Assembly (NCBI GenBank): GCA_040222015.1 | Contig: JAVJWO010000033.1 | Location: forward strand, 1 to 42,414 | DNA from: Coleofasciculus chthonoplastes F2-STO-03 | GTDB taxonomy: Bacteria > Cyanobacteriota > Cyanobacteriia > Cyanobacteriales > Coleofasciculaceae | Length of the DNA: 42,414 nt | Direction: 5' to 3' | Part shown: positions 1 to 42,414 of the stretch, in pieces | Layout of the letters: each line of letters opens with the position of its first letter | Numbering within the stretch: position 1 is the stretch's first letter | Made by a program: the position numbers and the translations under genes | The notes under the pieces: generated by a model | Database searches by the model: none | What the model saw: only the letters and a program-made list of their open reading frames with translations | Told to the model about the DNA's origin: nothing

Positions 1-113
1 AGCCTTTATATAACAAAAGGTTTGGGCGTTATCTGGATGTTTTTCTCAATTTTGAATAGCTGAGGCGCTACAATTATTATGGGGCTTGGTTTTTGATTGT
101 TTAAACTGATAGT

Positions 114-587
114 TTAGCATAGTAACTCCGGAAGAACCAAAAGTTCTGCCCAAACTTGGTAACGATGCCTCATACTTTGAACAACTTGATCACCATGGAC
201 GCGCAGATGCCGGGATTTGTTTTGCTCAAAATCTACAGCTCTTTGAATTTCCCAAGGTTGCCATAAGTGAGTCACATCCTCAAAGTGTAAATCGACAAAG
301 CCAGCAGCCGCTAAGTCTGCCAGATATTGGTCGCGAGTTGGTAAATAAGGACAGGCAAGGGTTTCTGTCAATTGAACTTTCACTTTACTGAATGGAGAGA
401 GTCCTAGTTGTTTGACCGCTTCATCGAGTGCCGTCGTGGAGAGGGGATGAAGTTGATCAAAAGGAATCAAGTCTTCGACACCCAAGGGTACTCCAGTTTT
501 ACCAAGTTCTTTGAGTTCGTTGTAGATATAGTTTACGCAATCTTGATGCCAATCGATTGACTCGAATGCGGAATTTGTGGTTGACAT
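114..587 (-). pseudogene. Internally deleted class I SAM-dependent methyltransferase (sarcosine/dimethylglycine N-methyltransferase-like)
   Basis: The N-terminus (IYNELKELG..FDQLH..ALDEAVKQLGL..SKV) and C-terminus (CPYLPTRDQYLADLAAAGFVDLHFEDVT..W) resemble this family. The expected LDxGxGxG SAM motif and about 100 aa of core are absent. Confidence 0.55.
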
Positions 588-1082
588 TTTCTAACAGCGG
601 TTCCTGGCAATTTTTCTCAATTCAGATAGTTTTAGTATACCAGCGTAAGCTGATCAAAAAAATAGGGATATCCCTTGGACTAGCAGCGCTAAAGCGCTTA
701 TTACAAAGCGCTTATTACAAAACCAGCTTAAGACATTTTCATTGGGTAGGGTTTTGTGAGAATATTTATCTCCGTTAGCTTTTCACACTTAAGTAAGCGC
801 TCAAACAAGGTTGCATAATCGAGATTTTGGCAACAGACTGCAAATTTTTGATAAAGTTGCTGTTCCGACATTGGATTATTCGGCATTCCTGTATAAGCAT
901 AAGGCGAAACAAGATGCGTCGGTATTGCCGCATCTAGGAAAGAGTTGTGAGATGCTTTTTAAGGAGTGCCTCAGAAGCTGTTTCTCTCCTTTTTTTCTCC
1001 CACCCTAATTTATTTCATTCGCTTAGGAACAAATCGCCCTTTTTGTTCATCTTGTCCCGCCTTATGGTTAGTAGTCGTTCGT

Positions 1083-1433
<351 letters not shown>

Positions 1434-1474
1434 TCACTTACGTTTCTTTATATTTACCAGACCAGCATGACACG

Positions 1475-2785
1475 ATGAACTACGGCGACTTACTTCGTTG
1501 AAGCCGCTGTTTCTGACGTTTCTTCGCCCCTAGTTGCTTCATACTTCCGTATGCAGTAGGGCTAGGCAACTCGGCGTCTAAAGAGGACAGTTCCTGCCCC
1601 CTTGCCCAAATCTCGTTGACTTGAGCAGCATTTACGTCTCTATCCTCAACATGATTACAGTCAGGATTAGAGCAAACATGAACTCTATCTGCTAAGGTCT
1701 TGGGAGTCAGTTCCCAGCACTTAGCACATCGCTGAGTAGGTTTGAGTTTCTGTGTTGGTGACTCGACATAGAAGCCATTAGCTTCAGCCGCTTTATAGGT
1801 TAACAAGTCTCCAATCATACCAAAACCAACGTCAAGGATAGACCGATTTAATCCAGCTTTCTGTAGTTTTCGTTTACCCTTCTTGGCTTTGCCTGTCATT
1901 TTTTTTACATTTAGCTGTTCACCAGCGATTAGGCTATTACGGCTGACTATATCACTGGTTGTCTTGTGCAGCCAATCTTCCCGCTGTCGGGTGACTTTCC
2001 GTTGGAGTTTAGAAACTCTCTTCCATTCCTTTTTCCAGCGTCTTGAGGCTTTAACTTTCTTGTTCCTGTTAGGGGGTCTCTTGCGTCTCAAACGCTTTGA
2101 AGCCACCTTGACCTTTTTATGCCCCTCCTTAATAAAGTCTGGTTTAGGAATTTTCTCACCAGTCGAAAAAGTTATCGCGTCTTTACAACCCAAATCTATT
2201 CCAATAGAACCTGTACCCGTTTGACGAGTTGGTTCACATTGTACAGTTATTGATGCATACCATTTACCATTCCTAAAGAAAATTGTACAGGTTGTTGGAA
2301 TTCCCCATGTCCTGGCTTTACCTCGGATATGAATTGTCTCTCCCAAGTCTCTCAGCTCCAGATGACCATTTTTGTCATTAGAGGAGACCCGCCAACTTTG
2401 TTTATTAGGATATGTCCAACCTGCATATCGTCGTTTGGCTTTAAATTTGGGATGTTTACCCAAACCCTTAAAAAAACGTTGATAGGCTATATCGACACGT
2501 TTTAATGTAGCTTGTAACGTCTGAGAACCTAATTCTGCATACTCAACCCAAACTTTTTTAAACTCAGGCAAACAGTTCTGTTGTTCAAAATAATCAACAG
2601 AATAACCAAAGTGTTTGTACTGTGTCCTACGGTTTGCAATAGCCGCATTGTATAGGTCACAGTGCATTTTTCTTGCCCAATGGAGTTTGTCGCATTGGGA
2701 GTTGTTTGGATAAAGTCTGAAAGTCACTCGGCGTGTTAGCATCTTCTATCCGGCTCCGGCTTACTTCATTGAGGTTCCGGAGATA
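1475..2785 (-). mobile_element. tnpB-only (IS1341-like) IS200/IS605 element; left boundary approximate
   Basis: No tnpA. Related subterminal hairpin cores CTTACTTCRTTGA at 1489-1501 and 2760-2772. The minus strand ends ..GTAGTTCAT just after the tnpB stop. Confidence 0.75.
1480..2742 (-). CDS. tnpB: RNA-guided endonuclease TnpB (IS200/IS605 family)
   Basis: N-terminal TFRLYP, RuvC I GIDLG, RuvC II AGEQL, zinc ribbon CAKC..CSNPDC, RuvC III DRDVNAA. Confidence 0.96.
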   Translation of the reverse strand: MLTRRVTFRLYPNNSQCDKLHWARKMHCDLYNAAIANRRTQYKHFGYSVDYFEQQNCLPEFKKVWVEYAELGSQTLQATLKRVDIAYQRFFKGLGKHPKFKAKRRYAGWTYPNKQSWRVSSNDKNGHLELRDLGETIHIRGKARTWGIPTTCTIFFRNGKWYASITVQCEPTRQTGTGSIGIDLGCKDAITFSTGEKIPKPDFIKEGHKKVKVASKRLRRKRPPNRNKKVKASRRWKKEWKRVSKLQRKVTRQREDWLHKTTSDIVSRNSLIAGEQLNVKKMTGKAKKGKRKLQKAGLNRSILDVGFGMIGDLLTYKAAEANGFYVESPTQKLKPTQRCAKCWELTPKTLADRVHVCSNPDCNHVEDRDVNAAQVNEIWARGQELSSLDAELPSPTAYGSMKQLGAKKRQKQRLQRSKSP

Positions 2786-2823
2786 ATCGCGATTTAGTTT
2801 TACACTCCCATCAATATTTTTTT

Positions 2824-2837
2824 GTAACATTGAATAC
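2824..2837 (-). promoter_or_regulatory. NtcA-binding site, probably the native glnB promoter
   Basis: GTA-N8-TAC (minus strand GTATTCAATGTTAC), followed by an A-run and an imperfect -10-like TAAAACT 21 nt downstream. glnB is an established NtcA target. Confidence 0.75.
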
Positions 2838-3046
2838 AGTTTTTTGGGTGTCGTATGCATTGCCCGTCGCCAATCGCCAATTCCCAGACGGTCAACACTC
2901 GATCAGGGCAGGTTGAGTTGTAGTGAAACTCGCCCCGACAAACTATGCCTTCAGTCGTCAAGGGTCAAAACTCTCGCACTTCCCCAATCCTCAGGCTACG
3001 GTGGTCGATCGCTAAACTTTTGATTAAAATGAGAAATATATCACGG

Positions 3047-3435
3047 GGGGCCTTAATGGTTTCGACGTGTTGGTGAAAGCCAACCCGCGATACAGGTCGA
3101 GAGTGAGTCTTCTCTCGTAAATCCCGGACTCAAAAAAAAGTAACTGCGAACAACATCGTTCCTTTTGCTCGTAAGGCAGCTCCTGTAGCCGCTTAAACAC
3201 CTCTCATAGGTTCGAGCGTTCTTAGTCTGACTCCGTTAAGGGCTAAGGACACAACCCCAACGGATGCGCTAGGCGAGCTGTCTTTGGTCGGCTCTCTAGC
3301 AAAGACCCCAACCAAAGCATCCCGCCATCCGGGATAATGGATGGTTCCCGCCCTGAGGATGAGAAGGGCTAAGCCTGTGAATGATCGGTAGGTAAATACC
3401 CAATGCGGACACGGGTTCAATTCCCGTAGGCTCCA
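3047..3435 (+). ncRNA. ssrA: tmRNA
   Basis: 5' GGGGCCT..GGTTTCGAC pairs with 3' AGGCTCCA. T-arm GGGTTCAATTCCC. Tag ANNIVPFARKAAPVAA* at 3146-3196. CCA is not encoded. Confidence 0.97.
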
Positions 3436-3465
3436 TTTCTAAATTCAATTTTCAGATGCAATAAG

Positions 3466-3494
3466 ACCCCTTCATCTAGCATGAAGGGGTTTTT
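3466..3494 (+). terminator. Intrinsic terminator of ssrA
   Basis: ACCCCTTCAT-ctagc-ATGAAGGGGT stem followed by a T-run. Confidence 0.8.
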
Positions 3495-3530
3495 ATCATT
3501 GATCATACGTTGATTAGTTTGCCATAATTC

Positions 3531-3657
3531 ATACCAAATCTGCTTCATTAACCTCCTGTATCACCAGGGTGCTGTTTCCTGGAAGCCTTCTGCTATCTGC
3601 CCTCTGCCATCTGCCTTGTCCTTACCAAAAAGGAAATAGTTAACCCGGATTTCGTAT
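3531..3657. repeat. MITE-like repeat with imperfect terminal inverted repeats
   Basis: ATACCAAATC..GATTTCGTAT ends with internal CTGCC-type heptamers. Confidence 0.45.
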
Positions 3658-3919
3658 CAGATTATCCGGATGAATGCCTTGATGACAGAAAAAGGTAATC
3701 AAACGCCTTCAGTGCCCTGATCAATTTATTAATAATTGTTGCGGGTCAGATGAATGAACTCCAAACTCCGGCTTTGGTGTTCATTCAATAATGTTGGAGG
3801 TAAGGATGCTAGGATTTGACCGCCCAAAAGGAGTAGGGAATTCATCCTATCCAACCGAATGCCTGACTCTGGAGTACCTCATCCTTAAATATGTAAACAA
3901 CAACGAGCAAGAGCAAGTT

Positions 3920-4957
3920 ATGGTAATGCAACCTACGTATGGTAATAATTTTATCGATAGCTCAACCATTGAACTTTCTCAGGAAGGATTGCGGTCTATT
4001 CTGAATCAGATTGAGGCAGAACTCATCGATAGTGAAGTTTACCGCCGCACCATGGCTGGGTTACAAACGATGTTAGGAGAAGCCTCAAGCAACGCCCATA
4101 TTCTGGTCAAGGCGGTGGGGCGAGAAGCCGTAAGGTTGACATTTCAGGAATTTGCCAGACAGTATAAGGTTGTTCCTGTGACTCCTGTGGCTTCTGACGG
4201 AATGAATCAACCGACAGAAACCGAAGAGGAGGAGTTGGAGATTCCCCAAACTGAAGAGACGGAACGTCCCATTGGCTCGAAAGAAACGATGTCCCATAGG
4301 GTTCAGACAAACTTATCGCCCAGTTTAGCGGATCGAGAGATTGGCGAAACTCGGTCGCGTCAAAAACTCACTAAAGCAGAATTAGCCGAGCAAAAGCTTT
4401 TCCTAGAACGGGAAGAGATGTTGCAGCAAATTGGTCAACAACTGCGACGAGCGCGTCAATCCCGCTCTTTGAGCCTTCAGCAACTACATCGCCAAACTTT
4501 AGTCCCCATTCATCAAATTGAAGCATTAGAAACGGGACATCTAGCTCAGCTACCAGAGGATATTTATATTCGTGGTTTTATTCGCCGGCTTGGTTATGCT
4601 CTAGGGTTAGACGGTGTAACATTAGCCTTGTCTTTGCCAAAAATTGATCCGGTCAAGTCTGTGGTTCCTTCCTGGTATAAAGATCCAGTCGCTACAGGGT
4701 TTCACCTTAAATCTGTTCATTTATATCTAGGCTACGCCACGTTGATTGCAGGAGCAGTGGGAGGACTTAACTGGATGTCGAATCAACAATCTGCCCCCCA
4801 AAACACAGCGGAACCTGAACCTGTTCCTTCTGGTCAAAACTCTATGTCTCCAAAAGCTGCAACTAGCAAATCTACTCATACGCCTGGGATTAAATCGAGT
4901 CAAACTGGTGTACAAGCAGGAGCTGATATTGCTCCCCCTGAGGCATTTCCGTGTTAA
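3920..4957 (+). CDS. RodZ-like HTH (HTH_25) membrane-anchored protein with N-terminal extension
   Basis: IGQQLRRARQSRSLSL..IEALETG..LPEDIYIRGFIRR motif followed by a TM helix. The ORF is open from 3791; ATG 3920 is the preferred start. Confidence 0.8.
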   Translation: MVMQPTYGNNFIDSSTIELSQEGLRSILNQIEAELIDSEVYRRTMAGLQTMLGEASSNAHILVKAVGREAVRLTFQEFARQYKVVPVTPVASDGMNQPTETEEEELEIPQTEETERPIGSKETMSHRVQTNLSPSLADREIGETRSRQKLTKAELAEQKLFLEREEMLQQIGQQLRRARQSRSLSLQQLHRQTLVPIHQIEALETGHLAQLPEDIYIRGFIRRLGYALGLDGVTLALSLPKIDPVKSVVPSWYKDPVATGFHLKSVHLYLGYATLIAGAVGGLNWMSNQQSAPQNTAEPEPVPSGQNSMSPKAATSKSTHTPGIKSSQTGVQAGADIAPPEAFPC

Positions 4958-4960
4958 TGA

Positions 4961-5005
4961 GATGGAGAAGATAGGGGAGATGGAGAAGATGGAGAAGATG
5001 GAGAA
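4961..5005. repeat. 9-bp tandem repeat (GATGGAGAA x5, one degenerate)
   Basis: Read directly from the sequence. Confidence 0.85.
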
Positions 5006-5274
5006 GCTAACAAATGACGAATAACCACTTTATAGACTCTTTGCCAATTCCTCACAAACTCCTAACACAGATATATCTGACGAAATTCCTATCGTCAGAA
5101 TAGTGATATAGAAACATAAAATAAGACTCGGCTGTTACGATCATTTATTGTAATTCAGTACCGAATTGCAAGCTTGGAGATATTTGCCTTATTCATGAGT
5201 TGATTCTGGCAAGTTAACTGAATTCTATAGTGTTTCCTTAACGATGTTTAGTAATCTTACCCCTTTTTAAGAAA

Positions 5275-6936
5275 GTGACTTACTTAATCTGTACTTGTGA
5301 CATTTTACAGAAGCAAATCTATCCATTAAGTTTAGGCGCGAATACGATTGGGCGGGAAGAGGATAACACTATTGTAGTTGACCATACCTATCTTTCCCGT
5401 TACCACGCTCAGATTTTGTTTTCCCCTGACGCTGTGATGCTGCGGGATCTCAATAGTCTCAATGGTACGTTTGTTAACGAGTTTAAAGTTGAACAATGTC
5501 AACTTAAGAATGGGGATTTTATTCGTTTAGGGGATGTATCGTTTAAGTTTGTACAGCAAATCCCTAACGTTGAGAAAACTGTATCATCGGACGATGATAC
5601 GGAAATTTCAATTGTCAAGCAAGTCTCTCCGGAAAAAACTAGAATTGCAATCACTGATTTATTGCAACCCGATAAGTCAGAAAATTCTATTATTAAACTG
5701 AAGCAGCAAGATACTCATCAACGAACGGTTGATAAATTGCAAATTTTACTGGAAGTCAGTAAACAATTGTCTTCTCCAGAAGATCCTGATCAATTGCTGC
5801 AAAAAATAATCGATTTGCTGTTTGAAATCATGCATATTGACCGCGCCACAATTTTGATGGTCAATGAAACGAGTGGGATACTGGAACAAAAAGCGGTAAA
5901 CTGGCGTTCTGGAATCCCGACTGAAGAGAATTTTTACAGTAGTAAAATTACTAATTTTGTCCGTCATCAGGGGGATGCGATTCTCACGGACGATGCTTGT
6001 AAAGATATCTTATTTAACGATTCAATCTCTATTGTTGAACAAGGAATTCATGCAGCAATGTGTGTTCCGCTGAAACCCGCAGATGAGGTAATTGGGGTAT
6101 TATATGTGGATAATTTATCAATGACGGATATCTACTCCGATGAAGATTTAGAGTTTTTAACTTGTCTAGCCAACCAAGCCGCGATCGCGATTGAAAATTC
6201 CCGCCTGTATAAAAAGATGCAGGAACAGGAAGTAATGAGGGCAAAGTTGGAACGATTCTTTCCTCAATCGGTGAGTCGCAAGTTACGGGAAGAAGGGAAT
6301 TTAGCCACGGTAGAGACAGAAGTGACGGCTTTGTTTGCCGATATTAGCAACTATACGCAGATGTCGGCGGAAATGGAACCGCGTCAGATTGTTGAAATGC
6401 TGAATGAGTATTTCCAAGTCATTGTAGAAGAGATTGTTTTTCCTTACGAAGGAACGTTAGAAAAGTACATCGGTGATGGAATTCTAGCAATTTGGGGCGC
6501 ACCGTATCGCCAACCCAATGATGTAGATTTAGCGGTACAAGCAGCGATTGAAATGCAATGGGCAGTTTCCCGCTTAAATCATAAATGGATTCGAGAAAAC
6601 CGACGACCGATTCAAATTCACATTGGTTTGAATACGGGTACGGTTGCGGCTGGAAATATTGGTTCTAGAAATATGATTCAGTATGCCACAATTGGTGATA
6701 CAACGAATGTGAGTAGTCGAATTTGTGACGTGGCTCAAGCTGGGCAAATTTTAATCGCTCAAAGTACGTTTGATAAGCTGGGTGATCCGAGTATTCCCCT
6801 AGAAAAAATACCACCTGTTTGGGTGAAGGGTAAGACTTCGCCTTTACATCTCTATCGGGTTTTGTGGGAGCACTATAACGCGACGGACGTATTGTGCGAG
6901 AATGGTGGTCTAGTAACTACACTTAGCCCCTCTTAA
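5275..6936 (+). CDS. Class III adenylate/guanylate cyclase with FHA and GAF domains (CyaD-like architecture)
   Basis: FHA (IGR..SRYHA..SLNGTFVN), GAF (IGVLYVDN), cyclase (LFADI, EKYIGDG, IGDTTNVSSR). Confidence 0.93.
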   Translation: MTYLICTCDILQKQIYPLSLGANTIGREEDNTIVVDHTYLSRYHAQILFSPDAVMLRDLNSLNGTFVNEFKVEQCQLKNGDFIRLGDVSFKFVQQIPNVEKTVSSDDDTEISIVKQVSPEKTRIAITDLLQPDKSENSIIKLKQQDTHQRTVDKLQILLEVSKQLSSPEDPDQLLQKIIDLLFEIMHIDRATILMVNETSGILEQKAVNWRSGIPTEENFYSSKITNFVRHQGDAILTDDACKDILFNDSISIVEQGIHAAMCVPLKPADEVIGVLYVDNLSMTDIYSDEDLEFLTCLANQAAIAIENSRLYKKMQEQEVMRAKLERFFPQSVSRKLREEGNLATVETEVTALFADISNYTQMSAEMEPRQIVEMLNEYFQVIVEEIVFPYEGTLEKYIGDGILAIWGAPYRQPNDVDLAVQAAIEMQWAVSRLNHKWIRENRRPIQIHIGLNTGTVAAGNIGSRNMIQYATIGDTTNVSSRICDVAQAGQILIAQSTFDKLGDPSIPLEKIPPVWVKGKTSPLHLYRVLWEHYNATDVLCENGGLVTTLSPS

Positions 6937-6974
6937 CTACTGGACTTTACTGTTTTCAACTACCTACAACCTAC

Positions 6975-8009
6975 TTAGCTGATCACTGAAGCTTTGCCCA
7001 CAGTATCTCGACCATGAGGTTTCATAAGGCTTGACACATCGGGACCACTAGGGATAATTCCGCCAGGATTCAGCGGAAACAGATTGCCGTAATAATCTCG
7101 CTTAACACTCTCCAAATCACAGGTATCCGCAACCCCCGGAAGCTGATACAAATCGCGCAGGTAAACGCCTAAGTTTTGATAGTCTTTAATCCGGCGACGG
7201 TTGCACTTAAAGAGTCCATAGTAAACAAGATCAAAACGGAATAGGGTGGTAAATAGACGCACATCTGCAAACGTCACTCTATCCCCGCATAAATAGCGAT
7301 TCGTTTCTAGTACCGCATCAATTTCATTGAGTGTGGTAAACAGTTGATCACAGGCTTGATCATAAGCCTCCTGAGATTGGGCAAAACCGCAGCGATAAAC
7401 CCCATTATTGACCGTGTGGTAAATTTTATCATTCCACTCATCGATCGCGGACTTCAGATCCTCTGGATACAAGTCCAGTGCAGCATTCTTAGCGAACTGA
7501 TTAAACTGAGAGTTGAGCATAACAATAATCTCGGCACTCTCATTATTAACTATCGTTTTCGTCTGGTTATCCCACAATACGGGAACCGTCGAACGCCCAC
7601 TGTAACCGGATTGGGCTAACTGGTATAATTCCGGCAACGTGTGACAGCCCTCTTCGGGTTTCTCAAACACCCAAATTCCCTGATCTGAAGACGGCGAGAC
7701 AATCGATACTCCAATCACCTCATCCAATCCCTTCAGCGCCCGAACAACCAGCGTCCGATGCGCCCAAGGACATCCGAGTCCCACAAACAGAGTATAGCGC
7801 CCTGGGGTGGGTGGATAGGGATTTCCCGCGTCTGTTCCAATCGCATGTCTAAACTGACTCTCTGGGCGAATGTATTCTCCCTTTTTGCTGGGCGGTGCTA
7901 GTTTGGACATCATAATCTGCCACATTGTCGTCCAGACAAACTTGCCCAACCGAATAATCACGGTTGACGGGAGAGATGTGCCTTTGGGTTTCCAAGAAGA
8001 TGTTGCCAT
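6975..8009 (-). CDS. Glutathionyl-hydroquinone reductase (Xi/omega-like glutathione S-transferase)
   Basis: CPWAHR active site, TVPVLWD, IVNNESAEII, NNGVYRCGFA. Confidence 0.93.
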   Translation of the reverse strand: MATSSWKPKGTSLPSTVIIRLGKFVWTTMWQIMMSKLAPPSKKGEYIRPESQFRHAIGTDAGNPYPPTPGRYTLFVGLGCPWAHRTLVVRALKGLDEVIGVSIVSPSSDQGIWVFEKPEEGCHTLPELYQLAQSGYSGRSTVPVLWDNQTKTIVNNESAEIIVMLNSQFNQFAKNAALDLYPEDLKSAIDEWNDKIYHTVNNGVYRCGFAQSQEAYDQACDQLFTTLNEIDAVLETNRYLCGDRVTFADVRLFTTLFRFDLVYYGLFKCNRRRIKDYQNLGVYLRDLYQLPGVADTCDLESVKRDYYGNLFPLNPGGIIPSGPDVSSLMKPHGRDTVGKASVIS

Positions 8010-8032
8010 GAGTGAATAATTGAGCTTTATCC

Positions 8033-8142
8033 TACTGGTGTGATACAGCTAAATTTGTGGCATAGAGTTCACCGTTCAATCGGGCGCACGTCGGTGCGCC
8101 CCTACAATTCCAACCCAACAAATTAGGTGTACCACACCACTA
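8033..8142. repeat. MITE-like element enclosing a GTAG-type REP hairpin
   Basis: TACTGGTGTGATACAGCTAAATTTG..CAAATTAGGTGTACCACACCACTA inverted ends; internal GGGCGCAC-gtcg-GTGCGCCCCTAC. Confidence 0.65.
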
Positions 8143-8251
8143 CTGTATCGAATAGTAGCGATCGCGATCGCATCCAGGGATGATAGTCTAGCTACTGTTG
8201 GGTTGTCTTGCTGATTACCCAACACCAAAGCACACCAGACACACGGTAGAT

Positions 8252-8533
8252 ATGGCTAACATCACCATCCAATCCGCAACTGAACGTGACAACGGTTGGT
8301 CTTATCAGGTGAAACTAGAAAATGATCGCGAATATAACTACGATGTCACCCTCAGTCAATCAGACTATAACCAATGGTCGCAAGGGAAAGTTTCACCTGA
8401 ACAATTAGTCGAGGCGGCGTTTGAATTCCTACTAGAACGTGAACCCGCCTCGTCTATTATGTCAAAATTTGATTGTGCCGTAATCCGCCGCTATTTTCCC
8501 GAAGTGGATAGCGAGTTACCGAAGAAACTTTAA
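8252..8533 (+). CDS. Small conserved hypothetical protein
   Basis: Protein-like ORF with AFEFLLEREPASSI..FD..VIRRYFPE. ATG 8252 is preferred over TTG 8198. Confidence 0.75.
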   Translation: MANITIQSATERDNGWSYQVKLENDREYNYDVTLSQSDYNQWSQGKVSPEQLVEAAFEFLLEREPASSIMSKFDCAVIRRYFPEVDSELPKKL

Positions 8534-8663
8534 CGGTTAAAACTCAGGCTATTCATCATCTGGTCTAACACTTGTTTATTGCGTTGATAGCGTTGACCTT
8601 GCATATCATAGGTCGTCCCAACCAGATGTCTATAATCTCTGTTTAATTAATTTTAGCATTAAT

Positions 8664-9152
8664 TTACTCTCCAACCCGGTTCAGCGCTTCTTGATAGAGC
8701 GATTGGCTGAGGCGAAATTTACCTTGATTTTGTAAGGCGTCTAGTTGTTCCTTTAGAGTTATAATCAAACCCTGTTGTTTCGCCCAAATTAGAATTCCCA
8801 CCGTACCTAATACAGGTAAACCCATTTGCCGCGCTACTCGCCGTGCGTTCTTCTCATCTAGTAAAATAGCGTCTACAGGGTTTTCAGCAACAAGAGCGAT
8901 CGCTTCAGCTTCCCCTTCATCCAGTTCTATCCTTAACAGCGATATTACAGACGTGTTTGTCACTTGACGAATAGTCAGCCATGATGCTGAAGCCACATCC
9001 TGTGCGCCCGGTTGTCCTTTTCCAGTTTCGACAACTTCTCTCCAAACGGCTTGAGGGAGAAACACACCATCAGGAAATCGCTGGTGCAACAGAGAAAGCT
9101 GCCCAATTGTACTTAGGGCAATTAAAATTGAAGAATTGGTAACGGCTCTCAA
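8664..9152 (-). CDS. DUF3368 PIN-domain protein (putative toxin)
   Basis: LDEGEAEAIALV, ILLDEKNARRVA, GTVGILIWAKQQGLI. Overlaps the upstream gene by 4 nt. Confidence 0.88.
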   Translation of the reverse strand: MRAVTNSSILIALSTIGQLSLLHQRFPDGVFLPQAVWREVVETGKGQPGAQDVASASWLTIRQVTNTSVISLLRIELDEGEAEAIALVAENPVDAILLDEKNARRVARQMGLPVLGTVGILIWAKQQGLIITLKEQLDALQNQGKFRLSQSLYQEALNRVGE

Positions 9153-9409
9153 CCTAAAGACTCCAGTGTTTCAAGGTCTGCTTCCAATTCTTCTAGATCA
9201 TAGCTCCGTTCAATCCCTTCTTGACCTAACAACTCGTGAAATTGCCATTTCGTCATTTGTGCGAGTTCCCGGGCTTTGCCGAATGATAGTATTCCCTTTT
9301 GGTATAATCGGATGGCGAGTTCCTGACGCAGACGGGGAAGGCGTTCGGTTGGTGGTACTCGCAACGCTTCGGCAAGGTTATCGTGAATTTCGAGAGTTAG
9401 TTTGGTCAT
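9149..9409 (-). CDS. UPF0175 family protein (putative antitoxin)
   Basis: ELAIRLYQKGILSFGKARELAQMTKWQFHELL..Y..EELEADL. Confidence 0.88.
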   Translation of the reverse strand: MTKLTLEIHDNLAEALRVPPTERLPRLRQELAIRLYQKGILSFGKARELAQMTKWQFHELLGQEGIERSYDLEELEADLETLESLG

Positions 9410-9863
9410 GGTAATTATCTAATTTTGACATTCTGCATTAATTCTACCTATACTATAAGGAATACTGCATAGATACCCGTAATTATAACATGGAATTTAG
9501 TAGTTTTAAGATGAAATTAAGCAAAAAAGAGATGAGTTATATGAAAAAGACAAAGACATTAATAAATTGCCAAGTTATTTACAAAATTTAGAAGTCATAA
9601 GTGTAATACAGTTAGTCGTGTCTTCAGCTAAATCAGGATTAATTTCTTAGCGGTTCGTGTAAGAGTTAGGTTAACGACGCATAAACTTGAATCAGTACCA
9701 AGGAAGGTTGACAAAGCGGTAACGATCGCCTTTCACAAGGTTTATAGGTATTTCTACTCAACGCCTATAAGGATTTCTGATAAAGCCCCTGGGGTTGATC
9801 GTGTAAAAATGAAGAAACTATAAATCGTTTTAATAAACGTTGCTGATACAGGAGTCAACATCA

Positions 9864-11582
9864 ATGGTAGTACTCACCGATCGCACCCAGAAGCGCTTAA
9901 CTATGCAGACGGGGGAAATCGCGCCAGATACAACGGCTATCCGTTCCTTAGACTGGGATCGTGATCGCTTCGATATTGAGTTTGGGCTGCAAAACGGCAC
10001 CACCTATAACTCGTTCCTGATTCGGGGTGAGAAAATTGCCCTGGTGGATACCTCCCATGAAAAGTTTCGTGAACGTTACTTAGATACGCTTAAGGGGTTG
10101 ATTAAACCCAGCCAGATTGATTATCTGATTATTAGCCACACGGAACCCGATCATAGTGGCTTAGTCAAGGATATTGTCCAACTCGCACCAGAGATTACCG
10201 TCGTCGGGTCAAAAGTGGCGATTCAATTCCTGGAAGACTTGGTGCATCACCCCTTCAAACGGCAAATCGTGAAAAATGGTGACCAACTGGATTTAGGCAA
10301 AGGGCATGTGTTGGAATTTGTCAATGCCCCCAACCTCCATTGGCCCGATACTATCTTTAGCTACGATGCCGGAACCCAAGTGATGTTTACCTGTGATGCC
10401 TTTGGTATGCATTACTGTTCTGATAGCACCTACGACGAAGACATGAGTGCCATAGAAGCCGACTTCCGCTTCTACTACGACTGCTTAATGGCACCCAATG
10501 CCCGTTCCGTTCTCTCCGCCCTGAAACGGATGGATAAACTGGGAGACATCACCACCGTCGCCACGGGTCATGGTCCCCTATTATTGCATCATGTCGGCGA
10601 ATGGGTAGATCGGTATCGGCGCTGGAGTAAAGCCCAGGCAAAAGCCGAAACCTCCGTGGTTGTGTTTTACGTATCTGATTACGGCTATAGCGATCGCCTT
10701 TCCCAAGCCATTGCCCGAGGAATTACCAAAACTGGGGTGGGCGTGGAAATGATGGACTTAAAATCGGCTGATCCACAGGAAGTCCAGGAAACCGTCAGTC
10801 GCGCCGGGGGAATTGCGATCGCGATGCCTCCCGCCTCGAATAAAGCCGCCACCGCCGCTGTGAGTACCATCCTCGCTGCTGTGAAATCCAAGCAAGTCGT
10901 GGGTATCTTTGAATCCTATGGCGGAGATGACGAACCCATTGACCCCCTACTGAGTCAATTCCGCAACCTCGGACTCAAAGAAGGATTTGCCGCGATTCGG
11001 GTCAAAGAAACCCCAACCGAAGCCATCTATCAACTCTGCGAAGAAGCCGGAACCGATATGGGGCAACTCCTCACCCGCGATCGCAATATCAAGCAACGGA
11101 AATCTATCGATAATGACCTAGAAAAAGCCCTAGGACGGATCAGCGGCGGACTTTATATTATTACCGCCCAAAAAGGTGACATTAAGAGTGCCATGTTAGC
11201 CTCCTGGGTATCCCAAGCCAGCTTCAAACCCCTCGGCTTAACCATCGCCGTCGCTAAAGATCGGGCGATTGAGTCTTTGATGCAAGTTAGCGATCGCTTT
11301 GTGCTGAATATTCTACAAGAGGGCAATTATCAGGCATTAATGAAGCACTTCCTCAAGCGTTTTCCCCCTGGTGCCGATCGGTTTGAAGGAGTGAACACGC
11401 AAACAGCGACGAATGGATCACCGATTCTTACCGATGCGTTAGCTTATGTGGAATGTAAGGTGGAAAGTCGGATGGAGTTGAGTGACCATTGGATTGTCTA
11501 CGCCTCTGTTGACGCTGGACGAGTGTCTAAGGCGGATGCGTTGACGGCGGTTCATCATCGCAAAGTGGGGAATTACTATTAA
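9864..11582 (+). CDS. flv3: Flavodiiron protein Flv3
   Basis: IRSLDWDRDRFDIEFGLQNGTTYN, canonical HTEPDH diiron motif, flavodoxin and flavin-reductase domains. ATG 9864 follows an AGGAG. Confidence 0.9.
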   Translation: MVVLTDRTQKRLTMQTGEIAPDTTAIRSLDWDRDRFDIEFGLQNGTTYNSFLIRGEKIALVDTSHEKFRERYLDTLKGLIKPSQIDYLIISHTEPDHSGLVKDIVQLAPEITVVGSKVAIQFLEDLVHHPFKRQIVKNGDQLDLGKGHVLEFVNAPNLHWPDTIFSYDAGTQVMFTCDAFGMHYCSDSTYDEDMSAIEADFRFYYDCLMAPNARSVLSALKRMDKLGDITTVATGHGPLLLHHVGEWVDRYRRWSKAQAKAETSVVVFYVSDYGYSDRLSQAIARGITKTGVGVEMMDLKSADPQEVQETVSRAGGIAIAMPPASNKAATAAVSTILAAVKSKQVVGIFESYGGDDEPIDPLLSQFRNLGLKEGFAAIRVKETPTEAIYQLCEEAGTDMGQLLTRDRNIKQRKSIDNDLEKALGRISGGLYIITAQKGDIKSAMLASWVSQASFKPLGLTIAVAKDRAIESLMQVSDRFVLNILQEGNYQALMKHFLKRFPPGADRFEGVNTQTATNGSPILTDALAYVECKVESRMELSDHWIVYASVDAGRVSKADALTAVHHRKVGNYY

Positions 11583-11624
11583 AACGCAGAGGTTCGCAGA
11601 GGTCAACGCAGAGGTTCGCAGAGG
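11583..11624 (+). repeat. Array of 4 x CGCAGAGG (left flank of GxxExxY gene)
   Basis: Units start at 11585, 11595, 11607 and 11617. Confidence 0.95.
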
Positions 11625-12002
11625 ATGACTGAGAATGAGGTGTCGGGAAAAGTGATTGGGTTGGCGATGAAGGTACACACGGCGTTGGGACCGGGTTTAT
11701 TGGAGTCAGCTTATGAAGCCTGTTTGAGGTATGAACTGAATAAGGCTGGTTTAAACTTTGAACCCCAGAAACCATTACCGTTAGTCTATGAAGAGATTCG
11801 TCTTGAATGTGGATATCGAGTTGATCTCCTCGTCGAAAACAAAGTCATGGTTGAACTCAAAGCCGTTGACGCCCTGCATCCCATCCACACCGCCCAACTC
11901 CTAACCTACCTCAAACTCTCCCACCATAAACTCGGACTCCTGATCAACTTCAACGTCATCCATCTCAAAGACGGCATCAAACGAGTCGTCAATCACCTTT
12001 AA
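11625..12002 (+). CDS. GxxExxY protein (PD-(D/E)XK nuclease superfamily)
   Basis: GPGLLESAYE, RVDLLVENKVMVELK, QLLTY, GLLINFN. Confidence 0.95.
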   Translation: MTENEVSGKVIGLAMKVHTALGPGLLESAYEACLRYELNKAGLNFEPQKPLPLVYEEIRLECGYRVDLLVENKVMVELKAVDALHPIHTAQLLTYLKLSHHKLGLLINFNVIHLKDGIKRVVNHL

Positions 12003-12005
12003 CCC

Positions 12006-12047
12006 CCTCTGCGAACCTCTGCGCTTCCCTCTGCGCCCCTCTGCGTT
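12006..12047 (-). repeat. Array of 4 x CGCAGAGG, inverted (right flank of GxxExxY gene)
   Basis: CCTCTGCG at 12006, 12016, 12028 and 12038. Confidence 0.95.
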
Positions 12048-12076
12048 AAAAAAAACCATTCACCCCAAACTAAACC

Positions 12077-13801
12077 ATGAACCCTCCTACCCCTCGCGAC
12101 GTTCAAGTCCTCCCCATCGCCACCGACACCACCGTTCTCCGTTCCCGCACTTGGGATAGACTCAAATTTGAAATCGAATATGCCCTGCAACGCGGCACCA
12201 CCGCCAATTCCTATCTGATTCAAGCGGATAAAATCGCCCTGATTGATCCTCCGGGCGAATCGTTCACCGAAATCTTTTTAACCGAACTGCAACGCCGGAT
12301 TGACCCCAAACAAATCGATTATGTGATACTCGGTCACGTTAATCCCAACCGAGGCGTTACTCTAAAAGCCTTACTCAAACTCGCCCCTCAGATACAATTT
12401 GTCTGTTCCAATCCTGGTGCGATCGCGCTGCGTGGTATCTTAGATGCACCGGATTTAAAAGTAACGGTGGCGCGGGGGGATGAAACCCTGGATTTAGGCA
12501 AGGGTCATCATCTGCAATTTATCCCCACCCCTAATCCCCGTTGGCCCGACGCCCTTTGTACCTACGACCCCCACACTGAAGTTCTATTTACCGATAAGTT
12601 ATTTGGTGCCCATCTGTGTGGTGACCAAGTAATGGATGAAGGCTGGACAACAATTAGCGAACACCGCCGCTATTATTTCGATTGCGTCATGGCACCCCAT
12701 GCGCGACAGGTGGAAAAGGCGCTGGATAAGGTTGAGGAGGTGCAAGCAAGGCTTTATGCTACAGGTCATGGGCAATTGGTACGCTATAGCTTAATTCCCC
12801 TGACCCAATCCTATCGCCAGTGGTGTGAACGTCAAAAAACACAAGACATCACCGTCGCCCTGCTGTATGCTTCTGCTTATGGGAATACCGGTACCGTTGC
12901 CCAGGCGATCGCACGGGGGATTACTAAGGCTGGAGTTGGTGTAGAATCTATTAACTGCGAAATCGCTGACCCGGAGGAGATTCGCGCTGCTGTGGAAAAG
13001 GCGGAGGGGTTTGTTATGGGTTCTCCGACGTTAGGGGGTCATGCACCCACCCAGATTCAAACGGCTTTGGGGATTGTTTTATCCACGGCGACGAAAACTA
13101 AACTGGCGGGGGTTTTTGGGTCTTTTGGCTGGAGTGGTGAAGCGATTGACTTGATTGAAAATAAGTTTAAGGATGCAGGATATAAGTTTGGCTTTGAGAC
13201 GATTCGGGTTAAGTTTAAGCCCACGGAAACCACACTAAAATACGCCGAAGAAGCGGGAACGGATTTTGCCCAAGCCCTGAAGAAAGCCAAGAAATCCCGC
13301 ACATCCCGCCAACCCGTCAGTGATGCCCAAGTTGCCCGAACTGAACAGGCTGTGGGGCGGTTAATTGGGTCACTTTGTATTATTACGACGAAGCAGGGAG
13401 AACTTACGGGGGCGATGTTGGCAGATTGGATTTCCCAAGCCACGTTTAATCCACCGGGGTTAACGATTGCGGTGGCGAAAGACCGGGCGATTGAGTCGTT
13501 AATGTATCAGGGTGAGCAATTTGTGGTGAATATTTTAGAGGAAGGGAAGCATTTGGGGTTAATGAAGCATTTCCTCAAACCCTTTGCCCCAGGGGAAGAC
13601 CGATTTGCGGGGGTGGCGACGGAGGATGGTGACAATGGTTGTCCGATTCTTAGCGATGCTTTGGCGTATGTGGAATGTACGGTGGATAATCGGATGGAAT
13701 GTGGGGATCATTGGTTGATTTATGGGGTGGTGACGAATGGCAAGGTGTTATCGGAGGGGGTAACGGCGGTGCATCATCGTAAGTCGGGGACACATTATTA
13801 G
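12077..13801 (+). CDS. flv1: Flavodiiron protein Flv1
   Basis: LRSRTWDRLKFEIEY, non-canonical HVNPNR metal motif, same three-domain architecture as Flv3. Confidence 0.9.
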   Translation: MNPPTPRDVQVLPIATDTTVLRSRTWDRLKFEIEYALQRGTTANSYLIQADKIALIDPPGESFTEIFLTELQRRIDPKQIDYVILGHVNPNRGVTLKALLKLAPQIQFVCSNPGAIALRGILDAPDLKVTVARGDETLDLGKGHHLQFIPTPNPRWPDALCTYDPHTEVLFTDKLFGAHLCGDQVMDEGWTTISEHRRYYFDCVMAPHARQVEKALDKVEEVQARLYATGHGQLVRYSLIPLTQSYRQWCERQKTQDITVALLYASAYGNTGTVAQAIARGITKAGVGVESINCEIADPEEIRAAVEKAEGFVMGSPTLGGHAPTQIQTALGIVLSTATKTKLAGVFGSFGWSGEAIDLIENKFKDAGYKFGFETIRVKFKPTETTLKYAEEAGTDFAQALKKAKKSRTSRQPVSDAQVARTEQAVGRLIGSLCIITTKQGELTGAMLADWISQATFNPPGLTIAVAKDRAIESLMYQGEQFVVNILEEGKHLGLMKHFLKPFAPGEDRFAGVATEDGDNGCPILSDALAYVECTVDNRMECGDHWLIYGVVTNGKVLSEGVTAVHHRKSGTHY

Positions 13802-13833
13802 TATAAGGTGATGGGGGGATGGGGTATTTTTTT

Positions 13834-13878
13834 AACGCTCCAGGTAGCAGAGGGAAAGCGCAGAGGAACGCAGAGGGG
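13834..13878 (+). repeat. Solo CGCAGAGG array, first units degenerate
   Basis: TTTTTTTAACGCTCCAGGTAGCAGAGGGAAAGCGCAGAGGAACGCAGAGGGG. Confidence 0.85.
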
Positions 13879-13910
13879 TTAGCAGTTGGGATGCAAGTTT
13901 TATCAGTATG

Positions 13911-14001
13911 CAGGACTTACGCAAAGACTCTATGTGTAGGGTGTGTTAGCGAAGCGTAACGCACCTTTACTACCATCTGTGGTGTAGCTGCGTAAGTCCT
14001 G
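13911..14001. repeat. MITE-like element enclosing a GTAG-type REP hairpin
   Basis: Perfect 13-bp inverted ends CAGGACTTACGCA/TGCGTAAGTCCTG; internal GTAGGGTGTGTTAGCGAAGCGTAACGCACC. Confidence 0.75.
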
Positions 14002-14064
14002 AGTATGGAGAGATAAACTTGGGTTGATAATTGAGAGGCTTTCGGGGGGAATGCCTCTATGTTT

Positions 14065-14170
14065 TATAGCAGTAGACACATCGATTAGGACGTTCGGCAC
14101 CATTGTAGAGACGTTGCATGCAACGTCTCTACATAAATGATGTGTCCTAACCGCTATGGCGGTTGCTATA
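14065..14170. repeat. MITE-like element enclosing a 30-bp REP palindrome
   Basis: TATAGCA..TTAGGAC / GTCCTAA..TGCTATA ends; perfect palindrome TGTAGAGACGTTGCATGCAACGTCTCTACA at 14104-14133. Confidence 0.75.
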
Positions 14171-14267
14171 CTTGCCACGAATGGCTATTACTGGACATAT
14201 CCTAGAGGATGGCGGTTGGGTCAATGTCAAGATAGAGGTTAAGGCTATGGGATAGGAGACTGATGGG

Positions 14268-16157
14268 ATGGAATTGATTACCGGGTTAGGAGGGTTTGTT
14301 TTTGTCGCCGCCCTATCGGGGATTATTGGGAATAAGGCGGATTTGGGGTTGGATACTTTAATCAGGATGATGAATCGCCTGAAACCTGGGGAGACGCCGA
14401 CGATACAAACGGCGGTGGGGCGGGCGTTTTTGTTGGCGCAGCAAAGTTTGGTGGAAGAGTGTCTGCGTGAATTGATTGGTGAGAATAAAAGTATTTGGGA
14501 TTGTCCACCTCAGTACAAAAATGAGGTAAGTTGGCTAGACCACAAGTTAAAACGGCTAAAGGCGGATTTACAGAAGCTGGAATTGGGGGAATTTGGCGAA
14601 TTAGCGGTGACACCTGTGGCTGATATTGACTCCCTGTTAACCCCAGATGGGGCGTTGGTTGGGGATACGGTTCAGGTGGTACGTCAGCAACTTAAGGTAA
14701 TTTTACAGCAGGAGAATGCGATCGCACTTTACCAAACCAAGGCTGTAACTCCCCAAGTGGGCTTGTTTGAACGGATGTGTGCCTGTTTTGCAGTGGAGAT
14801 GCAGACGAATCCGGTACTGCGGGAGATGATTCAGGGACAATTGCTAACTCAGATTAATGCTAATTTGAAAACGCAGCAGGTGACGGTAAAGGATTTAACT
14901 CACTCCTTGCAGAATTTGGCGCGGGATGTGGTGCGCGATATGGGAGATATTAAGGAGTCTTTGGAACGCCTCAAGCATCAAATGGCGGCTTTATCAGTAC
15001 GTCAACTACCTGTTCCCGATGATTTCCGGTGGATTGTTGAGGATAAGACGAAGGGATTTGTCGGGCGGGAATTTGTCTTTGATGCCATTGAGGAATTTTT
15101 CCAGCAGCAGCGTAAAGGCTACTTTATTATCGAAGCCGAACCGGGGATGGGCAAAAGTTCTATCCTGGCAGAATTTGTGCGGCGGAATGATTGCATTGTC
15201 TATTTCAACCAGCGCAATGAAGGGATAACCAGCGCTGAACAATTCCTCCGGAGTGTCTGTATCCAGCTTATTCAAGATTACGAACTATCTCACTCTCAAG
15301 ACATCCAACCCGAAAATACGTGTAATAGTAATTTTTTCAAAAACCTACTCACTGAAGCGACAGGGAAACTGAAGTCAAATGAACGATTGGTCATTGCCGT
15401 TGATGCTTTGGATGAAGTTGACTTGAGTAGCCAGAGTCGGGGTGCTAACGTCCTTTACCTACCTGAAGATTTGCCCGATAATGTCTATTTAATTGTCACA
15501 AAACGACCGTTACCACCTGACCAACTACCGTTGCGGGTGAATAATAAGCGGCTTTTTGACGTGATGCAGTATCCGGCAAGAAACCAAGAAGACGTAGAAG
15601 CTTATATTCGACAGCGCATCAATGGGGTAGGGGCTTCGGTATCCGTATCTATTCGGCAGTGGATTCAAAGTCGGGGTGCTAATGAAGAGGAATTTGTCTC
15701 GACATTGGTTGAAAAGAGCGAAGGAAACTTCATGTATCTGCGCTATGTATTGGATGACATTGAAAAAGGCGCATATCCAAAATTAGAGATTCGGGGTTTA
15801 CCCAGTGGTTTGCAAGACTACTATTACAAACACTGGGAACGCATGGGCATGAATGACAAGCCCCTGTTTAAAATCAAAATTGTCTATATCCTGTCAGAAT
15901 CTCCTATACCTATCCCCTTTGAGGAAATTGTGGCAATTCTCGACGCTGATGGTGAGGAAGAAAAAGGACTACCGGTGAGGGTGCAAGCGGTACTTGATGA
16001 ATGGATACAGTTTTTACGGGAAGAGGAAAAGTACCGACAAACATTCTATAGCCTGTATCATAGCAGCTTCCGGGATTTTCTGCGGAATGAGAAGACAGTG
16101 AAGCGTGCGGGGATAACGCTTCAGGGAATTATTGAAATGATGGTAAATAGTAGGTAG
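14268..16157 (+). CDS. NACHT/STAND-type P-loop NTPase with helical N-terminal domain
   Basis: FVGRE, Walker A AEPGMGKSS, Walker B IAVDALDE, SEGNFMYL, LP.GL..YY, YHSSFRDFL. Confidence 0.85.
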   Translation: MELITGLGGFVFVAALSGIIGNKADLGLDTLIRMMNRLKPGETPTIQTAVGRAFLLAQQSLVEECLRELIGENKSIWDCPPQYKNEVSWLDHKLKRLKADLQKLELGEFGELAVTPVADIDSLLTPDGALVGDTVQVVRQQLKVILQQENAIALYQTKAVTPQVGLFERMCACFAVEMQTNPVLREMIQGQLLTQINANLKTQQVTVKDLTHSLQNLARDVVRDMGDIKESLERLKHQMAALSVRQLPVPDDFRWIVEDKTKGFVGREFVFDAIEEFFQQQRKGYFIIEAEPGMGKSSILAEFVRRNDCIVYFNQRNEGITSAEQFLRSVCIQLIQDYELSHSQDIQPENTCNSNFFKNLLTEATGKLKSNERLVIAVDALDEVDLSSQSRGANVLYLPEDLPDNVYLIVTKRPLPPDQLPLRVNNKRLFDVMQYPARNQEDVEAYIRQRINGVGASVSVSIRQWIQSRGANEEEFVSTLVEKSEGNFMYLRYVLDDIEKGAYPKLEIRGLPSGLQDYYYKHWERMGMNDKPLFKIKIVYILSESPIPIPFEEIVAILDADGEEEKGLPVRVQAVLDEWIQFLREEEKYRQTFYSLYHSSFRDFLRNEKTVKRAGITLQGIIEMMVNSR

Positions 16158-16173
16158 CGAGGGGCGGTTGGTC

Positions 16174-18315
16174 ATGGGGAAGTTAGCTGAATCGTTAAAC
16201 CGCCTACCCGCAGGCAGTCGGCTGTACAGGTTACAGACGCGACCACAATTGCTGGCGCAGTCTGGTCAGGCTCACCGTTTGTTTGAGTTACTGACTGACT
16301 TTGATTTCATTGAAGCTAAGGTTTCTCATCCTGAGATCAAGTTACAAGAGCTAATTGAGGATTATGACCTAGCTTTTGAGCCTAAAGTCCTGATTTCTGG
16401 GGAGAAGGCGGAAATTCCCAGACTGATTCAAGGGGCAATTCGGCTGTCAGCGCACGTTCTGGATAAAGACAAAACGCAACTGGCTGGGCAATTGATGGGG
16501 CGGTTGATGGTGTTTGATATGCCAGAAATTCGGGCGATACTGGAACAAGTGCAGCCAATAGAACCCTGGCTGCGTCCTATGACTCCTAGCTTACACCCTC
16601 CTGGCAAGCTGTTGCTACGCACTTTTGAAGGTCACAGGAGTTCAATAAGTTCTATTGTCGTCACACCCGATGGCAAACAATTAATTTCTGGCTCACTTGA
16701 TCACAGTATTAGAATCTGGAATTTTCAAACAGGAGAGCAACTACTAACTTTGACAGGTCATAGCGAATGGGTAAATGCCATAGCACTGACACCAGATAGT
16801 AAGCGAGTAATTTCTGGTTCATCAGATAAAACAATCAAAGTTTGGGATGTCAATACAGGAAGAGAAATTTTGACTCTTGAAGGTCATACAGATGCTGTCG
16901 TATCTGTCGCAGTTACGCCAGATGGCAAGCGGTTAATTTCTGGTTCATGGGATAAGACTATTAAACTATGGGATTTAGAAAACGGAAAAAATATAAAAAC
17001 AATAAAGGCTCATACAGATAGAGTAAAAATTGTCTCTATCACTCCAGATGATAAGTTGCTAATCTCTTCTGGATTAGAGGAGCAACCTATCAAACACTTT
17101 CCTTGTGACACTATAAAAGGCTGGAATTTGGCAGATCTAACAGAAGTTTTTACGTTATGGAGTAATACGGAGTTTCTGGAAAATATAGCGATCAGCCCGG
17201 ATGGAAAATATCTAATTTCTGCTGGAATTGACACGATCATTTGGAATCTAGAAACAAGAGAACATATTTTTACTTTCTGTCCAGAAATAGAACGGGTAGG
17301 ATCATCGGTAAGTACTCTGACAGTAACCCCCGATAGTAAGTTACTAATTTCTGGCTTAGCAAACGGTGTTATCCAGATTTTAGATCTGAATACGAAAAAA
17401 GAGCTTGTCACTTGGAACGGTCATGTTGGTGCGATATTTTCTTTGGTTATGACACCAGATGGCAAACATTTGATATCTGGTTCAAGTGACCAGACGATAA
17501 AAATTTGGGATTTGGAAGCCGTTAAAGCAAAAAAAATCTTGATTCAGAATGAACGTATAGAGGCGATCAAAACCATTACAGTGACACCGGATGGTCAACG
17601 AGCAATTTCTGGTTCAGAGGATGGTTACATTAAAGTCTGGAATTTAGAAAATGGAAAAAAATTAAATACATTTACAGATGTTAATAACTTTAGAAATTCC
17701 GTACATGATTTGGTCGTCACACCAGATGGTAAGCAAGTGATTGCTGGGTTGCGTTCTGGCAACATTGAATCCTGGAATTTAAAAACAGGAAAGAACCTAA
17801 AAACCTTTAAAGGTCATACCCGTCATGTAAATGCTATAGCAGTTACACCCGATGGTAAGCAATTAATTTCAGGTTCAGCAGACATGAAAGTCAAGATTTG
17901 GAATTTAGAAACCGGAGAGGAGGCTTTTACTTTTACAGAGCATACTGACTATGTATGGCATGTGAAAGTCACACCAGATGGTAAACATATAATTTCTAGT
18001 TCGATGAATCAAACTATTTATTGGGAACTCGAAACAAAAAAAATAATTTATACCCAAAACGGTTTTGCAAACTGGAGAAAGACAATAGTAGTTGATCCAC
18101 CTAGAAAATGGGAAATATATATTGTATCTGGTACAATAAAAATATTTGATTGGGAAACTAAAAAATTGATTACTAGTTTCACTGGAGATACTTGGTTAAA
18201 TTGCTATGCTGTAGCACCAGATGGGATAACGATTTTAGCAGGGGATCAGTCCGGAATGGTACATTTTCTGCGGTTAGAAAATAGCAGCGCATTTGGTAGC
18301 GGATGTAACAGATAA
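16174..18315 (+). CDS. WD40-repeat protein with N-terminal APAF-1-like helical domain
   Basis: LTDFDFIEAK..LIEDYD..AIRLSAHVL..QLAGQL, then a dozen or more (GH)..VTPDGK..ISGS.D..IK.W[DN] repeats. Confidence 0.92.
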   Translation: MGKLAESLNRLPAGSRLYRLQTRPQLLAQSGQAHRLFELLTDFDFIEAKVSHPEIKLQELIEDYDLAFEPKVLISGEKAEIPRLIQGAIRLSAHVLDKDKTQLAGQLMGRLMVFDMPEIRAILEQVQPIEPWLRPMTPSLHPPGKLLLRTFEGHRSSISSIVVTPDGKQLISGSLDHSIRIWNFQTGEQLLTLTGHSEWVNAIALTPDSKRVISGSSDKTIKVWDVNTGREILTLEGHTDAVVSVAVTPDGKRLISGSWDKTIKLWDLENGKNIKTIKAHTDRVKIVSITPDDKLLISSGLEEQPIKHFPCDTIKGWNLADLTEVFTLWSNTEFLENIAISPDGKYLISAGIDTIIWNLETREHIFTFCPEIERVGSSVSTLTVTPDSKLLISGLANGVIQILDLNTKKELVTWNGHVGAIFSLVMTPDGKHLISGSSDQTIKIWDLEAVKAKKILIQNERIEAIKTITVTPDGQRAISGSEDGYIKVWNLENGKKLNTFTDVNNFRNSVHDLVVTPDGKQVIAGLRSGNIESWNLKTGKNLKTFKGHTRHVNAIAVTPDGKQLISGSADMKVKIWNLETGEEAFTFTEHTDYVWHVKVTPDGKHIISSSMNQTIYWELETKKIIYTQNGFANWRKTIVVDPPRKWEIYIVSGTIKIFDWETKKLITSFTGDTWLNCYAVAPDGITILAGDQSGMVHFLRLENSSAFGSGCNR

Positions 18316-18461
18316 GCCAATTTTGAGCGATCGCCTGATTGCAGATTAGATCAGCCAAACAAAGATTATCAAACACCGTCTCTACACCTGCCGATCGCGG
18401 TATAATATATTCAAACTAAACAGTCGTGGCAGTAATGTCACAAAGAAATGATCAGGCTGAA

Positions 18462-19049
18462 TTAAATATTACCACCTAATAGTTGTTCAGCCGTAAGTTC
18501 GAGGCGAGGAAATATCCCCGATTGAATCAAATCGCTGCAAACAAACTCCACCGCGTCATACCAACCTTCGACTAACGTGAGAACCGTGACTTTAGCATTT
18601 AGAGGATCAAAAATCCAATATTCAGGAATATCTAAAACGCTATATTCGGCTCGTTTTGCACGATAGTCGGTGCTTTTCGTCGATTCGCTGACGACTTCAA
18701 CAACGAGTAGAGGTGGGGGTTCATTTAACTCAATAACGGCTTCGCGATTTTGCAGGTTACGCCACTGTTCTAGGGGAATCACAACGACATCGGGAATACG
18801 AACGGTATCCCATCGACCAGCGCGGGGAGAACGCACACCGACGACTCCAGCCAAGGCTGTCCATTCTTGTCCTATTTGAGCGCATTGGTTATCAAAGGTG
18901 CGTTCCAAGAATTTTAAAATGGCTCCATGTTTTCCAGTACCCAAGCTCATCGGGACTAGCTCTCCATTAACCAGTTCATAGCAAGTGTCTGTCCCGTCGT
19001 CATACTTCAAGTATTCTTCAAGAGTCAGGCGGTTGGTGGTTGTCAGCAT
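18462..19049 (-). CDS. Uma2 (DUF820) family endonuclease
   Basis: LTLEEYL..YELVNGELVPM, RIPDVVV, LVVEVVS, K..EY..IPEYWI.DP. Confidence 0.93.
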   Translation of the reverse strand: MLTTTNRLTLEEYLKYDDGTDTCYELVNGELVPMSLGTGKHGAILKFLERTFDNQCAQIGQEWTALAGVVGVRSPRAGRWDTVRIPDVVVIPLEQWRNLQNREAVIELNEPPPLLVVEVVSESTKSTDYRAKRAEYSVLDIPEYWIFDPLNAKVTVLTLVEGWYDAVEFVCSDLIQSGIFPRLELTAEQLLGGNI

Positions 19050-19123
19050 GGCAGGTTGGGGAAAATTATACCAAGTGGCGGTCAACTATAACAACTAGAG
19101 CAGTGGGCAAATAACTGGGGACA

Positions 19124-19147
19124 AGAGACGTTGCATGCAACGTCTCT
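19124..19147. repeat. REP-like palindrome (same family as 14104-14133)
   Basis: AGAGACGTTGCATGCAACGTCTCT. Confidence 0.85.
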
Positions 19148-19174
19148 ACTAAATTCTGATGCTGCTATTCAAAT

Positions 19175-20767
19175 TTAGATGGTAATTGCTGTACCATCAA
19201 ACTTAGTCAGCGAGAAACAGCTATCTTCGTTATAGGTCAGCTTTTGCTCCTGCAAAATCCCGATCGCGATCGCTTCTCCTAATTTTACCGATTCGGTGTA
19301 GTCTGTCCGCCAGTGTACACCTGCCATGTTGCGACCGATGGAAATATTTGCCGCTAGCTTATTCAACTCACCACCTACGGTGAGAACCTCTGTACCCGGT
19401 CCACTATAGGGAATGTAAGACACCAACTGCGTCCCATCTTGATTCGGCACCATTGGCTTGGGTATCTGATAAGACTCATCAAACCACGCCTTTAACATCG
19501 TCACACAAGCCCCCGCCACTGTCGCATGTCCCGCACCGTAAGCCGGATGAGTCGGTGATCCTTCTGGAAACACTTGCGGTAGCAGATAATTACCATTCTT
19601 ATCAAACATCGCTTTAAGTGCCTGAGAATTGAGAATCTCTGGATGAATTGGATACTCCGCCCGTCCCGTCATAAGATTGTGAATCAGTCCACCAAAGGCT
19701 TCAGGGCGTAGCCGCCGATGCACAAACCATTTTTGATACCAAACCGCTTTTAAGGCTCGCGTCGCCACTTCTGTGACTAAACTGAGGATATGCGGTCCAC
19801 CAAACGTACCAAACCCATCCTGATTCTCTGACGTGATATAGAAATTCCCCCGATCAAACGGTGCCCCCATATCCAACAAAATCAAACAAGCATTCAAATA
19901 GGCTTGATAGAGGGCATCAAAATGCACATAATTGCCTAAATCTCGCATATTCCGGATATAGCGCGGCACTTTATCAAATTTATCCTGACCACTGAAATCA
20001 AAGCCATTTTGCACCGCCAACCACATTTTATAATCGGTCATAAAGTCGCTGTTGGGAACAACCGTCCGTTGGCGTTGGTTAATGGTCAGCGTGCCATATT
20101 GGATATCTTTGAGCAGGAATTGCGAGATAAAAGGACCCACCACATCTCCCAGCGTAGACCCTCGAAAAATGACATCCGGTGTCACCTTACCCTCTTCTTT
20201 CGGTCCCCGGAAATCCGAGCAGTTTGAGAGTTCTTCCGCAGCTTTTTCAATGTCGCAGTTATCGCGAAAGTCGGTAAAATTCACTTCTCGTAATAGCGCC
20301 ATCCAGTAAAGTTCGATGGCTTCACAAGCATTTTCTGCCCCATCGATACGGGGAGCAGGGCGAATCGTGACTGACTGAGCATCAGGTCCTTCTAAATCAA
20401 AGGCTAAGGCTGCTTGTGGATTGATCAATCGACGACAACCCAGGCGTTTCTTTTCCTCGGAACTGGATTCGGATAACTCAGATTTGCCGCGAGTACAGCC
20501 CCGTGGTATTGCCTCAAAATCGTCAGGATTGCCACTACACAAGGCTTTGAGGAATAGGCTGTAAGCCTTTTGGTCTACTTCACCTAAATCGTTATGGGGT
20601 AAACCTTTGGAATAGTTGGCAATGTAACTGAGTTCGTTATCAGCGTTCCGATACGCCGACTCCTCACCATTATTTAAATGGTCAGGATGGGAGCGTAAAA
20701 AGGCAATTTCAGCCGCTTCTTCACGAACTTGGCGAGATAAGCTGCGACGGGAAAAGATTTTTTTCAT
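19175..20767 (-). CDS. Vanadium-dependent haloperoxidase (bromoperoxidase type)
   Basis: QKWFVHRRLRPE, PEGSPTHPAYGAGHA and GRNMAGVHW vanadate-binding motifs; SKGLPH; ELYWMAL. Confidence 0.93.
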   Translation of the reverse strand: MKKIFSRRSLSRQVREEAAEIAFLRSHPDHLNNGEESAYRNADNELSYIANYSKGLPHNDLGEVDQKAYSLFLKALCSGNPDDFEAIPRGCTRGKSELSESSSEEKKRLGCRRLINPQAALAFDLEGPDAQSVTIRPAPRIDGAENACEAIELYWMALLREVNFTDFRDNCDIEKAAEELSNCSDFRGPKEEGKVTPDVIFRGSTLGDVVGPFISQFLLKDIQYGTLTINQRQRTVVPNSDFMTDYKMWLAVQNGFDFSGQDKFDKVPRYIRNMRDLGNYVHFDALYQAYLNACLILLDMGAPFDRGNFYITSENQDGFGTFGGPHILSLVTEVATRALKAVWYQKWFVHRRLRPEAFGGLIHNLMTGRAEYPIHPEILNSQALKAMFDKNGNYLLPQVFPEGSPTHPAYGAGHATVAGACVTMLKAWFDESYQIPKPMVPNQDGTQLVSYIPYSGPGTEVLTVGGELNKLAANISIGRNMAGVHWRTDYTESVKLGEAIAIGILQEQKLTYNEDSCFSLTKFDGTAITI

Positions 20768-21267
20768 ATTAATTTATGCTTGGAACAAGAAGCTTTATTC
20801 TTCAACAGCAATAGCAACCCATCCGGATACCTTCTAGGTTGGGTTCAACCTAAAATTTTCCAGCTAAACTTGATCCACCGCTGACCCACGGCAGACAAGG
20901 ATAAGGTTGTTCAGGTTAGACGATTAGACTAATGGTAGAGGCTTCAATGACTCGCTGTCTATATCTCACATCTTTCTTTACGAAAACGGGATGCCACCTG
21001 ATGCGATCGCTCACAAAAATATGTATAAGGATAAAGTATTAACTGTTTTAATGCCGTAATAGGGACGCACCTACGTAGTCGGACTGGCGGTAAACTGCTA
21101 AATCCAGGTGAACTCCCCCCGTTTTGGTAGAGATCTCCTGTTTCTAACCCGGTCAGTTCATGGGCAGCAATACCCGGTGCAGCTGAGGAAGAATTCAGGA
21201 ATCCGAGAAATGCCACAGCCCCCCATTCCTCCTATTCCCCGTTCCCTGTTTCCTCCCCTCACCACAA

Positions 21268-21370
21268 TAAGCTGTCATGCATTTAAATTGGGTATTAGTA
21301 GCGAGCAAGATGCTCGCACTACAAGGATTTCCCTATTATTGATATTAAGGTTTAAATGCCGAACAGCTTA
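21268..21370. repeat. MITE-like element enclosing a GTAG-type REP hairpin
   Basis: TAAGCTGT..CATTTAAA / TTTAAATG..ACAGCTTA ends; internal GTAGCGAGCAAGATGCTCGCACTAC. Confidence 0.75.
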
Positions 21371-21371
21371 C

Positions 21372-21824
21372 TTATTCAGTAACCCCTAAGCTAAAATCAC
21401 GCATCATCTTCTTAATCTCTATGTTGTGCATTTCCTCCTGGCCAATTTGACCCCGGGCAAATTCTTCGAGATAGATGGAAGCATCTTCCACGATATCCAG
21501 AAGGTCTTTATAGAGATCTAAGGCTTTTTTCTCATGATTAAGGCTTTCCTGTAAGATATCCTGCACAGAATGTTGGTAAGTTTCCTCAATGGGCGTAATC
21601 TTTTGGCTGGGATGACCTTCTAAGCCTGTGATAATTTCTCCCACCTGTTGAGCGTGGAGCAGAGACTCACTAGCCTGTGCCTTAAAAAAGTTGACAATGG
21701 GAATTCGGTTGGGACCAATGATCATCAAGGAGTAATGAGTGTAACGCACGACACCAGCCAACTCAAACTCCATAATGGTGTTGAGTACGTCAATGGTCTT
21801 TTTCAGGTCAAGTTCTTTCATCAT
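21372..21824 (-). CDS. Ferritin-like (bacterioferritin-related) protein
   Basis: ELAGVVRY, ESLLH, HEKKAL.LY and EEMH diiron-type ExxH motifs. Confidence 0.88.
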   Translation of the reverse strand: MMKELDLKKTIDVLNTIMEFELAGVVRYTHYSLMIIGPNRIPIVNFFKAQASESLLHAQQVGEIITGLEGHPSQKITPIEETYQHSVQDILQESLNHEKKALDLYKDLLDIVEDASIYLEEFARGQIGQEEMHNIEIKKMMRDFSLGVTE

Positions 21825-21963
21825 GTTGAGGTTGCGGTATGTAGATTCACTGAGATCTGTTTTAGTTTATCTTTAAAGGACTCTAACAAATCAGCCAATC
21901 TACAACAGTTGCTAGAGAACATTTCGCCACCTCGGTAAGGGGAGCTGGGGAAGCTGGGGGAGC

Positions 21964-22017
21964 AATGTAGAAACGTAGCATGCTACGTCTAATGTAGAGA
22001 CGTAGCATGCTACGTCT
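21964..22017. repeat. Tandem pair of 27-nt REP-like palindromes
   Basis: AATGTAGARACGTAGCATGCTACGTCT x2. Confidence 0.85.
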
Positions 22018-22058
22018 GGAAGTTGGGGGAGCAAGATGCTCCCATTACGGCGAACCGC

Positions 22059-22814
22059 TTATTTTTGGGCATTATTCAAGTTCGTCCCGTCTAAGTTAGC
22101 TCCCGCCATATCTGTTCGGGTGATAGTGGCGTTGTTGAGATTGGCATTGTTTAAATCGGTATTGCTCAGGTTCGCGCCTTCCAGGTTAGCGCTGTCGAGG
22201 TTGGCTCCTGCCAAATTCGCATTGGCTAAATCTGCCCCGTTGAGATTAACGCCATTTAGATTAGCATTTTCTAAGTTAGAATGACTTAGATTTGCCCCTT
22301 CGAGATTGGCTCCTGCCAAATTCGCATTGGCTAAATCGGCATTGGTACAATCGGCACCTTTGAGATTTTTGCCACTCAAATCAGCGCCGTTGAGGGTTAA
22401 GCCCGCACATTTGAAGTTACTGGGTGCGACATTGGCATCACTGACTGTAGTGGGTGTAGATATCGCCGATTCTGTCTGGGCTGGCTGACTGACGGCGGCG
22501 TTGGTTACACTATTTCTCTGTAACAACCATCCGGCTACGCCAAGGGCGATGAGCACCGGAAGTGCGATCGCGACCCCCATAACTAAAGGTTTACCACGTT
22601 TAGCTTTTCGGAGTTGAGCTTCTGCTTGGATGTTTTCTAGCTCAATCTGGTGAATTGCCTCTTCCATAAACTCTGATGGAATTTGGGCTTCGGTTCCAGC
22701 ATCAATTAGCTCTTGTACCGAATAGCTTTGGTTGTGCTGGGCATAGAGTTGAGCAGCTCGCGTCAAAACGTCTTCGGCTTGCTCTTCTGGAATTCGATGG
22801 TTTTGCAGTTTCAT
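22059..22814 (-). CDS. Membrane-anchored pentapeptide-repeat protein
   Basis: One TM helix and C-terminal A[ND]LxX repeats. Confidence 0.92.
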   Translation of the reverse strand: MKLQNHRIPEEQAEDVLTRAAQLYAQHNQSYSVQELIDAGTEAQIPSEFMEEAIHQIELENIQAEAQLRKAKRGKPLVMGVAIALPVLIALGVAGWLLQRNSVTNAAVSQPAQTESAISTPTTVSDANVAPSNFKCAGLTLNGADLSGKNLKGADCTNADLANANLAGANLEGANLSHSNLENANLNGVNLNGADLANANLAGANLDSANLEGANLSNTDLNNANLNNATITRTDMAGANLDGTNLNNAQK

Positions 22815-23309
22815 AGGAGAGTTAGCGTGAGTACAATGAGCAATTTCCAGATAAAATGGCTGGTTCCGAGAAACGGAGAATAAATCGTCGTTAACGGTTT
22901 CAGCGTCTGGCGCAATTCAACGGCGATAAAATTTATAAGCAGACAAACTTAAACTAGGTTGAATGCTTATTTAGATTTAGGCGGGAGTGGTTACTCTTAC
23001 TATTGAGAATAGCTTACTCTTAAGAAAATTGAAGGGATTGAGGCGTATTTTTGAGGAAAAATGGTAAAATTTTACTGTTCGCTTAAAAAGGAATCGGTTA
23101 GTTAAAGCGTTGATAAAGAAAACAGTGACTAGAGATTAGTCAAATTTAGCGGTTGGGATTAGGGCGGGTTTTGTTGCTTTTTAATCCCTCAACCCGCCTC
23201 TTTGTCGTCTTTGGCATGCGATCGCGTATCGGTTACACAGCTGCATCATTAATCGACTTAACCAGGTGATGATTTGTAAATTAGTTAGATTAACCTTGGG
23301 GAAAAAGCC

Positions 23310-23792
23310 ATGAATATCCGTATTGGGAACGGTTACGATATCCATAAACTGGGAAACGGACGCCCTTTGATTCTGGGGGGTGTAAACATTCCCCACGAAT
23401 TGGGATTGCTAGGACATAGTGATGCAGATGTCCTCACCCATGCGATTATGGATGCCATGCTAGGCGCATTGAGTCTCGGCGATATAGGTCATTATTTTCC
23501 CCCCACCGACCCAAAATGGGCAGGAGCGGATAGTCTAGAGTTATTGAGTCAGGTGAATGAGTTAGTGCGATCGCACAGTTGGCAGATCAGCAATATTGAT
23601 TCCGTCATCGTCGCCGAACGTCCTAAGCTGAAGCCTCATATCAAAACCATGCGCGATCGGATCAGCACGACTCTCGACTTACAACCGGATCAAATTGGGA
23701 TTAAAGCCACCACGAATGAAAAATTAGGACCTGTGGGGCGGGAAGAAGGTATAGCGGCTTATGCTGTAGCGTTATTAGTTAAAGAGCATTAG
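23310..23792 (+). CDS. ispF: 2-C-methyl-D-erythritol 2,4-cyclodiphosphate synthase
   Basis: [29 protein letters not shown]. Confidence 0.98.
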
Positions 23793-23829
23793 TTCTTGGT
23801 CGGAAATTAATAAACTCAATTTTCACCAA

Positions 23830-25953
23830 TCACTGCTTGTGCGGCGGTTGTCGTATAGGAATCTCAACCACAAACTCAGCCCCTTGTTCAGGGGTCGAAT
23901 TACACCACAGCTTACCGCCATGTTTTTCAACAACAATTTGGTAACTAACCGCCAACCCTAAACCTGTCCCTAATCCTACAGGTTTTGTCGTGAAAAAGGG
24001 GTCAAATAGCCGTTTTTTGGTCTGCGGACTCATCCCGATTCCATTATCCGCAATGCGGATACAAATATAAGGATTGTCCGGTTCAGAATTATCCATTTCT
24101 CCCCTGGATTGTTCCTCGGTTAAACCATCCGTTATTGAGGGGTGTGCGGAGTCCGTTTGACTAAGACCTGTACGAATCGTAATCGTTGGTGAAAATAATA
24201 CAGTATCCTGGGAAAACTCCGCCTCAGTTTGAGACGAATCGCAATTTTCCTTGTCCTCGATCGAGTCAATCGCATTCGTCAAAATATTCATGAAAACTTG
24301 ATTTAACTGTCCGGGCCAACAATCGACTGGCGGTAAATTTTCATACTCTTTAATTATACAAATTCCTGCTGCTCCCGGATTCCCCTTGAGCCGATATTGC
24401 AAAATCATCAAAGCACTTTCAATACCCGAATGAATGTCTATTGTCTTGCGCCCCGACTCATCTAAACGAGAAAACGTCCGCAACGATTGCACAATTTCCC
24501 GAATCCGTTCAGCGCCAACTTTCATCGAATATTGAAGTTTGGCAAAGTCGGTTAAAATAAAGTCCAAATCGATGCTATCTATCCGCTCTTTAATAACGGC
24601 TGGAGGATTAGGATAAGCGGTGCGGTAAAGTTGCACCAGCGCTATGAGGTCTTGGTAATATTCTTGGGCATAAATGAGATTGCCATAAATAAAATTGACC
24701 GGATTATTGATTTCGTGAGCAATACCTGCCACGAGTTGACCCAAACTGGACATTTTTTCGCTTTGGATCAACTGGGATTGGGTGCGCTGCAAGTCGTGGA
24801 GTGTTTTTGATAATTGGGCGGCTTGTTTGCGGGCGTGTTCTGTGGCTCGACAGCTAGCGGCGTAAAGTTCAGCTTGTTGGAGCGCCATGAGCAGTTGACT
24901 AATCACCGCTTGCAGGAGTTCAACTTCGCTATCTGTCCAAGGGCGAGTCTCCTGAGTGTGGCTGCAACTAATAATCCCGGTGATTCCGGACGGGGTTTCC
25001 AGGGGGATAAGCAAGAGAGACTGATAGTCGAGCGATCGCATAAATTCCTGCAATAATGGATCGCTCACCGTTTCAACGGTATCAATCCGCACAATGTCCA
25101 GATGTAATATCTGCTGCGTGAGAACGGTATTGGTATCCGCCCAATAGCAGTCTGTCAAATCGGGAAGCTGAGACTCTCGATCTTCTGTGACAACTTTCCA
25201 ATAAGCCGGCGTCTGCTCAGTATGATATCGGATAAACTGACAGCGATCGATTCGCAATAGCTGGCGGATTTCCAGTACCGTTGTTTCCAGAATCGTATCT
25301 ATGTCTAAACTATTGCGGATTTGTGTTGAGAGGCGATTAAGCAAGGATTCGCGGCGAGCTTTTTCGCGCCAGGGTTCTTCTGGCTGCAACGCCGATTCAG
25401 CCGTTTGACGGGCGCTCACATCTTGAACGACGAGCAAAAAGTATTTGGGATCTCCTTGAGGCGTTCGCACTAAGGATAGGGTAATTTGCACCCAGACAAT
25501 GCTGCCATCTCGGTGTCGGTAGCGCTTTTGTTGGCAGTGACAGTCTAGAGTCCCCGCTAAGAGTAACTCCATTATCGCGCGATCGCTTGCCCAGTCATCA
25601 GGGTGAGTTAGGTCTTGCCAGGTGCAGGTGAGAACTTGATCACGGGTATAACCCACGATCTCACAAAATTTGGGGTTGACCTGAATGACTTTGCCATCCG
25701 TCGATAGGTGTTTGATGCCAACTGTCGCTTGCTCAAAGCTAGCGCGGAAGCGGTCTTCACGTTCATTTAGCTGTGCCTCAACAGGTTTGGATGGAGTGTC
25801 CACAACAGAGGTTCTAGCTGGATTTGGTCGGGTGAGGTTGGAATGAAACAAGGGTTTTGAGTTAACGCTAAACTCAGTTAACGTGCCGTCAGGTTTTTGA
25901 ATGCCCATGATAACATTCAGGAGATGGAAACGTTTTCGATTGAACCTGTACAC
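23830..25953 (-). CDS. PAS/GAF sensor histidine kinase (start uncertain)
   Basis: PAS (LTHPDD), GAF, H-box GIAHEINNP, NAID, DNGIGM, FFTTK..GTGLGL. Confidence 0.93.
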   Translation of the reverse strand: MYRFNRKRFHLLNVIMGIQKPDGTLTEFSVNSKPLFHSNLTRPNPARTSVVDTPSKPVEAQLNEREDRFRASFEQATVGIKHLSTDGKVIQVNPKFCEIVGYTRDQVLTCTWQDLTHPDDWASDRAIMELLLAGTLDCHCQQKRYRHRDGSIVWVQITLSLVRTPQGDPKYFLLVVQDVSARQTAESALQPEEPWREKARRESLLNRLSTQIRNSLDIDTILETTVLEIRQLLRIDRCQFIRYHTEQTPAYWKVVTEDRESQLPDLTDCYWADTNTVLTQQILHLDIVRIDTVETVSDPLLQEFMRSLDYQSLLLIPLETPSGITGIISCSHTQETRPWTDSEVELLQAVISQLLMALQQAELYAASCRATEHARKQAAQLSKTLHDLQRTQSQLIQSEKMSSLGQLVAGIAHEINNPVNFIYGNLIYAQEYYQDLIALVQLYRTAYPNPPAVIKERIDSIDLDFILTDFAKLQYSMKVGAERIREIVQSLRTFSRLDESGRKTIDIHSGIESALMILQYRLKGNPGAAGICIIKEYENLPPVDCWPGQLNQVFMNILTNAIDSIEDKENCDSSQTEAEFSQDTVLFSPTITIRTGLSQTDSAHPSITDGLTEEQSRGEMDNSEPDNPYICIRIADNGIGMSPQTKKRLFDPFFTTKPVGLGTGLGLAVSYQIVVEKHGGKLWCNSTPEQGAEFVVEIPIRQPPHKQ

Positions 25954-26135
25954 GAGCAGGGGAGCATAGGGGCAGGGGGAGGATGTGAACGTTTGTACTC
26001 TAATAAAACTTTCTTTATATTTGTTTAGATTATTTAGTCCAGTAATTATCCTCCATCATAATATCCGGTACGATATTACACTTTTTCATAGCCGCCATTA
26101 ACCAAGCTCCTAGTTTTCCAGATAAACATCAACCC

Positions 26136-27179
26136 ATGATCCAAACTCATATCAACTGGTCTAACCTGCTGCAACAGATCCTCGACAGACAATCATTATC
26201 CCGTGACCAAGCCTCACAACTGATGCAGGGATGGCTAAATGAGGACATTCCGCCAGTTTTATCGGGAGCGATTCTGGCTGCGATTCAGGCAAAAGGCGTC
26301 TCTCCATCGGAATTGGCAGGAATGGCTCAAGTCTTGCAGGAGCAATCCTTACAGCAGGACACCATTGATCATCAAACACCAGTTATTGATACCTGTGGCA
26401 CAGGCGGCGATGGTGCATCCACCTTTAATATATCGACGGCTGTAGCTTTTGTCGCGGCGGCGGCGGGTGTACGGGTTGCCAAACATGGTAATCGTTCCGC
26501 CTCCTCGAAAGTGGGTTCTGCCGATGTTTTGGAGGCGTTGGGCGTCAATTTATCTGCCTCACCAGAAAAAGTCCAGTCCGCATTGGATGAGGTGGGCGTG
26601 ACGTTTCTATTTGCCCGGGGATGGCATCCGGCGATGAAAGCCGTAGCCCCATTGCGACAAACCCTGAAGGTGCGGACGGTATTTAATTTATTAGGACCGC
26701 TAGTCAATCCCTTGCGCCCCACAGGTCAAGTGATTGGCGTATTTGATGCTAACGTGGTGTCAACAGTTGCCCATGCGTTAAAACAAATGGGAATTCAGCA
26801 AGGAATTGTCCTCCATGGACGAGAAAACCTGGATGAAGCGGGATTGGCTGACGAAACCGACTTGGCACTTTTATCCGATGGTGGGGTGCGACTGTCTACG
26901 CTGAATCCGCAACAGTTTGGCTTAACGTCAGCACCAACAGGGGCGTTGCGTGGCGGCGATGTGGCGGACAATGTGGACATTCTCACCCATGTTTTACAGG
27001 GGAAAGGAACCGCCGCCCAGCAGGATGTGGTGGCATTAAATACTTCGTTAGCGCTGCAAGTGGCTGGGGTTGTGGCGTTGGAGGATCACCAAGCTGGGAT
27101 TGAACAGGCAAAGGATATTCTCAAAAGTGGGGCGGCTTGGTCGAAATTGGAACAACTGATACAGTTCTTGCAGAATTAG
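26136..27179 (+). CDS. trpD: Anthranilate phosphoribosyltransferase
   Basis: [30 protein letters not shown]. Confidence 0.98.
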
Positions 27180-27183
27180 ATCC

Positions 27184-27246
27184 TGTAGGGGCGACCCGCT
27201 TTCATTAATTAACAACGGCGTGTACTCAATTTGCTCGGGTCGCCCT
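27184..27246. repeat. GTAG-type REP-like element
   Basis: GTAGGGGCGACCCG..CGGGTCGCCC; an inverted related copy lies at 27790-27843. Confidence 0.75.
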
Positions 27247-27262
27247 TTACTCAATTTTTCCG

Positions 27263-27703
27263 ATGAGCCATATCACGTTCAAGTCTGTTAACTATAAAGA
27301 CTATTCAGCCGCTATTCAAGGGGTAAGACGCTCGGTTTTTCACATTGAACAGGGCGTTGATCCAGCCTTGGATTTGGATGGTAAAGATGAAACCGCTGAT
27401 CATATTCTGGCGTATATGGAGAATCAGCCGGTGGGAACTGTCAGAGTGAGATATCTAGATCATCAAACCGCTAAAATTGAACGTCTTGCTGTTTTATCAG
27501 ATTTCCGAGGACAAGGAATCGGTAAGACATTGATGGAAGAAGCCCTCAATATTGCTGCAAACAAGCAAAACAATACAGTTGTTATTCACGCTCAAGATTA
27601 TGTGAAATCGCTTTATCTAAAACTTGGCTTTTTACCCGAAGGAGGAAAGTTTTATGAAGCGGGTATTTCCCATGTTAAGATGATAAAATCACTTAACTAT
27701 TAG
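27263..27703 (+). CDS. GNAT N-acetyltransferase (ElaA/YjcF-like)
   Basis: RRSVFHIEQGV, KIERLAVLSDFRGQGIG, HAQ, EAGISHVKM. Confidence 0.92.
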   Translation: MSHITFKSVNYKDYSAAIQGVRRSVFHIEQGVDPALDLDGKDETADHILAYMENQPVGTVRVRYLDHQTAKIERLAVLSDFRGQGIGKTLMEEALNIAANKQNNTVVIHAQDYVKSLYLKLGFLPEGGKFYEAGISHVKMIKSLNY

Positions 27704-27856
27704 ATTTAATATTTAATTCGATGGATTAGCCTTGCACCTCAAAAAAACGTAAAATCTATTTCACTTGTTTAAGTGTATCATGCCGATATAGGGCGACCCG
27801 AGCAAATTGAGTGGATTCCAATCGTTCATGAAAAACAAGCGGGCATTGGTGTCAAC

Positions 27857-28231
27857 TTAAGCTGAACCCCTCACCCCCAGCCCCTCTCCCACGCCGGGGA
27901 GAGGGGCTGGGGGTGAGGGGGATATTAATCGAGGTAGATCATCTTGAATGGTTTCCCAAATTCTGGCTAGATCAATTTGAAAATATTCGTGAGTGACAAC
28001 ATTTAGCATCCCCGCCATCAGACGCCAAGGGATATCCGGATAGAGGTTCTGGATTTCATCAGGTATAGTTCTAGTTGCTTCTCCAATCACAACAAAATCA
28101 TAGAGAACTGCTTTAACAAGGGTTTCATTGTTTTGAAACTCCTCAAAGGTTATGTGGGCTGTACGTTGCTCAATTCCAGTTATGGATTGGAGAATATCTT
28201 GAAGGCGTAGCCGCCAATCTCTAGAAGGCAC
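27857..28231 (-). CDS. HepT-like DUF86/HEPN ribonuclease toxin, probably inactive
   Basis: VIGEA..IP..YPDIPWR.MAGMLNVVTHEYF. The Rx4H motif has Leu in place of Arg, and the C-terminus is repeat-derived. Confidence 0.85.
   Translation of the reverse strand: MPSRDWRLRLQDILQSITGIEQRTAHITFEEFQNNETLVKAVLYDFVVIGEATRTIPDEIQNLYPDIPWRLMAGMLNVVTHEYFQIDLARIWETIQDDLPRLISPSPPAPLPGVGEGLGVRGSA
27867..27920. repeat. Perfect 24-bp-stem G/C-rich palindrome inside the 3' end of the HEPN gene
   Basis: CCCCTCACCCCCAGCCCCTCTCCC-acgccg-GGGAGAGGGGCTGGGGGTGAGGGG. Confidence 0.9.
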
Positions 28232-28511
28232 GAATTGAATCCTTAAGTACAGGTTCTCGCAAATGTTCCTTCAACGCTTCCTGAGTTCCCAAATCCACAG
28301 TACACCCTAAAATATCTTCTAAATAATACTGCACTTGTAATAGTTGAAACAACCCCCCTGGTCTATTAAACTCTACCAAAAAGTCTACATCACTATTTGA
28401 ATCAGCCTCATCTCGTGCGACTGAACCAAACAAATCTAGTGATTTTACGCCCATGTCCTGTAATTGTTCTCGATGTGCGGCGAGAATGGCTAGTACCTTA
28501 TCTCGTTTCAT
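28221..28511 (-). CDS. MNT minimal nucleotidyltransferase antitoxin
   Basis: FGSVARDEADSNSDVD (GSx10DxD); overlaps the HEPN gene. Confidence 0.92.
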   Translation of the reverse strand: MKRDKVLAILAAHREQLQDMGVKSLDLFGSVARDEADSNSDVDFLVEFNRPGGLFQLLQVQYYLEDILGCTVDLGTQEALKEHLREPVLKDSIRAF

Positions 28512-28568
28512 GATTTGTTTCCTGAAATCAAATCAGTCGTGTTACTGTCTTGTGTGCTATCAATCTTT

Positions 28569-29987
28569 TCATTCAACCTCGCTTGTGCCAGGAGAACAAG
28601 CTACGTGACCCGTTTCAGCATTTGGGATGGCAGGATAAATACTACCTGGATTGTCTGCTTTACATAACATTAAAGATCTCTGATCTTCGTATCTGATGCC
28701 GTCAAAATATACCTCAAATACAAGTCCTACATAGCTTCTCAAGTTATCCTTGCGAGATATTGCATAATTGACGACTTGATGAGACAAAGGAGAACTCGAT
28801 GCTTTATTTTTTTCGCGTTTAAAGGAAACATGATCTGGCGGGTTATCTCGTATAGCTGCAAACATTGGACTATTAACGGGAAAAGGGCGAGTATAATAGG
28901 TATAATTTTCTGTTTCTGTTTTAATGCCAAGTCCTAACTTTTCAATCGAATCTGAAAATTTGCCATTTTCTAAATAATAGGCTTCCTGGTGGCGATACAT
29001 TGATGACAAGTATTGTCTTGCCTCAGCTTCGTTTGCTTTAATTTGTTGTTCATTTAAATAATTTTTTACGGGCAAATAAACACCAATTGAGCCAGCGACA
29101 ACGGCAATCAAAACCGCAAAAACACTCAAAACCGCTCCCAGACTAATCGACGGCTGACTCGTCGAAGCTTCAGGAGTAACCGCTGCTGTTAACGCCTCTA
29201 ACGCTTGACGAGCGCTACTAAATCGTTGTTCTGTGGCGGGGTCAATTAACTTTTCTAACCAGTAGCTAAATCGGGGATTCAGGTTAACTCTATCAGCAAA
29301 TTGTAAGCGTAAATTCTGCTGAGGTAAATCAGCCGGAGCTATCCCTGTCACTAAATGAATTAATGTCGCACCCAACGAATACAAATCAGACGCCGCAACT
29401 GCTCGTCCCCACAGTTGTTCGGGAGCCGCATAACCACTGGTTCCCACTACAGTAAATGTTGCCCCTTCTGCCTTGGCTCGGTCTTGTACTGCCCCAAAAT
29501 CGACTAAATAAACCTGTCCCTGCTCATCTACAATTAAGTTACTCGGCTTGATATCTCGATGCAGCACAGGTGGACTAAGTTCATGGAGATAGATGAGAAT
29601 CGTTAAAATATCTGTGGCAATCTTTTGGGCTTCAGCTTCACCAAAACTATGACCTTGATCTAACCGTTGGCGTAGGGATAAACCGGGAATATACTGTTGG
29701 ACTAATCCAAACCAGGGTAATTCGGATTCGGTTTCCTCAATGGAAAAGTAATCTCGATAGCGAGGAATTCTCGGATGGTTTAAATGTTGCAAAACTTGGG
29801 CTTCTCGCTCAAAGAGTTTGAACTCCTCCCACTGCATTTGGGGACTAAATGCCAAGAGTTTAACCACCACCAATTCCTGCGGTTGAGTTTCTAAGTCTTC
29901 AGCTAACCAGGTTTGACGCCCTGCATTTTGTCCTAACTGTTGTCTGAGTTGATACCGTCCGTTAAGTATCTGTTGGGGATTCAGCAT
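28569..29987 (-). CDS. Ser/Thr protein kinase with TM helix and C-terminal type IV pilin-like (Pilin_GH) domain
   Basis: HRDIKPSN, DFG, APE; TM helix; then EARQYLSSMYRHQEAYYLENGKF..LGLGI..ETENYTY..SYVG..C..C. Confidence 0.88.
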   Translation of the reverse strand: MLNPQQILNGRYQLRQQLGQNAGRQTWLAEDLETQPQELVVVKLLAFSPQMQWEEFKLFEREAQVLQHLNHPRIPRYRDYFSIEETESELPWFGLVQQYIPGLSLRQRLDQGHSFGEAEAQKIATDILTILIYLHELSPPVLHRDIKPSNLIVDEQGQVYLVDFGAVQDRAKAEGATFTVVGTSGYAAPEQLWGRAVAASDLYSLGATLIHLVTGIAPADLPQQNLRLQFADRVNLNPRFSYWLEKLIDPATEQRFSSARQALEALTAAVTPEASTSQPSISLGAVLSVFAVLIAVVAGSIGVYLPVKNYLNEQQIKANEAEARQYLSSMYRHQEAYYLENGKFSDSIEKLGLGIKTETENYTYYTRPFPVNSPMFAAIRDNPPDHVSFKREKNKASSSPLSHQVVNYAISRKDNLRSYVGLVFEVYFDGIRYEDQRSLMLCKADNPGSIYPAIPNAETGHVACSPGTSEVE

Positions 29988-29991
29988 AGTA

Positions 29992-31608
29992 TTATCCTTT
30001 ATAATTCAGCCAGTCTTTGATTTCCTGAACTAACCAGTCTCGTTCAGGTTCTGTCAAGTCTTGCGCCACCGTACAACGAGTTGATTCGGTTTGAATCAAG
30101 ATTTCTTGGAAGGGGATTGTTTTAATTGTTTCAATCTGGGAAATATCTAGAGTTTGAGCGTCATAACACAACCCTAACCAAAAGCGTTGGATATTCAATC
30201 TATCTCGTTTTAAGTCAAGGCGATGATGTCCAAAAAGGAAAAAACTGACTGGATTTGAGAGAGTTGCCAGTTTGGTAAACCCTCTGATAATCAGCCATGG
30301 GAATAAAACCGCGATCGCTAACCAAACAAAGAATGATGGATGACCCTGATTAAAGGTAGAAACTAGCGCCAAGAGTACACATCCAATTCCCGCAAGTCCC
30401 ACGGTTAAGCCAAACCCGAACCGGAAAATTAACGTAACGCCTAATTTTGCCAATTTCGGATGACCTCGTTCCGGTTCTAGCTGCTTCAGCACCCGGAATT
30501 CAATTGTCCCCAACCAACCCAGAAGAATCGTTAGCGCTAGCAGTACAAAGAATAATGGATTTCCTTGACTAAAGAATAGTTTCGAGTACCATAAAATCAC
30601 GACCTCGGCAATGGTTAATACGCCTAAAAACAAGGGAAAAGTTTTCCGCAAAATTCGCCCTAACCCTAATGTTATCGCCGTTGTTAATAACCCGCCGCGT
30701 GCGGGAAATTGAATCAGGAACTGCTGAGGAGACTTCTGAGAGCGAATCCGTGAATGTGCAGGCTGACGGGTAGCAGGTGGGGAACTCTGGCGAACTCGAT
30801 TAAATTTCAAGTCTTCTAACGCTTGACTTGCACTGCTATAGCGTGGCTCTAATTCAGGCTCCGTTAGGGTTTCAATCCAGTGAACCAAGGTAGAATTGAG
30901 GCTGGTGTAATGGCTAAATTGAACCCGCATTTGACGTTGGGGTAAATCAGCCGGAGCAACACCTGTGGCAAGATGAATTAAGGTGGCTCCCAAAGCGTAT
31001 AAATCAGACGCGGGGACAGCTTTACCCCAAAACTGTTCTAACGGAGCATAACCTGTCGTGCCAACCACTGTAAACGTTACCCCTTCAACCGCCGTCTGAT
31101 CTTGCACCGCACCAAAATCGACGAGATACACCTGTTCATCTTCTCCCCAAATCAGGTTACTGGGTTTAATATCCCGATGGAGAACAGGTGGATTCAAAGC
31201 GTGCAAATAACCGAGAATTTCCAGAACTTCTGTCGCAATCTGGCGTACTTGAGCTTCTGTAAAGCGCTTTCCTTGGTCTAGCCATTGTTGCAAAGAAGCA
31301 CCGGGAATATAATCTTGGACGAGACCAAACCACGGTAAGCCGCCTCCTGATTGCTTATCCAGGGAAAAATAGTCTCGATACCGGGGAATCCGAGGATGCT
31401 GTAACTGCTGGAGAACTTGAGCTTCGCGTTCAAAGAGTTTCAAGTCTTCCCACTGCATCTGAGGATTAAAGGCGAGGAGTTTGAGAATTACTGGCTGGCT
31501 GGGTTGCGCCGAGAGATCCATCGCCAACCAGGTTTGACGACTCGCATTCTGACCCAGCTTTTGTTGAAGCTGATAGCGCTGATGCACTACATCTGGGAGT
31601 TGTAGCAT
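29992..31608 (-). CDS. Ser/Thr protein kinase with multi-TM C-terminus
   Basis: HRDIKPSN, DFG, GYAPLEQ; several hydrophobic helices. ATG 31608 has a GAGG RBS. Confidence 0.9.
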   Translation of the reverse strand: MLQLPDVVHQRYQLQQKLGQNASRQTWLAMDLSAQPSQPVILKLLAFNPQMQWEDLKLFEREAQVLQQLQHPRIPRYRDYFSLDKQSGGGLPWFGLVQDYIPGASLQQWLDQGKRFTEAQVRQIATEVLEILGYLHALNPPVLHRDIKPSNLIWGEDEQVYLVDFGAVQDQTAVEGVTFTVVGTTGYAPLEQFWGKAVPASDLYALGATLIHLATGVAPADLPQRQMRVQFSHYTSLNSTLVHWIETLTEPELEPRYSSASQALEDLKFNRVRQSSPPATRQPAHSRIRSQKSPQQFLIQFPARGGLLTTAITLGLGRILRKTFPLFLGVLTIAEVVILWYSKLFFSQGNPLFFVLLALTILLGWLGTIEFRVLKQLEPERGHPKLAKLGVTLIFRFGFGLTVGLAGIGCVLLALVSTFNQGHPSFFVWLAIAVLFPWLIIRGFTKLATLSNPVSFFLFGHHRLDLKRDRLNIQRFWLGLCYDAQTLDISQIETIKTIPFQEILIQTESTRCTVAQDLTEPERDWLVQEIKDWLNYKG

Positions 31609-31812
31609 CCTCACACCTCGGTTAAGATGAGTGCCACTGACTGGTATGCTGGTGGGCAATGCCCACCCTACAATATATCAACGGTTTCGACGATTTCCTA
31701 GTGCAAATTTTCAGTGCCATTCCAGTTAAGATGACAGCTTTCTCTCTAAGGTAACTTAAGAAACTCCGCTATAGTGAGTAGTTACTGGTTATTGGACAAT
31801 GAACAATCAACC

Positions 31813-34683
31813 ATGAACAACCGATTACAGTGGTGGAAAACGGGGAACCGCAAATATTTAGGTATTCTGGGGCTAATTTGGCTAGCCAGCGCGTTGTGCG
31901 ATCGCCTGTGGTTTGCGCTTGATAATTCTGTCCCTGGTTGGGATCAGGCGGATTACTTGACAGGTTCGTTAAATTATTGGCAAGCGTTGCAACATCCTGA
32001 GTGGTTCTCTGGGGAATGGTGGACGAATTTATGGCAACTTTCCTCTAAAATACCGCCTTTTACTTATATCGCTACCGCTATTATTCAACATATTGTTGGT
32101 CGGGGAACGGATCAAGCTACGCTGGTTCTTTTACTCTTTCATGCTATTCTTATCGGTTCAGTTTATGGCTTAGGTGTTCAACTTTTCAATCGTCGGGTTG
32201 GATTATGGGCGGCTGGATTAACGGTGCTTTTACCGGGACTCTATCGCTATCGTTTAGAATTCCTGCTGGATTATCCGCTGACGGCGGTTGTTACACTTAG
32301 TTTCTTCTGTCTCACGGTTTGGCGAAATCAACGGTTAACCTCGGTCATTGCTAAGTCACCATCCAATCACCAATTAGCAATAAGAAAAGAAAATAAAGCA
32401 TCATATCCTTTAATTTCTGCCTTAAAAAGGGGAACGATTCAATCCCTAGTCTGGGCAATAATTTTCGGCGTATCCCTAGGATTAGCGTTAATGGTAAAGC
32501 AAACGGCGCTATTCTTTCTATTTATACCGATTATCTGGGTTATCGCGGGGACGATTCGACGGCGAGATTGGGCAGGTTTGGTTCAGTTAATCGTGGGATT
32601 GTTGGTATCTTGGTTTATATTTTATCCCTGGTATCGCACTAACTGGCTACTCATTTTAACCTCTGGGAAACGAGCTACGTTAGATTCCGCGATCGCAGAG
32701 GGTGATCCAGCGCTGAATACGTTAGACGCTTGGCTGTATTATGGGAAGATTTTACCCTATTTGGTGTCGTGGGTTCTGTTGCTTGTCCCGATTGTGGGTT
32801 TGATTCTTTATTGGCGGAAAAAAGAGAGGGTTTGGGGTGGGGAAGGGGAGGATGTTTTTTCAACGCAGAGGGGCGCAGAGGTTAACGCAGAGGGGCGCAG
32901 AGGGTTTCAGAAAAGATATGGGTTGGGTAGGTTAGGTTGGTCTTTCGGTTGGCTTGCTGTGTTTGTGGTCGGGGGGTATTTCTTGTGTTCTCTGAATGTG
33001 AATAAGGATGCTCGTTATATTTTGCCATTGTTGCCTGTGTTTTCGTTAGTTTTAGCATCGGGTTTGGTTTTATGGCAAGGTGGTTGGGGTAAGTCTGTTC
33101 GCTGGGGTACGGTGGGGTTGGCGTCTGTGTTAATGGTGCTGAATTTGTTTCCTTTGGGCGGTGCTTTTTTAACTGAAGTTCTTGCGCCGCGTGTTCAACA
33201 TTTTCCTTATTTGGGACAACCTGTTCCTCTGGCTCAGGTGATTGATGAAATTATCCAAACTTCTCCGAATTTACAGATAACTTTAGGTGTATTACCGTCA
33301 ACTCCGGAAATTAATCAGCACAATTTAAATTATTATGGGGCGTTGCGGGATTTTCAGGTGTATGGGCGTCAGGTAGGGGTACGAGAGAAACAGATTGAAC
33401 AGGATGCGCGATCGCTCTCTTGGTTTGTGACGAAAACGGGTGATCAAGGATCTGTCCCTGAAGCGCAAGCGGCTATTGTGGAAAAGGTTGAAAAAGGGGG
33501 AGAGTTTCAACTCCAGAAGACTTGGAATTTACCTGATGGTAGTCTGCTCAAGCTTTATCACCGACATCAGCCATTTTTTGAGGTCACAACAGTCAACAGT
33601 AAACAGTCAATTGTAGGGGCGGATTTAAACCCAATTGTAGGGACAGATTTAAACCCAATTGTAGGGGCGGGTTTAGGAACTCAATTCAGATACTCACCAA
33701 TAAATGAACAACGAAACCCGCCCTCTTCACCAATAAATGAACAACAAAACCCGTCCTTATTCAACAGCCTACCGTTAAGCGTAGTCGAAGGGTTAAATAA
33801 AATTAAATTAAATCGGGTGATTGTCCCAGAGACAGCCCCTCCTGGTTTCCCTACACCTGTTACCTATGAATGGGCTGGGGATTGGCAACCGTTACAATCG
33901 GGAATTGTGTTATTAACCTGGCATTCGCTGGAAGGAGGATATCAATATCAATGGTTACACGATCATGGTATTGCCATGGGAAACTTGTTTCCGAAGTCAA
34001 CAAACAACCGTCAGCTATCAACCGTAACCAATCAATCGCCTAAATACCAGGTTATTGAACGAATGGCGATGTTACCTCCAGCAGATATCCCAGCCGGAAC
34101 GCATACATTAAAAGCCACCTATTTGAATCGAGAAACAGGGGAAACCTATCCGATATCAGTACCACCTGTGAGGATAAAGATTGCTCCAAAAGCACCTGCA
34201 ACACCTGCACCGGAATTAGACTTAATCACCCAATTTCGGACATTAGCCGCGACTTTGCCCAATGGTTCTGATTCCCTGGAGGCTATCTTTGAACAAACGG
34301 GGCGAATTAATCAGTATGACCCCATCCAAGATTATCTAGTGCAGGCAGATTTGGCGTTGACTCATCGGTTAAAGTTAGAACCAAAAAGGTTAGACTGGGC
34401 TTATGCCCTAGCGTTATCTAGGGTTTTACAAGTAGACTCTCAGAGTGCGATCGCGGCGTTAAAGCGGGTCGTCCAGCTTGATCCGCAAAATCCTTATGCT
34501 CATGCTTATCTTGCCTTCGTTTATTTATATGAATGGCGAGGTCAAGATGCCCAAAATGCGCTCAAGCCTGCCTTAAGTCTCAACCCAAATCTGCCAGAAG
34601 TTCAAGCCCTTTCTGGTGGTGCTGCCCTAATGCAAGGAAATTTAGTCAAAACCTGGTATTTTATTGAAAAATTGAGAAATTAG
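31813..34683 (+). CDS. GT39/ArnT-like phospholipid-carrier-dependent glycosyltransferase with C-terminal TPR
   Basis: WDQADY, KIPP, LDYPL, LALMVKQ, NKDARY, many TM helices and a TPR-like tail. Contains repeat-derived in-frame inserts. Confidence 0.88.
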   Translation: MNNRLQWWKTGNRKYLGILGLIWLASALCDRLWFALDNSVPGWDQADYLTGSLNYWQALQHPEWFSGEWWTNLWQLSSKIPPFTYIATAIIQHIVGRGTDQATLVLLLFHAILIGSVYGLGVQLFNRRVGLWAAGLTVLLPGLYRYRLEFLLDYPLTAVVTLSFFCLTVWRNQRLTSVIAKSPSNHQLAIRKENKASYPLISALKRGTIQSLVWAIIFGVSLGLALMVKQTALFFLFIPIIWVIAGTIRRRDWAGLVQLIVGLLVSWFIFYPWYRTNWLLILTSGKRATLDSAIAEGDPALNTLDAWLYYGKILPYLVSWVLLLVPIVGLILYWRKKERVWGGEGEDVFSTQRGAEVNAEGRRGFQKRYGLGRLGWSFGWLAVFVVGGYFLCSLNVNKDARYILPLLPVFSLVLASGLVLWQGGWGKSVRWGTVGLASVLMVLNLFPLGGAFLTEVLAPRVQHFPYLGQPVPLAQVIDEIIQTSPNLQITLGVLPSTPEINQHNLNYYGALRDFQVYGRQVGVREKQIEQDARSLSWFVTKTGDQGSVPEAQAAIVEKVEKGGEFQLQKTWNLPDGSLLKLYHRHQPFFEVTTVNSKQSIVGADLNPIVGTDLNPIVGAGLGTQFRYSPINEQRNPPSSPINEQQNPSLFNSLPLSVVEGLNKIKLNRVIVPETAPPGFPTPVTYEWAGDWQPLQSGIVLLTWHSLEGGYQYQWLHDHGIAMGNLFPKSTNNRQLSTVTNQSPKYQVIERMAMLPPADIPAGTHTLKATYLNRETGETYPISVPPVRIKIAPKAPATPAPELDLITQFRTLAATLPNGSDSLEAIFEQTGRINQYDPIQDYLVQADLALTHRLKLEPKRLDWAYALALSRVLQVDSQSAIAALKRVVQLDPQNPYAHAYLAFVYLYEWRGQDAQNALKPALSLNPNLPEVQALSGGAALMQGNLVKTWYFIEKLRN
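32862..32903 (+). repeat. Solo 4 x CGCAGAGG array, in frame within the glycosyltransferase
   Basis: Units start at 32864, 32874, 32886 and 32896; translated as TQRGAEVNAEGRRG. Confidence 0.95.
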
Positions 34684-34705
34684 TCCTGACTGAAACACGG
34701 GGGAA

Positions 34706-34770
34706 GGGCGGGTTTCGCACAAACGTTATTATCAAAATCTGGCACGACATTCCCTAAACCCGCCCCTACA
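34706..34770. repeat. GTAG-type REP-like element between convergent genes
   Basis: GGGCGGGTTT..AAACCCGCCCCTACA. Confidence 0.7.
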
Positions 34771-34820
34771 TAAAACCAGGTTCCCTCTAAGGTTGTGAAG
34801 GATAAAAATTCATAACTATT

Positions 34821-35450
34821 TCATCTAATTCGTTCGTAATAACCTAGATAAATCAATTCCAACTTCCCCCCATACTCTTGAATCAGGGCGAGTTGACGGC
34901 GATATAATCCGCGAAAGGTGTTAGCAAAGATCAGAGTAGCGATCGCGACACTCAAACCAGCGACGGTGGAAATTAAGGCTTCACTAATCCCGCCTGTCAC
35001 ACCTACCGTGGTTTGACCACCAATATCCCCAATCCGTAAAGCGGCAAAAGCGTCAATTAAGCCTAAAATTGTTCCTAAAAGTCCCAGTAGAGGTGAGACA
35101 CTAATGATAGTCTCAAATGCTGTGTTGAACCGCTTGAGAATCGGTAACTCCCCTTGCAGTGCGCTTTCGAGGGCGAGTCGAAATTGTTCGGGAGTGGGAC
35201 GTTTGAGTTCCAACGCTGCTAGAAAAATTCGGGCGATCGGCAGATCACTGTTTTGTTCTAGCTTAAGAAAAGCTTCGGGGGGATTTTGTTGGTAGAGGTG
35301 CAGCACCTCTCGCATTAGACGATTCTGGCGCTGAGTGACTCGCCGCCAAAAATTGATCCGCTCTAAAATTAGCGCGATCGCGACAATAGAAAGCACTAAC
35401 AGGGGCAACATGACTACCCCACCCAAGGAAAAAAAGGCGTTTAATGACAT
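34821..35450 (-). CDS. exbB: MotA/TolQ/ExbB proton channel family protein
   Basis: GGVVMLPLL, SPLLGLLGTILGLI, GISEALISTVAGL. ATG 35450 is the preferred start. Confidence 0.88.
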   Translation of the reverse strand: MSLNAFFSLGGVVMLPLLVLSIVAIALILERINFWRRVTQRQNRLMREVLHLYQQNPPEAFLKLEQNSDLPIARIFLAALELKRPTPEQFRLALESALQGELPILKRFNTAFETIISVSPLLGLLGTILGLIDAFAALRIGDIGGQTTVGVTGGISEALISTVAGLSVAIATLIFANTFRGLYRRQLALIQEYGGKLELIYLGYYERIR

Positions 35451-35465
35451 GCAGGTGCTCAATTG

Positions 35466-35611
35466 TTGACATCCTCCCCCGCGCCGCGTGTAGCTTGCTT
35501 CCCGCAGGGTACGCACGGGGTTTCCCTACCAGTCGAACAACGACAGTTGAACGTACTCAAGGGGGGGTTGACGGCTCAACACGCACTGCCTCAGATGAGG
35601 TCTTACACTGG
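35466..35611 (-). mobile_element. IS605-type right-end / TnpB omegaRNA remnant (no tnpB)
   Basis: Minus strand reads CAGTGTAAGACC..GGCAGTG.., encodes EYVQLSLFD, has a subterminal hairpin interrupted by a short insert, and ends GGGGAGGATGTCAA. Confidence 0.7.
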
Positions 35612-35707
35612 GGAGGAGGGAATAGGTGATTGGGCAAATTTTTGTTGCCTTGTTGTTCACCCCACACCCCATACCCTACACCCTACACCCCTGTTTCCCC
35701 TGAATGG

Positions 35708-36502
35708 CTAAGGAGTATTGGGGATGCGATCAATTTGAGCGTAACCACTGAATATCAGCTGTTGTCCTTGGGTTTCTAGGCGATTGATTCGCATCGTCAC
35801 GCCATCAAGATTGAAGCGATCCAGATCCACCATATTATTCAAAATCTTATCTAGGGCATCCGTCAAGGCTTCAGAGGTGTCTCGCATTTCCTCTGGAATC
35901 GTATCCGGTTCAAATTTCGAGTCTTTGAAGAGAATCCGCCGCCGTCGTTCCACAGCCAAAGTCGAAGTCATGCTAATCGGAACTAACTCCTGATCAGGAA
36001 GATAGACTTTAGCAAAAAGCTGAATCCGGTTATTGGGAAGTAGCTTGAGTTGCACATCGGTAAAGGAAATTGGCTTACCCCCAGTGAGATCCTCCAATTC
36101 GGGAATGGAAATATTTTCTAAACGCTTTCTCACCAGTTCGGCTTTAAACGACTGATTGATATCGGGTTCTGTCAATACAACTTGGGCGATCGCTTGGGTG
36201 GGTTGCTTCAGGTGAATTTGACCCTTAAGAACAGAACTGAAGTCCAAGGACACAGCGTCTGTTTCAAAGGACATCTCCTCCGTCCGAAACTCTCTCCGGA
36301 TCACCAAGCCTCGCCCCTGCATCTTAAAGCTGTCAATGCTACCCTGCAACAGTTTACTGGAGGGATTGCAGCGCACCGAAACCTCGACAGACTCACTGCG
36401 AGTAAAGAGGTGGCGAATCGTATTGCTGGCGACGGTATTGAGCATCCGTTCGCCCCAATCAGTACCAGACGTGTTGGTTAAACCGGCAAAGCCACCGAGC
36501 AT
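35708..36502 (-). CDS. DUF2993 (LmeA-like) protein
   Basis: DWGERML.., LLQGSIDSFKMQGRGL, VVLTEPDINQ. Confidence 0.82.
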   Translation of the reverse strand: MLGGFAGLTNTSGTDWGERMLNTVASNTIRHLFTRSESVEVSVRCNPSSKLLQGSIDSFKMQGRGLVIRREFRTEEMSFETDAVSLDFSSVLKGQIHLKQPTQAIAQVVLTEPDINQSFKAELVRKRLENISIPELEDLTGGKPISFTDVQLKLLPNNRIQLFAKVYLPDQELVPISMTSTLAVERRRRILFKDSKFEPDTIPEEMRDTSEALTDALDKILNNMVDLDRFNLDGVTMRINRLETQGQQLIFSGYAQIDRIPNTP

Positions 36503-36834
36503 AGTAGTCCTGTTATCCACGCGAGTTGTCTCTTTACATTTGTAACAAAATGTGAAGACTTCAGCAATCTCACGTTGGGAATATTGATGGATATCCTGAA
36601 TTAGTAATTAGCATAGACCTAGGGTTGACTTGGGGTCTAGCTATGGGAATAGAATTTCTGAAGTGAATGATTAGTTTTGGTAAAGGTGAGAGAAGGGAAC
36701 AGGGAACACCTCGACTTCGCTCGGTGTGTCACAGGGAACGGTTTTCGTAACTTCTACCCCTAAACTCTACCATGGAATCTGATCAATTATTTTCAAAGTT
36801 TAGTCCAAGACGGTCAAAGGATTAGGAGGGGAGT

Positions 36835-37245
36835 ATGTCCATCCGGGTATTTGTTTACGGGACTCTCAAACCTGGGGAAGTCAATTATCAACGCTACTGT
36901 GAAGGAAAAGTGATAGCCGCCCAACCTGCGATCGCGTTGGGTCAACTGTTCGATTTGCCCATCGGCTATCCAGCGATGATCCCTGGTAATAATCAGGTGC
37001 GGGGATTTTTACTGACGTTCACCGAGCCAACCCTTTTAACTGTCTTGGATAAGCTAGAAGACTACAATCCGCAGCGAAACCCAGAGGACAATGAATACTA
37101 CCGACAACAAGTAACTATTTATGATCTGGCAAACCAATCGTTAGGAGAGGCTTGGATTTATCTAATGCAACCTGAGCGAGTACAGCGTTTAGGGGGTAAA
37201 CTCATTTCTTCCGGTTGGTGGAGTCCGATGAAATCTGAATTATAA
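36835..37245 (+). CDS. Gamma-glutamylcyclotransferase (AIG2-like)
   Basis: VFVYGTLKPG, GYPAM, LDKLED, AWIY. Confidence 0.92.
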   Translation: MSIRVFVYGTLKPGEVNYQRYCEGKVIAAQPAIALGQLFDLPIGYPAMIPGNNQVRGFLLTFTEPTLLTVLDKLEDYNPQRNPEDNEYYRQQVTIYDLANQSLGEAWIYLMQPERVQRLGGKLISSGWWSPMKSEL

Positions 37246-37318
37246 ATACCCCATCTGAAAGGAAATGGGGCATTGAATAGAGAGATATTTTTTTGTTTTC
37301 TTGCCAGCGACAGGATTT

Positions 37319-37840
37319 TTAGGGGTTGAAGATGGCAGAATCAATAAAATTTTCCGGCGAGGCACTTTTAGCCTTGGGGATTTGGATAACTGGACGGTTG
37401 ACAGCAATCATCAGAGGCTCCGCCGCCTCTTCTGTTACAGGATTTTGAGCCAACCGTGGCATAAACTGACTACCAGGGAGTATCCCAGAAAAGGCACTGA
37501 CAAACATCGCGGCGATCGCGGCACCCCCCCAAACCATGGTGTTCCGTAGGCGGCGGCGATTGATGCGGGTAAAAACTTGATTTGCCGTCTCTTGAGCGGT
37601 TACCTGAGTGGCAGGTATGGGGAGCTGATGCAACCCTTGGCGCAGCTTCATCAGTCGAGTATACAAGCGCTGGCTATTAGCATCGTTTGCTAACCAATCT
37701 TGCACTTGATAGCGCTCGGCTGCTGTCACCTCACCATCAATGTAGGCACTGATAAGTTCAAAGCGATCGCGCTGTAGACTATCCATGTCTCTGGCAGCTT
37801 TTTGCCCGGAACAGTTATGAGCATCAAAATTAGAGTTCAT
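37319..37840 (-). CDS. Membrane-bound anti-sigma factor cognate to SigG
   Basis: ELISAYIDGEVTAAER..VQDWL, one TM helix, downstream of the ECF sigma gene. Confidence 0.88.
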   Translation of the reverse strand: MNSNFDAHNCSGQKAARDMDSLQRDRFELISAYIDGEVTAAERYQVQDWLANDANSQRLYTRLMKLRQGLHQLPIPATQVTAQETANQVFTRINRRRLRNTMVWGGAAIAAMFVSAFSGILPGSQFMPRLAQNPVTEEAAEPLMIAVNRPVIQIPKAKSASPENFIDSAIFNP

Positions 37841-38250
37841 TTTAGATCACCACCGAGTCTTCACTAGCGCTCAATTATGGATCGTTATCGTTTGTGACAT
37901 CCTCCCACACTGACTCTATCCGAGAGAGCGTATGGACTTCCTTGGTCGTAATCTTATCAATTACGCTGTTGGCGTTTTATAGTGAGGAGATGCCCAGCCC
38001 CACTGTTAAACTGTATTGGCTGATCAGGTTTGACTTTTACCGTTAACGTGCCAGCTTTTGCAGCTTGACAAATAATTAATGGTTAAAAGTTGACCTTAGT
38101 CAGTGTAACGCAAGACTTGGGTGAACTACTACACCCTTCATCCCGTTGCCCTCAAGCGTTTGGGATTACTTCACCCAAGACGTTATATATCCCATGATAG
38201 AATGAACTTTGGTTTAGGGAAATAATTTCCCCCTTCTGATCCAGAGACCA

Positions 38251-38907
38251 TTAAACATCTAGATAGGGTTGCAGTTGAGACTGTAGTCTTGAGCGAGCTC
38301 TAGCGATACGCGACTTGACGGTTCCCAGGGATACGCCTGTAATTTCGGCAATCTCTTCATAAGCCATCCCTTCAATTTCTCGCAAGACAATCGTCGTGCG
38401 GAATGCTTCTGGCAAGTCTTTAATGGCTTCTCGTAGCTGGGCGTAAAATTCCCGCGTTGCCATATTGTCTTCTGGACTTGGACCATCAGCAGCAATTTCC
38501 CAATCCATCTCACCATCATCCATCCGACGCGGTGCATCCAGTGACAATGGCGGAGCTACCCGCTTGCGCTTGCGTAGCTCATCATAGAAAAGATTGGTCG
38601 CGATACGACTCAACCAACCCTTAAATTTAACAGGTTCATTGAGGCGTTTAATATTCCGGTAAACTCTAATCCAAACTTCTTGCGCCAAGTCAGGTCTGTC
38701 CTGCCAATCTGGAGCCAGATGGTATAAAACCTTCTCCACATGGGACTGATATCGGCGTAGCAGTTCAGCAAAAGCAGCTCTGTCAGGAGTAATGCCGTCC
38801 TGACAGCGCAAAATTAAATCGTAGTTCGAGAGTTTTTCTGGTTGCACCGTCACATTATTGGGTGTGACCTCAACCGGGGACCAGGATAGAGAAATCGATT
38901 GGCTCAT
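38251..38907 (-). CDS. sigG: ECF RNA polymerase sigma factor SigG
   Basis: DLAQEVWIRVYR, WLSRIATNLFYDELRK, YEEIAEITGVSLGTVKSRIARAR. Confidence 0.92.
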   Translation of the reverse strand: MSQSISLSWSPVEVTPNNVTVQPEKLSNYDLILRCQDGITPDRAAFAELLRRYQSHVEKVLYHLAPDWQDRPDLAQEVWIRVYRNIKRLNEPVKFKGWLSRIATNLFYDELRKRKRVAPPLSLDAPRRMDDGEMDWEIAADGPSPEDNMATREFYAQLREAIKDLPEAFRTTIVLREIEGMAYEEIAEITGVSLGTVKSRIARARSRLQSQLQPYLDV

Positions 38908-38943
38908 GGATGGTAATGGGTGCTAGAACATCCTTACTTTTCA

Positions 38944-38970
38944 CAGACGCCTGACTTCACGTAGAGTTCC
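38944..38970 (-). promoter_or_regulatory. ECF-type autoregulatory promoter of sigG
   Basis: Minus strand GGAAC-N17-GTCTG ending 37 nt before the start codon. Confidence 0.65.
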
Positions 38971-39227
38971 CGCTTAGATTAGCAAAGGCTTGGTTGGGGT
39001 GAATAAACTAAATTTTAATTATCTCTATTCAAACCTACCAAGTACATCCTCCAAACGGGTAGTGTTTCCCGTCAAGTTTCAATATGGCATCTGGAAAAGC
39101 CTATCATCATTCTTCTAGAGGAAAGACATCCTATCCGGAAAAAAGGGTAAGACGGCTGCCAATGTCAAATATAAAGTGGTTTTGATAAGTTAGAGTTGCC
39201 TCGGTTGTGATAGCCTCCTAAGTTATT

Positions 39228-39974
39228 ATGGGTGGAACCTTCTCACTAAAAACTAGCTTAATGCTGCTTTGCTTTGGAGCAGCAGGATTATTATTGTTAG
39301 TGGCGTGGCAACAACGTCAATCAATACCACTCCCCTCTGAGATTGCCCAATCGGTTCAGAAGACATTTCCTGGAACGGAGAATGAGAACGACTTGGATTC
39401 ACCTCAGTCACCTGGGAAGTACGGTGAATGGATTAGAAAGCGAATGGCACTTGATTGGGCATGGGGATTAGATGCGCCTGTTCCCCTAGCCGGATTAATC
39501 CTACCCCATCCAGGTTCTTCTGAGCGAAACGCGATCGCCCAAGTATTACCCCTGACTCCCCATCTGAATCAGGCGATAGTTGCTTTGGATGTGCGGCTAG
39601 TTGTGGATTTGAGTGATGCTAAGGTGTACAGTTACTGGGGGGAGCAAGAGCTCGCTAGCTATCCGGTTGCTGTGGGTCAACCGGGTTGGGAAACGCCGAC
39701 TGGTAACTTTAAGGTTCTCCGTAAACAGCGTAACCCCATCTGGCGACAACCGATTACGGGCGACTTAATCCCCACTGGACCGGATAACCCCTTAGGCGAT
39801 CGCTGGATCGGATTTTGGTCTGACGAACACCATCAGATAGGCTTTCATGGCACTAATGATGAAGATCTAGTGGGTAAGCCAGTTTCTCACGGCTGCTTAC
39901 GAATGCGAAATGCTGATATTCAGGCGTTGTATGACCAAATTCAAGTCGGAACGCCTATCTTGGTAAGGAAGTAA
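39228..39974 (+). CDS. L,D-transpeptidase (YkuD family)
   Basis: YPVAVG..ETPTG, NPLG.RWI, IGFHGT..VSHGCLRM. Confidence 0.93.
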   Translation: MGGTFSLKTSLMLLCFGAAGLLLLVAWQQRQSIPLPSEIAQSVQKTFPGTENENDLDSPQSPGKYGEWIRKRMALDWAWGLDAPVPLAGLILPHPGSSERNAIAQVLPLTPHLNQAIVALDVRLVVDLSDAKVYSYWGEQELASYPVAVGQPGWETPTGNFKVLRKQRNPIWRQPITGDLIPTGPDNPLGDRWIGFWSDEHHQIGFHGTNDEDLVGKPVSHGCLRMRNADIQALYDQIQVGTPILVRK

Positions 39975-40008
39975 TTCGTCATTTGTCATTCGTCATTTGT
40001 CATTCGTC
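39974..40008. repeat. Heptamer tandem repeat ATTYGTC x5 (STRR type)
   Basis: Read directly from the sequence. Confidence 0.85.
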
Positions 40009-40078
40009 ACACTCACAAAGCGAGAAGTAAGCTACGTTATTGGTTGTCTTCCCCATCTTCCTCATCTTCCCAACGCCT

Positions 40079-40633
40079 CTAGGGACTTTTGAGATCAGAT
40101 TTGGGTTCAAAGTTGGGGGCGTAATCTTGGAGTAAGGAACTCACCTGCTGGAACAGATCTTTGCCGCTATCTCTACGAATCGCTTGGCGTTCAGAGCCAA
40201 AATCGGGTCGATGTTGATTTTGCATGATCGCTGTATCCACTTGCTGAGTAATTAACTCTTGCAGTTCTTCTTTGGCTCGTTGACGTTGGTATTTTGCCCC
40301 TTCTTCTGTGGTAGCGTACAGAGGGGGAAGTCGATTCAGAGCATAGGCGGCAATATCGCCCACATCCAGCACCTGATCGCTAGTTGCTTCAATTTCAGCC
40401 ACTTGCGCGATCGCTTCGGTGAGTACCAACTCCTCCATCACATTAATAAACTGCTTGCGCGGAACGGCGACGACTTCACCCGTCAACAGCGCTCCCATCA
40501 GGCGATCCAACGCCATATATTCTTCGATCGAAAGCTCTGATGCTGTATCACAAATACGCCCAACCTCAGTTTCCATGACTGGGGTTAAGTAACCATCTTG
40601 CAGAGCTTGTTCTACGATTTTTTCAATACTCAT
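40079..40633 (-). CDS. ComFB-domain protein (CdgR-like putative cyclic dinucleotide receptor)
   Basis: FINVMEELV..DIAAYALNRLPPLYATTEEG ComFB signature. Confidence 0.85.
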   Translation of the reverse strand: MSIEKIVEQALQDGYLTPVMETEVGRICDTASELSIEEYMALDRLMGALLTGEVVAVPRKQFINVMEELVLTEAIAQVAEIEATSDQVLDVGDIAAYALNRLPPLYATTEEGAKYQRQRAKEELQELITQQVDTAIMQNQHRPDFGSERQAIRRDSGKDLFQQVSSLLQDYAPNFEPKSDLKSP

Positions 40634-41110
40634 CGAAAATTGGGGTTGGTAAGGGAGCGAATGGAAACCCCTGTCATTTATGCCTATGGAGGAATTCGCC
40701 CCCTTACATAAATAGCACTCCGACAGGACTTCCTTATTTAAAAGCCCCTACCGCCTTGGATTTACTGACGACGTTCGACATATTGCATTTGCCTTTCGTC
40801 TGGGCAGTTACAGACTCGTGCTTTTAACCTGTACGCATAGGGGTTGTTTGGTTGCCCGGTGAGGGGCGACTTCCGTTTCCGGAGTAATGTGGGTCCTCGC
40901 CAATGTTATGCCTCGGTACTATCCAGAAAGCACTGCTTTAACCCCAGTAAGGCTGTTGTTTAACTTTCTGGTTCTAGAGCTTGGAGCTGGCACGCATCCC
41001 AAGGTAGGAACTTCGACTCTTGAGCATAACGTAGACCGCGTAGGTCTTAGGCTGGTCAGGTATGGGCTTTATTTCAAGCCCCCGGAACCTATAGCCGTGG
41101 GGTTCCTGAC
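40634..41110 (-). mobile_element. Non-autonomous IscB/IsrB-type IS200/IS605 element lacking the nuclease ORF
   Basis: Starts GTCAGGAACCCCACGGCTATAGG..; the other end is GCGAATTCCTCC..GGGGTTTCCATTCGC; followed by ATGA. Confidence 0.72.
40860..41110 (-). ncRNA. HEARO / IscB omegaRNA scaffold
   Basis: Ordered motifs GTCA..CCCC..GGGGCTTG..TGACCAGCCTAAG..CTACGTT..GCCAGCT..GCTCT..GTTAAACA..CAGTG..AACATTGGCGAGG..CATTAC. Confidence 0.8.
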
Positions 41111-41232
41111 GGTAGTTGGATTGTGTTGCCCATTCGTCGCTCAGATCAGGGGAGACTTACCAGAGTTTACCTTAAACAAAACCCATAAGTGTATAAGATG
41201 GGGAAAAACTTCAAAAAAACTTAAACCCTGTG

Positions 41233-42195
41233 TTAGTCAATACCGTCAAATCTCCAGGGCACTGGATCTACAGCAATGCCATGAACATACAGTCCCCAGT
41301 GCAAATGCGGTCCCGTAGAAGCTCCCGTTGAACCCACTGTACCAATTCTTTGATCGGCTTGGACAAAATCTCCTTCTTGAACGTCGATTTGATTTAGGTG
41401 CAGCATAATACTCAACACCCCTTGACCATGGTCAATTCCGACTGTATTGCCATGAACATTAAACCCCTGTGATTCTCGTCCCACTAACGCCACTCGTCCG
41501 GCGGCGGGGGCGACGACAGGTGAACCTGTTCCAGCCGCGTAATCAACGCCTCGATGATAATAATCCTCGGCGAATACTCCGTTATAATAACGACGCACGC
41601 CAAACACCGTAGACACTCGACCTACATTAGGTCTGACTAAGGGTCCATTCCAGAACTTTTGAGGCGTCACCAATGTTTTAAACTCAGCCACCCGATTGAG
41701 TTCCAGTTCTGTGGCGGATCGGTTGGCACTACCCGATAGTCGGATACGCTGGGTGGGAAATGATCGATTTTTCAGGAATACAGCCAGGTTCCTCACCTCA
41801 CCATCCCCAATGACTTGAAATTCTAAACGTCCGGATTTATCCAGAGGAGTGGTTGGGAGTAAGGCGCGATAGCGATTGGCGGTGACAGGAAAGGCGGGAT
41901 AGATTTTTTGCCCGATGGACACGCTTGGCGGTTGAGTCGTGGTTTCTGTGTCAATCATCACCGACAGCGTATCCCCTAACTGAGGACTTTCTGGGGTTAC
42001 GCGCACTTGCAGCGCGATCGCGGTTTGAGTCTTAAGCGCCAAAACTGTTGCTAGACCTACAGTTAATGCTGTAGTCAACCGTCCTTTGATGCCCCATGGT
42101 TGAGGAAGGAAATGTCGCGGAGTGACTGGAGGCAGTTGACTGGGAATTCCTGAACTCTGGGTGTTGAGTCTGGCTTTTTCAATGTCTTCAACCAT
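41233..42195 (-). CDS. M23 family metallopeptidase
   Basis: HRGVD (HxxxD), GNTVGIDHGQG, STGPHLHW (HxH). Confidence 0.95.
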   Translation of the reverse strand: MVEDIEKARLNTQSSGIPSQLPPVTPRHFLPQPWGIKGRLTTALTVGLATVLALKTQTAIALQVRVTPESPQLGDTLSVMIDTETTTQPPSVSIGQKIYPAFPVTANRYRALLPTTPLDKSGRLEFQVIGDGEVRNLAVFLKNRSFPTQRIRLSGSANRSATELELNRVAEFKTLVTPQKFWNGPLVRPNVGRVSTVFGVRRYYNGVFAEDYYHRGVDYAAGTGSPVVAPAAGRVALVGRESQGFNVHGNTVGIDHGQGVLSIMLHLNQIDVQEGDFVQADQRIGTVGSTGASTGPHLHWGLYVHGIAVDPVPWRFDGID

Positions 42196-42414
42196 TATCT
42201 TTTTGATTTGATGTGGGAGTATGTCACCGTCTTGAACCTCAATTCAAACTGTTACCACAAAATAAGGCGATCGCAGCACTACAGCTATAAACCTGTTCAC
42301 TGATTGCTTAACTGAACTCGACAGAGCCTGATACTGGCGTTCATATCAAGGTGTCGTGACCCGTCTAACGTAGACTACGGTGAGTCTCAGTCTGCACGTT
42401 CCGACGCAAGTCCA

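Follow-up and report, generated by a model that had tools for sequence, protein, structure and literature searches.

In the genome of the mat-forming cyanobacterium Coleofasciculus chthonoplastes F2-STO-03 (GCA_040222015.1), short arrays of a direct repeat, (CGCAGAG)x3-4, are flanked on both sides by halos in which the array strand is enriched in G and, to a lesser degree, in T. The halos take their sign from the orientation of the array, fade over about a kilobase, persist in present-day substitutions and leave the totals of change conserved: the bias is a redistribution of changes between strands and not hypermutation. The window is the whole stretch of DNA in which the arrays were noticed (contig JAVJWO010000033.1, positions 1-42,414 of the forward strand, 42,414 nt), and 62 oriented arrays were analysed genome-wide. 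This genome is referred to as G000, and other G-numbers denote comparison genomes.

Arrays and skew in the analysed window

The arrays occur as the arms of a cassette around a GxxExxY gene and as gene-less copies elsewhere in the genome; besides the cassette, four pairs of neighbouring arrays within 6 kb face inwards. Upstream of the cassette lies a gene (9840..11582, + strand, ORF taken from the first TTG) whose product carries Pfam ODP/beta-lactamase, flavodoxin and flavin reductase domains; the name flv3 is a label of the first-pass annotation, and the family call made here by Pfam is flavodiiron protein. The left arm (11583..11624, +) has four CGCAGAG units directed towards the GxxExxY gene; it fills the gap from the flv3 stop to the ATG of that gene and is also found in genus relatives and in other genera. 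The GxxExxY/PDDEXK_3 nuclease-fold gene (11625..12002, +, 125 aa; PF13366, TIGR04256) is followed by the right arm (12004..12054, -), a T-tract and four units again pointing into the gene; the two arms pair with each other in the fold predicted for 11575-12060 (z = -5.8). A second flavodiiron gene, flv1 of the same annotation (12077..13801, +), was assigned by Pfam, orthologue profiles and a PDB match, the best being 6h0c, 'diflavin flavoprotein A 3' (E 1.6e-183). Downstream of it stands a gene-less array (13827..13876, +) whose first two units are degenerate (CGCTCCAG and AGCAGAG); this array is present in G001 and G008 and absent from the same place in G002 and G005. Another gene-less array (32855..32903, +), with a two-sided G-rich halo, is embedded in frame in the coding sequence of a gene for a membrane glycosyltransferase-like protein (31774-34683).

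The GxxExxY gene gave a single match in G000, the only copy found in the genome, and its product is a family member by both curated cut-offs (TIGR04256, 154 vs 35 bits; PF13366, 149 vs 22 bits). D67, E77 and K79 are invariant in 35 homologues, and Q91 and Y95 are conserved in at least 90% of them; these residues are presumably the PD-(D/E)XK motif, as known from the superfamily. The structure model (pLDDT 94.8) is nearest in Foldseek to Cas4, lambda exonuclease and AdnA, all weak matches with E above 0.001, and nearly all of its top fold matches are restriction-endonuclease-like (best Z 7.9, also weak). The protein thus has a modelled PD-(D/E)XK fold with predicted catalytic residues and is a predicted nuclease. 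The function of the family is given as 'Unknown' in the relevant passage of PMC3424549, and a literature search found neither repeat arms nor a skew halo described with it. For the array/GxxExxY system, searches returned no Rfam match, no meaningful PDB sequence match, no plasmid match and, in the Atlas, GxxExxY clusters only; promoter or terminator patterns were not in excess at the arrays.

Skew in the window follows the arrays. The G-rich halo of the left arm (approximately 11350..11800, +; third-position G-C in 150-bp steps +8/24, +8/18, +14/24) takes in the last ~250 bp of flv3 on the skew track, and the halo of the right arm (approximately 11801..12400, -; -22/28, -15/15, -18/28, -12/24) is C-rich on the plus strand and G-rich on the array strand. 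The flv1 gene has a C-rich start beside the minus array and a G-rich 3' part up to the downstream plus array (approximately 13000..13830, +; +15/25, +5/25, +8/24, +17/29, +20/26, +9/9). The first-pass annotation had counted by hand the third codon positions that are G or T in six blocks of 40 codons, and all six counts were reproduced exactly. Against the 5,430 ORFs of at least 100 codons in the genome, the last 40 sense codons of flv3 (29/40, or 28 with the stop included) fall in a tail of 6.0%, the first 40 codons of GxxExxY (30/40) in 0.9%, its last 40 (5/40) in 0.02%, the first 40 of flv1 (13/40) in 2.9% and its last 40 (35/40) in 0.2%; the 40 codons from 32911 (33/40) lie in a tail of 0.4% of 48,078 windows. 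The flip of skew within GxxExxY is real, its third positions turning from G-rich to C-rich mid-gene, and no other of the 5,430 ORFs has at least 30 in its first 40 codons and at most 5 in its last 40. The genome is, however, over-dispersed (300-bp third-position GC-skew sd 0.275 vs 0.155 binomial), and single hand counts are therefore weaker than they appear. Because the flv1 start is also C-rich in three orthologues with no upstream array (L017, L018, L020), the count for its first 40 codons is partly positional or ancestral. The caveat of the same annotation that skewed patches occur away from arrays also holds: flv3 is C-rich at 10901-11200, with no array nearby.

The genome-wide halo and its substitutions

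Averaging over all 62 oriented arrays, the check proposed at the outset, left the orientation-dependent skew in place. On the array strand, GC skew at four-fold sites lies between +0.7 and +0.85 at the array itself, and on either flank it takes 0.6-1.5 kb to fade, whichever of the four gene orientations applies. The profile peaks at the array at all sites, at third positions and at four-fold sites, and the bias is chiefly one of G over C, with a smaller contribution of T over A (four-fold composition on the array strand: G 0.41-0.49, T 0.25-0.32, A 0.17-0.18, C 0.09). Array by array, the oriented skew is positive in 56, negative in 4 and zero in 2, and the pooled value within 300 bp (+0.52) exceeds the maximum of 20,000 orientation shuffles (0.34). 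At 15-100 bp from the arrays the skew is +0.60 to +0.82 with equal sign on both sides in all four gene configurations, compared with +0.17 at stop codons overall and an absolute value of no more than about 0.28 at other repeats. The concordance of the four orientation classes upholds the original claim that the skew is tied to array orientation and not to transcription. The proposed centring on the arrays is likewise borne out by two-sided skew at array junctions, rare at control junctions: skew of at least +0.4 on both sides was found at 20/41 arrays vs 41/5,238 oriented control junctions, and two-sided skew across gene junctions at 17/45 with an array vs 81/4,697 without one. The word CGCAGAGG is the top-ranked 8-mer for skew effect (0.39 vs 0.19 for the best unrelated word), and its 105 lone copies show a skew of merely +0.09/+0.08. 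As had been suggested, the halo reaches into host genes, mostly single-copy DNA, and includes codon positions 1 and 2 (+0.14 and +0.26, weaker than the third). Genes in general start slightly C-rich (-0.10) and end G-rich (+0.21), a trend that the GxxExxY gene opposes.

The polarisation of substitutions against relatives demonstrated that the bias is still being written in terminal lineages of the genus. Sites needed at least three relatives and a clear majority to be used; arrays with an oppositely oriented neighbour within 0.7-1.3 kb were left out, as were singletons of G008 itself, the latter being retained in the difference-in-differences test. The asymmetry of derived changes declines with distance from the array (2.61, 2.22, 1.78, 1.21 and 1.03, reaching 1.0 beyond 1 kb) and is 2.13 upstream and 2.48 downstream. 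Since an asymmetry of 2.2-2.6 matches the 2.3-2.6-fold shift of two-fold sites, the present-day bias suffices to hold the skew. In all four complementary pairs one class rises about 1.4-fold near arrays and its complement falls to 0.6-0.8-fold, with the following pair sums per 1000 near and far from arrays: C>T+G>A 62/55, A>G+T>C 25/23, T>G+A>C 11/11 and C>G+G>C 12/12. Derived changes amount to 21.7 per 1000 near arrays vs 31.9 far, and four-fold divergence to 0.14 within 100 bp vs 0.19-0.20 farther away. No neighbour context, CpG-like included, was seen among the substitutions near arrays. One context tested was T>G after GGG runs (bioRxiv 2022.10.28.514265), which was not enriched (5/463 near arrays vs 8/484 far).

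Frame-broken or partial homologues were dropped, 55/73 loci being scored in one survey and 38 in another. The expectation that array-free orthologues would be free of the skew stood in part: the skew is mostly absent from them at the in-gene array, but the G-rich end of flv1 is kept in G002 and G005. The in-gene array, which represents one insertion event, is present in 9/9 genus genomes and in 0/13 orthologues from other genera; all nine carriers are skewed on both sides, the 13 non-carriers average +0.02/+0.14, and G037 is skewed there without an array. At 13 sites where the array is missing in G000 and present in at least two relatives, the excess bias of G000 is lower, with difference-in-differences ratios of 0.41, 0.43 and 0.56 (intervals 0.20-0.80, 0.22-0.89 and 0.31-1.00), at sites that are more divergent overall and where some changes are possibly mis-polarised. 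Raw pairwise differences at empty sites are balanced (437 vs 412). G000 retains halos at sites where it lacks the array, several of them compatible with array loss from G000, given that two to five relatives retain the array.

Array age was rejected as a predictor of the halo: no gradient was found, halo strength being unrelated to the number of genomes sharing the array (rho 0.00, 87 sites), although sharing is a poor proxy for age because clusters split and absence is checkable in G000 only. In one test the halo was weaker (0.20) at one-relative sites, a difference that the later sharing test did not reproduce. Between orthologous arrays the cores are fixed and the inter-unit spacers switch as blocks, as is expected of sites rewritten often. 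The halo is weak or mixed in G018, G019 and G024 and nearly absent in G039, which has arrays and a GxxExxY gene. Lineage asymmetry followed no pattern with GxxExxY copy number, within wide intervals: G000, one copy, 5.9; G005, two copies, 1.13; G007, a frameshifted copy, 0.96; and G004, which has a halo and in whose 620-contig assembly the gene was not found, 2.56.

Strand choice at the arrays and competing explanations

The explanation tentatively preferred, which we regard as possible and somewhat short of probable, is that the arrays are oriented cis-sites that would decide which strand is kept and which is replaced in repair or conversion, over several hundred bases on each side. Elsewhere in the genome both strands would take either role about equally and the skew would average out; at an array the roles would be polarised, such that, on the array strand, the fixation rate of changes towards G (and T) would be about 1.4-fold its usual level and that of the reverse changes 0.6-0.8-fold, with no rise in the total. 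The inferred route would be that the array is nicked or resected on one particular strand, after which one strand is resynthesised or gene conversion takes place between copies of the chromosome. That the arrays cause the halo is supported, not proven, by their position at patch centres, by the orthologues without the in-gene array being mostly without a halo, and by the weaker bias where G000 lacks an array. Within the same frame, the GxxExxY protein might make the nick in trans from its single gene, which is speculative and on the unlikely side. Broader still, and to be judged unlikely, is the idea that GxxExxY arrays form a cis-element class on which a minimal Cas4/RecB-like nuclease acts in trans, and that they impose on the adjacent kilobase a strand-polarised repair or conversion that rewrites host codons towards G/T without a raised mutation rate, past and present sites together explaining part of the patchy skew of cyanobacteria.

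The best surviving alternative, although rather unlikely, is that the arrays are markers, some other process making skew patches genome-wide and the arrays inserting into, or surviving in, the G-rich strand. Only 33/606 strong skew patches lie within 700 bp of an array; the remaining 573 do not, and the strongest of these sit within long genes. The array-free patches are also maintained, with a present-day asymmetry of 1.89 [1.44-2.44], in a test limited to 17-27 units because 2/5 of the array-free regions searched are poorly shared with relatives. The equal halos of single-genome (0.48) and widely shared (0.43) arrays, the halos at empty sites in G000 and the flv1 end in G002 and G005 point the same way. 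Targeting by the arrays would, however, have to be very selective, given how rare two-sided junction skew is without one; the maximum of the profile is at the array, the difference-in-differences result points to an effect of array presence, and several empty-site halos fit array loss. A search for a shared motif in the array-free patches yielded G-rich codon words only. Among the 81 array-free two-sided junctions, inspection by eye picked out a remnant of one array, one site known to be empty and REP-like elements here and there. As other organisers, HIP1 (GCGATCGC) was rejected, with an antisymmetric skew of just about +/-0.05 and patches no stronger nearby, as were REP-like palindromes and other tandem repeats, which reach about 0.28 in single bins and are mostly of gene-end-effect size.

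Arrays that set the local direction of replication, as a polar priming site or fork gate, could unmask leading/lagging asymmetry in a genome with many replication starts. This explanation is improbable. In its favour, a redistribution over all classes with conserved totals resembles replication asymmetry, skew over long ranges is low in the genome (20-kb windows, sd 0.07), and multiple origins are used by several cyanobacteria whose skew is irregular (PMC7198777). Against it, the sign of skew flips at origins and termini, whereas array flanks share one sign with similar asymmetry upstream and downstream, and a polar replication barrier is expected to produce skew mostly to one side and to extend much farther. 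Less probable again is selection for DNA or RNA structure, such as long hairpins, R-loops or protein loading, that would keep one strand rich in G and T around arrays. A fixation bias would also raise one class and lower its complement with a near-constant sum, the G-rich and C-rich halves of GxxExxY pair in the predicted cassette fold, and divergence is lowest beside arrays; yet most arrays have halos and no nearby inverted partner, and the independence from gene direction argues against an mRNA effect.

The first-pass annotation had proposed that nicked arrays expose a strand to extra C>T and A>G, by deamination or error-prone resynthesis, which would make them local mutators. The standing array-strand composition at four-fold sites does resemble that of an exposed strand, and C>T and A>G rise per base, more so in the G000 lineage (60 and 30 per 1000). 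G>A, T>C, A>C and G>C nevertheless fall, which added deamination cannot produce, the transversions T>G and C>G rise, no context is preferred and totals are not raised. In the closest public assembly, one strain and thus anecdotal, the piece 9500-12030 has 22 differences, every one of them within 9640-10775; the stretch 10776-12030, with the left arm, the gene and a portion of the right arm, has none. For fixed differences between species-level relatives the proposal is largely refuted, and it is highly improbable overall. An artefact of gene position, codon usage or ORF calls, suggested by the general trend along genes and the array-free C-rich flv1 starts, is refuted for the genome-wide effect by the concordant orientation classes, the opposing trend of GxxExxY and the presence of the effect at four-fold sites and in polarised changes.

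Comparison with known systems

Replication strand asymmetry resembles the halos in giving one strand an excess of G relative to C and of T relative to A and in redistributing classes between strands, but it acts on the scale of replichores with a sign switch, and the halo is a peak on a 1-kb scale at a dispersed repeat; no sign switch was found at the arrays. Single-strand exposure leaves signatures on the vertebrate mitochondrial heavy strand and in kataegis at resected breaks. These share with the halos one strand depleted of C and A; fixed differences among species-level relatives near arrays differ in having no added load, reduced complements, affected transversions and no context preference. 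Small dispersed repeats of cyanobacteria, reportedly treated by Elhai in 2008, are likened to the arrays as short gene-less intergenic repeats. No description of a repeat-anchored strand bias at silent sites was found in the literature covered, which took in the main GRINS account.

The REP/REPIN-RAYT system (PMC3116915) also combines many short gene-less intergenic repeats with one nuclease gene in inverted repeats. Its repeats are palindromes and its enzyme HUH, whereas each of the 62 arrays is built of direct 7-mers on one strand, the cassette arms form the only close inverted pair, and the gene between them matches PDDEXK_3 only and not a HUH tyrosine transposase. The genome's own REP-like palindromes have a weak antisymmetric skew of gene-end-effect size.

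The closest known system, as far as the main account in PMC8256042 goes, is GRINS (2021), duplicated regions longer than 500 bp with more than 80% identity and sub-kilobase GC and TA skews of the same sign. That account gives their mechanism as unknown, links them to gene conversion, mentions single-copy skewed regions and places GRINS in cyanobacteria. The array halos have in common with them the scale, the same-sign skew, the third-position maximum, the spill-over into amino acids and the switch of sign within a gene. On a separate GRINS skew criterion the counts are 42/123 halo flanks vs 45/400 random ones (means 0.23 for GC and 0.14 for TA). They differ in lying in single-copy host DNA: a copy of at least 300 bp exists for 4/123 halo flanks of ~500 bp, compared with 21/400 random and 25/362 array-free patches. 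Further, the GRINS account describes no anchor and the bias around arrays, unlike that of GRINS, was measured in polarised substitutions. No mechanism has been known for the strong local skews of bacteria (GRINS) or for the irregular skew of many cyanobacterial chromosomes, and here a defined 40-bp oriented element predicts the position and sign of a local skew whose bias is measurable in recent substitutions. Causal arrays would mean that a repeat dispersed in the genome steers the evolution of neighbouring genes, at synonymous and at some amino-acid sites, by strand bias and not by added mutations, and a large protein family with no assigned function would gain a testable substrate; if they also represent the wider class of cis-elements, they would offer a first molecular handle on GRINS-type skews.

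Skew around the oriented arrays

A recount of third codon positions that are G or T beside the oriented CGCAGAG arrays matched exactly all six hand counts of the first-pass annotation, which fall singly in the 0.02%–6% tails of genes in the genome containing the window (G000; 7.7 Mb in 219 contigs, the window being contig C33). The GxxExxY gene (11625..12002, + strand) is the sole ORF among 5,430 with at least 30/40 in its first 40 codons and at most 5/40 in its last 40. All third-position statistics are based on 6,031 ORFs (81% coverage) called by a simple longest-ORF script. G000 contains 62 arrays of 3 or 4 CGCAGAG units, usually preceded by a T-tract and AA. Read on the array strand, GC skew at four-fold sites reached +0.85 and +0.72 within 50 bp on either side, was +0.43 to +0.47 upstream and +0.31 to +0.38 downstream at 200–400 bp, and was about zero past approximately 1 kb upstream and 1.5 kb downstream. 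This halo was positive at 56/62 arrays, negative at 4 and zero at 2, and the pooled oriented skew (0.52) exceeded every one of 20,000 orientation shuffles. On either side of the arrays, sense and antisense genes alike displayed +0.60 to +0.82 at 15–100 bp, compared with +0.17 at stop codons in general. The earlier proposal that the skew follows array orientation was thus confirmed genome-wide. Among 8-mers with at least 60 copies, CGCAGAGG ranked first for skew (0.39; best unrelated word, 0.19), and lone copies of it showed just +0.09 and +0.08. The array halo is genuine and strong, holds across the genome and is still under way. The 6,037 HIP1 sites of G000 display a small antisymmetric third-position skew (about +0.05 on the upstream side and −0.05 on the downstream side, declining over 1 kb) that may reflect gene position.

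Among relatives, the halo was present at 27/30 loci in G002, 25/30 in G004, 6/6 in G030 (another family) and 5/6 in G023; in G019, G018 and G024 it was weak or mixed, and in G039 almost flat. Ten cyanobacterial GxxExxY genes have a strong internal flip from G to C, with four-fold skew of +0.62 over the first third and −0.85 over the last third. In 12 non-cyanobacterial genes whose inward-facing arms are simple, the flip is faint (+0.19, −0.14; p 0.007, overstated like all flip p-values because the genes are related), and 16 others lack it. The strong form is cyanobacterial and lineage-dependent.

Arrays as cause or marker

On balance we lean towards the arrays causing the halo, over all mechanisms. 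As had been proposed, the skew is centred on them: both sides reached at least +0.4 at 20/41 arrays against 41/5,238 oriented controls, and skew was two-sided at 17/45 junctions with an array against 81/4,697 controls. This position at patch centres counts for causation. The in-frame array at 32855–32903, inside a glycosyltransferase-like gene (31774–34683), was found in 9/9 genus genomes, each skewed by +0.41 to +0.58 on its upstream side and by +0.64 to +0.89 on its downstream side. At sites where G000 carries an array, the keto gain-to-loss ratio was 2.75 in G000 and 1.30 in relatives; at 13 sites with an array in at least two relatives but not in G000, it was 1.54 and 1.80, respectively. 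The difference-in-differences for array presence, which also speaks for causation, was 0.41 (0.20–0.80) at 300 bp and 0.56 (0.31–1.00) at 500 bp.

The alternative is that arrays merely mark skewed DNA. Only 33 of the 606 strong patches in G000 lie near arrays (32 with matching orientation), and present-day asymmetry is 1.89 (1.44–2.44) in array-free patches against 1.19 (0.82–1.58) in background. Array sharing among genomes bears no relation to halo strength, and raw pairwise counts are balanced at empty array sites. Orthologues without arrays, for which the annotation's reading implied no skew, gave a divided answer: 13 lacking the in-frame array were mostly unskewed (means +0.02 and +0.14; G037 excepted), a comparison that amounts to a single event, but the G-rich end of flv1 (12077..13801) is kept in G002 and G005, both without the downstream array, and its C-rich start also occurs in orthologues without any array. 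Array loss following halo formation might account for both of these flv1 features. If causal, arrays are one strong anchor within a wider genome-wide process.

Array-free patches outnumber array halos by more than 10:1, and an anchor for them was sought in G000 and not found. Very strong ones lie inside ordinary genes (e.g., C216:84299–85600 and C69:107780–110259) and are still maintained in relatives; in the extreme case, third-position G/C was G in 89/89 within one 400-bp window. Several top patches lie in genes that, by eye from translations, are restriction-modification-like or very long. Patches are carried on accessory DNA too: eight genus relatives lack a long match to C52:94001–107400, a stretch of 13 kb that contains seven strong patches.

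Substitution process and mechanism

Relatives' loci were aligned to G000 and third-position changes polarised by majority, with the ancestral base required in the outgroup G008, the most distant member. On the array strand, the per-base ratio (C>T + A>G)/(G>A + T>C) was 2.61 (1.33–4.69) at 12–150 bp, then 2.22, 1.78, 1.21 and finally 1.03 at 1–1.5 kb (22–26 arrays). By lineage it ranged from 5.9 in G000 down to roughly 1 in G005 and G007, the intervals being wide. In halos, two-fold sites are shifted 2.3- to 2.6-fold; together with the polarised asymmetry, this indicates that the bias acting today suffices to maintain the skew observed. The suggestion that arrays add mutations was not upheld: derived changes per 1000 were 21.7 near arrays and 31.9 far, and four-fold divergence was 0.14 near and 0.19–0.20 farther. 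Within 500 bp, with the outgroup filter off, C>T, A>G, T>G and C>G rose 1.4- to 1.5-fold, G>A, T>C, A>C and G>C fell to 0.6–0.8, and the sum of each complementary pair was nearly constant; no neighbour context was prominent within 500 bp. The process is a between-strand redistribution or a fixation bias. Selection on strand composition, which would give an identical substitution pattern, is possible. For fixed differences between these relatives, added deamination is largely ruled out by a total rate that is not raised, the fall of complementary classes and the nearly constant pair sums.

The redistribution could arise if the array determined which strand is removed and which serves as template when DNA is repaired or converted between chromosome copies. 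The tract fits such a strand-fixing site: it spans about 1 kb, has the same sign on both sides and leaves the totals conserved. Skew changes sign at origins and termini, and a fork barrier has a one-sided effect that reaches further. mutL and dnaA are both present in G000, with no bearing on the choice of mechanism. An economical guess is that the GxxExxY protein nicks or resects at the array, as the arrays are the arms of its gene and its modelled fold resembles resecting nucleases. Two genomes count against this: G039 has arrays and the gene yet little halo, and G004 has the halo although the gene was not found.

The GxxExxY cassette and known systems

The inward-pointing array pair flanks the only GxxExxY member found in G000. 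The closest named relatives of the protein are from Coleofasciculus MAGs (97–99% identity), which makes the host a mat-forming filamentous cyanobacterium. Residues D67, E77 and K79 are invariant, and the confident structure model weakly matches the folds of Cas4, lambda exonuclease, AdnA and restriction-type nucleases. The cassette lies between flv3 (9840..11582) and flv1 in several genera of the family, indicating that it is old; in one other genus a different small gene occupies the slot. Related short arrays, many of them facing inward, accompany homologues in a wide range of phyla, and their unit varies with protein clade (by eye). The gene is broken while arrays remain in G007 (frameshift near codon 104) and G024 (stops; contig C185). 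Upstream of flv1 in G002, G001 and G005, the right arm and part of its flank occur as a tandem duplication with copies about 107–113 bp apart. The closest public assembly is identical to the window over 10776–12030 (1.25 kb, left arm and gene), with 22 differences in 9640–10775 and 47 over 12018–13877; this looks like a recent recombination tract. Immediately after the flavodiiron locus comes a STAND-like pair (14268–18315), in which an AAA-ATPase (NPHP3_N-like) gene precedes a WD40-repeat gene.

Seven genus relatives contributed 235 arrays, of which 173 correspond to an array in G000; cores are fixed, and spacers switch as blocks. A variant unit, CGCTCCAG, recurs in place of CGCAGAG (window 13836–13843; C25:15716, C69:74845, C153:81102, C173:6430 and C212:5681), and at some of these sites the unit is normal in relatives, which suggests block conversion between arrays. 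In G027, from another family, the variable loop that holds the in-frame array in the glycosyltransferase-like gene contains instead a different short array of CACAGATG/CGCAGATG units, with mild skew. The window's own copy of this gene also has, in frame, a REP-like element with tandem copies of 24 bp (three) and 33 bp (two) at 33608–33757.

The full-text literature covered, thin for subscription papers and with most matches seen as listings, gave no account of repeat-anchored skew halos or GxxExxY arms. Among the phenomena described there, the nearest is GRINS (PMC8256042), from which the halos differ in lacking the duplication that serves as a criterion there.

Follow-up and report, generated by a model that had tools for sequence, protein, structure and literature searches.

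The Chi system of RecBCD and AddAB joins a short strand-polar octamer to a RecB-type nuclease, and recombination takes place near the site. Very short dispersed repeats occur in filamentous cyanobacteria, including in-frame insertions in genes; these cyanobacterial small dispersed repeats (SDR) were reportedly described by Elhai et al. in 2008, and neither a cognate enzyme nor a bias of the surrounding DNA is known to us for these repeats. The ORF-bearing intervening sequences of 23S rRNA hold a small ORF nested between inverted arms. The RAYT/REP system is described as a single-copy, mostly vertically inherited nuclease gene accompanied by a short dispersed repeat, with rare long-term horizontal transfer (bioRxiv 10.1101/119735; PMC3116915). 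The GxxExxY family, which comprises at least 8000 proteins among the matches listed, is entered with the function 'Unknown' and with multiple transfers in a table passage that mentions no repeats (PMC3424549).

In the genome analysed here (G000; other G-numbers denote the compared genomes), a GxxExxY gene is located between two flavodiiron genes and enclosed by inverted copies of a 42-bp element. The window, that is the whole stretch of 42,414 nucleotides that was analysed, contains the following features:

9840..11582, plus strand: upstream flavodiiron gene (host), with a flavin-reductase domain
11583..11624, plus strand: left arm, a 42-bp element made of AA and then four CGCAGAGG units, spacing 10/12/10
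11625..12002, plus strand: GxxExxY gene, 125 aa; TIGR04256 / PF13366; minimal PD-(D/E)XK fold
12006..12047, minus strand: right arm, the same 42-bp element, inverted
12077..13801, plus strand: downstream flavodiiron gene (host), with a flavin-reductase domain
13834..13876, plus strand: solo array whose first half is a variant unit, which is found at other G000 loci too
32862..32903, plus strand: solo 42-bp array, in frame over 14 codons in a 969-aa PMT_2/TPR gene

The first-pass annotation had described inward-facing arrays of four units on both sides of the gene with 10/12/10 spacing, and the unit starts in the left arm (11585, 11595, 11607 and 11617, plus strand) and in the right arm (12006, 12016, 12028 and 12038, minus strand) bear this out. 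The two 42-nt arms are 88% complementary, and the window holds 15 CGCAGAGG matches versus 0.73 expected from shuffles. The left arm abuts the upstream stop codon on one end and the GxxExxY ATG on the other, just as annotated. The cassette does not make up the whole gap between the flavodiiron genes, provisionally called flv3 and flv1 in that annotation, as had been claimed, since 29 bp lie between the end of the right arm (12047) and the downstream ATG (12077). On its own strand the right arm is preceded by a T-tract, as in typical solo copies. The spacing is identical in both arms but not special to the cassette: G000 contains one GxxExxY gene and 60 multi-unit arrays, and 37 of the 42 arrays with four exact units are spaced 10/12/10.

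By its profile matches the 125-aa protein is a clear member of the GxxExxY / PDDEXK_3 family (TIGR04256: E 1.6e-45, 154 bits, cut-off 35; PF13366 PDDEXK_3: E 9.5e-44, 149 bits, cut-off 22). In a 57-sequence alignment G24, E27, Y30, D67, K79 and Q91 were invariant and E77 and Y95 nearly invariant, in agreement with the PD-(D/E)XK and QxxxY motifs annotated before; the acidic and lysine positions of the predicted active site (D67, E77, K79) are intact. The best Foldseek matches of the predicted structure (pLDDT 93.6) were lambda exonuclease and Cas4, with restriction-type nucleases and AddAB also among the matches; the top ones were PD-(D/E)XK nucleases, but every match was weak, with E no lower than 0.002 and Z no higher than 7.7. 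A search by sequence yielded no match to a solved structure. The named relatives at 97-99% identity carry the name Coleofasciculus. The cassette is an old resident here and under purifying selection, with a pN/pS of 0.04-0.06 for the gene against five genus copies. Broken copies were seen in G007 (frameshift), G024 and G111 (stops).

The analogy to RAYT/REP that had been drawn from the locus fits in organisation: a single-copy, vertically inherited gene is flanked by the dispersed repeat of its genome, which is present in many copies, and the variants of arms and dispersed copies match partially across genomes. Unlike in RAYT/REP, the protein has a PD-(D/E)XK fold instead of being a tyrosine transposase; TIGR04256 and PF13366 were its only matches, and a Y1/HUH tyrosine transposase was not recognized in it. 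The repeat also differs. REPINs consist of palindromic units in inverted doublets, whereas the units here are direct repeats that form a non-palindromic, phased array, mostly solo instead of paired, and the dispersed copies are positionally stable.

The linkage of gene and arms was followed in homologue loci, 73 of which were fetched and 68 kept after five with short flanks had been dropped; five of the 68 are from the same genus. A shared 7-mer in inverted orientation, with at least two copies per side, flanked the gene at 34/68 loci and was absent from all 372 shifted windows. Such arms were detected at only 1/146 neighbour ORFs. In a FastTree phylogeny of 97 proteins, with 87 tips labelled by arm class, the arm class changed four times, compared with at least 16 changes in shuffles and 26 changes of host phylum. 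Arm class thus tracks the protein tree across about ten phyla. Since gene and arms are physically linked, this agreement shows co-transfer and not specificity. The gene and its inverted arms almost certainly constitute a linked unit that travels together between phyla.

The array unit has the form CGCAGAGG in the cassette arms and CGCAAAGG in a variant. G000 contains 45 CGCAGAG arrays and no CGCAAAG arrays; in G023, both arms and most dispersed arrays have switched to CGCAAAG (69 arrays, versus 3 with CGCAGAG). The arm variant correlated with the genome-wide variant (rho 0.71; 32/38 genomes with enough repeats, related genomes not being independent). It equalled the major variant of the genome in 13/13 cases for GAG arms and in only 7/13 for AAG arms; the best-scoring gene alone was used in every genome except one. 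In the 301 genomes of the phylum, GxxExxY was present in 33/41 with at least five array matches versus 20/244 without array matches, a comparison confounded by kinship.

Arrays also occur in genomes in which the gene was not found. The family HMM recovered no GxxExxY in eight of ten re-checked genomes, mostly drafts, all eight of which contain arrays or arm remnants; one of these genomes, G123, has 145 array matches. The persistence of arrays and of the strand bias described below in such genomes favours the main rival explanation, according to which the arrays are polar sites for a host factor (recombination, repair, local replication, Chi-like) and GxxExxY is a passenger landing or recombining there. 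A host factor would also accord with the strength of the bias in cyanobacteria and its weakness elsewhere, and with array cores that are conserved far beyond neutral sites. It is harder to reconcile with an arm class that follows the protein tree, with genome-wide variant switches that often match the arms of the gene and with the joint occurrence of gene and arrays in the phylum; moreover, arm remnants at the flavodiiron site in G026 and G037 suggest that the gene was lost there. We consider this explanation unlikely.

A looser pattern recovered 53 near-full copies of the 42-bp element in G000, of which 50 are distinct in sequence and nine lie in frame inside ORFs of at least 150 aa. Each of the eight other genus genomes contains 26-59 array matches, and the repeat may be among the SDR repeats of Elhai et al. 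Three other inward-facing array pairs in G000, 2.5-3.8 kb apart, were rejected as cassettes; they enclose unrelated host genes (AAA/CHASE2; a protein without Pfam match; GH3 plus MFS). In six genomes, no arm of opposite orientation lay within 250 bp of 177 of the 180 arrays. The folding of single arms is weak (z +1.9, -2.0 and -1.0).

Such solo, single-orientation copies argue against a cassette acting at the RNA level like an intervening sequence, in which the arms would pair in the operon transcript and loop out the gene. The same holds for a bias that is independent of the strand of the neighbouring gene and for the lack of an Rfam match at the cassette. An RNA-level role would explain the precise fit of the arms between stop and start codons and the occurrence of a gene-less hairpin at the identical site in G037; it would also agree with the lack of a promoter-like site at the cassette. 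A terminator-like site was not found either. One contig from an RNA run spans the upstream gene and GxxExxY, which is not proof of one transcript, and read mapping gave one low-depth contig that omits most of the GxxExxY gene, a weak observation. In contrast to the 23S rRNA intervening sequences, the cassette is located between protein genes, its solo arms are abundant and its protein belongs to a different family. Taken together, an RNA-level cassette appears very improbable.

The positions of solo arrays were compared between genomes with the first 30 arrays each of G002, G003 and G004 (51, 62 and 32 in total). Of these 90 arrays, 59 were mapped to G000 by both flanks, 22 by one and 9 by none. 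The same site in G000 was filled for 53 of the 59, and clean empty sites were not found for any of the 90. The six arrays scored as empty were two tandem-duplication artefacts, one variant array and three larger replacements. In 44 orthologous array pairs the cores differed at 10/1408 bases and the 2-bp linkers at 36/150, with 12 double changes in linkers versus 4.3 expected. A variant unit occurs at five G000 loci, at one of which G002 has the standard array. These linker changes and the swap of that unit would fit an exchange between dispersed copies.

The array at 32862 was present in 9/9 genus genomes and in 0/20 family orthologues of the 969-aa gene. In family orthologues the loop of this protein (gene at window 31774-34683, linker at about 32800-32950) is occupied by other repeats, namely heptamer runs or a palindrome; it thus accepts inserted repeats of various kinds. 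Paralogous-looking proteins of 1500-1900 aa in G000 (C57:15095, C195:46723 and C214:40019) carry an array in frame in an apparently equivalent loop.

At the flavodiiron site, GxxExxY was detected in 7/9 genus genomes and in two other genera. The upstream partner is adjacent at 17 of the 30 downstream flavodiiron loci, and nine of these 17 junctions contain GxxExxY. Among the eight without the gene were a gene-less hairpin (G037), arm remnants (G022 and G026), a 60-bp spacer (G020), other repeats (G004, same genus) and unrelated inserts (G017 and G027). In G012 and G019, GxxExxY precedes the flavodiiron gene and the upstream partner is missing. In G037 (L050), the 117-bp hairpin takes precisely the position of the cassette; its two four-unit arms adjoin each other back to back and contain CGCAGAG as well as CGCAAAG units. 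Gene-less hairpins are rare. A tandem duplication of about 105-115 bp, which extends from the 3' end of GxxExxY through the right arm into the first codons of the gene that follows, is present in 5/7 genus carriers (L034-L038: G001, G005, G007, G003 and G002) and absent from G000 and G008. In G030 the flavodiiron gap (L059:1810-2400) holds a DUF559 gene enclosed by inverted palindromic arms of its own. This would be an analogous nuclease-plus-arms cassette of another family and hints at a wider class.

The varied slot contents, the duplications and the presence in most genus genomes indicate that the flavodiiron slot exchanges content and that the cassette is still an old resident. The first-pass annotation had proposed a mobile unit, to be recognized by empty junctions in relatives and to be discarded if the gene were vertically conserved at this locus. 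The junctions were filled differently but included no clean empty site among the 17, which makes a target-site duplication unreadable, and vertical conservation was found in part, within the genus and the two other genera. Present-day mobility is not borne out: the gene is kept at its site in most genus genomes, and neither these junctions nor the 90 solo arrays gave a clean pair of filled and empty sites.

The idea of an active cut-and-paste element that is bounded by arrays and has left solo arrays as recent non-autonomous insertions is opposed by the single gene copy, by its conservation at the same site in 7/9 genus genomes and by the shared positions of solo arrays. Matches were also found in just 8/72,556 plasmid records and in 0/50,697 phage records. 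The patchy presence of the gene at intact flavodiiron junctions, the in-frame 42-bp copies in nine genes and the mixing of phyla on the protein tree would suit such an element. Inverted terminal repeats surround a coding core as in a TIR transposon or MITE; multiple copies of the gene and clean empty sites were not found. We regard cut-and-paste transposition as highly doubtful.

The flanks of 51 solo arrays were G+T-rich on the array strand on both sides, fading over about 1 kb. At four-fold sites within 150 bp, same-strand genes (n=559) had frequencies of 0.07 for C and 0.43 for G, and opposite-strand genes (n=456) had 0.52 for C and 0.09 for G; the corresponding values in distant genes were 0.27 and 0.25. 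Two-fold sites shifted in the same direction, and the effect was gone by 2-5 kb. The skew was positive in 39/41 upstream and 33/37 downstream flanks and exceeded 0.3 on both sides in 19/31 arrays versus 50/1380 control gaps, independent of the orientation of the neighbouring gene. Simple promoters, terminators and origins, whose effects are one-sided or change sign, are ruled out by a bias that favours the same strand on either side. HIP1, abundant heptamer arrays and palindromic repeats showed no same-sign effect of the size seen at the arrays, and to our knowledge no strand-polar bias is known around REPs.

The bias was also present in each of the six genomes from which 30 arrays were sampled (0.12-0.58), and around arrays of the gene-less genomes the mean skew was 0.55 in G004 and 0.25 in G123. 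In G023, which has a coding-strand skew of its own, the orientation-averaged bias was 0.45 close to arrays and 0 at distances above 800 bp; a paired test of G023 and G000 orthologues was flat (18/34). Outside cyanobacteria the bias is weak, with 14/21 inward-arm loci positive and a mean of 0.05 (two of the 21 are cyanobacterial). Divergence was 0.12 near arrays and 0.14-0.16 elsewhere; since it is not raised, hypermutation near arrays is ruled out and the bias is directional. Singleton A-to-G changes amounted to 17/75 near arrays and 71/613 far from them; this is the direction predicted from the bias, but the counts are small and partly follow from base composition.

Within the cassette, third-position G+T of GxxExxY is 0.81 over the first 21 codons and drops to 0.10-0.19 over the last 42. 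The upstream flavodiiron gene rises to 0.60-0.76 in its last ca. 100 codons, toward the left arm, and in the downstream gene the values are 0.33-0.40 at the 5' end and, near the 13834 array, 0.87-0.88 at the 3' end. The first half of GxxExxY had the higher third-position G+T at 32/32 cyanobacterial inward-arm loci (mean difference 0.37) and at 8/10 other inward-arm loci. At two loci of distant GxxExxY clades, L019 (G030; 0.52 to 0.76) and L023 (G016; 0.59 to 0.70), the gradient is reversed and the arms apparently face outward, which a bias tied to the strand of the arms would predict; L020 is an exception.

The reversal of the bias at the GxxExxY midpoint between opposed arms, at every cyanobacterial inward-arm locus, argues against the converse order of events, in which the G/T bias came first or selection acted, and arrays settled or survived in G/T-rich tracts without any strand-specific processing. 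Such an order is likewise difficult to combine with the smooth decay of the bias with distance at synonymous sites. In the one gene for which orthologues with and without an array were compared, the 969-aa gene, the array-less orthologues were free of the bias: third-position G+T was 0.70-0.83 with the array (nine genomes of one genus) and 0.42-0.67 without it (20 genomes; one locus dropped). A bias that preceded the arrays would agree with the small same-sign skew of 0.13-0.17 at single octamer CGCAGAGG sites, with the unraised divergence and with the 5' end of the downstream flavodiiron gene, where 14 genomes with the arm and 15 without showed no difference (p 0.20). We judge this order of events improbable.

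A G+T excess is a signature of a strand that is left single-stranded or serves as repair template, as established for leading strands. The G/T bias suggests that one DNA strand is cut or exposed at the arrays, and we hold it rather probable that it reflects strand-specific DNA processing. With good probability, the GxxExxY protein is predicted to act on the arrays. The complete reading, in which the 42-bp array is a polar nick or recombination site and GxxExxY its cognate enzyme, is given a probability of about 0.45. With several GxxExxY subunits bound to the phased units, one strand would be nicked or resected. The CGCAGAGG strand would repeatedly become single-stranded or be used as repair template, and C-to-T/G and A-to-G/T changes would become fixed on it. 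Recombination or patch repair after the nick would turn arrays into recombination hot spots, from which they could spread and be homogenised by gene conversion. The gene itself would move rarely, via recombination between arrays and not by cut-and-paste. Nicking or resection followed by repair would also account for the linker exchange, the duplications and the exchange of slot content.

Such arrays resemble Chi in being based on a strand-polar octamer, and RecB-type relatives, AddAB and Cas4, are among the weak fold matches of GxxExxY. A strand-polar effect on flanking DNA, a trait of Chi-like sites, is present, and linker exchange and tandem duplications may be indirect signs of Chi-like recombination. 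Unlike Chi, the arrays have four phased units at fixed spacing, a helicase partner is missing and the gene lies between two sites. Also unlike that of Chi, their orientation apparently has no connection with replication, as no skew is left at distances above 2 kb. As a tentative extension, GxxExxY might be an array-guided strand-specific nickase or resectase that installs and services its own Chi-like sites, and the cyanobacterial sites might be local, directional points of entry for recombination or repair and in this way rewrite the substitution spectrum of host genes over about 1 kb on each side. If this were true, it would represent a class of selfish or domesticated elements that spread by gene conversion and leave a mutational footprint instead of transposing.

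In the literature search, which left subscription papers mostly outside, neither a connection of GxxExxY with repeats nor a description of the bias came up; the gene-repeat partnership and the strand bias are real and probably undescribed. A large family of unknown function thereby gains a candidate substrate and a predicted strand, and the strand-polar bias provides evidence, read from genomes, of an event on one DNA strand at repeats. In G000 the bias reaches into host genes at about 50 loci. If it holds, it would locally bias codon usage and base composition in cyanobacteria and would set the system apart from RAYT/REP.

The window contains a TnpB-like (IS605 OrfB) gene at 1480-2742 (minus strand) and two toxin-antitoxin-like pairs, UPF0175 + DUF3368 at 8664-9409 (minus strand) and a nucleotidyltransferase with a HepT-like RNase at 27857-28511 (minus strand). 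Directly behind the solo array at 13834, an AAA/NACHT-like ATPase gene is followed by a WD40 repeat gene (14268-18315, plus strand); a match to Avs1b in this region was weak and far below the cut-off.
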